The translations under genes and the position numbers were made by a program. This document shows positions 1-64,000 of a DNA stretch of 64,000 nucleotides, piece after piece. Each line of letters opens with the position of its first letter. The stretch's first letter is position 1. The notes beneath the pieces are model-generated. The model had not been told where the DNA came from. It did not search any database and saw nothing but the letters and a program-made list of their open reading frames with translations. This stretch comes from Malacoraja senta (Eukaryota), in contig CM075988.1 in the NCBI GenBank assembly GCA_038087875.1, positions 6,200,001 to 6,264,000 on the forward strand, in the 5' to 3' direction.

Positions 1-134
1 CATTACAATGCTTTTACACTCTGTACCTTCCCCTTTGCTCCACCTGTTGCAGTTGTGTTGGACCTGAGTGTATTTATGTGAGTATTATCTCATCAGTCCA
101 GATAGCATGCAAAATGCTTTTCAATGGACCTCAG

Positions 135-441
135 ACCCACCAGAGGACATAGGTTCAAGGTGAAGGGGAAAAGATTTAATAGCAATCTGAGGGGTAACGT
201 TTTCACACAAAGGGTGGTGGATGTATGGAACAAGCTGCCAGAGGAGGTAGTTGAGGCTGGGAATTAGGAATTTCCTAATTCCTTAAGAAACAGTTAGACA
301 GGTACATGGATAGGACATGTTTGAAGGGAAACGGACCAAACGCAGGTAGGAGGGACTAGTGTAGCTGGGACATGTTGGCCGGTGTGGGCAAGTTGGGTGA
401 AGGGCCTGTTTCCACACTGTATGACTATTACTCTATGATTC
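135..441 (+). mobile_element. CR1 LINE 3' fragment inserted into a Rex-Babar-like 3' UTR remnant
   Basis: Encodes the CR1 C-terminal motif TRGH..F.V..K.F..NLRGN.FTQRVV..WN.LP and has the CR1 3' stem GGGCCTGTTTCC..CTGTATGACT. The flanks 1-134 and 442-475 join into a Rex-like UTR ending in AATAAA. Confidence 0.8.
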
Positions 442-1225
442 AGTACGCATTAAAATAATAAATCTAATCCTAAACGCAGCTAACTGCAACACATTCTCTA
501 CATTTATTAACAAACAGTAAAACAGAAAAACAATTCAGGAGTGGAGTGCCACTCTGAAGCTGGAAGGTGTTTCAACTGATGGAAAACCGTGAAGGTTGTC
601 ACTGTCGTCAGAGCTTTCCTTCTGGTAGTAATGTTCCAAGAAAAACACATTGCATGTGTGGCATGAGGTGTTTCCTTGAAGGGCAGGCTGTCAAAAGGTC
701 TAAATGATGATCAGAGTTCTTGACTACTGAGTGAGAAATGATCCTTCAGCGTTATATTGGCTCTGGGAGGTACAACGTCATCAGCTAACGAGAGTTTGGC
801 TGATCTCGGCCCAGACTGAGTGAAGGACATTAAGTCAGTGGTTCCAGATGGAAAAAGTGAGCCAATTTAACATTTTCCCAATCCTTCGATGAAAATGGTT
901 TACATCAGTGGATTGACATGGAATTTTCACCTCAGGGATCCTGTGGGATTCTGAGTGTTGCAACGTTTGTATGGAACTCAGTATACGCTAAACCTGCACC
1001 TCCAGATATCCACCTCCATCACACACGACACTGATGCCTTCGTATTCACAGTGTATAAATATCCCAGACTGTTGAAGAGCATGGGATCTTTCAGAGTCGA
1101 GGCTAAACCTTTCAGTGAGAAGTAGTGAGAATGAGGAATGCCCTGTCCTTGGCCTCTATCCCTTGCCAACAACTGAATCCCTCTCACTGGGAACAGTCTC
1201 ATACCAAACCCAACCCATTGCAGCA

Positions 1226-1426
1226 AAACACAAAGTGTTGGAGTGACTCAATGGGTCAGGCTGCATCTGTGGAGGGAATGGATGGACGACGTTTCGGGTC
1301 GGGACCCTCCCTCAACCCAAAACATCACCTATCCATTCCCCGCACAGATACTGCCTGACCCGCTGAGTTACTCCAGCACTTTGAGTTTTGCTCAAGATTC
1401 CATCATCTGCAGTTCCTTGTGTCTCC
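1226..1426. mobile_element. Penelope-derived fold-back repeat (degenerate hammerhead core)
   Basis: Inverted arms of the GCTGGAGTAACTCAGCGGGTCAGGCAGCATC repeat family. Confidence 0.7.
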
Positions 1427-1592
1427 AACCCTTAACAACTTGGTGTGCCGGTTTGAAGTAGGCCTTGTGCAGATAGTGAGTAGGAGGGCTTTAGATTCCA
1501 GGGAAATATCAGTGGTCTGCTCCATTGGGCAAAAAATGACAACCAGAATTTAATCCAGAGAAATGTGAGGTAATGCGTTTGGGCAGTGGTGT

Positions 1593-1927
1593 TACTTACT
1601 TACCTACTGCCTATTATGCCTTCTGGCATGTAGGGCAGCAACGAAGGTCCTCCACTCCTGTCTGTTCTGGGTCCATCACGCCCAGTAGTGTTGATTCCTT
1701 CAGTTGCTGTTTCCGTAACATATTTCTTTTATGAGACAGGGTTGTTAGCCCTGTGCTCAACCTCCAACCTGGAGGACCAGTGGATTGCTCTTCGTCTCGC
1801 CTCTACCCTTCGACCTGTCCAGCATGGGAGACCCTAGCAGGAGACGAATCTCCCGCTGGCATAGCTCTAGGGGTCACTGAGACACACAAGCTCCCCGACC
1901 ACGACAAGGTTGCCATCCAACGGGGAG
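1593..1927 (-). mobile_element. Bipartite non-autonomous RTE retroposon (RTE 5' UTR fused to RTE 3' end), full length
   Basis: 8-bp TSD AGTGGTGT (1585-1592 and 1928-1935). RTE-type 5' motif CCTTGTCGTGGT...GGGTCTCCCA. The 3' end encodes QNRQEWRTFVAALHARRHNRQ* and ends in a (GTAA)n tail. Inserted in an old CR1 remnant (EFNPEKCEVMRLG). Confidence 0.85.
1857..1927 (-). ncRNA. Variant HDV-like ribozyme fold at the 5' end of the RTE element
   Basis: P1 CUCCCCG/CGGGGAG, P2 UGGCA/UGCCA, P3 ACC/GGU, L3 UUGUCGU, 1-bp P1.1 G-C, J4/2 GCUA. Atypical features are C at +1 and a short J4/2. Confidence 0.45.
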
Positions 1928-2099
1928 AGTGGTGTGCCTTAAGGCAAAGTAACATACAGAGAATGGGGTGATGTTGAGTGGTGCTATAATGCTGAAAACT
2001 ATAATCTGCACTCTGGTATTTTTTTCTCTTTGCTCCACCTGTTGTATGTGCATGGCCTGACTGTATTCATGTGGAGTATTATCTGATATAGTACAGCAT

Positions 2100-2600
2100 A
2101 CCGTGCTGGAGTAATTCAGCGGATCAGGCAGCATCTCCAGAGGACATGGATAAGCAATGTTTCGGATTGGGATCCTACTATAGACTGATTGTAGGGGGGG
2201 GGGGGGGAGGAAGCTGAAAATGAAGGACAAAAAAAGGCACAAAGTGTTAGAGTAACTCGGTGGGTCACGGAGCGTAGCTGGAAGCATGGGTAGGTGACAT
2301 TTTGACCCCGGTTCCTTCTTCAGACTGATGATGGTGGGGAGGGGGGGCTGGTGGGGGATGGGACAGAAAGCATGGAAGTAATAGGTGGATACAGATGAGA
2401 TGTGTGTGTGGGGGGGGGGGGGGGGGGTTGATAGACATATTGTGGACAAAGGCCAGAGATGAAAAGACAAAAAGTATGAGACAAAATAATTGAAGAGTTG
2501 CGAATTATGCAGATGGATGGGGAGTTCCTCGCTGAGTTAATCCAGCACATTGTGTCTTTTTTTGTGAACCGGCAGCTGCAGTTTCTTGTTTCTACATTGT
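2100..2600. mobile_element. Cluster of Penelope-derived repeat fragments with G-rich 3' UTR segments
   Basis: Several CTGGAGTAACTC..GGCAGCATC units, CTTCTTCAGACTGA and GGTGGATACAG motifs. Confidence 0.65.
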
Positions 2601-2876
2601 AGGGTGGGGCAAAAGGTGGCTTGTGGGAAGAGGATACAGGTGAGGCGTGGTCTGAATGTTAGATGGGTGAACAAACAGCGGAGATGCATAGGAGACAAAA
2701 GGGTGTGAGGTAAGAAGAGAAGAGTGAAAATGTAATTCAAAGGTAGGGATATGGATGAAGGGGATGGGGAGAGAGGAAAGGGGGTGAGAATAGTACGACA
2801 AAGGATTTTTGACCTTTATCTAGGAGCCTCAGAGGACAAAATTGCAAGATATTGGAGGAAAGTGGAGGAAAGTATT

Positions 2877-2921
2877 ATAATAATAATAATAATAGATTTT
2901 ATTTATATAGCGCTTTTCAGC
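2877..2921 (-). mobile_element. Very short 5'-truncated L2 LINE 3' end with (TAT)n tail
   Basis: The reverse complement CTGAAAAGCGCTATATAAATAAAATCTATTATTATT matches the terminus of the L2 at 53620-53863. Confidence 0.75.
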
Positions 2922-3076
2922 ATGGCAAATTGTCTCTCTGTGAAAGTTTATGATGGGATTTGTAGTCATCCATGATTTATATTTGTGTATCATCGTGGAG
3001 ATGCATCTCAACGAGATAATTGCCGGTTCTGGAAATTCTTGATTTATTCTTTCCATTTTGGATGAAGTGGACGAGT

Positions 3077-3388
3077 GGCAACACAGTGGCGTAGCGATGG
3101 AGTTATTGCCTTACAGTGCCCGAGACCTGGGTTCGATGCTGACTAAAGGTGCCGTCTGTCTGTACTTTTGTACTTTCTCCCTGTGACCGCGTGGGTTTTC
3201 TCCGGGTGCTCCGGTTTCCGCCCACACTCCAAAGACGTGCAGGTTTGTAAGTTAATTGGCTTTGGTAGAACATTTTTAAAATTATCGCTAGTGTGTAGGA
3301 TGGTGTTGGTGTACGGGGTGATCGCTGGTCGGTGCAAACTTGGTGGGCCGAAGGGCCTGTTCTGCACTGTATCTCTAAAGTCTAAAGT
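3077..3388 (+). mobile_element. tRNA-derived V-SINE (HE1-like)
   Basis: A box TGGCGTAGCGATGG, B box GGTTCGATGC, V-domain GCGTGGGTTTTCTCCGGGTGCTCCGGTTTCC, CR1-like 3' end and (TCTAAAG)n tail. Confidence 0.9.
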
Positions 3389-3584
3389 TAATATAAAACC
3401 TTATCTTCCTCCGAAGCTCCAAAATAAATCAACAAAATCCTGGTATTTGTATTGGTATTGGTGTATTATTGACATCTAAACCCAGATACCATGAAAAACG
3501 TTGTTTAAGAGTATTAATAAGAGGTGTTGATTGGTTTTATGGAGTTTTTGCAAACCCAGCACTATGTCAATAAAAATATATAAG

Positions 3585-4172
3585 GGTGACACAAGGAACT
3601 GCAGATGTTAGAATCCTGAGCAAAATACAAAATGCTGGAGGAACTAGCAGGTCAGGCAGCATCTGTGGAGCGAATGGCCTATCCATGTCCTGCAGAGAAC
3701 ATCACCTATCCATGTTCTCCAGAGAATGTTGCTTATCCATGTTCACCAGAGAACCGTCACCTGTCCATGATCTCCAGAGTATCATTGCCTATCCATGTTC
3801 ACCAGAGAATATCACCTATCCATGTTCTCCAGAGAACGTTGCTTATCCGTGTTTACCAGAGAATGCCGCCTATCCATGAGCTGCAGAGAGTATCACCTCT
3901 CTATGTTCTCCAGAGAGCATCACCTCTCCGTGATCTCCAGATTACTGTCACCCATCCATGTATCATAGAGATTGCCGCATACCCTTGTTCTCCAGAGAAC
4001 CATTGCCGATCCATGTTCTCCAGAGAATGCCATCAATCCATGATCTCCAGAGTATCATTGTCTATCCATATTCACCAGAGAACATCGCCTATCCATATTA
4101 TCTAAAGAACCATCACCCATTCATGTTCTCCAGAGATGCTGCTTGGCTGGCTGAGTTAACCCTGCACTTTGT
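3585..4172. repeat. Penelope-derived fold-back repeat with an internal ~27-bp minisatellite expansion
   Basis: About 17 degenerate copies of CATCACCTATCCATGTTCTCCAGAGAA (approx. 3680-4140) lie between the inverted arms. Confidence 0.8.
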
Positions 4173-4363
4173 GACTTTGTTGACTTGATCACTCCCTTTC
4201 CGTTGTCACGCTAATAGCTTCACCTTCTGTTTTTCCCATGACTTTATACCTTTGTTAATCTTATTCCCATATTTGAAAAAGCTTTGGAAGTGAATTTGTT
4301 GGAAATTTATCAAGTATTTTACCAATCAAGTCAACAAAATCACAAAATGCAGGGTTAACTCAG

Positions 4364-5000
4364 TTCCGGAAGTGGTGGCGCTGCCTGGCAGCTGCGGCTC
4401 GCCTGCAGTCCGTCTGTTTTTTCTTTTTTTGTTGTTTTTCTTTTGTCTGTTTTAGTTAAATTTAGTTTATTAGGTTGTGTATGTGAGTGGGGGTGGGGGG
4501 GGGGTGGGGGGGTGGGAGAAACATGGTTTTAGTCTCTTCCTTCGGGGGGATGCGACTTTTTCTTGTCATGTCCCCCGTCTCCGTCTCTGTCTGTGCTGAG
4601 GCCTAATGGCGGAGCTGGCAGCCTCGGGGCTGTGGCGGCGTTCCAGCGTTCCAGCGTTCCGGCGGCGGACCCGACTTCAGAGCTGTGGCGGCGTACCGGC
4701 GCGTTCCGGCGGCGGCGGCCCGACTTCGGAGGCTCGGCCGCGAGCCCAGTGGACGACAACATCGGAGGCCTGGATCGCCTCAGCGCAGAGGGAGAACAAG
4801 GAGGGAAGAGACAAAGACTTTAAGACTTTTGCCTTCCATCACAGTGAGGAGGTGCCTGGTGAACTAACTGTGGTGGATGTTAAATTTGTGTTTATTGTGT
4901 GTTTTGTTTTTTATTATATGTATGACGGCAAGGCAACGGAATTTCGTTCAGACCGAAAGGTCTGAATGACAATAAAGGATACCTTGACTTGACTTTTGAC
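4364..5000 (+). mobile_element. CpG-rich non-autonomous retroposon with a Rex-Babar-type 3' end
   Basis: GC/CpG-rich body, GCCTTCCATCACAGTGA motif, TGACAATAAA followed by a (TTGAC)n tail. Follows a truncated Penelope-derived repeat. Confidence 0.65.
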
Positions 5001-5378
5001 AAAGTATCGCAGCAGGGACAGAGAGCTGACAAACAGGAGGGGGAGGGCAACCTGGCAAGTGATAGGTGGATACAGGTGAGGGGGGGGGGCAGGGTTGATT
5101 GGTAGATGGGTGGACAGAGGATTGAGATGAAAAGGAGACAAATGAGTGACAAAAATGGGATGAAAGAGAGACAAAAAGGAGACAAGGAGATAAAGGGATC
5201 AGATAAGGAGAAGGGTGAATGAGAGTTGGTGATTGACGGGGCTCGACTATCCTCCGTCCTTTCCCAGAACCTCAGCACTGGGACAAGGAAAGCTGCACTG
5301 TTAATGATGCCAGCTCTTGCAAGATACTTTAAAATGAAACCTCTTTGCAGAAGAATATACAATATATATATAGAATAT

Positions 5379-5878
5379 AGGAGAGAGAGGAGGGAAAGGG
5401 AGAGGGAGAGGGAGAGGGAGAGAGGGGGAGATAGAGAGAAGGAGAGAGGGAGAGAGGGAAGGGGGCAGGGAGAGGGAGAGGGAGAGAGGGAGAGGAGATA
5501 GGAGAGGGAGAGAGGGGGTGGGAGAGGGAGAGGGAGAGAGGGAGAGGAGAGAGGAGAGGGGGAGAGAGGGAGAGGAGAGAGGAGAGGGAGAGAGGGGGAG
5601 AGGGAGAGGAACAGGGAGGGAGAGGGTGAAGGAGAGAGGAAGAGGGAGAGAAGAGATGGCGAGGGAGAAAGGGAGGGGGACAGGGATAGGGAGGGAGAGG
5701 GAGAGAGGGAGTGGGAGAGGGAGAGAAGAGATGGAGAGGGAGGGGGGGGAGAGGGAGAGAGGGAGAGGGAAAGAGAAGGTGGGAGAGGGACAGGGAGAGT
5801 GAGTGGGGGAGAGGGACAGAGAGAGAGGGACGGAGAGGGGAGAGAGGGAGAGGTAGAGAGGGAGAGGGAGAGGGAGAG
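5379..5878. repeat. Polypurine (GA/GGA)-rich low-complexity tract
   Basis: About 500 bp composed almost entirely of G and A. Confidence 0.95.
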
Positions 5879-6554
5879 TAACTCTGGTAGTAAAATTCCA
5901 ATATTCCACAGAATGGGTATCACAGCCACAGACCAGATGTGGGATGGGAAGGACCGAGTGGGTTGTGTGTTGCCAGACTCCAGCTGACTATTGGCAGGGA
6001 GGCAGATGGAGACCAGAGATGTTGAAAGAAGCATCAGCATGACAACAGCTTCACTACTGTGGAATGTCATTGGTGCCTCAAAAATGTCTTGCAAACAAGT
6101 CTCAGAACACTGTGTACCTCGCCACCAACACTGCTGCCACTTCAGCCAACCATGGGTTTGAGTGAGATTGGCAACACACTGCCGTTTTAAACGTGTGTCC
6201 CCACGGCCACTTTACGTGGTAGTACGTTTGTGGAAAAGGAGAGGGTGCAGCTCAGATACTGAACCAAACGGCTGCAGGTCCAACACTGCGGAGATTGTGA
6301 TTCAGTGTGAAACATTCACAGGGGCACACTCACACTGACTCGTCACCATGGGTGAGGGTCGTGCAGATGGAATTCAAGGACGTTTGCTGAGTGGGTTTGT
6401 GTGGTTAGTGGAGCAGGGTGTGGGAGTTAGTTATGTTCAAGAATGGGAGTTGCGTGTGCACAAGGGTTTGCACTACTTGGTGAAGGTGAGTGCTGTGCAA
6501 ATATCTGTGCATTACTTTTGTGTGGCAGTGCATTAGTTGCATGAAATGGTGCAA

Positions 6555-7070
6555 TGTTTGTGTATACGCTAGTTGTGTGTGTGTGTTTGTGTGCACAGAT
6601 GCAAGTGTGTATGTGTGTATCAGTGTGTGTGTGTCTATTTGTGTGTATGTGTGTGTATGAGTGTGTTGGTGTGTGCATGTGTGTGTACATGTGAATGTGT
6701 GCATGTCTATATGTGTGTGTGGTTGTTTTTGTTTGTTTGTGTGTGTGTTTGTGTGTGTGTGTTTGTGTGTGTGTGTTTGTGTATGTGTGTTTGTGTGAGT
6801 GTGTGCGCGCATGTGTATATGTGTACATGTGTGTAGGTGTGTGTGTTTGTGTATGCATGTGTATGTGTGTGTGTGGTGTGCATTTATGTGTGTATGTGTA
6901 TGTGTGCATGCATGTGTGGTGTGTGTACATGTATATGTGTGGTTGCATGTGGGTGTGTGTGCATGTGCATGTGTGTATGTATGGGTGTGTGTGCACATGT
7001 ATGTGTGTGTATTTGTCTGTGTGTGTGCCACGTGTGAGTGTGAGTGTGTACTATAATAGTGTGTGCGTGC
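6555..7070. repeat. Degenerate (GT)n/(GTAT)n microsatellite
   Basis: Alternating GT/AT/GC dinucleotides. Confidence 0.95.
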
Positions 7071-7529
7071 CTGTTTCTGGTCACCGCTGAGTGCTGAAGG
7101 TAATTAGCCAGTTATTGTCAGGGTTAAGTTCCCGTGGCAACTTGCAGTGGCGCTCCCTAGAACTGGCACTCTGCAACATGAGCCATCTTGATGCTGTTTT
7201 CTGTGCTGGAGGTCCTGGCAAACAGGATTTCATTTCCTGGTGCAGCAAGCTTGTTTTATCTTGCAGAAAGAATTTGCTTGTGGGTGAAAATTAATAAAAT
7301 TGCACGGGCTAACAAAAAGCACATTCAATTGCTTCTGATCATACCTCTTGGAGAGCAGGGTTAGTGGGGTCAGGGCACATCTGTGTTCCATCTTTGTGTG
7401 AGCTTACGGACTGTGGAGTGGGAAGGGGTTCTAAGAGGGAAGTCAAAATGTTATTGAAAGTAAAGGTTAAAATTACTCCTACTTAAAATAAATAAATAGT
7501 TATGATTAGTTTTGCCCATGTACAGGCTG

Positions 7530-7543
7530 CCGCTAGATGGAGC
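7530..7543 (+). promoter_or_regulatory. Candidate CTCF motif
   Basis: CCGCTAGATGGAGC versus consensus CCRSYAGRKGGCRS (one mismatch), in unique sequence. Confidence 0.35.
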
Positions 7544-7615
7544 CCTCTGCAAAGGTGGGGAGGACATGGATCAGAAAATTAATCACGTCGGTTAATTAAA
7601 GAGAATATTTGTGAG

Positions 7616-7886
7616 GGGCGGCATGGTGGCCCTGCGATAGGGGCGCTGCCTTACAGCGCCAGAGACTTGGGTTCGATCCTGACCACGGGTGCCGTCTGTA
7701 CAGATGTTGTACGTTCTAGCTGTGACTGTGAGAGTTTTCTTCGGGTGCTCCACTTTCCTCCCAAATTAATTGGCTTCTGTAAATTGTCCCTAATGTGTAG
7801 GTTAGAACTAGTATGAACGGGCGATTGCTGGTCAGCGCGAGCTCGGGGGGGGGGGGGGGGGGCCGAAGGGCCTCTTTCCACGCTAC
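7616..7886 (+). mobile_element. V-SINE (HE1-like), internally deleted
   Basis: GGGCGGCATGGTGG head, GGTTCGATCC B box, CR1-like tail. Confidence 0.85.
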
Positions 7887-8188
7887 ATAAGTTGATATGT
7901 TATAGGAGGAGAATTAGGCCAATTGGCCCAACTTCTACTCCGCCATTCAATCATGGCTGATCTACCTTTCCCTCTCAACCCAGTTCTCCTGCCTTCTCCC
8001 CATAACTCCTGACACCCATATACTAATCGCGCACAGGTCCATATCTATACGAAATCTCAAGAGAATGTAAGCAACAGGATGTCATTTTCATTGAGGATGT
8101 AGGAGTATTGATGTGTATCATTGAGGCTTCAAAAAATGAGAGAGCCTCTTAATTAGCCCTTCGTTCCATCTTTGAATGGTTTATTCAG

Positions 8189-8358
8189 TTTAGGTTAGAG
8201 GTACAGTGCTGAAACAGGCCCTTCGGCCCACCAAGTCCGTGCCGACTAGCGATCCCCGCACATTAACATTATCCTACACACTGGGGACAATTTACAATTT
8301 TACCGAAGCCAATTTACCTACAAACCCGTGCATCTTTGGATTGTGGGAGGAAACCAGA
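8189..8358 (-). mobile_element. V-SINE 3' half
   Basis: Reverse complement of the HE1 tail and body (AAACAGGCCCTTCGGCCCACC...ACTGGGGACAATTTACA). Confidence 0.8.
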
Positions 8359-9128
8359 GCTTCAATAAGGTCGCCAACTCATCCTCCTATGCTCCAAAGA
8401 AAAATGTTCCAGACTATGCAACCTCTCCCCATAACTCGAGCTGCAAGCCGAGGGAACAGCCTGGTGAATCTCTTCTGCACCCTTTCCAACATTATGACGC
8501 CCCTCCTACAGCAGGGCATCCAGAACTACAGAACGACTCTCCGACGACTTGCACAGCTGCATTATGGTTTGCTAACTCTTGTGCTCAAATACCCGTCACA
8601 ATGAAGGCAAGAGTGTCCCCACCCTGTCCACCTGACTCAACACCTTCAGGGGACCATGCACCTGTACTCCCAGATCTCTCTCTGCTCTGCACCAATTCTC
8701 CAGGGCTCTGCCAATCCTGCCCTGCTTTGACACACCAAAATGCAACATCTCACACTTTTCAGAGTTAAATTACATTTGGCATTCCTGACCCACTTTCCCA
8801 ACTGATCTAGATCCCGTTGTAAGCGTCCACGTCCTTAATCACTGTCCACTGTACCACCGGTTTTGGGGGCATCTGCAAATTTGTCAACAACGGTAAACTA
8901 CATTCTCATCCAAATCGTTAATGTAACAGCAGTGAACTCCATTAGTCACAGACCACTGATCAGAAAAAACAACCCTCTGACTGTTCCCCTCTCCCTCCTT
9001 GCATTAAATACCCATCCCATATCTTTTTGTTCTCTGCTCTCTTCCTTGCAGTCCCACACTTAACATTACACTTTTTCCCTTTCTCTCTTCCCCTCCCAGT
9101 TTGTGATGCTGGCTCAGCTAGAGTGCTG

Positions 9129-9590
9129 CAGTACTACCTGTACAGGTGCTACAGCCTCAGTACTACCTGTACAGGTGCTACAGCCTCAGTACTACCTGTA
9201 CAGGTGCTACAGCCTCAGTACTACCTGTACAGGTGCTACAGCCTCAGTACTACCTGTACAGGTGCTACAGCCTCAGTACTACCTGTACAGGTGCTACAGC
9301 CACAGTACTACCTGTACAGGTGCTACAGCCTCAGTACTACCTGTACAGGTGCTACAGCCACAGTACTACCTGTACATGTACTACAGCAATGGTACTACCT
9401 GTACTACCTGAACAGGTACTACAGACACAATACTACCTGTACAGGTACAACAGTAACAGATACTATCTGTACAGGTACTTCAGTAACAGGTACTACCTGC
9501 TCAGGTACCATAGCCACAGTGCTACCTGCACAGGTACTGAAACCACAGTACTTACCAATACAGGTACCGCAGTACTACTTTACATATAGT
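9129..9590. repeat. 29-bp minisatellite containing a 12-bp palindrome
   Basis: Unit CAGTACTACCTGTACAGGTGCTACAGCC(T/A) in 8 near-perfect copies (9129-9360), followed by degenerate copies. Confidence 0.95.
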
Positions 9591-10144
9591 ACACATACAA
9601 CAAAGCTGATACTAATCTATCCTCCCACAACACCAGTGTCACTGAACTGTGATGTGTCCATTTCCCCAGTTCCAGCCAAGGACCTGAGAAGGCAGGACCA
9701 CAGTCATTCACTGTACCCCATATCAGGTTACCCCAGTACAAACTAAAGGAGACACAAGTCGACAGGTACTGACATTTTGAGCCAAAGACAAATGGCAGGA
9801 GGAACTCAGTGGGTCAGGGAAAATATCCGGTGGAAAATGGCTGGAACCATTTTGGGTCGGGACCCTCCTTCAGTCCAATGCAATAGAGGGGAGCTAGCAT
9901 TAGAAAGAGATGGCGGGATGGGTTGGGGCAAAAGCAGGGAAAGTGATGGGTGGATCACAGTAAGACAGGGTTGATTAGCAGATGAGTCAGGTGGGGTTGG
10001 GGGAGAAAAGGATGAGGATGGGGAGAGAAGGGTGGAGGCAGTGACCAGTTAACCCATCCTTGGAGTCGCAGCGGTAGAGTTGCTGCCTTACAACGCCAGA
10101 GACCCGGGCCCCGGGGCTGAAGGGTCTGTTTCCGCGCTTGGCTT

Positions 10145-10586
10145 CCCTGCCACAGAGGGCAGCGGGGGCCAAATCACTGGATGGATTTAAGAGAGCGTAC
10201 AGGGCCTGTCCCACTTTCATGACCTAATTCACGACCATTTTTACTCGTGGACATTTTTCATCATGCTAGAAAAACGCCCCGACCTACTTGATGCCACGAG
10301 TACCTACGACTAGCATCACGACCTACCTATGACCTCCTACGACCTCCTACGACCATGCTGCGAGTATGAGTCAAGGGCAAACTGGGCAGAGGTCATGAAT
10401 TAGGTCGTGAAAGTGGGACAGGCCCTTTAGATAGAGCTCTAGGGGCTAGTGGTATCAAGGGATATGAGGAGAAGGCAGGCACGGGATATTGATTGGGGAC
10501 GATCAGCCATGATCACAATGAATGGCGGTGCTGGCTCGATGGGCCGAATGGCCTCCTCCTGCACCTATTTTCTATGTTTCTATGCT
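10145..10586 (+). mobile_element. CR1 3' fragment split by a MITE
   Basis: LPQRA..A.SL.GFKRE.LDRAL..SGIKGY motif and (TTTCTATG)n tail. Confidence 0.85.
10201..10426. mobile_element. PIF/Harbinger-type MITE
   Basis: About 36-bp TIRs AGGGCCTGTCCCACTTTCATGACCTAATTCACGACC; right flank TTA, left flank TAC; internal CTACGAC repeats. Confidence 0.85.
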
Positions 10587-10786
10587 TTAAACTAAACTAA
10601 ACTTTTCTGGATGCACCCCGTCCCCTCACCTACTTACCCCTCGCCCACCACTGACCAGAATAGGGGAAGTCGTTAATTGGGTACCCAGGCTGTGACCACT
10701 GTTGATATTGGACTGTTTTCTATGGAGCATCAGAGGCTGAGTTGGCAACATTCCCTGAGCGAGATGCCCATCAGGGAATGCTGCTC

Positions 10787-10888
10787 TCAGTCTGAAGAAG
10801 GGTCTCGACCTGAAGCGTCACCCATTCCTCCCCTCCAGAGATGCTGCCTGTCCTGCTGAGTTACTCCAGCATTTTGTGTTTATCTTCA
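10787..10888 (+). mobile_element. Penelope-derived repeat with a degenerate hammerhead core
   Basis: CTGAAGAAGGGTCTCGACCTGAAGCGTC followed by the family tail. Confidence 0.75.
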
Positions 10889-11107
10889 GGGATGGTTGCC
10901 AACTGGCCCACTCCAGACTGCAGGAGTATGTGCTGAGGGACACACTGAAGCTTGGTGCAGCCAACGCCATGGCTCTGTGGGGGAGGACCACAGTCTAGGG
11001 TCCATCTGCTGCACGGACATTGGGGGGCAGAGTAAAGTGGGGACACCCCTCAAACAAATGAGGGGGAAATCACTCCAGGGGGCCACATGAGTGACCAGGG
11101 TGCTTAG

Positions 11108-11468
11108 TTCATGAGTTCATAAGTGATAGAAACAGAATTAGGCCATTCGGCCCATCAAGTCTACTCAGCCATTCAATCATGGCTGATCTATCTTTCCCTC
11201 TTAACCCCATTTTCCTGCCTTTGCCTCATAACCCATGACACCCGTACTAATCTAGAATCTATCTATCTCTGCCCTAAATATATTCATTGACTTAGCCTCC
11301 ACTGCCTTCTGTAGCAATGAATTCCACAGATTCACCACCCTCTGACTAAAGAAATTCCTCCTCATCTCCTTCCCAAATGAATGTCCTTTAATTCTGAGGC
11401 TATGACCTCTGGCCCTAGACTCTCCCACTAGTGGAAACATCCTGTCCACATCCACTCTATCCAGGCCT
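11108..11468 (-). mobile_element. CR1 3' fragment
   Basis: GLDRVDVDRMFPLVGESRARGHSLRIKG...FFSQRVVNLWNSL in the minus-strand ORF. Confidence 0.9.
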
Positions 11469-11476
11469 AAAATAAG

Positions 11477-11629
11477 GATGAGTCGTGTAAGGATAGTTTG
11501 CGAACACCACCGAATATAGCACCAATGAATGCGTGGATGCTGAGAATGACGGAAGTGTTTTGGCACTGTTGTTGTATAGTGTATGTTTTTTATATATTTT
11601 ATATTCTGAATAAAGTTTATTTTTGGAAA
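11477..11629 (+). mobile_element. Short polyA-type (Tx1/L1-like) LINE 3' end
   Basis: Ends in AATAAAGTTTATTTTTGGAAAAAAA; candidate TSD AAAATAAG (11469-11476 and 11630-11637). Confidence 0.5.
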
Positions 11630-11796
11630 AAAATAAGCAGAGGCTGAGGGGAGACCTGATCGTAAGATCATAAGTGATAGGAGCAGAATTAAGCCTTTAG
11701 GCCCATCAAGCCTACTCAGCCATTCAATCATGACTGATCTATCTCTCCATCCTAACCCCATTCTCCTACCTTCTCCCCACAACCCCTGACACCTGT

Positions 11797-12450
11797 AAAA
11801 GTGTATAAAATTCTGAGTGGCGTAACTAGGGCAGACAGTCAGAAATGTTCTCCCAGGGTGGAAATGTCAAAGAATCGAGTGCAGAATTTTAAGGTGAAAG
11901 TGGCAAAATGTAAAGAAGGTGTGCGGGGCAGGTATTTTACACAAAGGGGGGCGGGGGGTGAGCATCTGAAACGCGTTGTCAGGGGTGGCGCTGGAGGCAG
12001 ATACGACAGTGGCATTTAAGAGGCTTCAGTTCAGTTTAGTTTATTACCCGAAGTACAGTGAAAAGCTTTTGTTACATGCTAACCAGTCAGCGGAAAGACA
12101 ATAAATGATTACATTCGACCCATTCACAGTGTATGGATACATGATAAGGGATTATCGTTTAGTGTGAGGTAAAACCAGTAAAGTCTGATCAAAGATAGTC
12201 CGAGGGTCACCAATGAGGTAGATAGTAGTTCAGGGCTGCTCTTTGGTTGTGGTAGGATGGTTCAGTTGCCTGATAACAGCTGGGAAGAAACTGTTTCTGA
12301 ATCTGGAGGCTTTTAGATAGGATGTGCAGGGAATGGAGGAATGTGGATCACGTGCAGCCACAGGAGATTCGTTGATCTTGGCATCATGTTCAGCACGGAC
12401 ATGGTGGGCCGAAGGGCCTGTTTCTGTGTCATATCTTCCAATGATCTATA
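11797..12450 (+). mobile_element. Older CR1 3' fragment split by a minus-strand Rex-Babar 3' end (approx. 12026-12308)
   Basis: VYKILSG..RADSQ..PRVEMS..R motif. The insert carries a Rex-like SFFPAVIRQLN motif and an (AACTG)n-type tail on the minus strand. Confidence 0.75.
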
Positions 12451-13133
12451 ATCAAAGCAAAGTAATCAACCTGTCCCCATCCCAGCTTCCTATTTTACAC
12501 TGAGTGATCCATGTCCAAAAATGGGATGCATCCTACTCTTGGAATTTTGCCCACTCTCTCCTTTTATCCTTCTTTCATTTCAAGTAGGATATAATTTAAT
12601 GGAGATTATGAGTAGTCGGGGAGACGTTCGTGTCAAAATTCATGCAGGAGACGCCCACATTAAAATCAATTTGAGAAAGTTGGAGCTGATTCAAACCCTG
12701 AGGTTTTGTTGGAACAATCCTGTGTTTGTCCTTTGATGAGGTGCAGTGCCAAGCAAGAGCGATGACAAAGTACAGTCCCAAGGCAAAAATAAGTGCCCTG
12801 GCTTCCAGAACACTGCCTGATTAAACTCAGATGTTTTTCTTTTAATGACCTATGGTTAACAGAAAGTAAAGATTTGCTAATCGTGAAGGAGGCAGGCAGC
12901 AGGATCTGCTGAGTCTAATGGCAAATACTGGCACACAGCACAGGGTTGACTGCCATCAATTACTGCTTCTTTAATAAAAATACTTCATGGAAAATAACAT
13001 CAGAGCCTTGCAACTGTGAGTCAGAACTGTCATCTTGGTAATGTGCTGAATAAAACAGGGCATCACCCCCGAGCCTGGCTGCAGCCGAGTGCATCTGTGG
13101 AACAGCAACGATCAGATGGAACTATGACAAAGG

Positions 13134-13570
13134 GAGACACAGTGCTGTAGTAGTGGAACTGCTGCCTCACAGCGCCAGAGACCCAGGTTCCATCCTGACC
13201 TCGGGTGCTGTCTGTGCGGAGTTTGCACGTTCTCCCTATGACTGCGTGGGTTTACTCCGGGTGCACCAGTTTCCTCCCTCGTCTCAAAGACGTGCAGAGT
13301 TCAGAGTGCAGGTCATAGTGCAGGTGTCATAGGTTATGGGGAGAAGGCAGGAGAATGGGGTTAGGAGGGAGAGATAGATCAGCCATGATTGAATGACGGA
13401 GTAGACTTGATGGGCCGAATGGCCTAGTTGGCCCTTTGTAAATGGCCCCTGGTGTGTAGGGAATGGCTGAGAAAATGGGATATGATAGAACTAGTGTGAA
13501 TGGGTGATTGATGGGCAGCATGGACTTAGTGGACCAAAGGGCCTACTTCCATGCTGTATCTCCAAACTAA
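13134..13570 (+). mobile_element. V-SINE (HE1-like) split by a CR1 3' fragment
   Basis: Head and V-domain at 13134-13298, CR1 piece at 13326-13425, tail at 13426-13570. Confidence 0.8.
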
Positions 13571-14071
13571 AAACCAACCAAAGTGCTGGAGTAACTCAGC
13601 GGTTCAGGCAGCATCTCTGGAGAAACATAGAAACATAGAAAATAGGTGCAAGAGTAGACCATTCGGCCCTTCCAGCAATTCAATATGATCCTGGCTGACC
13701 ATCCACGATCACTACCCCATTCCTGCTTTCCCCCCATATCACTTGATGCAGAGCATGAGATGACCCGTTGAGTTACTCCAGAGATGCTGCCTGGCCCGTT
13801 GTTTACTCCAGCTCTTTCTAAACGTTTGTGTAAACCACCTCCTTATCCTTATTTCTACAGTATAATTATGTTTCTTGTTCAATATTTACGGGAGAATGAG
13901 GTGCATGGGCTAATTGGTTCAATAACAATTACGTTAATATTTAATTATAGCCTCTTGTGGGATACACAGTGTTTATAGGTTGCTTAATACAGGATAACAT
14001 GCAGACCTGGTTAGTTATGCACAGGACAACATGCAAACTTGGGTTTGTTACATCCAGTTTAATATCTATGC

Positions 14072-14428
14072 CTAGGCCTGGATAGAGTGGGTGTGGAGAG
14101 GATGTTTCCACTAGTGGGAGAGTCCAGGACCAGAGTCCATAGCCTCAGAGTAAAAGGACGTACTTTAGAAAGGAGATGGGGAGGAATTTATTTATTCGGT
14201 GGGTGGTGAATCTGTGGAATTCATTGCCACAGACGGGAGCCAAGTGAATGGATATTTTTAAGATTGACAGATTCTTGATTAGTGCGGGTGTCAGGGGTTA
14301 TGGGGAGAAGGCAGAGGAATGGGGTTGAGAGGGGAAGATAGATCAGCCATGATTGAATGGCGGAGTAGACTTGATGGGCCGAATGGCTTAATTCTGCTCC
14401 TAAAACGTATGAATATGTGAACATGAGT
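14072..14428 (+). mobile_element. CR1 3' fragment
   Basis: GLDRVGVERMFPLVGESRTR.HSLRVKG motif and the CR1 3' stem GGGCCGAATGGC. Confidence 0.85.
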
Positions 14429-14914
14429 TTGTTTTACACAGGATAATGCATATGTCAGGATTTGTAATGTACCTGATTGTTTACCATCTCCAGCGTATTA
14501 CATGTGGGGTGTCTCACGTTAGATCTTGTTGCACACAGGATAATGTATAAATCCTACACTGACACATTACTCTTTAATTTCTTGCGTTGTAATGATGTTT
14601 TCACCAGTGTGTCTGATCACTGTGTCCATGCACAGCTAGTACCTCTAACCTCAAAGTACAGGTGGAACTCAGCGGGTCAGGCAGCATCTGTGGAGGGACT
14701 GGGCAAGTGACATTTCAGGTTGGGACCCTTCTTCAAACTTACAGTATGCTGCCTGACCTGCTGAGTTCCTCCAACACATTATGTTTGGCTCAAGATTCCA
14801 GCAAGTGCAGTCTCCACGTATCTCTAACCTTCCTGCTTTGTAACTGACTGAATTTAATAACAAACTGACAACATTCAATATCAGCTGAGTTCTGAAGTAA
14901 AGACCCAGTCACTT

Positions 14915-15330
14915 TACTCCCTCAATCACTCATTACCTCACTCCCGCCCTCATTACCTCATTCCCTCACTCCCACACTCCATCACCCAGTCACCCTCCCT
15001 CAGGGAGTCGCACTTCCCCACCGAGTCACACTCCCACCCTCACACCCCCTCACCGTCCCTCCCTCGCCCACCCTCACCCCCTCACCCCCTCACCCACCCT
15101 CATCCACCCTCACACCCCCTCACCCACCCTCACCCTCCCTCGCCCACCCACACCCACCCTCACACCCCCTCACCCCCTCACCCTCTCACCCATCCTCACC
15201 CACCCTCACCCTCCCTACCCTCCCTCACCCACCCTCACCCACCCTCACCCTCCCTCACCCACCCTCACCCACCCTCACCCTCCCTCACTCACCCTCACCC
15301 TCCCTCATCCTTCTCTCTCAGTCACTCTCC
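14915..15330. repeat. C-rich (CCCTCAC/CCCA)n low-complexity tract
   Basis: Repeated CACCCTCACC units. Confidence 0.9.
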
Positions 15331-16493
15331 ATCCCCCAGTCCCCCTCTGTTCCCCCACCACCCTTCGTCTGTCAGCTGAGTGACAGAACACCAACACATT
15401 TTGCTGTCTTCTCAAAGCACAACTTTTCTTCCTGGCCATTCCACTGCCCCCTCATCACTTAGCTCACCATCCTTTGTCTGCCCCTGTCCAGGATATTGGT
15501 CGGCTGTTGTGGAAGCCCGCAGGCCATCGGGGATGGGCTCTCTGAGAGATAGCATGGTGAACATTCACCACATGATGGATATGAAGAGCAGACAAAGGCA
15601 CGAATAATCCTTGGCTCTCCGAGTTGGCAGAAGCAGCCACTGCTCCCTTCAGTAAGTAATTCTTACTAAAAATATTGAATTTCTTTGAAACGTTGCACAA
15701 GATAGTCCCTTGTTAACAAAGCAGACATATAAATTGAATCCAAGTGTTTGAAGTTGCCAGGAAATACATGGTCTGAATCTTTATCTGGCCCAAACTCTGA
15801 CATAGATCCTATTAACGTGGGAGTGATAATGGATGAGGAATAAGCTTTTCTCCATAAGAATATGCCTGAGAAATACCAGAACACTCTGACTCATTGTACA
15901 CTCAAAGAAGTCTGACAAACAGTCTCGATCCATCTGCGGAGGGAATGGTATAGGTAATATTTCAGTTCAGGGCCCTTCCATTTTTGAGACTCGATGCGAA
16001 ATGTCATCTGTCCATTCCCTCCACTGATGCTGTCTGACCTGCTGAGTTATTCCTGCACTCTGTTTTTTTTAGAAGGATTGATGTGAAAATTCTTAGAACT
16101 AACGCAACAGAGATGATGGGGGACCAAAGAGAATGGAATGGTCCTTACAGGAAGCTGACTGTGAGCTCGCTATGGGAATCCGTGGACTTGTAGGAGATAT
16201 AAACGAGCTTCGGTATAAACCAGCATCTATAGTTCCTTCCCACAATACTAACAGTAGATGTTGGTCTCTGGTCTATCCCCAGAAATGGAGATAGGAGTTA
16301 AGGAAGAGAAGGGAATAGGTGATGGAAGATGTGATGACTTGTGGTTTATTCTATGCCTTTCAATAGGAATACAATGGTGTTCCCACAACAAGTACAACAT
16401 GGTTTGTACATCAGTCTGCAGGAATGATCCCAGAGACCACGGACTGTTGGTTATGTGCAGTGACACCCTATTACACCAGATAAGATATGCACT

Positions 16494-16726
16494 GTAGACA
16501 AAAGTGCTGGAGAAACTCAGCGGGTACAGCAGCATTTATGGAGCGAAGAAATAGGCAACGTTTCGGGCCAAAACCCTTCTTCAGACTCAGTCTTCTTCAG
16601 TCTGAAGAAGGGTTTCAGCCCGAAACGTTGCCTATTTCCTTCGCTCCATAGATGCTGCCGCACCCGCTGAGTTTCTCCAGCACTTTTGTCTACCTTCGAT
16701 TTTCCAGCATCTGCAGTTCCTTCTCA
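16494..16726. mobile_element. Penelope-derived fold-back element with back-to-back hammerhead cores and a TSD
   Basis: About 95-bp near-perfect inverted arms; core CTGAAGAAGGGTTTCAGCCCGAAACGTT; TSD AAGATAT(G/T)CACTGTAG (16482-16497 and 16727-16742). Confidence 0.85.
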
Positions 16727-17226
16727 AAGATATTCACTGTAGTGTGATCAAGGGTTTTCAGCATCAATCCAGGTGATGTAGTCACGTGTTTTTCAGGATA
16801 GTCAGTGAACATTGGCCTCGCTGGTGACAATCACATCCCAAAATAATGAAATTTAAATAGTGTCCTGTGATCATTTGGAGAATTGCTGAACAAACGTCTC
16901 ATTAACACCAAACTGCAGCTTATTGCAACCGTTCAGAATAAAGGAAAGGGGTTGAACTTCAACAACACTTCAATAGGTTTCAGGTGTGAGGGGCAAGGTG
17001 TGTGGTGCAGGTTTTGTACACAGAGAATGGTGAGTGCCTGGAATGCACTGCCTACGGGTGGTATTTGAAGTTGATACATTAGAGCCATTCAAAAAGAAAT
17101 GTGGATGGGCATGTGGATATGGGGGAAATGGAGGGATGTGGGTTATGTGCAGGCAGGTAAACAATGCAGAAATAAAGAACTGCAGATGCTGCTTACCACA
17201 CAAAAGGTCAGAAAGTGCTGGGGTAA

Positions 17227-17417
17227 TGTTGTGAGGCAAATGAAACTTTTACGCTACTCTTAATTTATTTAAAATTTATTTAAGCTTGAAGCAACTCATT
17301 TCCGTAATACATAACTTCAAAGCGTCTGGAAAATATCGCTGTTTCCGCAGGCCTCGCCGACCCGAGACACCGCACATGCGCACACTCTGGAAAGGCCCCG
17401 CTGATGCGCACACTTCA
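17227..17417 (-). mobile_element. Mini solo LTR (191 bp, TG...CA)
   Basis: TG..CA termini, 5-bp TSD GGTAA/TGTAA, GC-rich GCGCATGTGC promoter-like half and two AATAAA near the 3' end on the minus strand. Splits a Penelope-derived repeat. Confidence 0.6.
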
Positions 17418-17592
17418 TGTAACTCAGCAGGTCAGGCAGCATCACTGGAGAACATGGACAGGTAACGTTTCAGGTCGAGTTAGGAGTCTGAAGAAGGGTT
17501 TCGACCCTGAATGTCAACTATCCATGTTCTGCAGGGATGCTGCTTGGCCTGCTTGAGCAACTCCAGCACTTTGTGTCTTTTTAGATAAGTGA

Positions 17593-17777
17593 TCTTCTTC
17601 TTCTTTTCGTGTCCATCCTGTTACAAATGTTGGCCTCGCTGTCATCGTCCGTCCTGAAAAGGACGCAGGCTTCCGTGGAAGCCATCACTTGTCGCAATAG
17701 ATGACGGTGGTAGCAGAATTAGCTCAGGATGCTTCCAGTTTCCAGCCCCGCGTCGTGGACGCTTCTGCTATGGGGCC
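17593..17777 (-). mobile_element. Ribozyme-headed non-autonomous retroposon with an RTE-type (GAA)n tail
   Basis: Perfect 10-bp TSD AGATAAGTGA (17583-17592 and 17778-17787). The 3' end is GCCAACATTTGTAACAGGATGGACACGAAAAGAAGAAGAAGA. No Pol III A/B boxes. Confidence 0.85.
17711..17777 (-). ncRNA. HDV-like (CPEB3-like) self-cleaving ribozyme
   Basis: GGCCCC-A-UAGCAGAA-GCG-UCCACGA-CGC-GGGGCU-GG-AAACUGGAAGCAUCCUGAG-CUAA-UUCUGCUA. P1 is 6 bp with a G1.U wobble, P2 8 bp, P3 3 bp, L3 7 nt, P1.1 CC/GG, followed by a P4 hairpin; catalytic C in J4/2 at 17722. Confidence 0.85.
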
Positions 17778-18034
17778 AGATAAGTGAAGAGTGATGATCT
17801 TGGCATCATGTTTGGCACAGACATTGTGGGCTGAAGGGCCTGTTCTTGTGCTGTACTGTTCTATATTCCAGGTTCCAGCACCTTTCACGGTGACATTATA
17901 CCAAGGGCAGCAGACACATGGGTGCACCACCACCTGCAGGTTCCCCCATTGAATTGCCACCATCCTTATTGTAAATACATCACCATTGGACCCCTTGTTG
18001 CATGTGGAAAACACAGCAGCCAAATGATGCTCAG

Positions 18035-18755
18035 GCATAGATAGGATAGATGGTCAGAATTATTTTCCCAGATGGGAAATGTTAAAGCCATAACTTTAAA
18101 GTGAGAGGGGCGAAAGTTTAATGGAGATGTATGGTGCATGTTTTTTTACACAGAGTCACGGGTGCCTGGAATGCACTGACAGGGGTGGTGGTGGTGGAGG
18201 CAGATACGATAGTGGCATTCAATAGGCTTTTAGACAGGCACATGGATCTGCAGGGAATGCAGGGATATGCATCACATGCAGGCAAAGGAGATAAGTTTAT
18301 CAAGGCGAAGATAGACCCAAAGTGTTGGAGTACCCCCACCGGCCAGGAGGTGATGAATCTGTGGAATTCATTGCCACAGAAGGCTGTGGAGGCCGTCAAT
18401 AGATATTTTTAAGGCAGAGATAGATAGATTCTTGATTAGTTCGGGCGTCAGCGGTTATGGGGAGAAGGCAGAAGAATGGGGTTGACAGGGAAAGATAGAT
18501 CAGCCATGATTGAATGGCGGAGTAGACTTGATGGCCGAATAGCCTAATTCTGTTCCTATAACTTATGAACCTATGAACTTAAGAACTCAGCAGGTCAGGC
18601 AGCATCTCTAGAGAGAAAGGGTGGGTGACATTTTGTGTCGGGACCCTTCTTCAGACTCTATCAAGGCATCAAGGCTCCACTCTATCGGCATCATGTTCAG
18701 CACAGACATTGTGGGCTGAAGGGCCTGTTCCTGTGTTCTACTGTTCTATGTTCTA
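18035..18755 (+). mobile_element. Nested CR1 / Penelope-derived repeat / CR1
   Basis: The outer CR1 (FLHRVTGAWNAL..VVVEADTIVAFNRLLDRHMD) is interrupted by a Penelope-derived repeat, itself split by a CR1 3' end at approx. 18333-18582. Confidence 0.75.
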
Positions 18756-18791
18756 GTCATTTCTCTGCCGAATGTTTAGTTTCTAACAATG

Positions 18792-19104
18792 GTTTAGTTT
18801 AGTTTAGTTTAGAGATACAGCACGACAACAGGCCCTTTGGCCCACCGAGTCCACACCGACCTACGATCCCCGCACATTAACACTATCCTACACACACTAG
18901 GGACAATTTACATTTATACCAGCCAATTAACCTACAAACCTGTACGTCTTTGGAGTGTGGGAGGAAACCCAGACAAAACCCACACGGTCACGGGGAGAAC
19001 ATACAAACTCCGTACGGACAGCACCCGTGGTCAGGATCATAACCGGGTCTCTGGCACTGCAAGCGCTGCAAGGCAGCGACTACCACTGCGCCACTGTGCC
19101 GCCC
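18792..19104 (-). mobile_element. V-SINE (HE1-like), full length
   Basis: Minus strand reads GGGCGGCACAGTGGCGCAGTGGTAG at the head and has a (CTAAA)n tail. Confidence 0.9.
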
Positions 19105-20135
19105 TTTGAAGGTGAAGCGAACACATGATGTACCCCAGCCCCTCCCAGTGCCTCTTCCACTGGTTTCTCAGGATGGGCAGTGAACGTTGGCCTTGGCGGC
19201 GACACCTCATCCCAAAAGAATGAATTTTAAAAAGTGTCCTCTGATCATTTGCAGAATTGCTGAACAAACATCTCATTAACACCAAGCTGCAGCTTATTGC
19301 AAGCAAAGGGTCGTGATTTTCAAATTGACCTTGGCTAAAGTTTCATTTTATTTGATCGAATTAGGCTTTGACTGAGTGCTGTAGTGTGACACTGCGCTGC
19401 CTGTGTAAGGCAGACAGCTAAACCACTTCTCTCTGCAGCTGCTCTTCATTAAAACAATTTACATTTTGCACTGGATTGGAAAACAGCTTAAGTCTTCAGC
19501 GTCAGCTTTGGAATTATGTAAATTGCTCTTTGAATCGATTCAAAACTATTTACCGTGGGCAAGTTGCTAATAAAAGACAGCTTGTTGCAATAATTCATTT
19601 TGTGGTGGGTTTGTCTGATGTTATTTGCTATTCACACTGTTGTGACTGTATGGGTAAACATCCTGCTCTACCTTACTCTCGGGATCCTATTGATTGAGGT
19701 CAAGGCTCCATATCACGATACTGCCAATAAAAACCTTTCTGAAAATCGTGCAGAAAACACAATATTATTGCACCATTTTCGTCATTATCACCAACTGCAA
19801 GCTCTGAGGTCAGACTTGGCTGAGTCAGTAGTTCTCCCACCACTTTGCCCAGAAGGCTCAAGTTGCACATTAAACTCAGGCATAGGGTCCAAACTAGTTC
19901 TCCCATGCAGTTCCAGAGGAGGCAAGGAAGTGGTCACAAAAGATCTCAGGAACAATTCGAAGGATTATAAGTCGAGATAATCGAGCAAAAGCAGGAACGG
20001 GGTTCTGATGTTGCAGGATCAGCCATATTGAATGGCTCGAAGGGCCGAATGGCCTACTCCTGCACCTATTTTCTATGTTTCTATGAATTATCCTTGAAAT
20101 TCGGGCCAATATTTATCCCCCACAGATCCTGAGCT

Positions 20136-20523
20136 TTAGACTTTGGAGATACAGCGCCTTTGGAGATACAGCGCCTTTTGGAGAAACAGGTCCTTTGGCC
20201 CATTGAGTCCACACCGACCAGCAGTCAATCTGTACACCAGCACTATCCTACACACTAGGGACAATTTACAATTAACCAGATGCCAATTAACCTACAAACC
20301 TGTACGTCTTTGGAGTGTGAGAGGAAACCAGAGCACCCGGAGAAAACCCACGCAGTCACACGGAGAACATACAAGCTCTGTACAGACAGCGCCCATAATC
20401 AGGATTGATCCCAGTTCACTGGCGCTGTAAAGGATCAAGGGGAAAACTCGGGAGAATTCGTGAGTAACTCGGGAAATTTGGACAGGCCCTTAAGGCAGCA
20501 ACTCTACCGCTATGTTGTTGCCC
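20136..20523 (-). mobile_element. V-SINE containing a 60-bp Harbinger MITE remnant (20431-20490, TAA TSD)
   Basis: HE1 body; insert AGG...GGACAGGCCCT flanked by TAA on both sides. Confidence 0.8.
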
Positions 20524-20595
20524 TTGAGCTGTTGATCATTTCATACAGTGATGTTTGCAAGTTGCTGCCCTGCAGAAACTCTGCACCATGTCAAT

Positions 20596-21035
20596 AGAGT
20601 CAGGAGTCGAGAGAGTTCAATTGTCATTGGTACTGACAATGGAACAATTAAACTTTGAATCCTGACTTGTAGCAGCACAACAGGCTTGTAAAAAACAATA
20701 TTTGTAATTAACATGTAATATACAAAAACAAGTTCAATAAACAGATATCTCCAATACCAGTGCTAAAACATCCCATAGTCATTAGCGCAACCAAAGACCG
20801 TTCATAGTTCTGTAAGTGTTGTGTGATGTTTAAGAGCCTGATAGTTGGTGGGAAGAAGTTATTCTTGAACCTGGTGGTCACAGTTTTCAGACTCCTGTAC
20901 CTTCTTCCCGTTGGTAGGAGTGAAATGTAGGGTGGTGTGTGTCCTTGATGATGCTGCCTGCCTTTTTGAAGCAGTGCCTCCTATAGATCCCTTCAATGGT
21001 GGGAAGATCAGGACCCATGATGGACACAGATCCAT
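20596..21035 (-). mobile_element. Rex-Babar LINE 3' fragment
   Basis: PDLPTIEGIYRRHCFKKAGSIIKDTHHP motif and a degenerate GACTC-type tail. Confidence 0.8.
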
Positions 21036-21084
21036 CACTATTCCTTCGTTCCTGGGGTTCGAGTCGCAACATTACTGGAGTAAT

Positions 21085-21216
21085 GTCTGAAGATGGGTCT
21101 CGACCTGAAACGTCTTCCATTGAATCTGAAGATGTGTCTCGACTCGAAACGTCATCCATTCCTTCTCTCCAGAGATGCTGCCTGTCCCGCTGAGTTACTC
21201 CAGCTTTTTGTGTCTA
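21085..21216 (+). mobile_element. Penelope-derived repeat with a tandem-duplicated hammerhead core
   Basis: Two CTGAAGA...GAAACGTC units at 21087-21114 and 21126-21153. Confidence 0.75.
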
Positions 21217-21554
21217 TTACTGGAGTATGTATGCTTCGATGGTGCTGTACTAAGGCTCAGCCTGTGATCTCCTTCCTGCTTTTCCCCTCTCCCTGCCTTA
21301 CCCAATCACTCCAGACCCTCCCAGATTCCATGTTCATTGTGACTCTCTAAATCCTGGAGTCAGGATCTCCTCTGCCTGCTCATGTTCCGTATCCCTCCAT
21401 TCCCTGCATCAAGCTAAATGCTTCTTGAATGCCACTATCCTATCTGTCTCCATCGCCACCCCTGGCAGAGCGTTCCAGGCACCTGCTACACTCTGTGTAA
21501 AAGTCTTGCATCGCACAATTCCTTTAAACTCATCCTCTCTGACCTTAAATGTAT

Positions 21555-22060
21555 GAGTCAAGAGTCAAGAGAGTTTTATTGTCATGTGTCCCAGATAGGA
21601 CAATAAAATTCTTGCTTGCTGCAGCACAACAGAATATGTAAACATAATACAGAACAGGAGATAAAAGTTCAGTGTGTCTATATAGCATAGACCATATATA
21701 TACACAATAAATAAACAGATAAAGTGCACTAGGCTGTTATTGTTCAGAGTTCGTTTGATGGCGAGTTTAATAGCCTGATGGCTGTGGGGAAGTAACTGTT
21801 CCTGAACCTGGATGTACCAGATTTCAGGCTCCTGTACATTCTACCTGATGGCAACAGAGAGATGAGCGTGTGGCCAGGATGATGTGGGTCCTTGATGAAG
21901 CTGGCAGCCTTTTTGAGGCAGCGACTGCAATAGATCCCTGCGATGGTGGGGAGGTCAGAGCCGAAGACGGACTGGGCAGTGATCACAACTTTCTGCAATC
22001 TTTTCCGCTCCTGGACGTTCAAATTACCGAACCAAGCCACGATGCAACCACTCAGGATGA
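21555..22060 (-). mobile_element. Rex-Babar LINE 3' fragment inserted in a minus-strand CR1 (approx. 21370-22340)
   Basis: ILSGCIVAWFGN...RLQKVVITAQ...LPTIAGIYCSRCLKKAASFIKDPHHPGH..LLPSGR.YRSLK..TSRFRNSYFPTAIRLLN, then TGACAATAAA and a (CTCTTGA)n tail. Confidence 0.9.
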
Positions 22061-22488
22061 CATTGCCACCCTGAGGAAAAGGCTCTGATTGACTACCATA
22101 TCTCCGCACTTTCATAATATTGTTCCAGAGAAAACAATCCAAGTTTGTCCAACCTCTCCATATAGCTAATGCCCTCTAATCCAGGCATCACTCTGGTTAA
22201 CCTCTTCTGCACCCGCTCCAAAGCCCCCACATCCTTCCTGTAATAGGGCAACCAGGCCTGCACACATAAATACTCCAAATGAAGCCTAACCAAAGTTTTA
22301 TAAAGCTACAACTTAACGTCCTGACTCTTGTACTCAATGCCCCGAAGCAAAACAAAAACAGAGAAATGCTGGAAATATTCAGCAACTCTGGCAGCTTACG
22401 CGGAACAAGGAACAGAAAATCTTCTGGTCTGGGACACTTCATCAGGACCTTGCTCTTGTTTCAGTTCAATAACAGCTCACTGGATATC

Positions 22489-23200
22489 TGTAAATTGCTC
22501 ATTCTAAGCTCCCCCCCCAGTCTAGTTTCAGTCAAAAACCACCGAATCAAGCACTTGATCAACTAATCTTTATATTGGCAAAACACAATTACAGTTCCCA
22601 TCACTGTATCTAACCACCGCGGGTTCGATCCTTGTATCTGCCTGTTCAAGCCCTCTAGGCCTTGCACAAACAGAGACACTCCAGAAGGTCACACAGTCCC
22701 AAGCGCTCTCCCAGAAGATCGACGCAGGACCTCATGGCAGTGGACTTTTATAGGTCCCGGACCTTGAGGGGCCGAGCCACATGGGTTGGTCTCTTGAAAA
22801 TCCAATTACAGATATCGATTAACCCCATACATGACAGACATTCCCTCACCCAATAATACAGTAGCTAATTCAAACAGGGCTTCTCGGAGGAAGCAAACAT
22901 AGCAACATTTACCCTGATTGGCAAGAAACCCAGACAAGGCTCAATACCTCATCCAATCAACACTCGGCAAAGTAGAACTCTGCAACATTATTTACAATTA
23001 TTTACAAGGTGTATGTCTGGTTTGCAGTCATCCAATCCATTCTATGCATTTTGCACCTAATTGACAGGGTCTGCAGAATTTCTTAGTCTTTTCTTGCAGA
23101 TTGGATCTAGGCTCCAGACAAACTGGCACCACTCTGCAGCTTGTCCCAGTTCCACAGAGAGCATTTTCAAATTGACCAAATCTCCCAGCAGCCCTGAAGC
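22489..23200 (-). mobile_element. Possible solo LTR (ERV-like)
   Basis: TG at the left end, minus-strand TATAAAA near 22746-22752, several CCAAT boxes and an AATATAAAG signal. Right boundary and TSD not resolved. Confidence 0.3.
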
Positions 23201-23767
23201 TTTTACCCCATTCTAGAGTCCTAGCCTCTCCAATCTGGCCAGCATTAACATATCTAACTGGGGAAGATGTTGCCCAGGTTTGGAGGAAGTGAGGAGGAAC
23301 TGCAGATGCTGGTTACTGATACAGATATTGAAGATGGACACAACATGCTGGACCAACTCAGCAGCACAGGCAGCATCTCTGCAGAGAAGGAATGGGTGGC
23401 GTTTCGAGCAGACTGAAGAAGGGTTTTGGAAGAAGTGACGCAGGTCAGTATCGGAGTGCGGTGCCACCCTACATTGCAAGGAAGCTCTTGAAGATAAAAT
23501 AGCATGAAAGTGAGGGCATTGTCCTCTTCATCCTGGGCACTTCGAGGGGTTGAGGGTGACTTGCTTCCACACTGGGTTTTTGTAGGTTTCTGAGGTGAAT
23601 AATGAGACCAATGTGGGCAAGAGGGAGCAGGCGTAGCAGGTGAGGTCGTTTGTGAGCTGGCTCATCCTTCTCATGGAGTCATAGAGTAATACAACATGGA
23701 AACAGGCCCTTCGGCCCAACTTGCCCATGCCAACCAAGATGCCCCAATTTTCTTGCGAAAACCTTTC

Positions 23768-24057
23768 TTGAGATACAGCATGGAAACAGGCCTTCAGCCC
23801 ACTGAGCATTCCCACCATTGGTCACCGGTTCTCACTAGTTCTATCCCACTTACTCATCCACGCCCTACACGCTAAAGGTAATATTACAGCGGGCCAATTA
23901 GCCTACAAACCTGCACGTCTTTGGGATGTGGGAGGAAACCGGAGCACCCACGTGGACACAGTGAGAACGTGCAAACTCCACACAGACAGCACCCGAGGTG
24001 AGGATCGAACCCGGGTCTCTGGCGCTGTGAGGCAGCAGCATTACCCGCTGTGCCACC
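23768..24057 (-). mobile_element. V-SINE (HE1-like)
   Basis: Minus-strand GGTGGCACAGCGGG head and GGTTCGATCC B box. Confidence 0.85.
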
Positions 24058-24525
24058 TGATGCCCTATCTTGAACAATCTCTTGCTGTTGCCGATGCACA
24101 GTGGTGACGTGGACTGTTCTGCAGTTGACGAACACTCCTAGGTAATGCAGTGGGTAAAGTATTTGACACATGGCTCTAGGTAATGGCAAAGGCATTGGTA
24201 AGGTAATGGCAGAGGCAAAGGCTGTGGGTAAGCCCATGGCAACTGCATCAGGGCCAAATACATGCTCATTCCGACTGGCCTTGTCACGTACACACTTGGC
24301 ATAATCATCCATCAGAAAACAAGCCTCCACAGTCGCACGTTCATGCCATGCCAACAGCAAGGTCTGCAAATGTACCTGGACGTGGGTTGGCACGATGCCA
24401 AGGCAAAGAGACTGAAATGAGTGGAGACTTTAGCAAAACGTAAAATGCTGGAGGAACATCAGGCAGCCAGTGAGAAGGGAATGGACTGATGATGTTCCTC
24501 TGCAGATGCTGCCCAACCCGCTGAG

Positions 24526-24980
24526 GTCAATGGACCAATGGTTCACTGGTTCTTTATTGTCATGTAAGCACAGCACAGTGACATTATTTTGCATAACCAT
24601 AAATGCACATTTTGGTGACGTTTACAAAGAAAACAAACAGTCCACAGTCCAAGTCGGGTCCACATGCGGGAAGTACTGGAGCGCCCCTGATCCAGGTGAG
24701 CCCAGGTAAGACCCAGGCTGCTGCAGGCCCGTGACCCGACGTCCCTCTCCTCGCCTGACCGCCTCTATGTCCCGGGCGGGGGCGCCTCCTGCAGCCGACC
24801 TTGAAGGCGTTGGAGGCAATACCCCATTCCCTCTCCTACCGGCCCACTCCTCGCCTCCGTCGTCACCAGCGGCCCCCTCCTCCTCCACTCTCCAGTCTTC
24901 GAGGCTTGCAAGCTTCCCCCTGCAGGCAGCGGTCCTCCGGGGCCTTCTCCGCAGCGGTGAACCAGGCTGGCCGCCACACG
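24526..24980 (-). mobile_element. CpG-rich non-autonomous retroposon with a Rex-type TGACAATAAA terminus
   Basis: Cleanly splits a Penelope-derived repeat at GCTGGAGGAA^CTCAGCGGG; GC-rich body and short tandem tail. Confidence 0.65.
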
Positions 24981-25379
24981 TTCCTCCAGCACTTTTTGCA
25001 TTTTGCTGAAGATTCCAGCATCTGTGGTTCCTCGTATCTCTCAGTTGTGACTGGTAGCCGTCGGCAAATGGTGGCCACCAACTCCAGGAGGTTTAGCCAC
25101 CATCTAACTGGGCACCCTGAGCCATCCCGGCCACTGGTGTCCATGTCTGTCTTGGAAACCTTAACGGATTCCATTGCATCTAGTCCATTGAGTGGCTGGA
25201 CATGCTGAATGCCGGATGTGGGTCCCAATTTAGTTCCATTTAGTTTATTGTCACGTGTACCACAGTACAGTGAAAACAAATGTTGTTGCGTGCTATCCAG
25301 CAGGCAATGATTGTACGTAATTACCATCGAGCCATCCACAATGTGCAGATATATGATATAGGGAATAACATTTACAAGT

Positions 25380-25770
25380 TCTCACATTATAGGAGTAGAA
25401 TTCGGCCATTCCGCCCCTTGAGTCTACTCCGCCATTCAATCATGGCTGATCTCTGCCTCCTAATTCCATTTTCCTGCCTTCACCTCATTACACTTGACAT
25501 CCATTCTAATCAAGAATTTGTCTATCTCAGCCTTACAAATGTCCACTAACTGCTTCCACAGACCTGTGGCAATGAGTTCCACAGATTAACTGCCCTGTGA
25601 CTAAAGAAGTTCCTTCTTACCTACTTTCTAAAAGTGTGCCCTTTAATTCTGAGTCTATCAACTCTGGTCCTAGACTCTCCAACCAGTGGATAAATCCTTT
25701 CCAAATCCACTCTGTCCAAGCCTTTCATTATTTTGTATGTTTCAATGAGGTCCCTCCTCAACCTTCTAAG
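25380..25770 (-). mobile_element. CR1 3' fragment
   Basis: Same CR1 3' subfamily as 11108-11468 (GGAGTAGAATTCGGCCATT...CTAGACTCTCC). Confidence 0.8.
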
Positions 25771-27630
25771 GTTTAGTTCACGATAAAGGCCAATTTTGCT
25801 CCCACTCCTCCCCTCCCTTCCCTCCTTTGAGGCAAGGATGTGTGTCGAGCTGTGCTTCTTACATATGTTCCTGATGCAGATTCTGATATCTCCACTGAGC
25901 TCCCAGATCTCATTGTCCTTACAGTCTCCATGATGCAGGTCCTGTCTGCAACTTGGAATCTAAAATGCAAAATTCACAAAGTTAGCTCCAAGCTTTATAG
26001 CGTTGGCCAAACAACCTCCCACCACTGCTCGGCTGTGAACAGTGCTTTCACAGTCAGGAAGCCGGCTGCTGGGTGCAGCAATTGTTTACAGACTCGTCTG
26101 CAAAACCCTCAGCCCCCTCTAATGCCACTGTGGTCTTCCCTTGCTCTCACGGTCCAATTCCCATGGATGCTCGAGAAACACTCGCAAAATCAGCTGAAAA
26201 TTTAAAACGTTTGTGTAACTTCTTCACTGTTTGTTATTAAGATGTTGAGGTTGCAACTCTCCTCTCACAAGGGGTCACCAAGATGGAGGCAGATTCGACT
26301 GGAGGGTCAGAGGTCACTTCCTGCTGTGTGCCAACCCTTCAATGAATTGATTAAATGTTAACGTAAATTTGCTAAGTCCACCTCACAAACACCTGGAGAC
26401 CCATTTGGAGATGCCTCCCAAAGATTAGTTAAGTTGCCTATGCAAGGAACTGCAGGTGTTGTAATCTTGGAGGGATATGGTCCAAACGCAGGCATGTGGG
26501 ACTAGTGTAGCTGGGACATGTTGGCCGGTATGTGCAAGTTGGGCCGATGGACCCGTTTCCACACTGTATCACTCTATGACTCTATAACACAAAGTGCTGG
26601 AGGAACTCAGTGGTCAGGCAGCATCTCTGGCATCAGACATGGCTTGGCAACATTTCAGGTTAGAAAAGTCCTGAGATGACACATTACCTCATCCACGCCT
26701 GACCCGCTGGGTTACTCCAGCATTTTTGTGTTCTATCTTGGTCAAGCCGCAGCCTAATATAATCATCCTCATAAAACCATGCCTTACTGAAGACACGCCA
26801 GGCTCCATCCCAGTCCCTGGCACATTGGAGAGGGTGATATGCAGAGCGAATTAGCTATGGGGGGCCCAGGCAACAGTGGCTGGAGAGAGGATTCAGAGCG
26901 AACAGCGGAGAGGGAGAGGGAGCAATATGTACCTTTATCTTGAAACCTTAGAAGGTTGAAGGGGAACCTCATTAAAACTTACTTGGCAGATGGAATATGT
27001 GGGAAAATGTCGACTCGTCCACTTTGTCAGAAAACATAAAAGGTCGGAGTTCTTTTAAAATGGTGAGATTTTGAATGATGTTGGTGCTCAGAGCAACCAG
27101 GATACTCTTGTACCTGAATCAATGGCCCTTCATGTGCAGGGACTGGATAGGAAAGTGGGATAGCATGGACCTAGAGTGGACGGGTGATTAAATCTCCGCG
27201 TGGACTCGGGCTGAAGGGCCTGTTTCCTTGATGTATCTCTAAACTAAACATAACATGCAGGTTAAGCAAGAAAAATTAGCAAGGCAAATGATATGTTGGC
27301 TTCATTGCAAAAGGATTTCAGTACAGGAGTACAGACAAACTTACTGGAATACAGTAGTTGATGGTCGTAGTTAAACTGCATGTAGAATAGTGTCTGAAGA
27401 AGGGTTCCGACCCAAAATGTCATCTACTACTTTTCTCTGGAGATGCTGCCCGACCTGCTCAATTATTCCAGCATTTTGTATCTATCTTCGGTGTAAAACA
27501 GCATCTGCAGTTCCTCCCTACGCATGTGGAATAGTGTGTACAGGGTTTGTTCCCTCTAACTAAATAACGATTCACTTGTGATAGAGAGATATCTGTGAAT
27601 GTTTACAAGGTTAATTGGTCTTTGGTCTTT

Positions 27631-29004
27631 TTTTTTTTTTTTTTTTTTAATTTTTTATTTTTTAGAAGTACGGTAGATTACAGTAATGTACAACACGTAT
27701 ATATTAATACATTTTTTGTACCGCTTCACTTTTTTAAACTTTAAGAAAGAAAAAGAAAGAAGTAAGAAAAGTGAAGAAAGTGCGCAAAGGTTGTGAAGTG
27801 CAAAAGAGTGTTGGGAAAAGAAAGCCCCTTAGAAAAGAGGTTAGAGAAGGAAGTAAAGTTAGAAAATAGACCCTAGAAAAAAAAGAGAAAGAAAGAAGGA
27901 ACAATCGCTCTATTATGACTCTTATACCATACTTCATAGAGAAGGAACTACCAACCAAGTCTATTTTTATTTTACCTCCCATTACCAGGTCCAGATACCT
28001 TTTATTTATTTATTTGTTTTTCTAAATTACTATTGCACCTCATGCTTGTAATAGGTCCAAAAACGTAGACCACGTCTTTTGAAATTGATCTGCTTTGCCT
28101 ACTAGGAGGAATCTCATCTCTTCCAGATGTAATGTTTCCAACATATTTGATGTCCACATTTTTATTGTTGGTGTGGGCGCATTTTTCCAGAATTTAAGTA
28201 TAAGCTTTTTTCCCATTATTAGCCCATAATTGAGTAAATTCTTCTGATACACGTTTAATTCAGGAATACCTTCCGATATTCCAAAAATAATCCATTCTGG
28301 TTTTGGTACCAGTTTTATTTTGATTAATTTTGAAAAAATATCAAATATTTCAAACCAGAATTTTTGGATTTTTGTACAAAAAACAAAAGAATGTGCTATG
28401 GTAGCTTCTTGACATATACATTTATCACAGATTGGTGAGACGTTAGGAAAGATTTTATTTAGTTTGGTTTTTGAATAATATAATCTATGTAATGTTTTAA
28501 ATTGGATAAGCGTATGTCGTACGTTGATCGAGCATTTATGCACCTGTAATAAATGATTATCCCAACTCTCTTTTGAAATTTTTATACCTAGATCTTGTTC
28601 CCAATCTCTTCTAATTCCATCTGTTGTGGGTATTTCTATATTTAAAATGATATTATATAAGTATGATATTAAATTAGCTGATTCCGCCTTTGTCTTCATT
28701 GCTTCATCTAGTAAGTCGGAAGGCATATTATAATAATCTTTTGTGTGTGTTTTCAAATAGTCACAGATTTGTATATATTTAAAATATTGATTATTTTTCA
28801 AATTATATTTCAGTTGTAGTTGTTGGAATGATAGTAATTTTTCTAATTCATACAGATCTTCGAGCGTTTTAATTCCCATTCTTTCCCATTGTATAAATGC
28901 TTTATCTATGATTGAAGGTTTAAACGATGGGTTATTGACTATTGGTATTAAGAGAGATAGGTTTCTTAATTTTAGATTCTGTTTTATTTGCTTCCATGTT
29001 CTAA
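27631..29004 (-). mobile_element. 5'-truncated L1 LINE with polyA tail and a 15-bp TSD
   Basis: TSD TGGTCTTTGGTCTTT (27616-27630 and 29005-29019); AATAAA plus polyA on the minus strand. Confidence 0.92.
28040..29002 (-). pseudogene. L1 ORF2 C-terminal region (zf-RVT CxxC...H...C), uninterrupted for ~320 codons
   Basis: RTWKQIKQ...PIVNNPSFKPS..DKAF.QWERMGIK...WEQDLG...QFKTLHRLYYS...CDKC....ATIAHSFVFCTKIQKFW. Confidence 0.9.
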
Positions 29005-29444
29005 TGGTCTTTGGTCTTTGGCAGGTTGAGGGAGAACCTCATTAAAACTTACTTGGCAGATGGAATATGTGGAAAAATGTTGACTCGTCCACTTTGTCAG
29101 AAAACATAAAAGGACGGAGTTCTTTTTAAATGGTGAGAGACCATTAATTGGTCTTTGGCAGGTTGGGGGGAGAGTTTAAGGCTTGTACTCTTCTGAGTTT
29201 AGGAGAATGAGAGTTGACCTCATTAAAATGTATAATATTTTTAAGGGGTTTGTCAGGGTGGGTATCGAATTACTTTCCCTTGGCTGAGGTGTTTGCAATG
29301 GGGGTCACAGTTTCCCCAAATAAGTGACTGGCAGTTCATGGCTGAGGTGAGAAGACATTTCTTCACCCAAGGAAAGACCAGTGAATATTTGGCATTCTTG
29401 GCCCATTCATTTTACAGTTTAGTTTAGTTTAGTTTAGAAGCACA

Positions 29445-29757
29445 GCGGCACAGCGGTAGAGTTGCTGCCTTACAGTGCCAGAGACCTGGGTTCAATCCTG
29501 ACCTCTGGTGCTGTCTGTATGGTGTTTGTATGTTCTCCCGGTAACCTCGTGGGTTTTCTCCAGGAGCCACTGTTTCCACCCACACTCCAAAGACGTGCAG
29601 GTTTGTCGGTTAATTGGCTTCAGTAAAATTGTAAATTGTCCCTAATGTCGTAGGATACTGCCAGCGTACGGGGTGATTGCTGGTCGGAGCGGACTCAGTG
29701 GGCCGAAGGGCCTGTTTCCACACTGTATCTCTAAAGTCTAAGTCTAAAGTCTAAAGT
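29445..29757 (+). mobile_element. V-SINE (HE1-like)
   Basis: A/B boxes, V-domain and (TCTAAAG)n tail. Confidence 0.88.
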
Positions 29758-29769
29758 GTAGGAATCTGA

Positions 29770-30050
29770 AGATTAAAACGTCCAGGTTCAGTAACATCTT
29801 CTTCCCAACCACCACGAGGCCATTGAACAACAGAAACTCCAACTAAACTATGAATTACCAACTGCCTGGGCTGCATTAGGGACTTTGTGCTTTTGTTGTG
29901 TTATTTTGCACTATATTGGATTTTTTATTTATTCAACTTTTTTTCATTGTTTGTTTCATCATATTTACAAAGGTATTCTGCTGCTGCTAGAAGTAAGAAT
30001 TTCATAACTCCATTTTGGTGCATAAAACAATAAAACACTCTTGACTCTTG
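29770..30050 (+). mobile_element. Rex-Babar 3' end
   Basis: TSRFSNIFFPTT motif, then ACAATAAAACAC and (TCTTGAC)n. Confidence 0.7.
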
Positions 30051-30285
30051 CCTGCATGTTGCCCAGGGCAGTGTCCTAAGGCCAACCAGCTTCAGCTGCT
30101 TCACTAATGGTCTTCCCTACAAGTCAGATGTGGGGATATCCACCGATATGTCCATAGAATTCCTCGGAAAATGAGACAGTTGATGGCAGCGTGCAGTAAG
30201 ATAGCATGCAGTAATATCAAGACAGGAGCAGAATTTGGCCATTTGGCCCATTGAGTATACACGGCCATTCAATCATGGTTGACTA

Positions 30286-30750
30286 CCCTGGACCTCGCGG
30301 GTGGAAGCCTGGGTCGGGGGAAGCGGCCGATGGGGCCCAGGTCGGCACCATGGAGGCATGAAGTGGGACGTTGACAGCGGTGAGGCCTAGGTGGCGGCAG
30401 CAGCGGTGAAGCCTCGTGACGATGGTGTCTCGGCGGTGGTGAAGACTTGCGGGGGCAGTGGTCGGCGGTCGAAGAGTGCGTGGAGGACCACCGTGAGGGG
30501 GTGAGGGGAAGAACAACGGAGGGTCCGGCGCGGGGGGAACATTGTGAGGGAGGTGGGGGGAGAATAATGGACAATGTGGGGGACGGGGGACAAAGGACAA
30601 TGGGGACCTGGCGTGGGGGGAGCTGTGGGGGGTGGAACAACAAAAGGGGGAGCCAGCATGCTTGTAACTCCACCCTACTATGTTTACATGTCTGTTGTGT
30701 TGCTGCATGTATGAATGTCAGGACGTCTGACAATAAAAGACTCTTGGCTT
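30286..30750 (+). mobile_element. GC-rich non-autonomous retroposon with a Rex-type terminus
   Basis: TGACAATAAAAGACTCTTGG tail; candidate TSD TTGACTA (30279-30285 and 30751-30757). Confidence 0.6.
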
Positions 30751-31957
30751 TTGACTAGGCACACGTCTGTAATCATTGGACTGCTACTCATGACATTAAC
30801 TTCACAGCTCCTTCAGTCAGTTCAGTCCTTCCAGCCAACAGGGCTCAGTGCTTTTCCTCGCACAGGGACCAACCACAGGAGAGCTAAAGACAATTTATTT
30901 AAGCACATCTGCTTTTCCCTCATTTGCGGTTAGTGAACTGTGCAGCCACTTGCGAGAGAATATATCTGTCTCCTTTCTATTCTGAGTCAGGCAGTTAAGA
31001 AAACTCCAACCCCAGGGCTAATTTTAGGCACTGTGATGGCTGGCAGCTGCATTTAATTGTCCCTGCTTTCCCCCCCGCCCCACTCTCAATGGTTACCAGA
31101 GGTTCTTGTGCGTTTGTGTTATTGACAAACTCAAATTGAGGTTGATTTGTATCGATGCAAGGATTTTTTTTTCTCTGAGGAAGGGGAAATGAGGCGGTAA
31201 AATGTGTTTCATTCTAACGTACCCCTGGGAGTCAGTGCGGTTTAGAGCTGGAATTGGGAAACTCGCGTTGCTCATGCCTTGAGGAGCCGGCAAGCTGACG
31301 GACTGGGAATAGTTGTTTTCCTGCAGACCTGGGCAATGGCTGATGAAGTCTGGGTGGCCCCCTGCTGAAGAGCATCCAATGAACATGCTTCCAATTAGAA
31401 AGCTGTGGTTTCCCAGAGTGTATAGTGGCATAGCACTTGTTGATATTGGAAATTAGTTCTCGATTCCTGTTTCATTCAGTAACTTATTCATACTCCGTTT
31501 AGATACACAGACTCACATCCAATTGGTTTACCCTGAACATGCCCCAATAATCCACTGCCGGGTTTTTTTCAAGCAATTGCATCCAGTTTGTCCATATTGA
31601 TCATATTTCTAGGTTTCATGAAATTTGCAGTTTACTCTCAGTATATAAATAGCAACTTTCTTTCAAAAATAGACTAAAAAACATAACTGTTTCTCTTACC
31701 TCAAAAGGATATTTGGTCTGTGTACGTATTTGAGCTCATCAGGCTAAGGGGACGTATAAATGGCTAGAGTGTCTTCTCAGCCTCAGCGTACCTGATACTG
31801 ATTTGGAAATGGAGCAAGATTGAGGTCAATATTCGCAGCAAACAATCTATTTACTCAGAAACAGAGACCATTTAAACAGGATATGGGAGCAAACCATCAA
31901 CAGGGTGTTTTATCAAAGTCAGAAAGCAGGCCAAGACTGACAAGGGGCAAGTAACAG

Positions 31958-32195
31958 AAGATAGACACAAAAAGCTGGAGTAACTCAGTAGGACAGGCAG
32001 CATCTCTGGAGAGAAGGAAAGGGTGACGTTTCATGTCGAGACCCTTCTTCAGACTAGCAGTCTCAAAAAGGGCCTCGACCGGAAATGTCACCCATTCCTT
32101 CTCTCCAGAGATGCTGCCTGCCCGCTGAGTTACTCCAGCTTTTTGTGTCTATCTTCGATTTAAACCAGCATCTGCAGTTTCTTCATACACAAGCA
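31958..32195. mobile_element. Penelope-derived fold-back element
   Basis: Inverted arms and an 11-bp TSD GCAAG(T/C)AACAG. Confidence 0.8.
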
Positions 32196-33039
32196 GCAAG
32201 CAACAGTTCTAGTCAATGACCATCTCCAATATGGGAGACTCTCACACCTGCCCTTCACCTCCTATGAAGTTATCCGTGTTTTCCTTCACCACTGATCTGA
32301 AGCTTAACTGGACCCTTGGACTATCCTTGATCGGACTTTGCTTTCATGTCATGTCATTACGCTGTAAATGGCTCAATTGTAATTATGTGCTGACTGGATA
32401 GCACGCAACAAAAGCTTTTCACTGTACATATTACAAACTAAACTGAACTGAACTGGACCAGCGGCATAAATACCATGGCTATGAGCAGGCCAGAGGCCTG
32501 GTGTCCAGTGCTGAGTGCCTCACCAGTGCCTCATAGCTTTAAGGTGAGAGGAGATGTGTAGGGACCTCCTTTTAATACTGAGGGTGGTGAGAGTCAGGAA
32601 TGTGCTGTCAGTGTTAGTGGTTGAGGCAGGTACCATATTGGCCCTTTGGCTTTTGGATAGGCATATGGACATGCAGGGAATGAAGCGATATAGATTATGT
32701 GCAGGTAGATAAGAGATGGTCTTGGCATTATGCATGGCACTGACATTGTGGGCCAAAGGGCCAGTCCTTGTACTTGTGCTGTACTGTTCTATGTTCTGTA
32801 TTCTTTATGTTCTATGCTTAACCATTGACACCCCAAAGCCTTTCCACTTTCTACAAGGTATGAGTCAGGAGCATGATGGAATACACTCCGCTTGCCTAAT
32901 GAGTGTCGCATCCAGAGGTAGCTTGACGGAATCCAAGTCAAGGCAACTTGCTTGATCATCATCCCTTCCACCACCCTATATATTCAATTCATCCACCACA
33001 AAAGTAGCTGTAACAGTGGAAGAAAACGAATATGGAGGT

Positions 33040-33308
33040 TGGCAGGTGGTAGAGCTGCTGCCTCGCAGCTCCAGAGACCCAGTTTCGATCCTGATCTCAG
33101 CTGCCGTCTGTGTGAAGTTTGCATGTTCTCCCTGTGACCATGTGGGTTTTCTCCAGATGCTCTGGTTACCTCCCAAAGACATGCAGTTTTGTAGATAAAT
33201 TCACCTCTGTAAATTGCCTGACTGTGTTGGGATTTGATGAGAAAGTGGAGAAACAGAGCATGGATTCGATGGGCCAAAGAGGCTGTTTCCATGGTGTATC
33301 TCTAAACC
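33040..33308 (+). mobile_element. V-SINE, older copy
   Basis: GTTTCGATCC B box, V-domain and CR1-like tail. Confidence 0.75.
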
Positions 33309-33494
33309 AAATAAAATTGTAGTCAGTGGCGCAGATGGCAGAGCCGATGCCCCGCAGTGCCAGAAACCCAGGTTTGATCAATGGTGAGCATGGACTCGAT
33401 GGGTCGAAGGGCCTGTTTCCATACATCTCTAAACTAAATGCAAGACACATTGTGCTGGATCTCATATTGGAGAACCTGCAAGTTGATTTTGATT

Positions 33495-33711
33495 AAGAAG
33501 GAACTGCAGATGCTGGAAAAACAAAAGTAGACAAAAACTGGAGAAACTCAGTGGGTGAGGCAGCATCTATGGAGCGAAGGAAATAGGCAACGTTTAACAT
33601 CAACATCAACATCAAACCCTTCTTCATGGTTTCGGCCCGAAACGTTGCCTATTTCCTTCGCTCCATAGATGCTGCCTCAGCCGCTGAGTTTCTCCAGCAC
33701 TTTTGTCTACT
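33495..33711. mobile_element. Penelope-derived fold-back element with a perfect 13-bp TSD
   Basis: TSD GTTGATTTTGATT (33482-33494 and 33712-33724); internal (AACATC)n. Confidence 0.85.
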
Positions 33712-34164
33712 GTTGATTTTGATTGTTTTGTGGAATGAGAAAGGGCTAATTAAGGAGTATTTAAGGATCAGAGATGATTATAGAGTCATAGAGTCATACA
33801 GTGTGGATACAGGCCCTTCGGCCCAACTTGCCCACACCGACCAACATGTCCCGGACACACTAATCCCATCTGCCAGCATTATATCTGGCAGATAAATATC
33901 TCATTATATGCTACAATTTTAGATAAAGATTGGACCTTTTTAACTTAATCTAAATCCAGTTTTAAACCTGAATTAATCAAACTGTAAAGGCCTGTGGCTA
34001 AGGTAGATTGGGAAGAAAATATTTTAAAAGTTTGAGTACATCTCAAAAAGTGATTTGAAGAATTAATAAATGAATTATATATAAAATATTCATCCCTTTT
34101 GGGCAAAAAAAGGTAAAATTGGTCTAGCCATGGATATCAAGAGAAGTTGAAGATAATGCCAATT

Positions 34165-34485
34165 TTTAGTTTTTCAGTTTTAGTTTTAGTTTTAGAGATA
34201 CAGTACGGAAACAGGCCCTTTGGCCCACCGAGTCCGCACCGACCAATGATCCCCGCACATTAACACTATCCTACACAGACTAGGGACAATTTACATTTAT
34301 ACCAAGCCAATTAACCTACAAACCTGGACGTCTTTGGAGTGTGGGAGGAAACTGAATGTCTCTGAGAAACCCCACTCAGGTCACGGTGAGAAAGTACACC
34401 GTACACCAAGACAGCATGCGTAGTCGGGATCGAACCCGGGTCTCTGGTGCTGTAAGGCAGCAACTCTACCGCTGCGCCACCGTGC
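34165..34485 (-). mobile_element. V-SINE (HE1-like), full length
   Basis: Minus-strand GGCACGGTGGCGCAGCGGTAGAG head, GGTTCGATCC B box and (CTAAAA)n tail. Confidence 0.9.
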
Positions 34486-36119
34486 CTCCTTTCTGCAGCC
34501 CAGTTCAAAGGAGAAGAAGAGTTGCCAAAGATAGTAGTGAACTTGAAAAGTTGGAAGCATTTATAACTCAGCGGAGGAGGGCAGCGCACTGACTAGGAAA
34601 GGGAACGTCGAACATAAGACCAGGGAATTAAGACACATAAACACAAATTGTAAGGATGTGTAGGAGGAAACTGCAGATGCTGGTTTACACTGAAGATAGA
34701 TACAAAATGCTCGAGTAACTCTGCGGGACAGGCAGCATCTCTGGATAGAAGGAATGGGTGACGTTTCGGAAACGTCAAAAAGTCTACTTTTGCAAGAAAG
34801 TCTACAGATATATAAAGGGGAAAAGTTTAGCATGCGTTACTATGGATCCCTTACAGACTGAACATGCTATATTGGAGAATGAAGAACTGGCAACAAATGT
34901 AAATACTTCTTTTATGATGGTCTTCACAAAATAAGATCATGTGATCATAAGATCCTAAGACATGGGAGCAGAATTAGGCCATCTCCCCCATTAAGTCTGC
35001 TCTACTAATAAATCATGGCTGATCTATTTTTCATTCTCAACTCCATTCCCCTGCCATCTTCCCATAACCTTTGAGGCTCTTACTGATCAAGAACCTATCA
35101 ACCTCCACTTTGAAAATACCCAATGACTTGGACTCCACAGACATCTGTAGCAATGAATTCCACATTCACCACCCTATGGCTAAAGAAATTCCTCCTCATC
35201 TACATTGCAAAGGTATGTCCTTTTAGAAGAATATCCTGGTCATAAGCAAGGGAACTGAATAAGCAAGTGCTCATAGAAATTTCAACAGGTGAAAAAACGC
35301 TATTGGAGAAGGGAGTGGTTCTGAAAGTTGATGAAGCTCGAGCACTTGATGAACTGCATCTAAATCTTTGAAGGAGATGGTTGATGGAGATCGTGAACGC
35401 ACTGATGGTCATTTCCCCGAATTCCAGTTCAGTCTGAAGAAGACTCTCGACCCGAAACGTCACCCATTCCTTCTCTCCAGGGATGCTGCCTGTCCCGCTG
35501 AGTTTCTCCAGCATTTTGTGTCTATTCCCGAATTCCATAGTTTATTCCCATGTTTTGGAAGAGAGCAATCATAGTCCCAATCCTTAAGATTGGTGGGAGA
35601 GAGAATGCATGACAGACCAGTTAACTCGACATCAGTAGCAGGTAAAATGCTGGAAACTATTACTATAGAAGTGGTTGCAAGGCACTTGAAAAATAATAAC
35701 AATATTGGGCAGAGTCAACTGGGATTTACAACTTGGAAATCATATTTGGCAAATGTGTTGGTGTAATTTGAAGCAGTAATTAGCAGAAAGGCTCAGGTGA
35801 ATGAGAGGTGATGGTATTTGGACTTTAGAAGATATTATAAAAATGTCATGTGTCATGTATTTTGTGTTGGCAGATCAATTTCGCTCTTGGGATAAATAAA
35901 GTTCTATGGTATCATATCGTATTATTAAATAAAATGAGACCAACCAGGTTGTGGGGCAGTAATATATAGACAATCCCCAACTTATGTAATAGGTGATTGA
36001 CGTAAACTCACACTTACCTAAACAATTCTCTAAGTCCACTACTTTATTTCCAAGTTGCGTGACTTGGTACTACCATCACATGTTGCCATTTCAACAAGCC
36101 AGTACCCTGTTCACATGGA

Positions 36120-36330
36120 TGCGTTCCCCGTAGTCTCCACATCGGAGTTCCCCCATCGTCTGCACGTCGGAGCTCCCCCCCGTGGTCTCCATGTCAGAGA
36201 TCCCCTGTGCTCTCCATGTTGAAGCTCGCCCAAGGTCTCCACACTGGAGCTCCCTCGTGGTCTGCACATCGTCGTTCCCCCCGTGGTCTCCAGGTCAGAG
36301 CTCCCCCGTGGTATCCAAATCGAAGCTCCC
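36120..36330. repeat. ~25-bp GC-rich minisatellite
   Basis: About 8 degenerate units of GGAGCTCCCCCGTGGTCTCCACATC. Confidence 0.75.
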
Positions 36331-36958
36331 AGATTTGAGTATAGGAGCAGGGAGGTTCTACTGCAGTTGTACAGGGTCTTGGTGAGACCACACCTGGAGT
36401 ATTGCGTACAGTTTTGGTCTCCAAATCTGAGGAAAGACATTCTTGCCATAGAGGGAGTACAGAGAAGGTTCACCAGATTGATTCCTGGGATGTCAGGACT
36501 TTCATATGAAGAAAGACTGGATAGACTCGGCTTGTACTCGCTAGAATTTAGAAGATTGAGGGGGGATCTTATAGAAACTTACAAAATTCTTAAGGGGTTG
36601 GACAGGCTAGATGCAGGAAGATTGTTCCCGATGTTGGGGAAGTCCAGGACAAGGGGTCACAGTTTAAGGATTAAGGGGAAATCCTTTAGGACCGAGATGA
36701 GAAAAACATTTTTCACACAGAGTGGTGAATCTCTGGAACTCTCTGCCACAGAAGGTAGTCGAGGCCAGTTCATTGGCTATATTTAAGAGGGAGTTAGATG
36801 TGGCCCTTGTGGCTAAAGGGATCAGGGGGTATGGAGAGAAGACAGGTACAGGATACTGAGTTGGATGATCAGCCATGATCATATTGAATGGCAGTGCAGG
36901 CTCGAAGGGCCGAATGGCCTACTCCTGCACCTATTTTCTATGTTTCTATGTTTCTATG
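36331..36958 (+). mobile_element. Young CR1 3' fragment
   Basis: [30 protein letters not shown]...RRLRGDLIETYKI and a (TTTCTATG)n tail. Confidence 0.95.
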
Positions 36959-37864
36959 TAGTTGAGGCAGGTACTATCATAATGTTTAAAAAATATTTGG
37001 ACAGGAACATGGATAGGAGAGGTTTAGAGGGATATGGGTCAAATGCAGGCGGGTGTAACTAGTGTAGATGGGGTATGTAGGTCAGCGTGGGCCTGTTTCC
37101 ACACTGTATGACTCTTTGACTCTCTATCTGCCCCTGCTGCACCACACCCTCCCACAATAAAGATTCACTCTGAGACCCTGGAAGGTGCCCACCACCTCTT
37201 TGGCACCAGTGCTCAGTGAAACACAGCGTGTCAGTACTGCCTTTGTCTGATGGATGAAAAGGATTTTGGAAGATACAACGGAATGTGATGTCCATAGACC
37301 ATCTGACCCATTGAAATAATGATCAACAGATTCCTCACACTACCTAGAGTCGCAAGCCCTAGCCTGCAGAGAGCCATCGATGAAGAAGAGATCATCAGAG
37401 GACAGAGAAGCAGAGAGTGGCCCTGGGAACATCTCCTCAGTTGAGGTCCTCTTGCTGCAAGTGACCTTGGACTTCATGCCTAACCGTGGGCAATAGTCTG
37501 ACTAGACCATCTAGCAGCTGCGAATAACAAGCCCTCTGGAGCAGACAAAACCCCACCAGAAGCACTAAAACCTGGCAGAGAAATACGACTGGTGCAAGCC
37601 CATGACCTCACCTCCTTCATTTGGGAAGAGGGGAGATGCCAAGGGGCTCTCAGCGGTATTGTAAGCCCAAGCACAATACTGTAACAGAGTCTGCAGGCAT
37701 GATTAACAGGGGAAAGATCTAATCCTCTCTGCCCTGGCCAAGTTTATGGTCATTACTTTAAGGAGCCATGAATGTCAGGTCCTGTGGTTTGCGGGTGTAA
37801 GTAGGAATAAATTGATCCCAATTATGAATCAAGAAATGTGGAAAGTTAAATTCAAACTGGTTAA

Positions 37865-38305
37865 AGGAAGAAACAAAGAACTCCAGATGCTGGTTTATAC
37901 CAATGGTAGACACAAAGTGCTGGAGTAAGTCGACGGGTCAGGCAGCATCTCCTGAGAAAAAGCATGGGTGATGTTTTGGGTCGGGACCTTTCTTCAGACT
38001 GAAAGTGGAGGCTGGGGGGCAGGGGGAATCAAGAGCAGGAAGCAGGAGAAAACCAGGACCAAACAAGGTCAGGCTTATTTGACCTCAGGCAGAACGGTGC
38101 CTGGTGGGCCCATTGTTGGCCAGGGAAAGTGTGATCTCAAGGGGGAAACAATGTGGAGAAGTGTGGAACTGGTAAAGTGAGTAGGGTGGAGGAAGAGGGC
38201 AAGGGGGGAGTGGAGAGTGGAGAATGGTAAGAAGAAGTTACTTAAATTTAGAGAATTCTCTGTTCATACCGCTGGGTTGTAAGCTCCCCAAGCTAAATAG
38301 AAGGT
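37865..38305 (-). mobile_element. Penelope-like element 3' end (GIY-YIG C-terminal remnant, UTR and hammerhead core)
   Basis: LLFSLGSLQPSGMNREFSKFK* followed by a pyrimidine-rich UTR and CTGAAGAAAGGTCCCGACCC. Confidence 0.8.
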
Positions 38306-38585
38306 TGGAACGTCTCTGAGAAAATGGTGGCCCCAATGGATTGGCACAACGTTTTGAAGAGAAGTCATTGGGCACATTGTCAGAGTGATTGAAAGGACAG
38401 ATGCCAAGAATGGTTGCATTATGAAGATCTTCAATCTCAAAAGTCATACTCTGATGTAAGGTTTAGTTTAGTTTGGAGATACAGCACGGAAACAGACCCT
38501 TCAGCCTATTAAATGTATGCTGACCATTGATCACCTGTTCACACTAGTTCTATGTTATCACACTAAGGTGTTCTCATTAATGTTA

Positions 38586-39137
38586 AGGGGCTGTCCCACT
38601 TGGGCGACCTAATTGCCGAGTTTAGAAGAGTTTTAAAAAATGACATGTTGAAGACCTCCTTCGACTATGTAGAAGCCCTCCTTCGACTATGTTGAAGACC
38701 AGCTTCGACTAGCTATGACTAACGTCTGGAAATTTGGACACCGAATAGTGGAGAGTGAAGACTACCTCCTTCGATCTCCTTCGACCTCCCTTCGACCTCT
38801 CTTCGACTATGATGAAGACTATCTACGACTACCTTCGACTACCCTCGATTACCTATGACTAACATGCCGACCTACTACGACCTACTATGATATAACCTAC
38901 GAGTAAAAAAAGTATTGAATTTTTCCATGGCGACCTTTTTTCACTCACGGCATTTTTTAACATATTGAAAATAACGGCGCGACCTAGCTGAGGCCGCGAG
39001 TACGCGGAGACCACTCTCGAGCATGAAGGAGAGTTACAAAGACCTCCTACTACCTCATGTCGACCATGCTGCGAGTTTGAGTCGAGGACAAACTTGCCAG
39101 AACTCGCGGAATAGATCGCCCAAGTGGGACAGGCCCT
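38586..39137. mobile_element. PIF/Harbinger-type non-autonomous DNA transposon (552 bp)
   Basis: TIR AGGG(G/C)CTGTCCCACTTGGGCGA, TTA TSD on both sides, many internal CTTCGAC/CTACGAC repeats. Confidence 0.9.
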
Positions 39138-40629
39138 TTAATTTTGGCCCTCTCTCCACCGATTGCCGATACATTTCATATTTGTTTTTTATGTTCAGCT
39201 TTCCGACTTGAATTAGTACCAACAGCTGTGTATTCAGCGTCATATATTTCTCCTGAACCCCACTTGGCAAGTAGGCTGTCGTTTGTGCCAAGCTTGTCCT
39301 CAGTCTCCGGACTAGAATATGTGATGTGTTGGTCCGTAGGATCACAGTTCTGAGAATCTGTTCATAGAACTGAGACGTTCTCTTAAATTACATTTTGCCG
39401 CAGTTCAGTCTAATGTCAATTTATTTGCTCAGAGTGCTGAACCACTAATCACTATGCAGTCTTTCCAAGTAATCACATAAACTAAAGATTACAATATCAA
39501 CTCAAGTTTTGAAACAAGTATGGGTAATATCCAAATTTATGAACTCTGCAAGGATTACAAAACAAAGGGTATAATTTTTAGATCATAAATGTCACAGCAT
39601 GCAAATTAACACTGTTGAAGCATTTCTTCAATGAGCTGTTAAATGTACTGTAAAAAGGAAAGTCAACTTACTCAGGAGAAATGGTTTATGTAGAAAAAAA
39701 CATAGAGCGCTGGAGTAACTCAGCGGGTTAGGCTGTATCTCTGGAGAACATGGATAGGTGACGTTACAGGTCTGGACCCTTCTGCAGATTTATCAAATCT
39801 GAACGGACTCAAAACGTCACCCACCCATGTTCCCCAGAGTTGTTAGACTCGTTGAGTTACTCAAGCACTTTGTGTCTTTTTTTGTAAACCAACATCTGCA
39901 ATTCCTTGTTTCAATATTAAAATTGTTGCCTAAAATGGTCACTCAGTAAGAAATAAAAGATGCCTCAATAATATAAACTGGCATCCATCCTAATGAGATT
40001 TGAGGAAAACGTCACTTATACTGTGAGAATCATTGGACATTCTGGATAATTGGTATTGAAGCCATGCAGATATTCTGGTCATTGCATACCCTGCACATTG
40101 GAGAGTCCAGGCAATCGGTTTTGGGGTTATAACATGCTTGTTATTGAATATTCTATACCTTGAGTGCTCCAGGCACATGGTTTTAAGGTTATCTCAAGAC
40201 TTCTATATTCTGGTCATTGGTTATGGTGGCCACTCAATGTTCTTTATTTCAGGAGGGTTATACTTGCATTGGAGGGAGCTCACGGAGGTTCACTCTGTTG
40301 ATTCCTGAGATGAAGGAGTGTATTTATGAGCGTTTATCTTATTGAAAGATATGAGAGTCTGAGGAGGAGCGGTAGGGTGAATGCTGAGAGGATCTATCAC
40401 GTTTGGAGGGAAATCCAGAACCAGAGGACATAGATTTACAGTAAGAGTTCCACCCATTTAAGATGGAGATGACCACTATCAGAAGGTGGTTTATTTTGGA
40501 AGTCTCTACCCTGGAGAGCTGTGGTGGCCAAATCATTGAATGCATTCAAGGGCAGGAAATAGTCTTGACCTGTAGGGAGGGTCAATGATTATTGGAACAG
40601 GCAGGCCAGTGGATATTCTGCTATTTGAA

Positions 40630-40900
40630 CACAATGGCCATTGGATGTTACAGTCATGGAATAGTCTGGTCATTGGGTGGTCTGCTGATTAGATGGACCC
40701 ATCATTGGATGGTCTGACCATGGGATAATTTGGTATCGGATAGTATAATTTTGTCATCGGATGGTCTGACGATGGAATTAACTGGCCATTGGATGGTCTG
40801 TTCATGGGATGTCTGGTCATTGGGTGGTCTGGTCATTGGGTAGTCTATTAATGGGATGGTCTGACCATAAGATAGTCTGTCCATGGGATAATTCAGTTAT
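40630..40900. repeat. Degenerate minisatellite (TGGTCATTGGATGGTCTGACCATGGGAT-like)
   Basis: Recurrent ATTGGATGGTCTG and CATGGGAT units. Confidence 0.6.
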
Positions 40901-41654
40901 TGTACAGTCAAGAAACTGGACATTCTCATCACCAAGCAGAGCAAGAGCCCTTGCTTCCATATCCACCACTACTCCCTGGCCATCTGCACTGTCCTTGTAA
41001 GATTGATACTCGTTCATTTCATTCCATCTCCAGCCTGTAATCCCAAACATCCATCTCGACTGCCACTTCTCTTGTGGAAAAATGACTGCCTTTCTAAATC
41101 TGCTGTGAAAATAACCACCATGCTCCAACGCCTTCAATCTTCCACAATCTCTTACTGGTTTTCTGCAGAAAATCTTACTTTTGGCTTCTACCCATAATTT
41201 AGCGCATTACCTCATAGAGAAAGCTGGAAATGACAGCCTGGAGAATAACAGCCATACTTTTGCCTCCTCTGGAACTACATGCCCTGTCATTATCTTTCCT
41301 TTCCTATTACTGCCGTTCCTGCAGGAATCACAGTGCCTGTTTTATTTGGAGATCTTTAGACTTTACTAGCTACTCTTTGCAATAACTTTGGATCCAAGGC
41401 AATGATTTCCACACTGAGTGTGATTAATAGACGAAAGTGTGGAGAGAGAAACAGAGTTAATTGTTCAGTCATAGAGAATCACAGAGTGATACAGCGTGGA
41501 AACAAGCCCTTTGGCCCAACTTCCCACACCAGCCAGCATACCCCAGCTCTACTGGTCTCATCTGCCTGTGTTTGGCCCATATCCCTACAAACCTGTCCTA
41601 TCCATATACCTTAAACAGTGGGATAGTCCCAGCCTCAACTACCTCATCTGACAG

Positions 41655-42201
41655 ACCGGCCCTATTACTCAGAAGGGTAGGGAAAAGAAGAGGAGGGCAA
41701 TAGTAATAGGGGACTATGGTTAGGGGGTCGGATAGGCGATTCTGTGGACGCAGTCAGGAGACCCGGATGGTAGTGTGCCTCCCTGGTGCCAGGGTCAGGG
41801 ATGTGTCTGAACATGTCCAAGAGATCCTGAAATCGGAGGGAGAGGAGCCTGAGGTTGTGGTACATATAGGTACCAATGACATAGGCAGAAAAAGAGAAGA
41901 GGCCCTGAAAGGAGAATTTAGGGAGTTGGGAGGAGAGTTAAGGAGAACGTCCGCAAAGGTAACAATCTCAGGATTACTACCTGTGCCACGCGACAGTGAG
42001 AGCAGGAACGAAATGAGGTGGAGGATAAATGCGTGGCTGAGGAACTGGTGCAGCGAGCAGGGATTCAAATTTCTGGATCATTGGGACCTCTTTTGGGGAA
42101 GGTGTGACCTGTATAGAAAGGACGGGTTGCACTTGAACCCGAGGGGAACCAATATCCTGGCGGGGAGATTTGCAAAGGCTACTGGGGAGACTTTAAACTA
42201 G
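41655..42201 (+). pseudogene. CR1 ORF1 SGNH/GDSL esterase domain, frameshifted at the catalytic Ser
   Basis: RAIVIGD followed by a frameshift at 41715, then CLPGARV, VVHIGTND and KDGLHLN blocks. Confidence 0.9.
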
Positions 42202-42206
42202 AACGG

Positions 42207-45200
42207 TTGGGGGGAGGGACTCAAATAGAGAAAGATGGTAGAAAAGGTGGGAGGCAGGAGGCAGAGAAGGGAAGCACTCGGACCCAAAATGTAGGGGAGA
42301 AAGAAGAAAAAGATAATAAACAGAGAATAAGTGGTGGTGGGTTTCTTAAATGTGTATATTTTAATGCTAGGAGCATTGTAAGAAAGGTGGATGAGCTTAG
42401 AGTCTGGATTGACACCTGGAAGTATGATGTTGTGGTGATCAGTGAAACATGGTTGCAGGAGGGCTGTGATTGGAAACTAAATATTCCAGGATTTCGTTGC
42501 TTCAGGGGTGATAGAATTGGAGGGGCAAGAGGTGGGGGTGTTGCATTGCTTGTCAAGGAAGATATTACAGCAGTGCTTTGGCAGGATAGATTAGAGGGCT
42601 CGTCTAGGGAGGCTATTTGGGTGGAGCTGAGAAATGGGAAAGGTGTAGCAACACTTATAGGTGTGTATTATAGACCGCCAAATGGGGAGCGAGAATTGGA
42701 AGAGCAAATATGTAAGGAGATAGCAGATATTAGTAGTAAGCACAAGGTAGTGATTGTGGGAGATTTCAATTTTCCACACATAGACTGGGAAACACATTCT
42801 GTAAATGGGCTGGATGGTTTGGAGTTTGTAAAATGTGTGCAGGATAGTTTTTTGCAGCAATACATAGAGGTACCTACTAGAGAAGGGGCAGTGCTGGACC
42901 TCCTGTTAGCAAATGAGACTGGGCAGGTGGCGGAGGTATGCGTTGGGGAGCACTTCGGGTCCAGTGATCACAATACCATTAGTTTCAATATAATTATGGA
43001 GAGGGTCAGAACTGGACCTAGGGTTGAGATTTTTGATTGGAGAAAGGCTAACTTTGAGGAGATGCGAAAGGATTTAAAAGGAGTGAATTGGGACATGTTG
43101 TTTTATGGGAAGGATGTAGAAGAGAAATGGTGGACATTTAAAGGTGAAATTTTAAGAGTACAGAATCTTTATGTACCTGTTCGGTTGAAAGGAAATAGTA
43201 AAAATTGGAAAGAGCCATGGTTTTCAAGGGAAATTGGACACTTGGTTCGGAAAAAGAGAGAGATCTACAATAATTATAGGCAGCATGGAGTAAATGTGGT
43301 GCTTGAGGAGTATAAAGAATGTAAATAGAATATTAAGAAAGAAATTAGAAAAGCTAAAAGAAGATATGAGGTTGCTTTGGCAAGTAAGGTGAAAGTAAAT
43401 CCAAAGGGTTTCTACAGCTATATTAATAGCAAAAGGATAACAAGGAATAAAATTGGTCCATTAGAGAGTCAGAGTGGACAGCTATCTGCAGAGCCAAAAG
43501 AGATGGGGGAGATACTGAACAATTTCTTTTCTTCGGTATTCACCAAGGAGAAGGATATGGAATTATGTGAGGTAAGGGAAACAAGCAGAGTAGCAATGGA
43601 AACTATGAGATTCAAAGAAGAGGAGGTGCGGACACTTTTGAAAAAGATGAAAACGGATAAGTCTCCAGGTCCTGACAGGATATTCCCGAGGATATTGAGG
43701 GAAGTTAGTGTAGAAATAGCAGGGGCTATGACAGAAATATTTCAAATGTCATTGGAAACGGGAATAGTGCCGGAGGATTGGCGTACTGCGCATGTTGTTC
43801 CGTTGTTTAAAAAGGGTTCTAAGAGTAAACCTAGCAATTATAGAACTGTTACTTTGACGTCAGTGGTGGGCAAATTAATGGAAAGGATACTTAAAGATAA
43901 TATATATAAGCATCTGGATAAGATAGATAGATAGATAGATAAACATTTATTGTCACATACACCAATAGGTGCAGTGAAATTTGACTTGCCAATGCAGCAC
44001 ACAAATAAAGATTACATCCAAGAATTTAACAACATAAAAACATCCCCCCACAATGGTTCCCACTGTGCGGGAAGGCAGCAAAGTCCAGTCCCATCCCCAG
44101 TTCACCCATAGTCGGGGCAGGGTCTGATTAGGAACAGTCAACATGGATTTGTGCCTAGAAGGTCATGTTTGACTAATCTTCTAGAATTTTTCGAAGAGGT
44201 TACTAGGGAAATTGATGAGGGTAAAGCAGTGGATGTTGTCTATATGGACTTCAGTAAGGCCTTTGACAAGGTTCCTCATGGAAGGTTGGTTAAGAAGATT
44301 CAATTGTTGGGTATTAATGGTGGAGTAGCAAGATGGATTCAACAGTGGCTGAATGGGAGATGCCAGAGAGTAATGGTGGATGGCTGTTTGTCAGGTTGGA
44401 GGCCGGTGAATAGTGGGGTGCCTCAGGGGTCTGTGTTGGGTCCACTGTTGTTTGTCATGTACATCAATGATCTGGATGATGGTGTGGAAAATTGGATTAG
44501 TAAGTATGCAGATGATACTAAGATAGGTGGTGTGGTGGATAATGAAGTAGATTTTCAAAGTCTACAGAGAGATTTAGGCCATTTGGAAGAGTGGGCTGAA
44601 AGATGGCAGATGGAGTTTAATGCTGATAAATGTGAGGTACTACATCTCGGCAGGACAAATCAAAATAGGACGTACATGGTAAATGGTAGAGAATTGAGGA
44701 ATGCAGTTGAACAGAGGGATCTAGGAATAACTGTGCATAGTTCCCTGAAGGTGGAATCTCATGTAGATAGGGTGGTAAAGAAAGCTTTTGGGGTGCTGGC
44801 CTTTATAAATCAGAGCATTGAATATAGAAGTTGGGATGTAATGTTAAAATTGTACAAGGCATTGGTGAGGCCAATTCTGGAGTATGGAGTACAATTTTGG
44901 TCGCCTAATTATAGGAAGGATGTCAACAAAATAGAGAGAGTACAGTGGAGATTTATTAGAATGTTGCCTGGGTTTCAGCAACTAAGTTACAGAGAAAGGT
45001 TGAACAAGTTAGGTCTTTATTCTTTGGAGCGCAGAAGGTTAAGAGGGGACTTGATAGAGGTCTTTAAAATTATGAGCGGGTTAGACAGAGTTGACGTGGA
45101 TAAGCTTTTTCCATTGAGAGTAGGGAAGATTCAAACAAGGGGACATGACTTGAGAATTAAGGGACAGAAGTTTAGGGGTAACATTAGGGGGGACTTCTTT

Positions 45201-45365
45201 ACTCAGAGAGTGGTAGCTGTGTGGAATGAGCTTCCAGTGGAAGTTGTGGAGGCTGGTTCGATTTTATCCTTTAAAAATAGATTGGATGGGTATATGGATG
45301 GGAAAGGAATGGAGGGTTATGGTCTGAGTGCAGGTAGATGGGACAAGGGGGAAGTATTTATTTAA
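42207..45365 (+). pseudogene. CR1 ORF2 (APE endonuclease + reverse transcriptase) with one nonsense codon and one 195-bp insertion
   Basis: YFNARS, ISETW, GVYYRPP, VGDFN, SDH; KSPGPD, QHGF, YMDFSKAFD, GVPQGSVLGP, YADD. TAG at 43326-43328 and an insertion at 43923-44117. Confidence 0.95.
43923..44117 (-). mobile_element. Short Rex-tailed retroposon 3' end with an (ATCT)n tail, inside CR1 ORF2
   Basis: Minus strand carries GCCTTCCCGCACAGTG and TGACAATAAATG followed by (TATC)n. Removing it restores KHLDK|QGLIRNSQHGF. Confidence 0.8.
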
Positions 45366-46958
45366 AAAAAAAAAAAAAAAAAAAAATTTAAATGTTCGGC
45401 ACGGACTTGAAGGGCCGAGATGGCCTGTTTCCATGCTGTAATGGTTATATGGTTATATGGTTGTTCCATACACCCACCACCCTTTGTGTAAAAAAGTTAC
45501 CCCTCAGATTCCTTTCAAATCTTTTCCCATTCACCTTAAACCTATGTCCTCTAGCCCTCGATTCACCCACTCTGGGCAAGAGACTCTACCTGATCAGGAG
45601 CATCTACTTGATCTATTCCTCTCATGATTTTATACACCACTATAAGATCACCCCTCATTCTCCTGTCCCAGCCAACTCAACCTGTCCCTAAAACTCAGAC
45701 CCTCCAGTCCTGGCAACATCCTTGTAAATCTTCTCTGTACACCTTCCAGCTTGACAACATCTTTCCTATAACATGGTGCCCAGAACTGAACACAATACTC
45801 TAAATGCAGCCTCACCAACGTCTTATACAACTGCAACATGACCTCCCAACTTCTATACTCAAACTTCAGGCCAGAGAATCTTAAGTAGGTCATTGACCTG
45901 AAATGTGAACTCTTTTCCTCTTTTCGCAGATGCTGCCTGACCCGCCGAGTATTTCCAGTATTTATACACTTTTGTTTCAGGTTTCCAGTATCTGCATTAT
46001 TTTTATTTTCGAGCTAAAGTGTGTGATGGATTCACTGCTAATTGTAATTCAAGAACTATCTAGCAGATATCCATCAATTGGATAAGCAGTAGGCAATTTT
46101 CAGGAAAGGTCTAGTTCAGGCTGAAACAACAGTGCTAGATCTGCATAAAGAACACCAGACAAATATGATTCAGAAAAAGTTTAAAAGACACGATAAAATA
46201 TAAATAATGACAAATATTTCAAGATATAATTTATTGATTTATCCTTCCCCCGAGGATTAAACCATTCGAGTAAAGGTCTATTCATAGCAAGAGTTTACAA
46301 GAGTATTTAATCAAACATGAGGTGTAGATATAATGGGTGCAGAAGTGTTGATTATTCAGAATTACCTTAAATCTAGAATGGATCCTGTGGATCAGAACGT
46401 AACAAACACAACCATAAAAGACAACACGGGGACTGGTTAGAACGACTTCACAAGATAGACTAGTCAAAGAAGCATTCCTTCAACAACTTTGAAACATTTT
46501 AATATGAGCTGGGTATTGTAAACATGAATTTACGAAAGGAAAATTATTTTTGACAAATCTTTTACATTTTGTGACCAGTTTTCTGGTCATATAAAGCGAG
46601 CTTGAAGAGTAAACTGTAAACAAATTCCAAACATCTGCAATGGAATTCAGGCAGGTTAAACAGATGGACATTAATATGCTTGTTGAGTATAATGTCGGGG
46701 AATTTATTTAATAAAATGTGTTTATTTTAAAAAGTGAAAGGCTGGGTAATGTTAGAATTCAGAGCGACCTGTGTGTCTTAGACTTCACAGCAAGTTAGAA
46801 TGCATGGAGTCATACAGCACGGGAGCAGGCCCTTCGGCCCAACTTGCCCATGTCGACCAAGGTGCCCCGTTTACATTAGTCCACGTTGGGCCAACATCCC
46901 TCTAAACCTTTGCTGTCCATGTACCTGTCCAAAATAATACAGACAAAGTAAATGATTG

Positions 46959-47292
46959 GGGCAGCACAGAGGCATAGTGGTAGAGCTGCTGCCTTACAGC
47001 ACCAGAGACATGGGTTCCATGCTTACTACGGGTGCTGTCTGTACGGAGTTTGTACGTTCTCCCTGTGACTGCGTGGGCTTTCTCCACACGCTCCGGTTTC
47101 CTCCTACACTCCAAAGACTTTTAGAGTTGTAGGTTAATTAGCTTTGATAAAATTGTAAATTGTCCCAATCGTGTAGGATATTGCTAGTATAGGGGGTGAT
47201 CACTGGTCGATGCGGACTCGGTGGGTCGAAGGGCACGATTCCATGCTGTATCTCTAAAGTCTAAAGTCTAAAGTAAAATCTTAAGTCTAAAG
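46959..47292 (+). mobile_element. V-SINE (HE1-like)
   Basis: A/B boxes, V-domain and (TCTAAAG)n tail. Confidence 0.88.
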
Positions 47293-47500
47293 TTTAAAAT
47301 CTGCCATCTTTGTGCTACCACAGGTGAGCTGGTCTAAATCTGTCCACATATATTCTTTTGGCGAACGAATGAGCTGGAATGAGAAGAATGAGGCAAGCCC
47401 ATGGATACACAACATACTTAAGGGTTGAAAGGGCTTGTTTTTCTGGATGTTTCTCCTTGATTTCCAACTGGGAATCACTGGCTCAGAATAAGCAATAAGC

Positions 47501-47818
47501 AGCCACGGTGGCACAGCGGTAGAGTTGCTGCCTTACAGCGCTTGAAGTGCCTGAGACCCGGGTTCAATCCTGACTACAGGTGCTGTCAGTACGGAGTTTG
47601 TATGTTCTCCCCGTGACCGCGTGGGCTTTCTCCGGGATCTTCGGCTTCCTCCCACACTCCAAAGGCGGACAGGTTTGTAGATTAATTGGCTTGGTGTATG
47701 TGTAAATTGGCCCTAGTGTGCGTAGGATAGTGTTAATGTGCGGGGATCGCTGGTCGGTGCGGACTCGGTGAGCCGAAGGGCCTCTTTCTGTGCTGTATCT
47801 CTAAAATAAAAACTAAAA
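47501..47818 (+). mobile_element. V-SINE (HE1-like)
   Basis: CACGGTGGCACAGCGGTAGAG head and GGTTCAATCC B box. Confidence 0.9.
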
Positions 47819-47828
47819 AAGTCAAAGT

Positions 47829-48050
47829 CCCTACGCACACTAGGGGCAATTTACATTTATACCAAGCCAATCAGCCTACAAACCTGTACGTCTTTGTAGT
47901 GTGGGAGAAAATCGGAGATCCCAGAGAAAACCCACACAGGTCACGGGGAGAATGTACAAACTCCGCACAGGCTGCAGCAGTAGTCAGGATCGAACCCGGG
48001 TCTCTGGCGCTGTGAGGCAGCAACTCTACCGCCACGTCACCTTGCCGCCC
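47829..48050 (-). mobile_element. V-SINE, tail-to-tail with the previous copy
   Basis: Minus-strand GGGCGGCAAGGTGACGTGGCGGTAGAG head and GGTTCGATCC B box. Confidence 0.88.
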
Positions 48051-48604
48051 ATGACTGATGATAGACAGCAGTTTGTCTTTGCTTCCTGCCTCAGTCGGAA
48101 ACTAGATTAAGCATAGCTGTAAAATCAATCTAACTCCAGCAATGACAAGAGATTTCTGAATGGGGAGTGGTCCCTATAACACAGATTTAATTACATGTAA
48201 TAACGTTAGTATCAATTGCCTAAGGCACGGCAGAAATAAATCTATTTTCCACATGAATATTAGCTGAATAAACAGCAACCATTAATCAGACGACAAAAAC
48301 TATACTACACACAATAGTTAATAAAGCACGAGCTCTCTACTCCTTCCGTTCAGCTCTGATCTGATCATCAAATCCCCATTTACACTTATGAATTTATCAT
48401 AAGGTCATAGGAGCAGAATTAGGCTATTCGGCCCATCGTGTCTGATCTATCTCTCCTTCCTAATCCTAATTCTCCTGCCTTCTCCCTCTAACTCTTGACA
48501 CCCGCACTAATCAAGAATCTATCTATCTATGCCTTAAAAATATCTACCTGGATCCCAGAAGATGAGACAGGAGCTCTACTGGCTGCACCACCGTATCATT
48601 AAAG

Positions 48605-48911
48605 ACTTTTTAGACTTATGAGATGCAGCGTGGAAATGGGCCCTTTGACCCACTGAGTCCACACCAATCACCCCGTACACCAACACTATCCTACACACAC
48701 TAGGGGCAATTTACAATTTTACCGAAGCCAATTAACCTACAAACATGCACGTCTTTGAAATCTGGCAGGAAACCAGAGCACCCAAAGTAAACGAACATGG
48801 TCACAGGGAAAACGTACAAACTCCGTGCAGACAGCACCTGTAGTCAGGATTGAACCCAGGTTTCTGGCGCTGTAAAGCAGCAACTTTACTGCTGCGGCAC
48901 CATGCCGTCCC
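48605..48911 (-). mobile_element. V-SINE (HE1-like)
   Basis: Minus-strand head GGGACGGCATGGTGCCGCAGC and GGTTCAATCC B box. Confidence 0.85.
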
Positions 48912-49462
48912 TTGATTAGGCCTCTCCTTCTTCAAGAGCCTCCAACTAGAGAGGGGGCTGGATTTCCATCTCGGTGCTGGCCATAAACAGGGCTGATCGG
49001 TTTAGTGCATACGGGCACTGTCTGTTGCTTCACTACAACTTCATAGAAGTGGCAAAGCCAAGCCCAGCTCTGAATTGTGTTTGACTTTGCAAAATCGTAA
49101 ATACTTTTCTCTTGCGGTTGCAAAAGAGAGATAACCAAATATTGATGTCCGCCAGCCACCTTTCAGAAAGTGAGGCCACTTCCAGGAATATTTTGGATTG
49201 TGCCTTATCATTTCCTTTCCTTTCCAACCTCTTCTCCTCAACAATAAAATCCTGCTGGATCCAGTTAGTGTAATGCACTCTGCACAGTATACAGTTGGAT
49301 ACAGTTGACATTTAACCCATGGGATCACAAACCAAAATGCTGTTCGCTCCCAAAACAATCAAGGTTCAGGAAAGTAAATTTATAACTCGTTGAAAAAAAT
49401 GACTTGAGTTCCATTGATTTTGGAAGCTAGGGGAAGAGAACAAATCAAGCTTCTTATAATTA

Positions 49463-51430
49463 AACATAGAAACATAGAAACATAGAAAATAGGTGCAGGA
49501 GGAGGCCATTTGGCCCTTCGAGCCAGCACCGCCATTCATTGTCATCATGGCTGATCGTCCACAATTAATAACCCGTGCCTGCCTTCTCCCCATCTCCCTT
49601 GATTCCACTAGCCCCTAGAGCTCTATCTAACTCTCTCTTAAATCCAGCCAGTGATTTGACCTCCACTGCCCTCTGTGGCAGGGAATTCCACAAATTCACA
49701 ACTCTCTGGGTGAAAACGTTTTTTCTCACCTCAGTCTTAAATGGCCTCTCCTTTATTCTAAGACTGTGACCCCGTGGATCTGGACTCGCCCAACATTGGG
49801 AACATTTTTCCTGCATCTAGCTTGTCCAGTCCTTTTTATAATTTTATATGTTTCTATAAGATACGTCCTCATCCTTCTAAACTCCAGTGAATACAAGCCT
49901 AGTCTTTTCAATCTTTCCTCATATGACTTTCCTCAAGTGATTCTTAAAGGGTTGACGGTGGATATGCAATGGAAGGCATTTAAAGACTGCATGAATGAAC
50001 TACAACAATTGTTCATCCGTTTGGCAAAAGAATAAATCAGGGAAGGTAGCGCATCCGTGGATAACTAGGGAAATTGGGGATAGTATCAAAACAAAAGATG
50101 AAGCATACAAATTTGCCAGAAAAAGCAGCCTACCAGAGGACTAGGAGAAATTCAGAGTCCAGCAGAGGAGGACAAAGGGCTTAATTAGGAAAGGGAAAAT
50201 AGATTATGAAAAAAAACTGGCAGGGAACATAAAAACTGACTGCAAAAGTATTTATAGATATGTGTAGAGAAAAAGATTAGTTAAAACAAATGTAGGTCCC
50301 TTGCAGTCAGAAACTGGTGAATTGAACATGGGGAACACGGATATGGCAGACCAATTGAATAACTACTTTGGTTCTGTCTTCACTAAGGAAGACATAAATA
50401 ATCTGCCGGAAATAGCAGGGGACCGGGGGTCAAATGAGATGGAGGAACTGAGTGAAATCCCGGTTAGCCGGGAAGTGGTGTTAAGTAAATTGAATGGATT
50501 AAAGGCCGATAAATCCCCAGGGCCAGACAGGCTGCATCCCAGAGTACTTAAGGAAGTAGCCCCAGAAATAGTGGATGCATTAGTGATAATTTTTCAGAAC
50601 TCTTTACATTCTGGAGTAGTTCCTGAGGATTGGAGGGTAGCTAATGTAACCCCACTTTTTAAAAAGGGAGGCAGAGAGAAAACGGGGAATTACAGACCAG
50701 TTAGTCTAACATTGGTAGTGGGGATCTTATAGAAACTTCCAAAATTCTTAAGGGGTTGGACAGGCTAGATGCAGGAAGATTGTTCCCGATGTTGGGGCGG
50801 TCCAGAACAAGGGGTCACAGTTTAAGGATAAGGGGGAAGTCTTTTAGGACCGAGATGAGAATATCATTTTTCACACAGAGAGTGGTGAATCTGTGGAATT
50901 CTCTGCCACAGAAGGTAGTTGAGGCCAGTTCATTGGCTATATTTAAGAGGGAGTTAGATGTGGCCCTTGTGGCTAAAGATATCAGGGGGTATGGAGAGAA
51001 GGCAGGTACAGGATACTGAGTTGGATGATCAGCCATGATCATATTGAATGGCGGTGCAGGCTCGAAGGGCCGAATAGCCTACTCCTGCACCTATTTTCTA
51101 TGTTTCTATGTTTCTATGACAGTCCCGCCATCCCAGGGATCAATCTCGTGAACCTACGCTGCACTGCCTCAATAACAAGGATGTCCTTCCTCAAATTAGG
51201 AGACCAAAACTGTACACAATACTCCAGATGTGGTCTTACCAGAGCCCTTTACAACTGCAGAAGAACCTCTCTACTCCTATACTGAAATCCTCTTGTTATG
51301 AAGGCCAACATTCCATTAGCTTTCTTCACTGCCTGCTGTACCTGCATGCCAACTTTCAGTGACCGGTGTACAAGGACACCCAGGTCTCGCTGTACCTCCC
51401 CCTTACCTAACCTAACCCCATTGAGATAAT
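49463..51430 (-). mobile_element. CR1 3' fragment split by a plus-strand CR1
   Basis: Tail (CATAGAAA)n at 49463; sequence continues across CTCATATGAC|AGTCCCGCCATCC. Confidence 0.9.
49928..51120 (+). mobile_element. CR1 with an internal deletion of the RT domain
   Basis: LNNYFGSVFT...KSPGPD...NYRPVSLTLVVG is joined directly to DLIET..ILKGLDRLDA near 50720; (TTTCTATG)n tail; TATGAC repeated at both ends. Confidence 0.88.
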
Positions 51431-52014
51431 TTCAAGGCAATATTCAGTGAAGTAGGTATGGAAATGTTATCTTCTCTACCGGGGGCAATGAGGGTGGTGA
51501 ATCTGTGGAATTCTTTGCCGCAGAAGGCTGTGGAGACCGTCAATGGATATTTTTAAGGCAGAGGTAGGTAGATTCTTGATTAGTACGGGTGTCAGGGGTT
51601 ATGGGGAGAAGGCAGGAGAATGGGCTTCGGAGGGAGAGATAGATCAGCCATGATTGAATGGCGGAGTAGACTTGATGGGTCGAATGTCCTAATTCTGCTC
51701 CTATCACTTGTGAGTGAAGTTCAATGGTAGGATCTAGAATATGGAGAACATTGTTACGACAGTGCTGGATGTGGACCTACTGTTGTGAAGTGAGCGGCCC
51801 AGATATCTTGGAGTTAACTGTGATCCATGAGGTCTTGCACATCGTTGGAGCTCCAACGACGAGTGTTGATGATTGACTGTCCCTCACATTAATCAGAGGC
51901 TCCGGGTGTGGCCACCTCAGTAAATGGTGGGGACTGCAGTAGCTGGAATGGTGTAGGGTGTGGTAGGTACTGATGGCAGTTCCAGGGAAGCCCTGGCAGG
52001 TGGGATGAGTCTTG

Positions 52015-52957
52015 GAGTAGAGTCATTGAGTCATACAACGTGGAAACAGGACTTCAGCCCAACTTGCTCACACCGACCGACATGGCCCACCTACACTAGT
52101 CGCACCTGCTTGTGTTTGGCCCATATTCCTCTAAACCCACCCTATCCATGTACCTGCCTAAATGTTTCTTAAGCATTGTGATAGTACCTACCTCATCTTC
52201 TTCCGCCAGCAATTTGTTCCATACACCCACCACCCTTTGTGTTAAAAAGTTACCCCTCAGGTTCCTATTAAATCTTTCCCCCCTCACATTAAGCCTATGT
52301 CCTCTGGTTCTCGATTACCCAACTCTGGGCAAGAGACTCTGTGCCTTTATCCGATTTATTCCCCTCATTATTATGTACATCCCTCATCCTCCTGCGCTCC
52401 AAGGTTTGGACGGGCTAGATGCAGGAAAAATGTTTCCGAAGTTGGGGAGGCCAGAACCAGGGGTCACAGTTTAAGAATAAGATGAGGAAAAACTTTTTCA
52501 CCCAGAGAGTTGTGAATCTGTGGAATTCTCTGCCACAGAAGGCAGTGGAGACCAATTCACTGGATGTTTTCAAGAGAGAGTTAGATTTAGCTCTTAGGGC
52601 TAAAGGAATCAAGGGATATGGGGAACAGGGTACTGATTTTGGATGATCAACCATGATCATATTGAATGGGGGTAGACAAAATTGCTGGAGAAACTCAGCG
52701 GGTGCAGCAGCATCTATGGAGCGAAGGAAATAGGCAACGTTTCGGGCCGAAACCCTTCTTCAGACTTTCGGCCCGAAACGTTGCCTATTTCCTTTGCTCC
52801 ATAGATGCTGCTGCACCCGCTGAGTTTCTCCAGCATATTTTGTCTACCTTTGATTTTCCAGCATCTGCAGTTCCTTCTGGAATATTGAATGGCGGTGCTG
52901 GCTTGAAGGGCCGAATGGCACCTATTTCCTATGTTTCTATGTTTCTATGTTTCTATG
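52015..52957. mobile_element. Opposed CR1 3' fragments; the plus-strand copy contains a Penelope fold-back element (approx. 52673-52881)
   Basis: Minus strand encodes NLRGNFLTQRVVGVWN and plus strand FFTQRVVNLWNSLP; TSD ATATTGAATGG flanks the fold-back. Confidence 0.85.
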
Positions 52958-53414
52958 GTGGGTTCCCCACACGCCTGCTGCAGATGGTGGAAAATCAGGG
53001 ACAACGTCTTCATATGTCCAGCTACACCACTGAGAATCTTCACTCTAAGTTTTACATTTATTAGTCCGAGAAATAATACAAAAAGAAAAAATATCTGAAG
53101 GGAAATTTGGTCGGAAGATTAACTCATCAATAAACACCCCAGGGATTAAATTCAGGAAACTATATCCATTGCAAAACATGACAGATCGGCTGTTGAACGG
53201 CGGGCGTGGTTCAGTGAAATGACCACATAATGCTGAGGAAAATAATAAGTTGTGCCATTGGGAATAGAGTGGGTTCGAGCACTAAGATGCAAACCGATCT
53301 TCCTTCGTAAAACCTGACTTTGATTTGGGGGCAGTCTACTTTGATGTTGGCTCAACTATTATACATGCACAGGGAGAATCTTAACATTAACATGTTCTCT
53401 GGAACTTCACAGCT

Positions 53415-53937
53415 AGAGACCTGGGTTCGATCCTGACTACGGGGGCTGTCTGTACGGAGTTTGTATGTTCACCCTGTGACCAAGTGGGTTTTCTCCAGGT
53501 TCTCTGGTTTCTTCCCACACTCCAAAGACATACAGGTTTGTAGGTAAATGGCTTCGGTAAAGATTGTAAATTGTCCCCAGTGTGTAGGATACTGGGCAGG
53601 GTAGGATACTGGGCAGAATTCCAGGGCAGCTCCCAGGCTCTGGAATTCCCTCCCACAACCAGTCCGAAATTCTGAGTCCCTCACCATCTTCCAGTCCCGC
53701 CTCAAGACCCATCTCTTCACCTCTGCATACCCTTAGTCCCATGTTCCCCTCCCCTCTGTCTTACTGCTCTATTTTGTTTTGTTTATTCCTGACTCTCAAT
53801 TGTAAAGCGACTTTGAGTCCTGAAAAGCGCTATATAAATAAAATCTATTATTATTATTATTATTAGGATAGTTCCGGTTTACAAGGATTGCTGGCCGGCA
53901 GGGACTAAAGGAACTGTTTCCGTGCTGTATCTCTAAA
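53415..53937 (+). mobile_element. V-SINE split by an L2
   Basis: B box GGTTCGATCC and V-domain; resumes at TAGGATAG after the L2 tail. Confidence 0.8.
53620..53863 (+). mobile_element. L2 LINE 3' end
   Basis: RAAPRLWNSLP....SLTIFQSRLKTHLFTSAYP*, then TGTAAAGCGACTTTGAG..GAAAAGCGCTATATAAAT and (TAT)n. Confidence 0.9.
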
Positions 53938-53944
53938 TCAGAGG

Positions 53945-54500
53945 TTGACTGGAGACTTGATAGAAGTCAGAACCTTTCTTCCAGGGTGGAAATGTCCAAC
54001 ACTAGTCATAGCCATTGAGTCAACAACGTGGAAACTGGTACTTCAGCCCAACTTGACCACACCGACCAACATGCCCCATCTACACTAGTCCCACCTGCCT
54101 GTACTTGACACATAACCCTTTAAACCCATTCTATCCATGTACCTGTCCATATGTCTCTTCAATGTTATGATATTACCTGCCTCAACTACCTCCTCCGGCA
54201 GCTGGTTCCAAGAGGACGTAGGTTTAAGGTGAGAGGGAGAAAGTTTAATGCGAATGTGCAGGGCAAGTTTTTTACACTGTGGAGTGGTGGGGGCCTGGAA
54301 CGCATTGTCGTGAGGGGAGATGGAGGCAGATAGGAGAGTGATATTTAAGAGGCTAATAGATAGGCACATGAAAGTGCAGGGAATAGAGGGATATGAATCA
54401 TGTACAGGCAGATGAGATCAGTTTAACTTGGCATCATGTTCAGCACAAAGATTGTGGGCCAAAGGGCCTGTTCCTGTATTGTACTGTTCTATGTTCTATG
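53945..54500. mobile_element. Nested CR1 3' fragments (minus-strand copy approx. 54005-54205 within a plus-strand copy)
   Basis: RGRRFKVRGRKFNANVQGKFFT motif and a (TGTTCTA)n tail. Confidence 0.75.
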
Positions 54501-55199
54501 TATGGGTTGCACCTCCTCTTCCACATCAATGGATGAGGAAGAGTTGAACTTTGATTCGTGCCTTTATAACTCTAGGCCAAACATATACATGCCCTGGAAA
54601 CAAGGGCAGGTGTTCCACAATTCCACAAAACGTATTTTGTGTTCGTTTTCTAGGTCTGCACAAAACGTGAGAGTCTTCAATTTACAACAGAAGTCTTTAA
54701 TGCTTTACCCAATGCTGGCAGCAAGACAACTCAAACATGCTGCACCCTCACACTGTCTACAGACAGGATAAACTAAATACAAAACATCTCCCTTTGTCCT
54801 GTGCAGTGCCACCTGCTGCACGGGAGGAGCAACGGGTCCTCCCACCCCACACAGCCCACCAAACATCACAGGTTCTCTACAAATTCTCCACAATTCCCTT
54901 TAATCCTTGTGTTTGCCGACCAGTATCACGCTCTCTCTACATGATCATCCTTGTCTCTTCCAAGTCCTTCAACTCTTCGCCTCTCCCTACCCCATCCAAT
55001 GATATACCACAGCAAGAACTCTTGTGTTGTTATGGGCAACCCCATTACCCTTATCTATCTAGCCTTTCGCCTGTGGAAAGTGTGAAGCGTGGAGGAGGCC
55101 AACGGTTTTTTTGGAGGTTCTGTTGGAGAAAGTCTGGAGAGTTGGACAATGCACAATGACCAGCTATCAAATACTGCATCTGTGGTGTGCATAACATAG

Positions 55200-55528
55200 G
55201 GCATGGAGGCATAGCGGTAAAGTTGCTGCCTCACAGTGCCAGAGACCCGGGTTCGATCCTGACTATGAGTGGTGTCTATGCAGAGTTTACACATTCTCCC
55301 CGTGACCTATGTGGGTTTTCCCAGGGATCTCTGGTTTCCTCCTCCACTCCAAAGAAGTATGGGTTTGTAGGTTAATTGGTAAAATTGAAAATTGTCCCTA
55401 CTGCGTGTGGGATAGTGCTAGTGTACAGGGTGAGTGCTGGTCAGCGCTGGCTTGGTGGTCTGCAGGGCCCTGTTTTCGCACTAAATCTCTAAACTAAACT
55501 AAACTAAACTATAATGAACTGAACTAAA
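55200..55528 (+). mobile_element. V-SINE (HE1-like)
   Basis: A/B boxes and (CTAAA)n tail. Confidence 0.85.
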
Positions 55529-55774
55529 CATGTTGGAAACTACTGTTAACTGGTTGCTGTGGATACAAGGAATGCAGAAGCTGGTTTACACACAAAAAAG
55601 GCACAAAATGCACGAACAACTCAGAGTTTGAAGAAGGGTCCCAACCCGAAACTTCACCTATCCATCTTCTCCAGAGATGCTGCCTGCCACTGAGTTACTC
55701 CAGCACTTTGTGTCTATATTTGTGTTAACCAGTAGGCTGGCTGCCAGTGAAGCGGACTGCGTTTTTATGTAGAA

Positions 55775-56731
55775 CAGTGGCTTCTTAAACTATTTCAGTG
55801 TCATTCACCCTTGAGTCTTTATCATAAAATTTCATTCACCCTCGACTACATTTTCTTATGTTTTTTGGTAATGTTCGTCTTATTCGCCCTTGTGTATAAT
55901 TTAATATATAATTTATTTTGTCACATGGGCAAAAAACATAAATTAACACATTTCTTAAGTGTTTATTTTATTCAACTTTTCGAACATCCTAAAAATATGT
56001 AAAGAAAACTAGGTGCGAAATTTTATTTTTTTTAAATTACCACTGGAGTTGGAAAATCATTCGATTAGAATGATAAAAAAAAACATTCCAACGTCTAAAC
56101 ACTGGGTTTCAGTCTCATCATACCCTTTCGGGCTTTGATTGCTGCAGTTTTTTTCTTGGAAAATAAACTCAAAAAACATGGTCTTTGTGAAATATTTGGG
56201 AAATATCCTGATACTTTTTTTCTTCTTTTTTTTTCCAAGTCAAGTCAGATATATTCATCACATACACAATAAAGTGCAGTGAATTGAATTTGCCAGCAGC
56301 GGTACCATTAAAAAAAGAACACACAATACACAATAAAAATTGAACACAAACAACCACCACAGAAATCATCACTGTGATGGAAGGCACAAATTTTAGTCAG
56401 CCCTCTGCCATTTTCCCCCGTGGTCGGGGCCACAACCCTCCGCAGTCGCCGCTGCGGGCGGCCAGATGTGCAGATAAGGTAAGTCCTGAAATTAGAAAAC
56501 CATAGGTAGAGAGAAAAAAACATATCAAATTTCCAGCACCACTGCCATTAAAACCAATAAGAGCTTACTAACCACTTTAATGGCAATGCCTTTTTTAAGT
56601 ATAGAAAAAAATCTATAAATATCTGAATAAATTAAGTAATTCACCCTTCATTCACCTCTCTCTAGTTTCATTCACCCCAAAATAATTTCATTCACCCTTG
56701 GGTGAACCATTCCCCAATTTAAGAAGCACTG
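55775..56731. mobile_element. hAT (Charlie-like) non-autonomous DNA transposon
   Basis: TIRs CAGTG(G)CTTCTTAAA / TTTAAGAAGCACTG, 8-bp TSD ATGTAGAA/ATGTGGAG, subterminal ATTCACCC repeats and an AT-rich body. Confidence 0.8.
56236..56480 (-). mobile_element. Rex-tailed GC-rich retroposon fragment nested in the hAT element
   Basis: Minus strand carries GCCTTCCATCACAGTGA (shared with 4364-5000) and a (GACTT)n tail. Confidence 0.7.
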
Positions 56732-57286
56732 ATGTGGAGCCTCATGGCTATTATTTAACAGAACCTATCTGGACAAGTGGATAATACTCTACTAACCTCA
56801 ATAGCCACTGATTCATTTCACATTTTTAATGTAAGAAAATATTCCAAGTGGTTTCAGGAGAGTAGAATCAGAAACAAAAACCGACACGGAGGTGGAGAGG
56901 ATAGTTTGGATGGATGTCCAAACGCTGGATCAATGGGCTGGAGAGCGGTGGAATGTTGGAGGGGATTCAGGAGGACATTCCAGAGCATGGGTTCAGTACA
57001 GATGCCGACTCTTCAACGAGGGTGGTTCAAAGCTGAGGGAATGATGTACAAATGGTCAGAGTTAGAGGATGGTGCATCTCTAGTAGGTTTTGTATCATGG
57101 TAGACAACAACAGGGGTAGGGAGGTTGACATAAAACGTTGGAGTAACTCAGCGGGCACGGCAACATCCCTGGAGAACATGGATAGGTGACATTGCGGCTC
57201 GAGACCCTTCTTCAGACTGATTGTGGAGGGAAGAAAGTTAGCAGAGAGGAGGGACAGGACAAATCGTGGCAGGTTATAGGTGAAAC

Positions 57287-58038
57287 AGCACCAGAGACCA
57301 CGGTTCAATCCTGACTACGAGTGCTGTCTGTACGGAGCTTGTACGTTCTCTCTGTGACTGCGTGGGTTTTCTCCTGGTGCTTCAGTTGCCTCCCACACTC
57401 CAAACTGATAGGTTTGTAGCTTTGTACAGGTTTCTATCAGTCTGAAGAAGGGTCTCGAACCAAAACGTCACCCATTCTTTCTCTCCAGAGATGCTAGTTG
57501 TCCCACTGAGTTACTCCAGCATTTTGTGTCTATCTTCGGTGCAAACCAGCATCTGCAGTTCCTTCCTCCACAGGTTGACAAAAATGCTGGAGAAACTCAG
57601 CGGGTGAGGCAGCATCTATGGAGCGAAGGAATAGGTGATGTTTCGGGTCGAGACCCTTCTTCAGACTGATGTGGGGGCGGGGGGGGGGGTGTGAAGAAGA
57701 AAGGAAGGGGCGGAGACAGAAGGCTGTGGGAGAGCTGGGAAGGGGAGGGGAAGGAGTGAGAAAGCAAGGACTACCTGAAATTGGAGAAGCCAATGTTCAT
57801 ACCGCTGGGGTGTAAACTGCCCAAGCGAAATATGAGGTGCTGCTCCTCCAATTTCCAGCATCTGCAATTCTTTCTTAAACATTCCTACACAGGTTTGTAG
57901 GTTAATTGGATTTGGTAAAATTGTCCCTAGTGTAGAATAGTGTTAGTGTACGGGGTGTTCGCGGGTCAGCCCGGACTCGGTGGACCCGAGGGGTCCGTTT
58001 CTGCACTGTATCTCTAAACCTAACTAAACTAAACTAAA
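57287..58038 (+). mobile_element. V-SINE interrupted by Penelope-derived inserts
   Basis: SINE 5' part at 57287-57420 and 3' part at 57888-58038. Confidence 0.75.
57575..57854 (-). mobile_element. Penelope-like element 3' end with GIY-YIG C-terminus and hammerhead core
   Basis: In-frame KLEEQHLIFRLGSLHPSGMNIGFSNFR* (57771-57854), followed by a UTR and CTGAAGAAGGGTCTCGACCCGAAAC. Confidence 0.88.
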
Positions 58039-59019
58039 CCCGCTGAGTTACTCCAGCACTTTGTGTCTACCTTTGATTTTAACCAGCATCTGCAGTTCTT
58101 TCTTACACATGAACTAAGTGGAATATAGATACAGATTTGCCTTCAGCTCATTGAAGCGTTATGTTTTTACCCATGTTTAGAAGTTTGGCAGAACTCAAAT
58201 TAAATAACATTTTTACATTTAAATGTATCACTGGCAGGTGATAGGTTATTGCCAGCTTGCCTTTCCTGTGCTGCAGAGAATGAATGTTATGTTTGTTAAA
58301 ACATGAGAACTGTTCACTCTAAACTTCTGTCTCTATCCTGGGATTGATCAGGTTATCTTGTCTCTGAAGAACATTTACGAAGCCTGTGTAACAGTTTGTC
58401 AAACTTGTTTCCACTGTAGGAGCATGCCTTTGTGTCAGATATCCTGGGTTTTAATACAAAGGCTACAGGGGATTTACATAACTGCAGTGACCACTTTTCT
58501 ATTCCAAATCCTCTGGATTATTTATGACAGATTCACTTTCTTTGTTCTTTGTTGAATCTCAAAGGGATTAGATAAAAACAGTGATTAGATAGTCACCAGT
58601 TCCCCAGTAAATTTTGACTGCAGAGAATATCAGGATGGATTACGTTAGTTTCTGACAAGGGTCTTCACATTAATCCAGGTTTAATATTACTAAGATTCAG
58701 CAAAGGGATTTTCGTTCATTAATATCAAGCAGGTGTAGGGGCAAAATCTGTAAAGACATGTAAAGTTGAACTCCACTTCTTATCTACCACATTTAATAAA
58801 TCAGTCAAATAATTTATAAACTAAACCAGTGTGATTCTATCTGTCATCATAGCCAGCGCCAGATTGTTGGATCGCCTGTATCTGTTACAGCCTCTGCTCA
58901 TCTGCTGAGACTCACATCGATGTTTATGTAATCTCGAGACTTGATTATTGCAATAATCTTTTTCCAAAACACTATTCTGTGGCGGTAATGTCTCGTCAAC
59001 TCTCCATAATTTATTTTGC

Positions 59020-59150
59020 TTCGGCAGAAGATACAGAAGCTTGAAAGCGCGCACCACCAGACTCAGGAAGAGCTCCTTCCCCTTTGTCATGAGGCTTCTG
59101 AATGGTCCATCCACAAGCTAGGGTACTGCCCTATTCACCTTTACCCCATT
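59020..59150 (+). mobile_element. Rex-Babar 3' fragment
   Basis: GRRYRSLKARTTRLRKSSFPFVMRLLN. Confidence 0.75.
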
Positions 59151-59201
59151 GCAGATTCTGGACTAGGTCTCTGGAATTGTTGAGCTGCAACCCTGAGAAG
59201 T

Positions 59202-59499
59202 GGGCGGCACAGTGGTGCAGCGGTAGAGTTGCTGCCTTACAGCGCCAGAGACCTGGGTTCAATCCTGACCACAGATCCTGTCAGTACGGAGTATGTACGT
59301 TCGCCCTGTGACCTGCGTGGGTTTTCCCCGGGTGTTCCGGTTTCCTCCCACACTCCAAAGACGTACAGGTTTGTAGCTTTGGTAAAATTGTTAATTGTCC
59401 CTAGTGTGTGTAGGGTAGTGTTAATGTGCAGCGATCGCTGGTCGGCTCGGACGCGGTGGGCCAAAGGGCCTGTTTCCACGCTGTATCTCTAAACTAAAC
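59202..59499 (+). mobile_element. V-SINE (HE1-like), full length
   Basis: GGGCGGCACAGTGGTGCAGCGGTAGAG head, GGTTCAATCC B box, V-domain and (CTAAA)n tail. Confidence 0.92.
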
Positions 59500-59969
59500 C
59501 AAGCGAAGCCTGTTCATTTAGATGTTTGTCTTGGCTGAGTTGCAACTCATCTGCAACATAGGTATGCCCATGTATGGAATGATTCACACTGAGGAAGGAG
59601 CACAGCACCACACTGCTCCTGTGTTCATATTGCAGGTCTCCCCTTCTCTCACTCCTTTCTCTCCTCCACAATCTCTGCCACTCTTTTTTCCTTAACAAGG
59701 AGCTTTTATTGAATAATTTTCCTTTCGCTACATCCTTCTCTTGTTATTTTATTCTTCCCTCTATGTACCTCATGTTGCTTCCTTGTATATATTTTCTTTC
59801 TCTTTCTCCCCTTCACTAATTCTATTGGCAGGCCAACTGGCCACTGTAAACTCCGTCGATCGTGTGGGTGCTTGGAAGAACGTAGGGTTGTTGATGTGAA
59901 CATGGGGAGAATAAAATGGAACTAGTGTAGGATTTGTTGCAATTGGTCTTTACTTAAGATTTTAGATGT

Positions 59970-60258
59970 TAAAGATACAGTGGAAACAGGCCCTTCGGCT
60001 CACCGAGTCCACGTTAACCAGCGATCATCCCGTACACTGATCTACACACACTATAGGGACTATTTTACAACTTAGCTGAGCCAATTAACCTACAAACCTG
60101 TACATCTTTGGATTGTAGGAGGAAACCAGAGCACCCGGTGAAAACCCCTACGGTCACAAGGAGAACGTACAAACTCCATATAGACAGCACCTGTAGTCAG
60201 GATCGAACCTAGGTCTCTAATGCTGTAAGGCGGCAACTCGACCGCTGCCCCGCTTGCC
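59970..60258 (-). mobile_element. V-SINE (HE1-like)
   Basis: Minus-strand GGTTCGATCC B box and CR1-like tail. Confidence 0.85.
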
Positions 60259-60649
60259 CCCCTGGTCATTAAGATTGGCGCAGACACAATGGGCTGAAGG
60301 GCCATTTTCCATGCTGTGTGACTCTATTATTCCATCCATTTGCTCTCTCTGTTTCACCGTGACTTGGAGAAGTGTTTCCAGCTGTGTATGACACATCGGG
60401 TGAAAAAATTGGTGAAAGGAAATAACGGCCTGAAAAGGTGCATACTGTCAAAGGCCAAAGTTGATAAGACAAATCCAAAAGAAGTAATGCAAGCCAATAG
60501 TCCCAGAGGAGTCCCGAACCAAATCAGCGTGACATATTGCAACCTGATCAATCTTTCCAAAGAGGCCATAGCCCTCCCACACACCTCCGCCGCTCTTGTG
60601 ATTTCACGGAGGAGGTGTGCACCTTCCATCAGGTGAGATCTCCACAAGC

Positions 60650-61560
60650 ATACAACATAGAACAGTACAGCACAGGAACAGGCCCTTCAGCCCACAATAT
60701 CTGTGCCAAACATGATGCCAAGACCATCTCTTATCCACCTGCGTTAATTCATGTCCATCTCCTTGCATTCCCTGCAGATCCATATGCCTATCCAAAAGCC
60801 TCTTAAATGCCACTAATGTACCTGCCTCAACCACTATCCCTGACATCACGTTCCAGCACTCATCACCCTTTGTGTAAAACAATACTTGCCTCTCACACCT
60901 CCTTTAAACTTTGCCCCTCTCACCTTCAAGCTCTGCGCTCTGGTATTTGATTTTTCCAGCCCAGACCTTGCACGTGGCTTTGTGAGATGCAGTGCAGTCT
61001 GTGTGATCCCTCAGGACACTGCTCCTTGAGAAACTGGATGGGACTATCTCTGAAGTCCCAGTGGTGCGTCAGGGGTTGGGTGGGCCACTGCCCTCAGGTC
61101 TAACCTGATTCCAGTCCAGACTCCCTAACTGCCAAGCTCCCATCACCACGCAGGAGTGACTGGGTGATGGGGAGAAACTTCCCTTTTTAACCATTAAGAC
61201 GGATTAATGCATTGAGTCATGCATCATGGAAACAGGCCCTTCAGCCCAACTTGCCCATGCTGACCAACATGTCCCATCTACACTAGTGCCACTGCCAATG
61301 CTTGAACCATATCCCTCTAAACCTGTCCTATACATGTACCTGTCCAATTGTTTATAAATGTTATGATAGTACCTGCCTCAACTACCTCCTCCAGCAGCTC
61401 GTTCCATGCACCCACCACCCTTTGTGTAAAAAGGTTACCCCTCAGGTTCCTATTCAATCTTTCCCGACTCACCTTCAACCCATGTCCTTAAACCTATGTC
61501 CTTAAACCTATGCGCTATGTCCTCACGTTCTCGATCACCTTAAATCCATGTCCTCTGGTT
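60650..61560 (-). mobile_element. Two minus-strand CR1 3' fragments (approx. 60650-60960 and 61210-61560)
   Basis: VVEAGTLVAFKRLLDRHMD and NLRGNLFTQRVVG motifs. Confidence 0.75.
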
Positions 61561-61577
61561 CCTTCTTATATTATTCA

Positions 61578-61822
61578 CTAGACTAAGTGGGACCTGTTGG
61601 GTCCCAGCTTCACACAGGAGGGCTGGTCCCCCAATGCTATATTCCACCTCTCTACCAATTCAAATATTGCTGGCCAGTGGAGGGGGGGGGGGCTTTTTGG
61701 AGCACTAGAATGGTGTTGTGGGCCAAAGGGACTGGCTTCCAGAGGGCTAGTATGGACATTGTCAGCCGAATGGATTCTTGGGCTGACAGCTCAGTCACTG
61801 AGACCACACACTCACACACTCA

Positions 61823-61881
<59 letters not shown>

Positions 61882-61974
61882 ATACTCACACACACACACA
61901 CACACACTCACACACTCACACACACTCACACACACTCACTCACACATGCACACACTCACACACACAGACACATA

Positions 61975-62061
<87 letters not shown>

Positions 62062-62985
62062 ACACTCACACACACACACACACACTCACAAACAAGCACA
62101 CACACACTCACACACACATACATACACACACACATACACTCACAAACACATAGACACTCACACAGACACACACACTCACACACACATACACTCACATCCA
62201 CACACACTCACAAACACATACACACACACACACTCACTGACTCACACACCATATATATGGCAGTAAACTTTCTTGAATACTCACACGGCTGAGCGCGGCC
62301 TCTCCACTTTGGGGCTTCCGCAGTCAGTGGCACTTCCGCAATCAGCGTGACCTCTGCACTTACCGGAAATTACGCAATCAGCGCGACTTCTGCACTCACC
62401 GAAAATTACGCAATCAGCGCGACCTGTCCACTAAGTCACGAAATGAGCGGGACTTTTGAACCAAACACAGTCGGACCTAATAAAACATTTATTCCTTCCA
62501 AACACAGTTGGACCTAATAAAGCATTGCAGTTTCAAGCACAGGCAGGGCAGCAGGCCAAACAACTCATGGCATTGTCATTAAGGGCTAACAAATCATTTA
62601 TTGCAAATACATTGCAGACTCACAGTTCAGTTGATTCATAGCTTAGAATGAGAGTCGTGGCCTCGCCCTCGCGATCTTGCAGAGTGACTGAGTCACATCC
62701 AGGCATCCGGGGTTTTATAGTCCTGCCCCCCCCCCCCCACTCCTCCCCTCCGGAAGGGGCATTACCTTCATTGCGGTGATTGATAGGCGAGAGGATCTCA
62801 AGGTTTTTTAAACACTCAGAACTTTTTTATTTTTAATCGATGGGAAAAATCCTCGTGGCCTGCTCAGCGGAGGAGGACTGTGAGTAAGATGGCCAAAATC
62901 ATAACAATATATGGTAGCATTTTTTCTAAAGTCAATATACAGCGCAGACAGGAAGTGGTCAAGATGAAACTTTTAATTACTTAGA
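61578..62985 (-). mobile_element. Non-autonomous Helitron (1.4 kb) carrying a CA microsatellite
   Basis: Minus strand: 5' A|TCTAAGTAATTAAAAG; 3' hairpin TGGGACC-CAACA-GGTCCCA then CTTAGTCTAG|T; inserted in an AT dinucleotide with no TSD. Confidence 0.85.
61805..62250. repeat. (CA)n microsatellite
   Basis: Long interrupted CA run. Confidence 0.97.
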
Positions 62986-63269
62986 TTTCATCCTTTAGCC
63001 TCCCTGAAGGAGACAAGATTTTCACTGTTAAATGCTATAAAAATGCAGGTTTTTTTGTTTTTTTTAATCTTCAACTATTTGATGCCCATCACAGTCCGCC
63101 AGGTATTCCATGTGACTCCATAGGTGTATCCCATGACTGTCTGCACTGCACTGTTTCATCACCAGGCCTGGTAGTTGTTGCCTTTAGCACACGTGCCAGA
63201 CAGCACAGGCTAGGAGTGTGCAAAGCAGAAAAGAATCATGATCCTGAATGCTAATTAACTACTGCAAGA

Positions 63270-64000
<731 letters not shown>

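What the first reader, a model, noticed from the sequence alone, without database searches (positions are those of the whole stretch)
17593..17777. Ribozyme-headed retroposon: an HDV-like ribozyme defines the 5' end of a 185-bp RTE-tailed element
Seen in the sequence: the element is flanked by a perfect 10-bp TSD (AGATAAGTGA). On the minus strand it begins GGCCCC-A-UAGCAGAA-GCG-UCCACGA-CGC-GGGGCU-GG-[P4]-GCUAA-UUCUGCUA. Every element of the HDV nested double pseudoknot is present in the right order: G1.U wobble, 8-bp P2, 3-bp P3, L3 with the U20/G25 equivalents, 2-bp P1.1 (CC/GG), and the catalytic C in J4/2 at 17722. The predicted scissile bond (5' of G1) coincides to the nucleotide with the TSD junction. 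The 3' end resembles RTE LINE termini (GCCAAC...GGACAC plus (GAA)n), and there are no Pol III boxes. Established knowledge: HDV-like ribozymes process the 5' ends of R2 and some RTE non-LTR elements. Inference: this is a promoterless SINE-like element that cuts itself out of read-through host transcripts and borrows RTE reverse transcriptase. Caveats: P1 is 6 bp rather than the usual 7, and P4 has a U-U mismatch.
Basis: partly seen in the sequence, partly recalled or inferred. Interest (0 to 1): 0.95.

Follow-up and report, generated by a model that had tools for sequence, protein, structure and literature searches.

The report
Ribozyme-headed short retroposon from RTE-like LINE
This 185-base repeat is one copy of a thousand-copy short retroposon, an internally deleted RTE-like LINE that keeps the LINE's self-cleaving HDV/CPEB3-type ribozyme at its very first base; the kind is known, but its ribozyme looks strikingly like the mammalian CPEB3 ribozyme.

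Summary
Window 17593-17777 (minus strand) is a retroposon copy flanked by a perfect 10-bp duplication, and its first 67 nt fit the HDV-like double pseudoknot. Rfam's CPEB3_ribozyme model matches it at 32.6 bits, just under the 35-bit cut-off; 13 of 20 sister copies pass.

The genome holds at least 1,149 near-identical heads. All aligned full-length copies start at G1 next to unrelated flanks. Across six ribozyme-headed families, 11 of 19 pairs in P1, P2, P3 and P1.1 change on both sides, and 90.6% of cells stay paired.

The element is not a self-made SINE. It is an internally deleted derivative of a low-copy RTE-like LINE ("LINE S") in the same genome. It keeps that LINE's ribozyme, part of its 5' UTR, its start codon plus about 20 codons, and its last ~40 nt with the (GAA)n tail. 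A second RTE-like LINE with open reading frames shares the terminal GACACGAAAAGAAGAAG.

Self-cleavage and read-through transcription are inferred, not shown; poly(A) RNA reads showed no pile-up of starts at G1.

Ribozyme-headed RTEs and short internally deleted elements are already described, so this is a new member of a known kind. The near-identity to the mammalian CPEB3 ribozyme is the interesting lead.

The parts
17778..17787 (.). Target-site duplication, copy next to the element's 5' end (TCACTTATCT on the minus strand)
   Evidence: Read directly. Identical to 17583-17592.
17593..17777 (-). The whole retroposon copy, 185 nt. Typical copies are about 190-196 nt; this one has an 11-nt internal deletion and 5 substitutions against the majority.
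17711..17777 (-). HDV-like (CPEB3-type) ribozyme, nt 1-67; predicted cleavage 5' of G1 (17777)
   Evidence: Rfam RF00622 at 32.6 bits. 13 of 20 sister copies reach 35 bits or more. Covariation.
17772..17777 (-). P1 5' strand GGCCCC (pairs with 17744-17749 GGGGCU; G1.U wobble)
   Evidence: P1 columns covary across families, 5 of 7 pairs with changes on both sides.
17763..17770 (-). P2 5' strand UAGCAGAA (pairs with 17711-17718 UUCUGCUA)
   Evidence: 5 of 8 P2 pairs change on both sides across families.
17750..17762 (-). P3 (GCG/CGC) enclosing L3 UCCACGA. The last L3 base (17753) is A here and U in the family majority.
17739..17743 (-). J1/4 GGAAA. The two G can pair with CC of L3 (P1.1).
   Evidence: The C-G P1.1 pair is kept in 61 of 62 aligned ribozymes.
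17725..17738 (-). P4, weak: CUGGA-AGCA-UCCUG with a U-U mismatch
   Evidence: Read. P4 is variable or absent in sister families.
17719..17724 (-). J4/2 AGCUAA with the predicted catalytic C at 17722
   Evidence: This C is kept in at least 90% of the 62 aligned ribozymes.
17636..17710 (-). Stretch derived from the parent LINE's 5' UTR and first ~20 codons (ATG at 17683-17685). Contains the 11-nt deletion and a T4 run at 17657-17660.
   Evidence: Alignment to LINE S copies. T4 run and ATG.
17593..17635 (-). 3' end derived from the parent LINE: GGCCAACAUUUGUAACAGGAUGGACACGAAAAG plus the (GAA)n tail
   Evidence: Matches the LINE S 3' end. Shares GACACGAAAAGAAGAAG with LINE A.
17583..17592 (.). Target-site duplication, copy after the tail

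Best explanation
The element is a non-autonomous non-LTR retroposon of the 'short internally deleted element' (SIDE) type, derived from an RTE-like LINE of the same genome.

What it keeps from that LINE:
- the 5' HDV-like (CPEB3-type) self-cleaving ribozyme;
- part of the 5' UTR;
- the start codon and about 20 codons;
- the last ~40 nt with the (GAA)n tail.

Proposed mechanism:
1. The element has no promoter of its own and is transcribed as part of longer Pol II transcripts (inferred).
2. The ribozyme folds co-transcriptionally and cuts 5' of G1, freeing an RNA whose first base is the element's first base. This is inferred from structure, covariation and the uniform 5' junction.
3. The reverse transcriptase/endonuclease of an RTE-like LINE recognises the shared 3' end and copies the RNA into a new site by target-primed reverse transcription. 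This leaves 7-13-bp duplications. The duplications and the shared tail are shown; which LINE does it is inferred. LINE S is the parent. LINE A still has open reading frames and the same terminal 17 nt.

The window copy is an ordinary, slightly damaged insertion.
For: Family:
- 2,038 first-look candidates; the 40 scored are 89-100% identical over the full length.
- 1,149 matches to the first 43 nt at up to 3 mismatches; reversed control 0.
- 28 independent copies lie 0-3.7% from the majority, apart from two outliers at 8.0% (L002) and 8.6% (the window copy), so 26 of the 28 lie within that range.

5' junction:
- 30 of 30 aligned copies begin at the same base with unrelated flanks: 28 GGCCCC, 1 AGCCCC, 1 GGTCCC.
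- Of 41 independent full-length copies, 27 have an exact duplication of 7-13 nt (mode 12) ending at base -1.
- In contigs of two runs, likeness ends at L008 1689-1692 (G1 = 1690), and what follows agrees only 0.36-0.42.

Ribozyme:
- CPEB3_ribozyme hits in 20 of 20 copies at E <= 0.001, with 13 of 20 at or above the 35-bit cut-off.
- No other Rfam family matched the window's ribozyme stretch on the ribozyme's own (minus) strand at E <= 10.
- On 62 distinct ribozymes of six families, 90.6% of cells pair against 34-53% with slid partners.
- 11 of 19 pairs change on both sides, and 0 of 500 shuffles reach the covariation score.

Parent LINE:
- LINE S copies start with the same ribozyme (L114, L134, L136).
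- They match the short element in the 5' UTR and first codons, and again in the last ~40 nt.
- A DNA search with the LINE's early coding stretch gave 5 long LINE copies and many 73-nt hits, which I read as the short element's copies without fetching them.

RTE-like nature:
- LINE A has a ribozyme head and a single 1002-aa frame with AP endonuclease and reverse transcriptase domains. Its 3' UTR is ~35 nt and ends in GACACGAAAAGAAGAAG(GAA)n.

Not Pol III:
- No A or B box, and an internal T4 run.

Precedent:
- Cleavage at the 5' junction in RTE, R4 and L1 clade elements (passages of PMC3774820).
- R2 SIDEs (PMC3414825).
Against: - No cleavage assay exists for this family.
- The window copy scores 32.6 bits, under Rfam's 35. 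It carries a private U-to-A change in L3.
- Pseudoknot-free folding energy is not better than shuffles (z = -0.13).
- P4 has a U-U mismatch.
- In raw poly(A) RNA reads of a related organism (X14), 109 reads lay on the element. Of these, 91 continued into unlike sequence, both mate directions occurred, and no place showed many molecules beginning at G1. So most RNA seen there is uncleaved or antisense embedding. A poly(A) library is a poor test for a 5'-OH fragment.
- LINE S copies are few and old (89-92% identical to the query copy over the early coding stretch), so the current driver is uncertain.
- The RTE clade assignment rests on architecture. No source named the clade and no tree with reference elements was made.
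- The covariation is between families that share ancestry, so cells are not independent events.
Confidence: 0.82

Rival explanations
1. The head is an inherited but catalytically dead HDV-like relic. The uniform 5' end comes from a defined transcription start (an internal Pol II promoter in the first bases, as Pr77 in L1Tc) or from full-length reverse transcription of such a transcript.
For: - Activity is untested.
- The window copy is under the Rfam cut-off.
- Folding energy is not special.
- RNA reads cross G1.
- L1Tc combines a promoter and a ribozyme in the same 77 nt (abstract of PMC3383444), so a dual or promoter-only role is conceivable.
Against: - P1 and P2 covary across six families, and the J4/2 C and the P1.1 pair are kept. 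That is hard to explain without selection on the fold.
- Every RTE-like family sampled with an intact 5' end carries an HDV-like head starting at its first base.
- A young, thousand-copy family keeps the head nearly unchanged.
Confidence: 0.1
2. A classical SINE: a Pol III transcript (tRNA, 5S or 7SL head) that merely ends in an RTE tail.
For: Short length, high copy number and a LINE-type tail.
Against: - No A or B box at up to 2 mismatches.
- A T4 run at nt 129-132 of typical copies would stop Pol III before the tail.
- The head and body are homologous to the 5' end of a LINE, including its start codon.
- The only Rfam matches on this stretch besides CPEB3_ribozyme are two weak opposite-strand hits, Glutamine-II at E 0.83 and Histone3 at E 5.9.
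Confidence: 0.02
3. A retrozyme-like element whose ribozyme serves to make circular RNA from tandem copies, rather than to trim a linear template.
For: Ribozyme-bearing non-autonomous elements that circularise are known for hammerhead retrozymes (passages of PMC7761336). One LINE A copy shows tandem partial repeats of the ribozyme's 5' half (L077).
Against: - Copies are single, dispersed and flanked by duplications.
- No back-joined or tandem forms appeared among the joints.
- There is one ribozyme per element.
Confidence: 0.03

Closest known systems
R2 SIDEs (short internally deleted elements) of Drosophila (Eickbush & Eickbush 2012, PMC3414825; abstract and passages seen)
   Same: A non-autonomous non-LTR element made of the parent LINE's 5' HDV-like ribozyme joined to the parent's 3' end. 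Not Pol III transcribed, dependent on co-transcription, and mobilised in trans.
   Different: - The parent here is an RTE-like LINE with an AP endonuclease, not R2.
- Insertion is dispersed with 7-13-bp duplications, not rDNA-specific.
- Copy number is over 1,000 against a handful.
- The short element also keeps the start codon and about 20 codons.
- The host is a cartilaginous fish by nearest named relatives of another repeat.
HDV-like ribozymes at the 5' ends of RTE, R4/Dong, baggins and L1Tc LINEs (Ruminski et al. 2011, not held here; cited in PMC3774820, and PMC6765202)
   Same: The ribozyme starts at the element's first base. The proposed role is to cut the element out of a read-through transcript. 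LINE A and LINE S of this genome fit this description.
   Different: Those reports, as far as the passages I saw list them, name insects, nematodes, sea urchin, lancelet, lamprey and trypanosomes. I saw no cartilaginous-fish or CPEB3-type example. I could not read the primary paper.
NARTc / L1Tc of Trypanosoma cruzi (PMC3383444 and PMC4035085; abstracts seen)
   Same: A short non-autonomous partner shares the first ~77 nt, an HDV-like ribozyme, with its autonomous LINE.
   Different: L1Tc belongs to a different LINE clade. Its head doubles as an internal promoter, and transcription is polycistronic. No promoter activity is known or tested here.
Mammalian CPEB3 ribozyme (Rfam RF00622)
   Same: - Same fold and strikingly similar sequence. 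P3/L3 is GCGUUCACGUCGC, and J4/2-P2' is GCGAAUUCUGCU.
- In family C even the P4 5' strand matches (CAGAUUCUG).
- Sister heads score 43.7-64.2 bits against a 35-bit cut-off.
- By my hand count on the alignments, L072 is identical to the model consensus at 52 of 61 aligned positions and L081 at 52 of 67.
   Different: The CPEB3 ribozyme is a single conserved intronic copy in mammals with a proposed role in the host gene. Here the ribozyme is the head of mobile elements. The window's family has a 6-bp P1 and L3 UCCACGU. Common descent is not shown.

Membership tests
HDV-like self-cleaving ribozymes | Nested double pseudoknot with the strand order P1, P2, P3, L3, P3', P1', J1/4, P4, J4/2, P2' | tested here: met
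   The order is read. On 62 ribozymes, 90.6% of cells pair, 11 of 19 pairs change on both sides, and slid controls give 34-53%.
HDV-like self-cleaving ribozymes | Catalytic C in J4/2 and a C-G P1.1 pair between L3 and J1/4 | tested here: met
   C at 17722, kept in at least 90% of 62 aligned sequences. P1.1 is C-G in 61 of 62.
HDV-like self-cleaving ribozymes | Self-cleavage 5' of the first P1 nucleotide | not testable with these tools
   Indirect only. Genomic copies begin at G1. Poly(A) RNA reads showed no pile-up of starts.
Rfam CPEB3_ribozyme (RF00622) | Score at or above the curated gathering score of 35 bits | tested here: inconclusive
   The window copy scores 32.6 bits, not met. 13 of 20 sister copies score 35.1-43.4 and 7 of 20 score 29.4-34.1. 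Other families' heads in the genome reach 64.2 bits.
SINE in the strict sense (Pol III-transcribed) | Internal Pol III promoter (A and B boxes, or a 5S/7SL head) | tested here: not met
   No A or B box at up to 2 mismatches, and an internal T4 run (motifs recalled). The head is a LINE 5' end.
SIDE (short internally deleted non-LTR element) | Both ends colinear with an autonomous LINE of the same genome, with the interior missing | tested here: met
   The 5' ribozyme, UTR and first codons, and the last ~40 nt, all match LINE S. The break is seen as the 73-nt limit of short-element hits.
SIDE (short internally deleted non-LTR element) | Retroposed copies: dispersed, with target-site duplications and some 5' truncation | tested here: met
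   27 of 41 copies have an exact duplication of 7-13 nt. Among 30 tail-selected loci, 23 alignments start at nt 1, 3 at nt 3-6, 2 at nt 10-11 and 2 at nt 34 and 67.
RTE clade of LINEs (for the parent and driver) | A single ~1000-aa frame with an N-terminal AP endonuclease and a reverse transcriptase, no ORF1, very short UTRs, and a short-repeat tail | tested here: met
   LINE A has a 1002-aa frame with PF03372/PF14529 and PF00078. Its head is a ribozyme of ~84 nt, and its 3' UTR is ~35 nt with (GAA)n. These clade features are recalled from memory.
RTE clade of LINEs (for the parent and driver) | Placement with reference RTE reverse transcriptases in a tree | not tested
   No named reference sequences were at hand. 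Homologs at ~50% identity occur in lancelet, urchins, fishes, a lizard, insects and crabs, but carry no clade name.

The most novel reading that the evidence does not exclude
The mammalian CPEB3 ribozyme is a domesticated head of this lineage of RTE-type retroposons. A cartilaginous fish still carries the mobile relatives. Several LINE and short-element families there begin with ribozymes that match the CPEB3 model at up to 64 bits. They share with it not only the constrained core (P3/L3, J4/2) but also freely variable helices (P2, the P4 5' strand). That would name the donor of a ribozyme whose origin has been open since 2006, and it makes the question testable by comparative genomics.
Probability: 0.4. 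Interest if true: 0.8.

Novelty: new member of a known kind. Interest (0 to 1): 0.6.

Why it matters
- It gives a clean, high-copy vertebrate example of a promoterless retroposon whose 5' end appears to be set by a ribozyme. Its parent LINE sits in the same genome, so the minimal cis requirements of an RTE-type element can be read off: ribozyme head plus ~40-nt tail.
- HDV-like heads are the rule for the RTE-like families sampled in this genome. They come in at least three sequence types.
- The CPEB3-type heads are the first concrete candidate I could find for the source of the mammalian CPEB3 ribozyme. None of my five searches of the held library linked the two. Key papers of subscription journals could not be read.

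Tried and rejected
Search for the LINE partner:
- A 68-nt tail query returned only copies of the short element. A blastn-short search of the ~240 kb then held found no LINE fragment.
It was not useful.
- L048 is a copy that starts right after the ribozyme. I checked its upstream side for a LINE frame. It lies antisense inside another LINE, so it is a plain 5' truncation.

RNA evidence:
- No RNA holder was listed.
- The one raw poly(A) RNA run (X14, another organism) gave no places where many molecules begin. This neither supports nor refutes cleavage.

Other checks:
- Folding energy against shuffles is not significant.
- Earlier findings of this scan: none.
- Host genes around the copy: 30 of the 102 window frames of 95 aa or more were scanned. 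Only LINE domains and a GDSL esterase appeared, so intron or exon context and orientation relative to a host gene could not be set.

Literature:
- Papers not held: Ruminski 2011, Webb 2009, Jimenez 2015.
- One search with shark and skate terms listed nothing relevant.

Rows dropped before the covariation count:
- 78 candidate ribozymes were considered.
- L086 had no core match.
- L061, L072 and L085 had P2' ends mis-set by my script.
- L006 and L009 were segmental duplicates.
- 10 exact duplicates were removed, leaving 62 rows.

Full report
**The observation.** On the minus strand the element runs from G1 at 17777 to 17593. It is bracketed by a perfect 10-nt duplication, TCACTTATCT, at 17787-17778 and 17592-17583.

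Its first 67 nt read GGCCCC-A-UAGCAGAA-GCG-UCCACGA-CGC-GGGGCU-GGAAA-CUGGA-AGCA-UCCUG-A-GCUAA-UUCUGCUA. This is the strand order of an HDV-like ribozyme:
- a 6-bp P1 closed by G1.U;
- an 8-bp P2;
- a 3-bp P3;
- two G after P1' that can pair with CC of L3 (P1.1);
- a weak P4 with a U-U mismatch;
- a C in J4/2 at 17722.

Rfam at default thresholds lists nothing in the window. With E-value thresholds, the CPEB3_ribozyme model (RF00622) matches 17712-17789 on the minus strand at 32.6 bits, against a cut-off of 35. E is 3.3e-7 on the 261-nt stretch and 8.2e-5 on the whole window. Nothing else matches the ribozyme itself: the two other hits in that stretch are weak and lie on the opposite strand (Glutamine-II, E 0.83; Histone3, E 5.9).

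Pseudoknot-free folding energy is not better than shuffles (z = -0.13). The case therefore rests on the model score and on comparison, not on thermodynamics.

**A large, young family with one 5' junction.**
- The window's own genome (1.94 Gb) gave 2,038 first-look candidates. All 40 scored are full-length at 89-100% identity.
- A 43-nt pattern of the head matches 1,149 places at up to 3 mismatches, and its reversed control matches none.
- Typical copies are about 190-196 nt. The window copy lacks 11 nt in the middle and differs by 5 substitutions.
- 26 of the 28 independent copies lie 0-3.7% from the majority; L002 (8.0%) and the window copy (8.6%) are the two outliers. This sample was chosen by similarity to the window copy.
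- All 30 aligned copies begin at the same base with unrelated upstream DNA.
- Of 41 independent full-length copies, 27 have an exact duplication of 7-13 nt (mode 12) that ends at base -1. One has only 5 nt, and 13 have no exact match, although several of those are visibly imperfect duplications.
- Among 30 loci picked by the tail alone, 23 alignments start at nt 1, 3 at nt 3-6, 2 at nt 10-11, and 2 are truncated at nt 34 and 67.
- Contigs of two public runs (3,526 and 4,183 pieces laid) lose likeness at the element's two ends. What follows G1 agrees only 0.36-0.42 between pieces.

**The head is a CPEB3-type HDV-like ribozyme, with covariation.**
- Of 20 sister copies, 20 hit CPEB3_ribozyme at E <= 0.001 and 13 reach the 35-bit cut-off (29.4-43.4 bits).
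- A whole-genome search with RF00622 scored 59 candidates. 51 matched at E <= 0.001 and 39 were over the cut-off, with a best score of 64.2 bits.
- I fetched 48 of these places. They are not this family. They belong to at least five other repeat families that also begin with such a ribozyme.
- I aligned 62 distinct heads from the six families. Dropped rows are listed under Tried and rejected.
- Counting P1, P2, P3 and one P1.1 pair gave 90.6% paired cells, against 34-53% when partners are slid.
- 11 of 19 pairs change on both sides: 5 of 7 in P1, 5 of 8 in P2, 1 of 3 in P3.
- 0 of 500 shuffles reach the covariation score.
- The changes lie between families, which share ancestry, so they are few events rather than 192 independent ones.
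- P3/L3 (GCGUUCACGUCGC), the G after P1' and the J4/2 C-AA are nearly fixed.
- A 6-bp P1 is within the normal range. The papers say 'typically 6 or 7 bp' (PMC3774820) and '6- or 7-bp P1' (PMC4908430).

**Where the element comes from.** One of the other families, here called LINE A, is an autonomous element.
- Its ribozyme is followed within ~20 nt by a frame with an AP endonuclease. The frame reads open for 1002 codons in locus L077 and carries a reverse transcriptase domain.
- About ten loci match its first 190 residues at 94% identity or more over most of their length. Four of these have open frames over 900 codons.
- Its 3' UTR is only ~35 nt, CCAACCAGCUUCAAAGACACGAAAAGAAGAAG(GAA)n, in three copies. 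It therefore shares the terminal GACACGAAAAGAAGAAG with the short element.
- Homologs at ~50% identity occur on ~3.1-3.4-kb contigs of very diverse animals, but no source names the clade.

Sampling the 5' ends of 17 further endonuclease-bearing loci gave these results:
- 13 showed HDV-like heads at what appears to be the element's first bases, in three sequence types: L3 UUCACGU/UUCUCGU, UCCUCGU and UCCCCGU.
- Two loci showed none.
- One locus was 5'-truncated.
- One locus was masked (N).
- Rfam gives the non-CPEB3 types only weak hits to HDV-like families.

One of these loci, L114, begins with the very ribozyme of the short element. This copy of 'LINE S' is ~3.1 kb and flanked by TTGATAAAC.
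- The short element matches LINE S over the ribozyme and part of the 5' UTR.
- It also matches the stretch from ACAAGUGAUGGCU (the start codon) through about 20 codons, and again the last ~40 nt. The LINE end reads GGCCGAACAUUUGAAACAUAAGAUGAUGGACACGAAAGAAGA, against GGCCAACAUUUGUAACAAGAUGGACACGAAAAGAAGA in the short element.
- Two other LINE S copies have the head intact, including P2' (L134, L136).
- A DNA search with the LINE's early coding stretch found 5 long copies (89-100% identical). It also found many 73-nt hits that stop where the short element's homology stops.

The short element is therefore LINE S minus ~55 nt of 5' UTR and ~2.85 kb of coding sequence.

**How it most likely works.**

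Shown:
- the fold's conservation;
- the common 5' base;
- the duplications;
- the LINE ancestry;
- the shared tail.

Inferred:
- transcription as part of longer Pol II transcripts;
- co-transcriptional self-cleavage 5' of G1;
- capture of the tail by an RTE-like reverse transcriptase in trans.

There is no A or B box, and an internal T4 run argues against Pol III. Which LINE drives the young family is open. LINE S is the parent, but it is rare and decayed. LINE A has open frames and the same last 17 nt.

Raw poly(A) RNA reads of a related organism lay on the element in both mate directions. 91 of 109 continued into unlike flanks, and there was no pile-up of starts at G1. This shows embedding in longer transcripts. 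It does not test cleavage.

**Comparison with what is known.**
- Ribozyme-defined 5' ends are described for R2, R4/Dong, baggins, L1Tc and RTE elements (passages in PMC3774820; PMC6765202).
- Short derivatives that keep the ribozyme and the 3' end are described as well: R2 SIDEs (PMC3414825) and NARTc (abstracts).
- The finding is therefore a new member of a known kind: an RTE-derived SIDE with over 1,000 copies.
- By the nearest named relatives of another repeat in the window, the host is probably a cartilaginous fish. Those relatives are rays, at 66-78% identity.
- It fails the strict definition of a SINE.

**The lead worth following.**
- The heads in this genome are not just HDV-like. They are specifically CPEB3-like.
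- Only RF00622 matches the heads of families A-E at E <= 1, at 43.7-61.3 bits in the eight loci shown.
- By my hand count on those alignments, L072 agrees with the model consensus at 52 of 61 aligned positions and L081 at 52 of 67. The agreement includes P2 and the 5' strand of P4, which covariation shows are free to vary.
- Other RTE-like heads in the same genome use different P3/L3 sequences, so function does not force this sequence.
- A review states in general terms that conserved intronic ribozymes were probably co-opted from mobile elements (PMC7761336).
- None of my five searches found a paper tying the CPEB3 ribozyme to RTE-type elements. The key primary papers were not readable here.

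**Verdict.** The novelty is modest for the element itself. Interest is raised by the CPEB3-type ribozyme superfamily that it uncovers.

Noticed in passing
L073-L075 and L088-L111 (for example G000:C13:8595480-8596204): A second short repeat family ('E') begins with a P4-less, ~55-nt CPEB3-type ribozyme (GGGGUCAAGGAAAGAGCGUUCACGUCGCGGCCC(C)UGUUUCCACCAAUCUUUCC). It ends in GGACUCGAUAAGAAG. About 25 of the 51 RF00622 matches belong to it. Two sub-types differ by one C in P1', which changes G1-C to G1.U.
   Followed up: partly
L114-L130 (5' ends of 17 endonuclease-bearing loci): The RTE-like families sampled carry HDV-like heads of at least three sequence types (L3 UUCACGU/UUCUCGU, UCCUCGU, UCCCCGU). 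One family has a long P4/J region, with P2' about 60 nt downstream.
   Followed up: partly
L077:3660-3781 (minus strand; head of a LINE A copy): The 5' end shows tandem partial repeats of the ribozyme's P2-P3-L3-P1' half (AGAAGCGUUCACGUCGCGAUCAAGGU repeated) in front of an otherwise open 1008-codon frame. Only ~120 nt upstream of the frame were fetched, so the true start of this copy was not seen.
   Followed up: no
window 17593-17685 (minus); typical copies such as L008:1501-1598: Typical copies keep an open frame from the LINE's ATG (nt 93) through the tail (MASTDCRRKLASFSGRTMTARPTFVTRWTRKE..., no stop before the flank). The window copy's 11-nt deletion shifts the frame. Whether the retained start region matters, for example for ribozyme-linked translation or cis-preference, is unknown.
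   Followed up: no
window 41710-45362 (+): Another LINE of a different kind: a GDSL-esterase frame (41710-42198), an AP endonuclease frame (42117-43325, 403 aa) and a reverse transcriptase frame (44112-45362). The nearest named relatives of the endonuclease frame are in rays, at 66-78% identity.
   Followed up: partly
L008:1693-1780 versus 1420-1497, run X9: A differently labelled organism (E) holds the flank on the G1 side of this copy (depth 56, 2 other letters) but not the flank on the tail side. This hints at a different arrangement or an empty or altered site in that relative.
   Followed up: no
L070, L072, L081, L084, L086: Family 'C' heads are the most CPEB3-like in sequence, including P4. 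They are followed by ACCACACACCACACUG..., the copies are decayed, and what they head (a LINE or a short element) was not worked out.
   Followed up: no
window 33546-33690, 16551-16637, 52728-52788: Sub-threshold matches to microRNA precursor models (MIR1507 on both strands, and mir-722). They look like long inverted repeats of other repeats, and all are far below the gathering scores.
   Followed up: no

What the first reader, a model, noticed from the sequence alone, without database searches (positions are those of the whole stretch)
17711..17771. Primary-sequence resemblance to the mammalian CPEB3 ribozyme: a possible mobile relative or ancestor
Compared with the human CPEB3 ribozyme as I recall it (A-CAGCAGAA-GCG-UUCACGU-CGC ... 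GCGAA-UUCUGCUG), this copy reads A-UAGCAGAA-GCG-UCCACGA-CGC ... GCUAA-UUCUGCUA. That is 19/22 and 11/13 identical, with the terminal P2 pair covarying (C-G versus U-A) and the same 1-nt J1/2 (A). P2 sequence is normally free to vary among HDV-like ribozymes, so this identity suggests common descent rather than convergence. Inference: the single-copy mammalian CPEB3 ribozyme could be a domesticated relic of a retroposon lineage that is still mobile in cartilaginous fish. The intact 2-bp P1.1 would predict faster cleavage than CPEB3, which has a 1-bp P1.1. The comparison sequence is from memory and needs verification.
Basis: partly seen in the sequence, partly recalled or inferred. Interest (0 to 1): 0.85.

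Follow-up and report, generated by a model that had tools for sequence, protein, structure and literature searches.

The report
Shark retroposon ribozyme resembling mammalian CPEB3
The flagged stretch is the self-cutting RNA head of a small, recently mobile retroposon in a cartilaginous-fish genome, and it and its sister elements look like the first close non-mammalian relatives of the CPEB3 ribozyme, pointing to a jumping-gene origin for that mammalian RNA.

Summary
Observation confirmed. Window 17711-17777 (minus strand) is a 67-nt HDV-like ribozyme. Its only Rfam match is the mammalian CPEB3 ribozyme (32.6 bits, cut-off 35).

- **The element.** The ribozyme is the exact 5' end of a 185-nt non-autonomous retroposon (17777 to 17593) with a 10-bp target-site duplication. 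The element has no Pol III head. It consists of ribozyme, RTE 5'UTR and first codons, and a 21-nt RTE tail.
- **Copy number and host.** The genome holds 1076 near-intact cores. COX1 places the genome in Chondrichthyes.
- **Relatives in the same genome.** A young 3.1-kb RTE LINE and four further short families carry still more CPEB3-like ribozymes, scoring up to 64.2 bits.
- **Relative elsewhere.** A sister RTE in a metagenome carries one too (55.6 bits).
- **Fold.** P1 and P2 covary between families.
- **Beyond the active site.** The CPEB3 consensus P1, P2 and P4 stems each recur exactly in one or another family.

Common descent is therefore more likely than convergence, at about 0.65-0.7. It is unproven because no mammalian flanking sequence could be examined. 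Cleavage was not assayed. The window copy carries a private L3 change.

The parts
17778..17787 (-). 5' target-site duplication TCACTTATCT, directly upstream of G1
   Evidence: Identical 10-mer at 17583-17592. Comparable 9-13 bp duplications flank 10 other copies read by eye.
17711..17777 (-). 67-nt HDV-like (CPEB3-type) self-cleaving ribozyme. The predicted cut is 5' of G at 17777. The catalytic C is predicted at 17722.
   Evidence: RF00622 32.6 bits, E 3.8e-7. Own model R1 63.7 bits. P1, P2 and P3 covary across families.
17614..17710 (-). Element body: CCAC after P2', then a structured stretch homologous to an RTE 5'UTR and first codons
   Evidence: About 70 nt align at roughly 80% with the 5' end of the RTE in L168, including the hairpin GCGTCCTTTTCAGGACGGACG. 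The fold z-score is -2.47 for the window copy and -3.15 for the intact copy L039.
17593..17613 (-). RTE-type 3' tail GACACGAAAAGAAGAAGAAGA
   Evidence: Exact 21-nt identity with the 3' end of the autonomous RTE of the same genome (L061). This is the only other similarity between the two elements besides the ribozyme core (an 18-nt match).
17583..17592 (-). 3' target-site duplication TCACTTATCT

Best explanation
**What it is.** The stretch is the ribozyme head of a 185-nt non-autonomous, internally deleted RTE retroposon. It resembles the SIDE elements of R2 and is not a Pol III SINE.

**How it most likely works.**
1. The element has no promoter of its own and is transcribed as part of longer host or neighbouring transcripts.
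2. The HDV-like ribozyme folds as a nested double pseudoknot and cuts immediately 5' of G1. This releases an RNA whose first base is the first base of the element.
3. The endonuclease/reverse transcriptase of the autonomous RTE of the same genome recognises the shared tail, GACACGA plus (GAA)n.
4. That enzyme copies the RNA into a new site by target-primed reverse transcription, leaving a 9-13 bp target-site duplication.

**Relationship to CPEB3.** At the sequence level the ribozyme belongs to one lineage of RTE ribozymes that also contains the mammalian CPEB3 ribozyme. The most likely history is that a 5' end of such an RTE or RTE derivative landed in the CPEB3 intron of an early mammal and was kept.

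**Shown here:** the anatomy, the element boundaries, the covariation, the copy number, the link to RTE, and the specific similarity to the CPEB3 model.

**Inferred:** cleavage itself, read-through transcription, which enzyme mobilises the element, and common descent with CPEB3.

My odds: about 0.93 that this is a retroposon 5'-processing ribozyme, and 0.65-0.7 for common descent with CPEB3.
For: **Element and mobility**
- All 14 other genome copies aligned, plus the window copy, begin exactly at G1 and end in the same tail. Target-site duplications directly flank G1 in the window copy and in 10 others that I read by eye (window coordinates).
- A 31-nt core allowing up to 2 mismatches occurs 1076 times in the genome. 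The reversed control occurs 0 times.
- Contigs of 4 public runs from 4 coded organisms carry the element: 4603, 7253, 258 and 161 contigs laid.
- There is no tRNA-like head and no A/B box.

**RTE link**
- A 3.1-kb element carries one frame of 940 codons with Exo_endo_phos and RVT_1 domains.
- It has its own target-site duplication and the same 21-nt 3' end as the short element.
- The body of the short element aligns with the 5'UTR and first codons of another RTE, L168.

**Fold**
- On 46 distinct sequences, 88.3% of cells pair, against 32-48% when partners are slid by 1-3 columns.
- P2 was not part of the search model. It has changes on both sides in 7 of 8 pairs. P1 has them in 5 of 6 pairs.

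**CPEB3 specificity**
- RF00622 is the only Rfam family hitting these ribozymes: family A 59.7-64.2 bits, B 59.7, C 51.4, E 48.2, D 43.7, and this family 32.6-47.2.
- In one search, 39 of the 59 candidates scored pass Rfam's cut-off.
- A metagenomic RTE (L070) scores 55.6 bits. By my hand count it matches the consensus at 35 of the first 39 positions from G1.
- L070 is the sister lineage of this genome's RTE in a quick tree (SH-aLRT 99).
- An RTE from another clade (L069) has an HDV-like ribozyme that does not hit RF00622 at E <= 1.

**Beyond the active site**
- The consensus P1 GGGGGCC occurs in L070 and in copies of families C and E.
- The consensus P2 AGCAGAA/UUCUGCU occurs in this family and in L070.
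- The consensus P4 stem CAGAUUC/GAAUCUG occurs in family C.
- By hand count the consensus is 43/52 identical to family A and 46/52 to L070 over the core. A and L070 share only 38/51 with each other over a near-equivalent column set.

**Traits listed as peculiar to CPEB3** (7-nt L3 with ACGU, one G-C plus a U-U in P1.1, no J1.1/4; bioRxiv 10.1101/2022.09.22.508989, passages read) are present in families A, B, D and E.
Against: - No cleavage assay was done. No RNA holder was listed, and no read-level 5' ends are available.
- The window copy scores below Rfam's cut-off (32.6 against 35). It has a private L3 change and an 11-nt deletion, so this copy may be dead.
- Identity at active-site positions (L3, P3, J4/2, P1.1) can arise by convergence. 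This has been argued for R2 ribozymes relative to HDV (PMC3774820).
- The matches in P1, P2 and P4 are spread over different families. No single family carries all three.
- Family C has only 5 decayed copies.
- The only mammalian sequence I could compare with is the Rfam consensus. No flanks and no individual species sequences were examined, so nothing ties the mammalian locus itself to an RTE.
- The identity counts against the consensus are hand counts.
- The RTE tree is the quick version. The careful search did not finish.
- Of the 16 metagenome loci searched against Rfam, only one distinct element (L070/L071) hits RF00622, so the CPEB3-like type is not general to RTEs.
Confidence: 0.7

Rival explanations
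1. Convergence. This is a genuine RTE 5'-processing HDV-like ribozyme, but its likeness to the CPEB3 ribozyme reflects the small number of sequences that can fill the active site, plus chance matches in the helices. It does not reflect shared ancestry.
For: [quoted passage not shown]
- J4/2 of the form C-N-AA and the first U and the G of L3 also recur in the more distant RTE ribozymes L069 and L136.
- The L3 difference between this family and the CPEB3 type is a single C/U transition, and it is seen segregating within the family.
- The helix matches are distributed over different families rather than sitting together in one.
Against: - Identity extends to helices that covary freely among these same families. 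Exact matches are seen for P1 (7 nt), P2 (7 nt plus its partner strand) and the P4 stem (7 bp).
- My rough estimate, an inference, is that the P4 match alone has a chance of about 5e-4 after allowing for some 8 lineages compared.
- Ribozyme similarity follows the RTE protein tree: the sister RTE L070 is CPEB3-like, and the more distant L069 is not.
- No other HDV-like Rfam family matches at E <= 1.
Confidence: 0.22
2. Reverse direction. An RTE lineage picked up its 5' ribozyme from a host transcript, a CPEB3-type intronic ribozyme or its precursor. The retroposon would then be the recipient and not the donor.
For: Non-LTR elements can acquire 5' sequence from co-transcripts. The CPEB3 consensus lies 'in the middle' of the family's diversity (plus my hand counts), which an ancestral host sequence would also produce.
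Against: [quoted passage not shown]
- The RTE ribozymes occur in a chondrichthyan, in a metagenome contig and in a contig binned in a bacterial MAG.
- More distant RTE clades also start with HDV-like ribozymes (L069, L136), so the ribozyme looks ancestral to RTEs.
Confidence: 0.04
3. Dead relic only. The window copy is an inert fossil and the ribozyme no longer acts in this genome at all, so the family's present abundance is historical.
For: The window copy has a private L3 change and an 11-nt deletion. Copies are 83-95% identical to the window copy. No RNA evidence exists.
Against: - Among the listed matches, 100 copies carry the 31-nt core without any mismatch.
- LINE copies are 95-98% identical to each other, and 1 of 3 examined has an unbroken 940-codon frame.
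- Target-site duplications are still intact.
Confidence: 0.04

Closest known systems
Mammalian CPEB3 ribozyme (Rfam RF00622)
   Same: - The fold is the same, and the length (67 nt) matches the 67 nt reported for CPEB3 (bioRxiv 10.1101/2022.09.22.508989).
- It is the only Rfam family matched.
- The window copy shares J1/2, 7 of 8 P2 positions, P3, 5 of 7 L3 positions and P2'.
- Sister families in the genome share the whole active site: L3 UUCACGU, GU at J1/4 and CGAA at J4/2.
- Between them, the sister families also carry the consensus P1 and P4 stems. They score 44-64 bits.
   Different: - CPEB3 is a single-copy, intronic ribozyme conserved in mammals. This one is a multi-copy head of a mobile element in a cartilaginous fish.
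- The window family has a 6-bp P1 of different sequence, two G-C pairs available for P1.1, CUAA at J4/2 and a short imperfect P4.
- The window copy is below Rfam's cut-off.
HDV-like ribozymes at the 5' ends of non-LTR retrotransposons (RTE and baggins: Ruminski et al. 2011; R2: Eickbush and Eickbush 2010; L1Tc: PMC3185411)
   Same: The position is the same, at the first base of the element. The presumed role is the same, release from a co-transcript. In the LINE the ORF starts about 30 nt behind the ribozyme.
   Different: - Those examples come mostly from insects, trypanosomes and other invertebrates.
- I found no report of one in a cartilaginous fish. One search listed 2 of 3 matching papers and I opened neither. 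One is about R2 retrotransposons in animals, which is a different clade from RTE.
- I found no report of one with primary-sequence likeness to CPEB3.
- Ruminski 2011, Webb 2009 and Webb and Luptak 2011 could not be read here. What I say of them comes from reviews and from recall.
R2 SIDEs and NARTc: non-autonomous internally deleted LINE derivatives that keep the 5' ribozyme (PMC3414825, search listing and abstract only; PMC3383444, abstract)
   Same: The architecture is the same: 5' ribozyme plus 5' leader joined to the 3' end needed by the partner's reverse transcriptase. There is no Pol III promoter.
   Different: - The parent is an RTE.
- The 5' part resembles one RTE lineage (L168-like) and the tail matches another (the resident RTE-A).
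- Insertion sites are dispersed and are not rDNA.

Membership tests
HDV-like self-cleaving ribozymes (structural class) | Nested double pseudoknot: P1, P2, P3 (plus P1.1) and P4, in the canonical order | tested here: met
   All segments are present in order. Across 46 distinct sequences, 13 of 17 pairs show changes on both sides, and 88.3% of cells pair against 32-48% for slid controls. P1.1 is only sequence-compatible: CC in L3 opposite GG in J1/4.
HDV-like self-cleaving ribozymes (structural class) | G1-U wobble at the cleavage site and a catalytic C at the start of J4/2 | tested here: met
   G 17777 lies opposite U 17744. C 17722 sits in CUAA. By my reading of the alignment printed, the C column is conserved in all full-length rows except the misaligned L069.
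HDV-like self-cleaving ribozymes (structural class) | Site-specific self-cleavage | not testable with these tools
   Support is indirect only. All 15 aligned copies start at G1, with target-site duplications abutting it.
CPEB3 ribozyme family (Rfam RF00622) | Score at or above Rfam's gathering score (35 bits) | tested here: not met
   The window copy scores 32.6 bits. Other copies of the same family score 33.9-47.2, and the other families 43.7-64.2, which does pass.
CPEB3 ribozyme family (Rfam RF00622) | Single-copy location in the second intron of CPEB3, in mammals | tested here: not met
   This is a multi-copy element (1076 cores) with target-site duplications, in a genome whose COX1 is 94-95% identical to shark clusters and 86-88% to mammalian ones. 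I did not test whether any copy lies in the CPEB3 gene of this genome.
CPEB3 ribozyme family (Rfam RF00622) | CPEB3-specific core: 7-nt L3 ending in ACGU, P1.1 of one G-C plus a U-U, and no J1.1/4 (traits as listed in bioRxiv 10.1101/2022.09.22.508989) | tested here: not met
   The window copy has L3 UCCACGA and GG at J1/4. The family-typical copy has UCCACGU, which keeps ACGU but offers two G-C pairs. Families A, B, D and E of the same genome do meet all three traits.
RTE-clade non-LTR retrotransposons and their non-autonomous derivatives | Partner LINE with a single ORF encoding an AP-type endonuclease and a reverse transcriptase, about 3 kb long, with a short-repeat 3' tail and target-site duplications | tested here: met
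   L061 has a 940-codon frame with Exo_endo_phos and RVT_1. Its tail is GACACGAAAA(GAA)n and it has a target-site duplication. Named relatives at 50-55% identity occur in lancelet, sea urchin, fish, lizard and insects.
RTE-clade non-LTR retrotransposons and their non-autonomous derivatives | The non-autonomous element shares the LINE's 3' end and derives from LINE sequence | tested here: met
   The 3' end is identical over 21 nt with the resident RTE. The element body aligns with the 5'UTR and first codons of the RTE in L168.
Classical SINE (Pol III-transcribed) | tRNA-, 7SL- or 5S-derived head with internal A and B boxes | tested here: not met
   ARAGORN finds no tRNA-like gene. A loose A/B-box pattern search finds none on either strand. 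No Rfam match to 7SL or 5S appears at E <= 10, but that search (window 17600-17900) omitted the last 7 bases of the 3' tail (17593-17599).

The most novel reading that the evidence does not exclude
The mammalian CPEB3 ribozyme is the domesticated 5' end of an RTE-clade retroposon. The shark RTE, its short derivatives and the sister RTE found in a metagenome would be living members of the donor lineage. They would supply the outgroups that ancestral reconstructions of the CPEB3 ribozyme have lacked.
Probability: 0.62. Interest if true: 0.85.

Novelty: new member of a known kind. Interest (0 to 1): 0.76.

Why it matters
The CPEB3 ribozyme is one of very few self-cleaving RNAs conserved in mammals, and it has been tied to memory. 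Its origin is open. [quoted passage not shown] One review suggests only in general terms that such ribozymes were domesticated from mobile elements (PMC7761336, passage read).

If this RTE lineage is the donor, three things follow:
- The origin becomes directly testable by looking for RTE remnants in mammalian CPEB3 introns and for CPEB3-type heads on tetrapod RTEs.
- Ancestral-state work gains outgroups.
- A natural series of variants becomes available, with one or two P1.1 pairs and with minimal or long P4, for relating sequence to cleavage speed.

As an element, a ribozyme-headed RTE derivative is an expected kind of thing.

Tried and rejected
- **Default Rfam scan.** The whole-window scan at gathering scores found nothing, because the copy scores below the cut-off.
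- **Other copies in the window.** There is only one clean copy. Two weak model hits (53107-53169, E 0.076; 8816-8891, E 0.42) were not pursued. The 3-mismatch 16-mer at 24108 is within chance.
- **RNA evidence.** No RNA holder is listed for the stretch. The four runs laid are contigs, two of them only guessed to be RNA, so they say nothing about expression or RNA ends.
- **A supposed extra family.** The stretch combining CPEB3-type P2 and L3 (CATAGCAGAAGCGTTCACG) turned out to be ordinary copies of the window family with one C>T change.
- **A cluster on contig C2.** The cores there are ordinary family D copies with different flanks.
- **Family C.** Only 5 copies exist, so its P4 and P1 identity rests on few decayed sequences.
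- **Collection scans with a 19-mer.**
  - Viral contigs gave 0 hits.
  - Genome contigs gave 9 hits, which is about what chance predicts (my estimate is roughly 9). Eight match only around the seed, and one (L168) is a real RTE ribozyme.
- **Body of the element.** It was compared with the resident RTE and with L070. No similarity was found beyond the ribozyme and the tail.
- **Four-way junction.** The minimum-energy fold did not return one.
- **Earlier notes of this scan.** There are none on this genome, and the word hits concern phage, archaeal-virus and fungal ribozymes unrelated to this case.
- **Papers not held.** Webb 2009, Webb and Luptak 2011 and Ruminski 2011 could not be read. They may already note sequence likeness between RTE ribozymes and CPEB3.
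- **A wasted literature search.** One search was too loose and returned nothing relevant.
- **Careful tree search.** It did not finish, so the quick tree is what I report.

Full report
**Observation**

On the minus strand, window 17777-17711 reads as a complete 67-nt HDV-like ribozyme. The parts are P1 GGCCCC, J1/2 A, P2 UAGCAGAA, P3 GCG, L3 UCCACGA, P3' CGC, P1' GGGGCU, J1/4 GG, a short imperfect P4 region, J4/2 CUAA and P2' UUCUGCUA.

I used the Rfam RF00622 consensus printed by cmscan instead.
- The match is full length, 32.6 bits, E 3.8e-7 in a 301-nt search. No other Rfam family overlaps the ribozyme at E <= 10.
- My hand count on that printout reproduces 19/22 for the first segment. For the second segment it gives 11 of the 12 positions the model covers. 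The 3' partner of the terminal P2 pair lies beyond the model.
- The score is under Rfam's cut-off of 35 bits, so the default scan of the window listed nothing.

**What the element is**

A search of the window's own genome returned many copies. That genome has 1.94 Gb in 6182 contigs.
- In an alignment of the window copy with 14 others (83-95% identical), every copy begins at the same G, the predicted cleavage product's first base.
- Every copy ends in GACACGAAAAGAAGAAGAAGA or close to it.
- In the window copy and in 10 others that I read by eye, a 9-13 bp direct repeat of the flanking DNA abuts both ends.

In the window the element runs from 17777 to 17593 (185 nt), between two copies of TCACTTATCT. 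Compared with its relatives, the window copy has an 11-nt deletion. It also has A instead of U as the last L3 base. Contigs of four public runs from four coded organisms show the same two differences and hold the element in large numbers.

A 31-nt core allowing up to 2 mismatches occurs 1076 times in the genome, against 0 for the reversed control. The element has no tRNA-like head and no A/B boxes, so it is not a Pol III SINE.

**The partner LINE and other families**

Searching the genome with RF00622 gave 51 matches at E <= 0.001 among only 59 candidates scored. Of these, 39 are above Rfam's cut-off and the best scores 64.2 bits. The fetched loci fall into several repeat families.

*Family A* is a 3.1-kb element.
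- Its copies are 95-98% identical from the ribozyme's first bases onwards.
- One of three copies examined has an unbroken 940-codon frame with Exo_endo_phos and RVT_1 domains. This is an RTE-type LINE.
- It has its own target-site duplication.
- Its ORF starts about 30 nt behind the ribozyme.
- Its 3' end is identical over 21 nt to the tail of the window element.

*Families B to E* are short elements or old fragments. Family D has target-site duplications and no P4 at all.

The body of the window family does not resemble the resident RTE. It does align over about 70 nt with the 5'UTR and first codons of another RTE, found on a contig binned in a bacterial MAG (L168). The aligned part includes a hairpin. 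That RTE also begins with a ribozyme of the window type. The window element is therefore best described as an internally deleted RTE: ribozyme, leader and first codons joined to the tail.

**Fold**

I built a model from 20 ribozymes using P1 and P3 only. With it I aligned 53 matches, 46 of them distinct.
- With P2 added as a pseudoknot, 88.3% of cells pair, against 32-48% when partners are slid by 1-3 columns.
- P2, which the model did not know about, shows changes on both sides in 7 of 8 pairs. P1 shows them in 5 of 6.
- The alignment was fitted to P1 and P3, so those two helices lean towards the structure. P2 does not.

**Host**

The mitochondrial COX1 of the assembly is 95% and 94% identical to clusters represented by Squatina and Carcharhinus. 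It is 86-88% identical to mammalian clusters.

**How specific is the likeness to CPEB3**

In every Rfam search of these loci, RF00622 was the only family hitting the ribozymes:
- A 59.7 bits
- B 59.7
- C 51.4 and 47.7
- E 48.2 and 45.8
- D 43.7
- the window family 33.9-47.2

From 80 metagenome loci encoding RTE relatives, I searched 16 with room for a 5' end.
- One distinct element (L070 = L071) hit RF00622 at 55.6 bits. Its P1 is identical to the consensus. Its P2, P3, L3 and J4/2 are identical to the family-typical form of the window family (the window copy's own L3 ends in A rather than U).
- One other (L069) gave only a weak hit to a different HDV-like family.
- My own model also found HDV-like heads in L069 and L136, with other P1, P2 and P3 sequences.

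In a quick maximum-likelihood tree of 38 RTE proteins, L070 (with L118) is the sister of this genome's RTE (SH-aLRT 99). L069 sits in another clade with lizard and insect RTEs (the careful search did not finish). Ribozyme likeness thus follows the protein tree.

**Descent or convergence**

Eickbush and colleagues showed that the active sites of some R2 ribozymes are closer to HDV than to related R2 elements. They called this convergence (PMC3774820, passages read). Identity in L3, P3, J4/2 and P1.1 is therefore weak evidence.

The helices are the informative part, and they covary freely here.
- The consensus P1 (GGGGGCC) occurs in L070 and in copies of families C and E.
- The consensus P2 (AGCAGAA with UUCUGCU) occurs in the window family and in L070.
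- The consensus P4 stem (CAGAUUC with GAAUCUG) occurs in family C.

Over a 52-position core my hand counts give 43 identities between the consensus and family A, 46 for L070 and 38 for the window copy. Over a near-equivalent set of columns, A and L070 share 38 of 51, and the families share 29-45 of 51 with each other. The mammalian consensus therefore sits inside the diversity of this group and not beside it.

Traits described as peculiar to CPEB3 are present in families A, B, D and E. These are a 7-nt L3 with ACGU, a P1.1 of one G-C plus a U-U, and no J1.1/4 (bioRxiv 10.1101/2022.09.22.508989, passages read).

I put common descent at 0.65-0.7. The weaknesses are these:
- No single family carries all three helices.
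- Family C has only five decayed copies.
- The only mammalian sequence available to me is a consensus.

**What is in print**

HDV-like ribozymes at the 5' ends of RTE, R2, baggins and L1Tc elements, and in some non-autonomous derivatives, are known from reviews (PMC6765202 and PMC7761336, passages read).

[quoted passage not shown] De la Pena et al. suggest domestication of such ribozymes in general terms.

Seven searches turned up no paper that names a donor retroposon or reports these ribozymes in cartilaginous fish. The two papers listed were not opened. Three key papers are not held.

**Verdict**

As an element this is a new member of a known kind. Its value lies in making the origin of the CPEB3 ribozyme testable.

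Noticed in passing
window 17227-17418: Another interspersed repeat of about 190 nt lies just beside the element. Many genome copies are 92-95% identical to it (query positions 383-574). It was not classified.
   Followed up: no
window 17419-17576; also L018 2708-2829, L160 2774-2859, L162 2025-2142: A palindromic hairpin repeat (with core CTGGAGTAACTCAGC...GCAGCATC in its best-conserved copies) matches itself on both strands. It draws spurious sub-threshold miRNA-family hits in Rfam. It looks like a MITE-type element that is very common in this genome.
   Followed up: no
window 41710-45365 (+): Open frames of a different LINE with Exo_endo_phos and RVT_1 domains. An SGNH-like motif in the upstream frame suggests a CR1/L2-type element, but that is recalled and not tested.
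   Followed up: partly
all ribozyme families; window 17711-17707: The bases directly after P2' read ACCAC in five of the six shark ribozyme families. Family A has ACCAA, and the fetched RTEs L070 and L168 read ACCAC as well. L069 (ACCACA) and L136 (ACUAC) are close. This suggests a conserved element just behind the ribozyme whose role is unknown.
   Followed up: no
L061 3215-3235; L070 about 4440-4460; L069 about 4640-4665: Three RTE lineages end in GACACGA followed by different triplet repeats: GAA, TCA and TAA. This looks like a conserved 3' recognition motif with a lineage-specific microsatellite tail.
   Followed up: partly
L011 1592-1699 (-): Upstream of one LINE copy there are four tandem partial repeats of the first 22-30 nt of the ribozyme region. 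They may be products of template switching at the 5' end.
   Followed up: no
L168 (contig CBDHDV010000085.1): A contig binned in a bacterial MAG carries the 5' end of an animal-type RTE with an HDV-like ribozyme. This is probably eukaryotic DNA mis-binned into the MAG.
   Followed up: partly
G000 contigs C2915 and C6182: The mitochondrial genome is present both as a single contig and as a concatemer. COX1 recurs every 16,723 bases in the concatemer.
   Followed up: no
window 8816-8891 (+): A weak hit of my ribozyme model (10.2 bits, E 0.42) retains AAGCGTCCACGTC and CTGTC. It may be a badly decayed copy.
   Followed up: no
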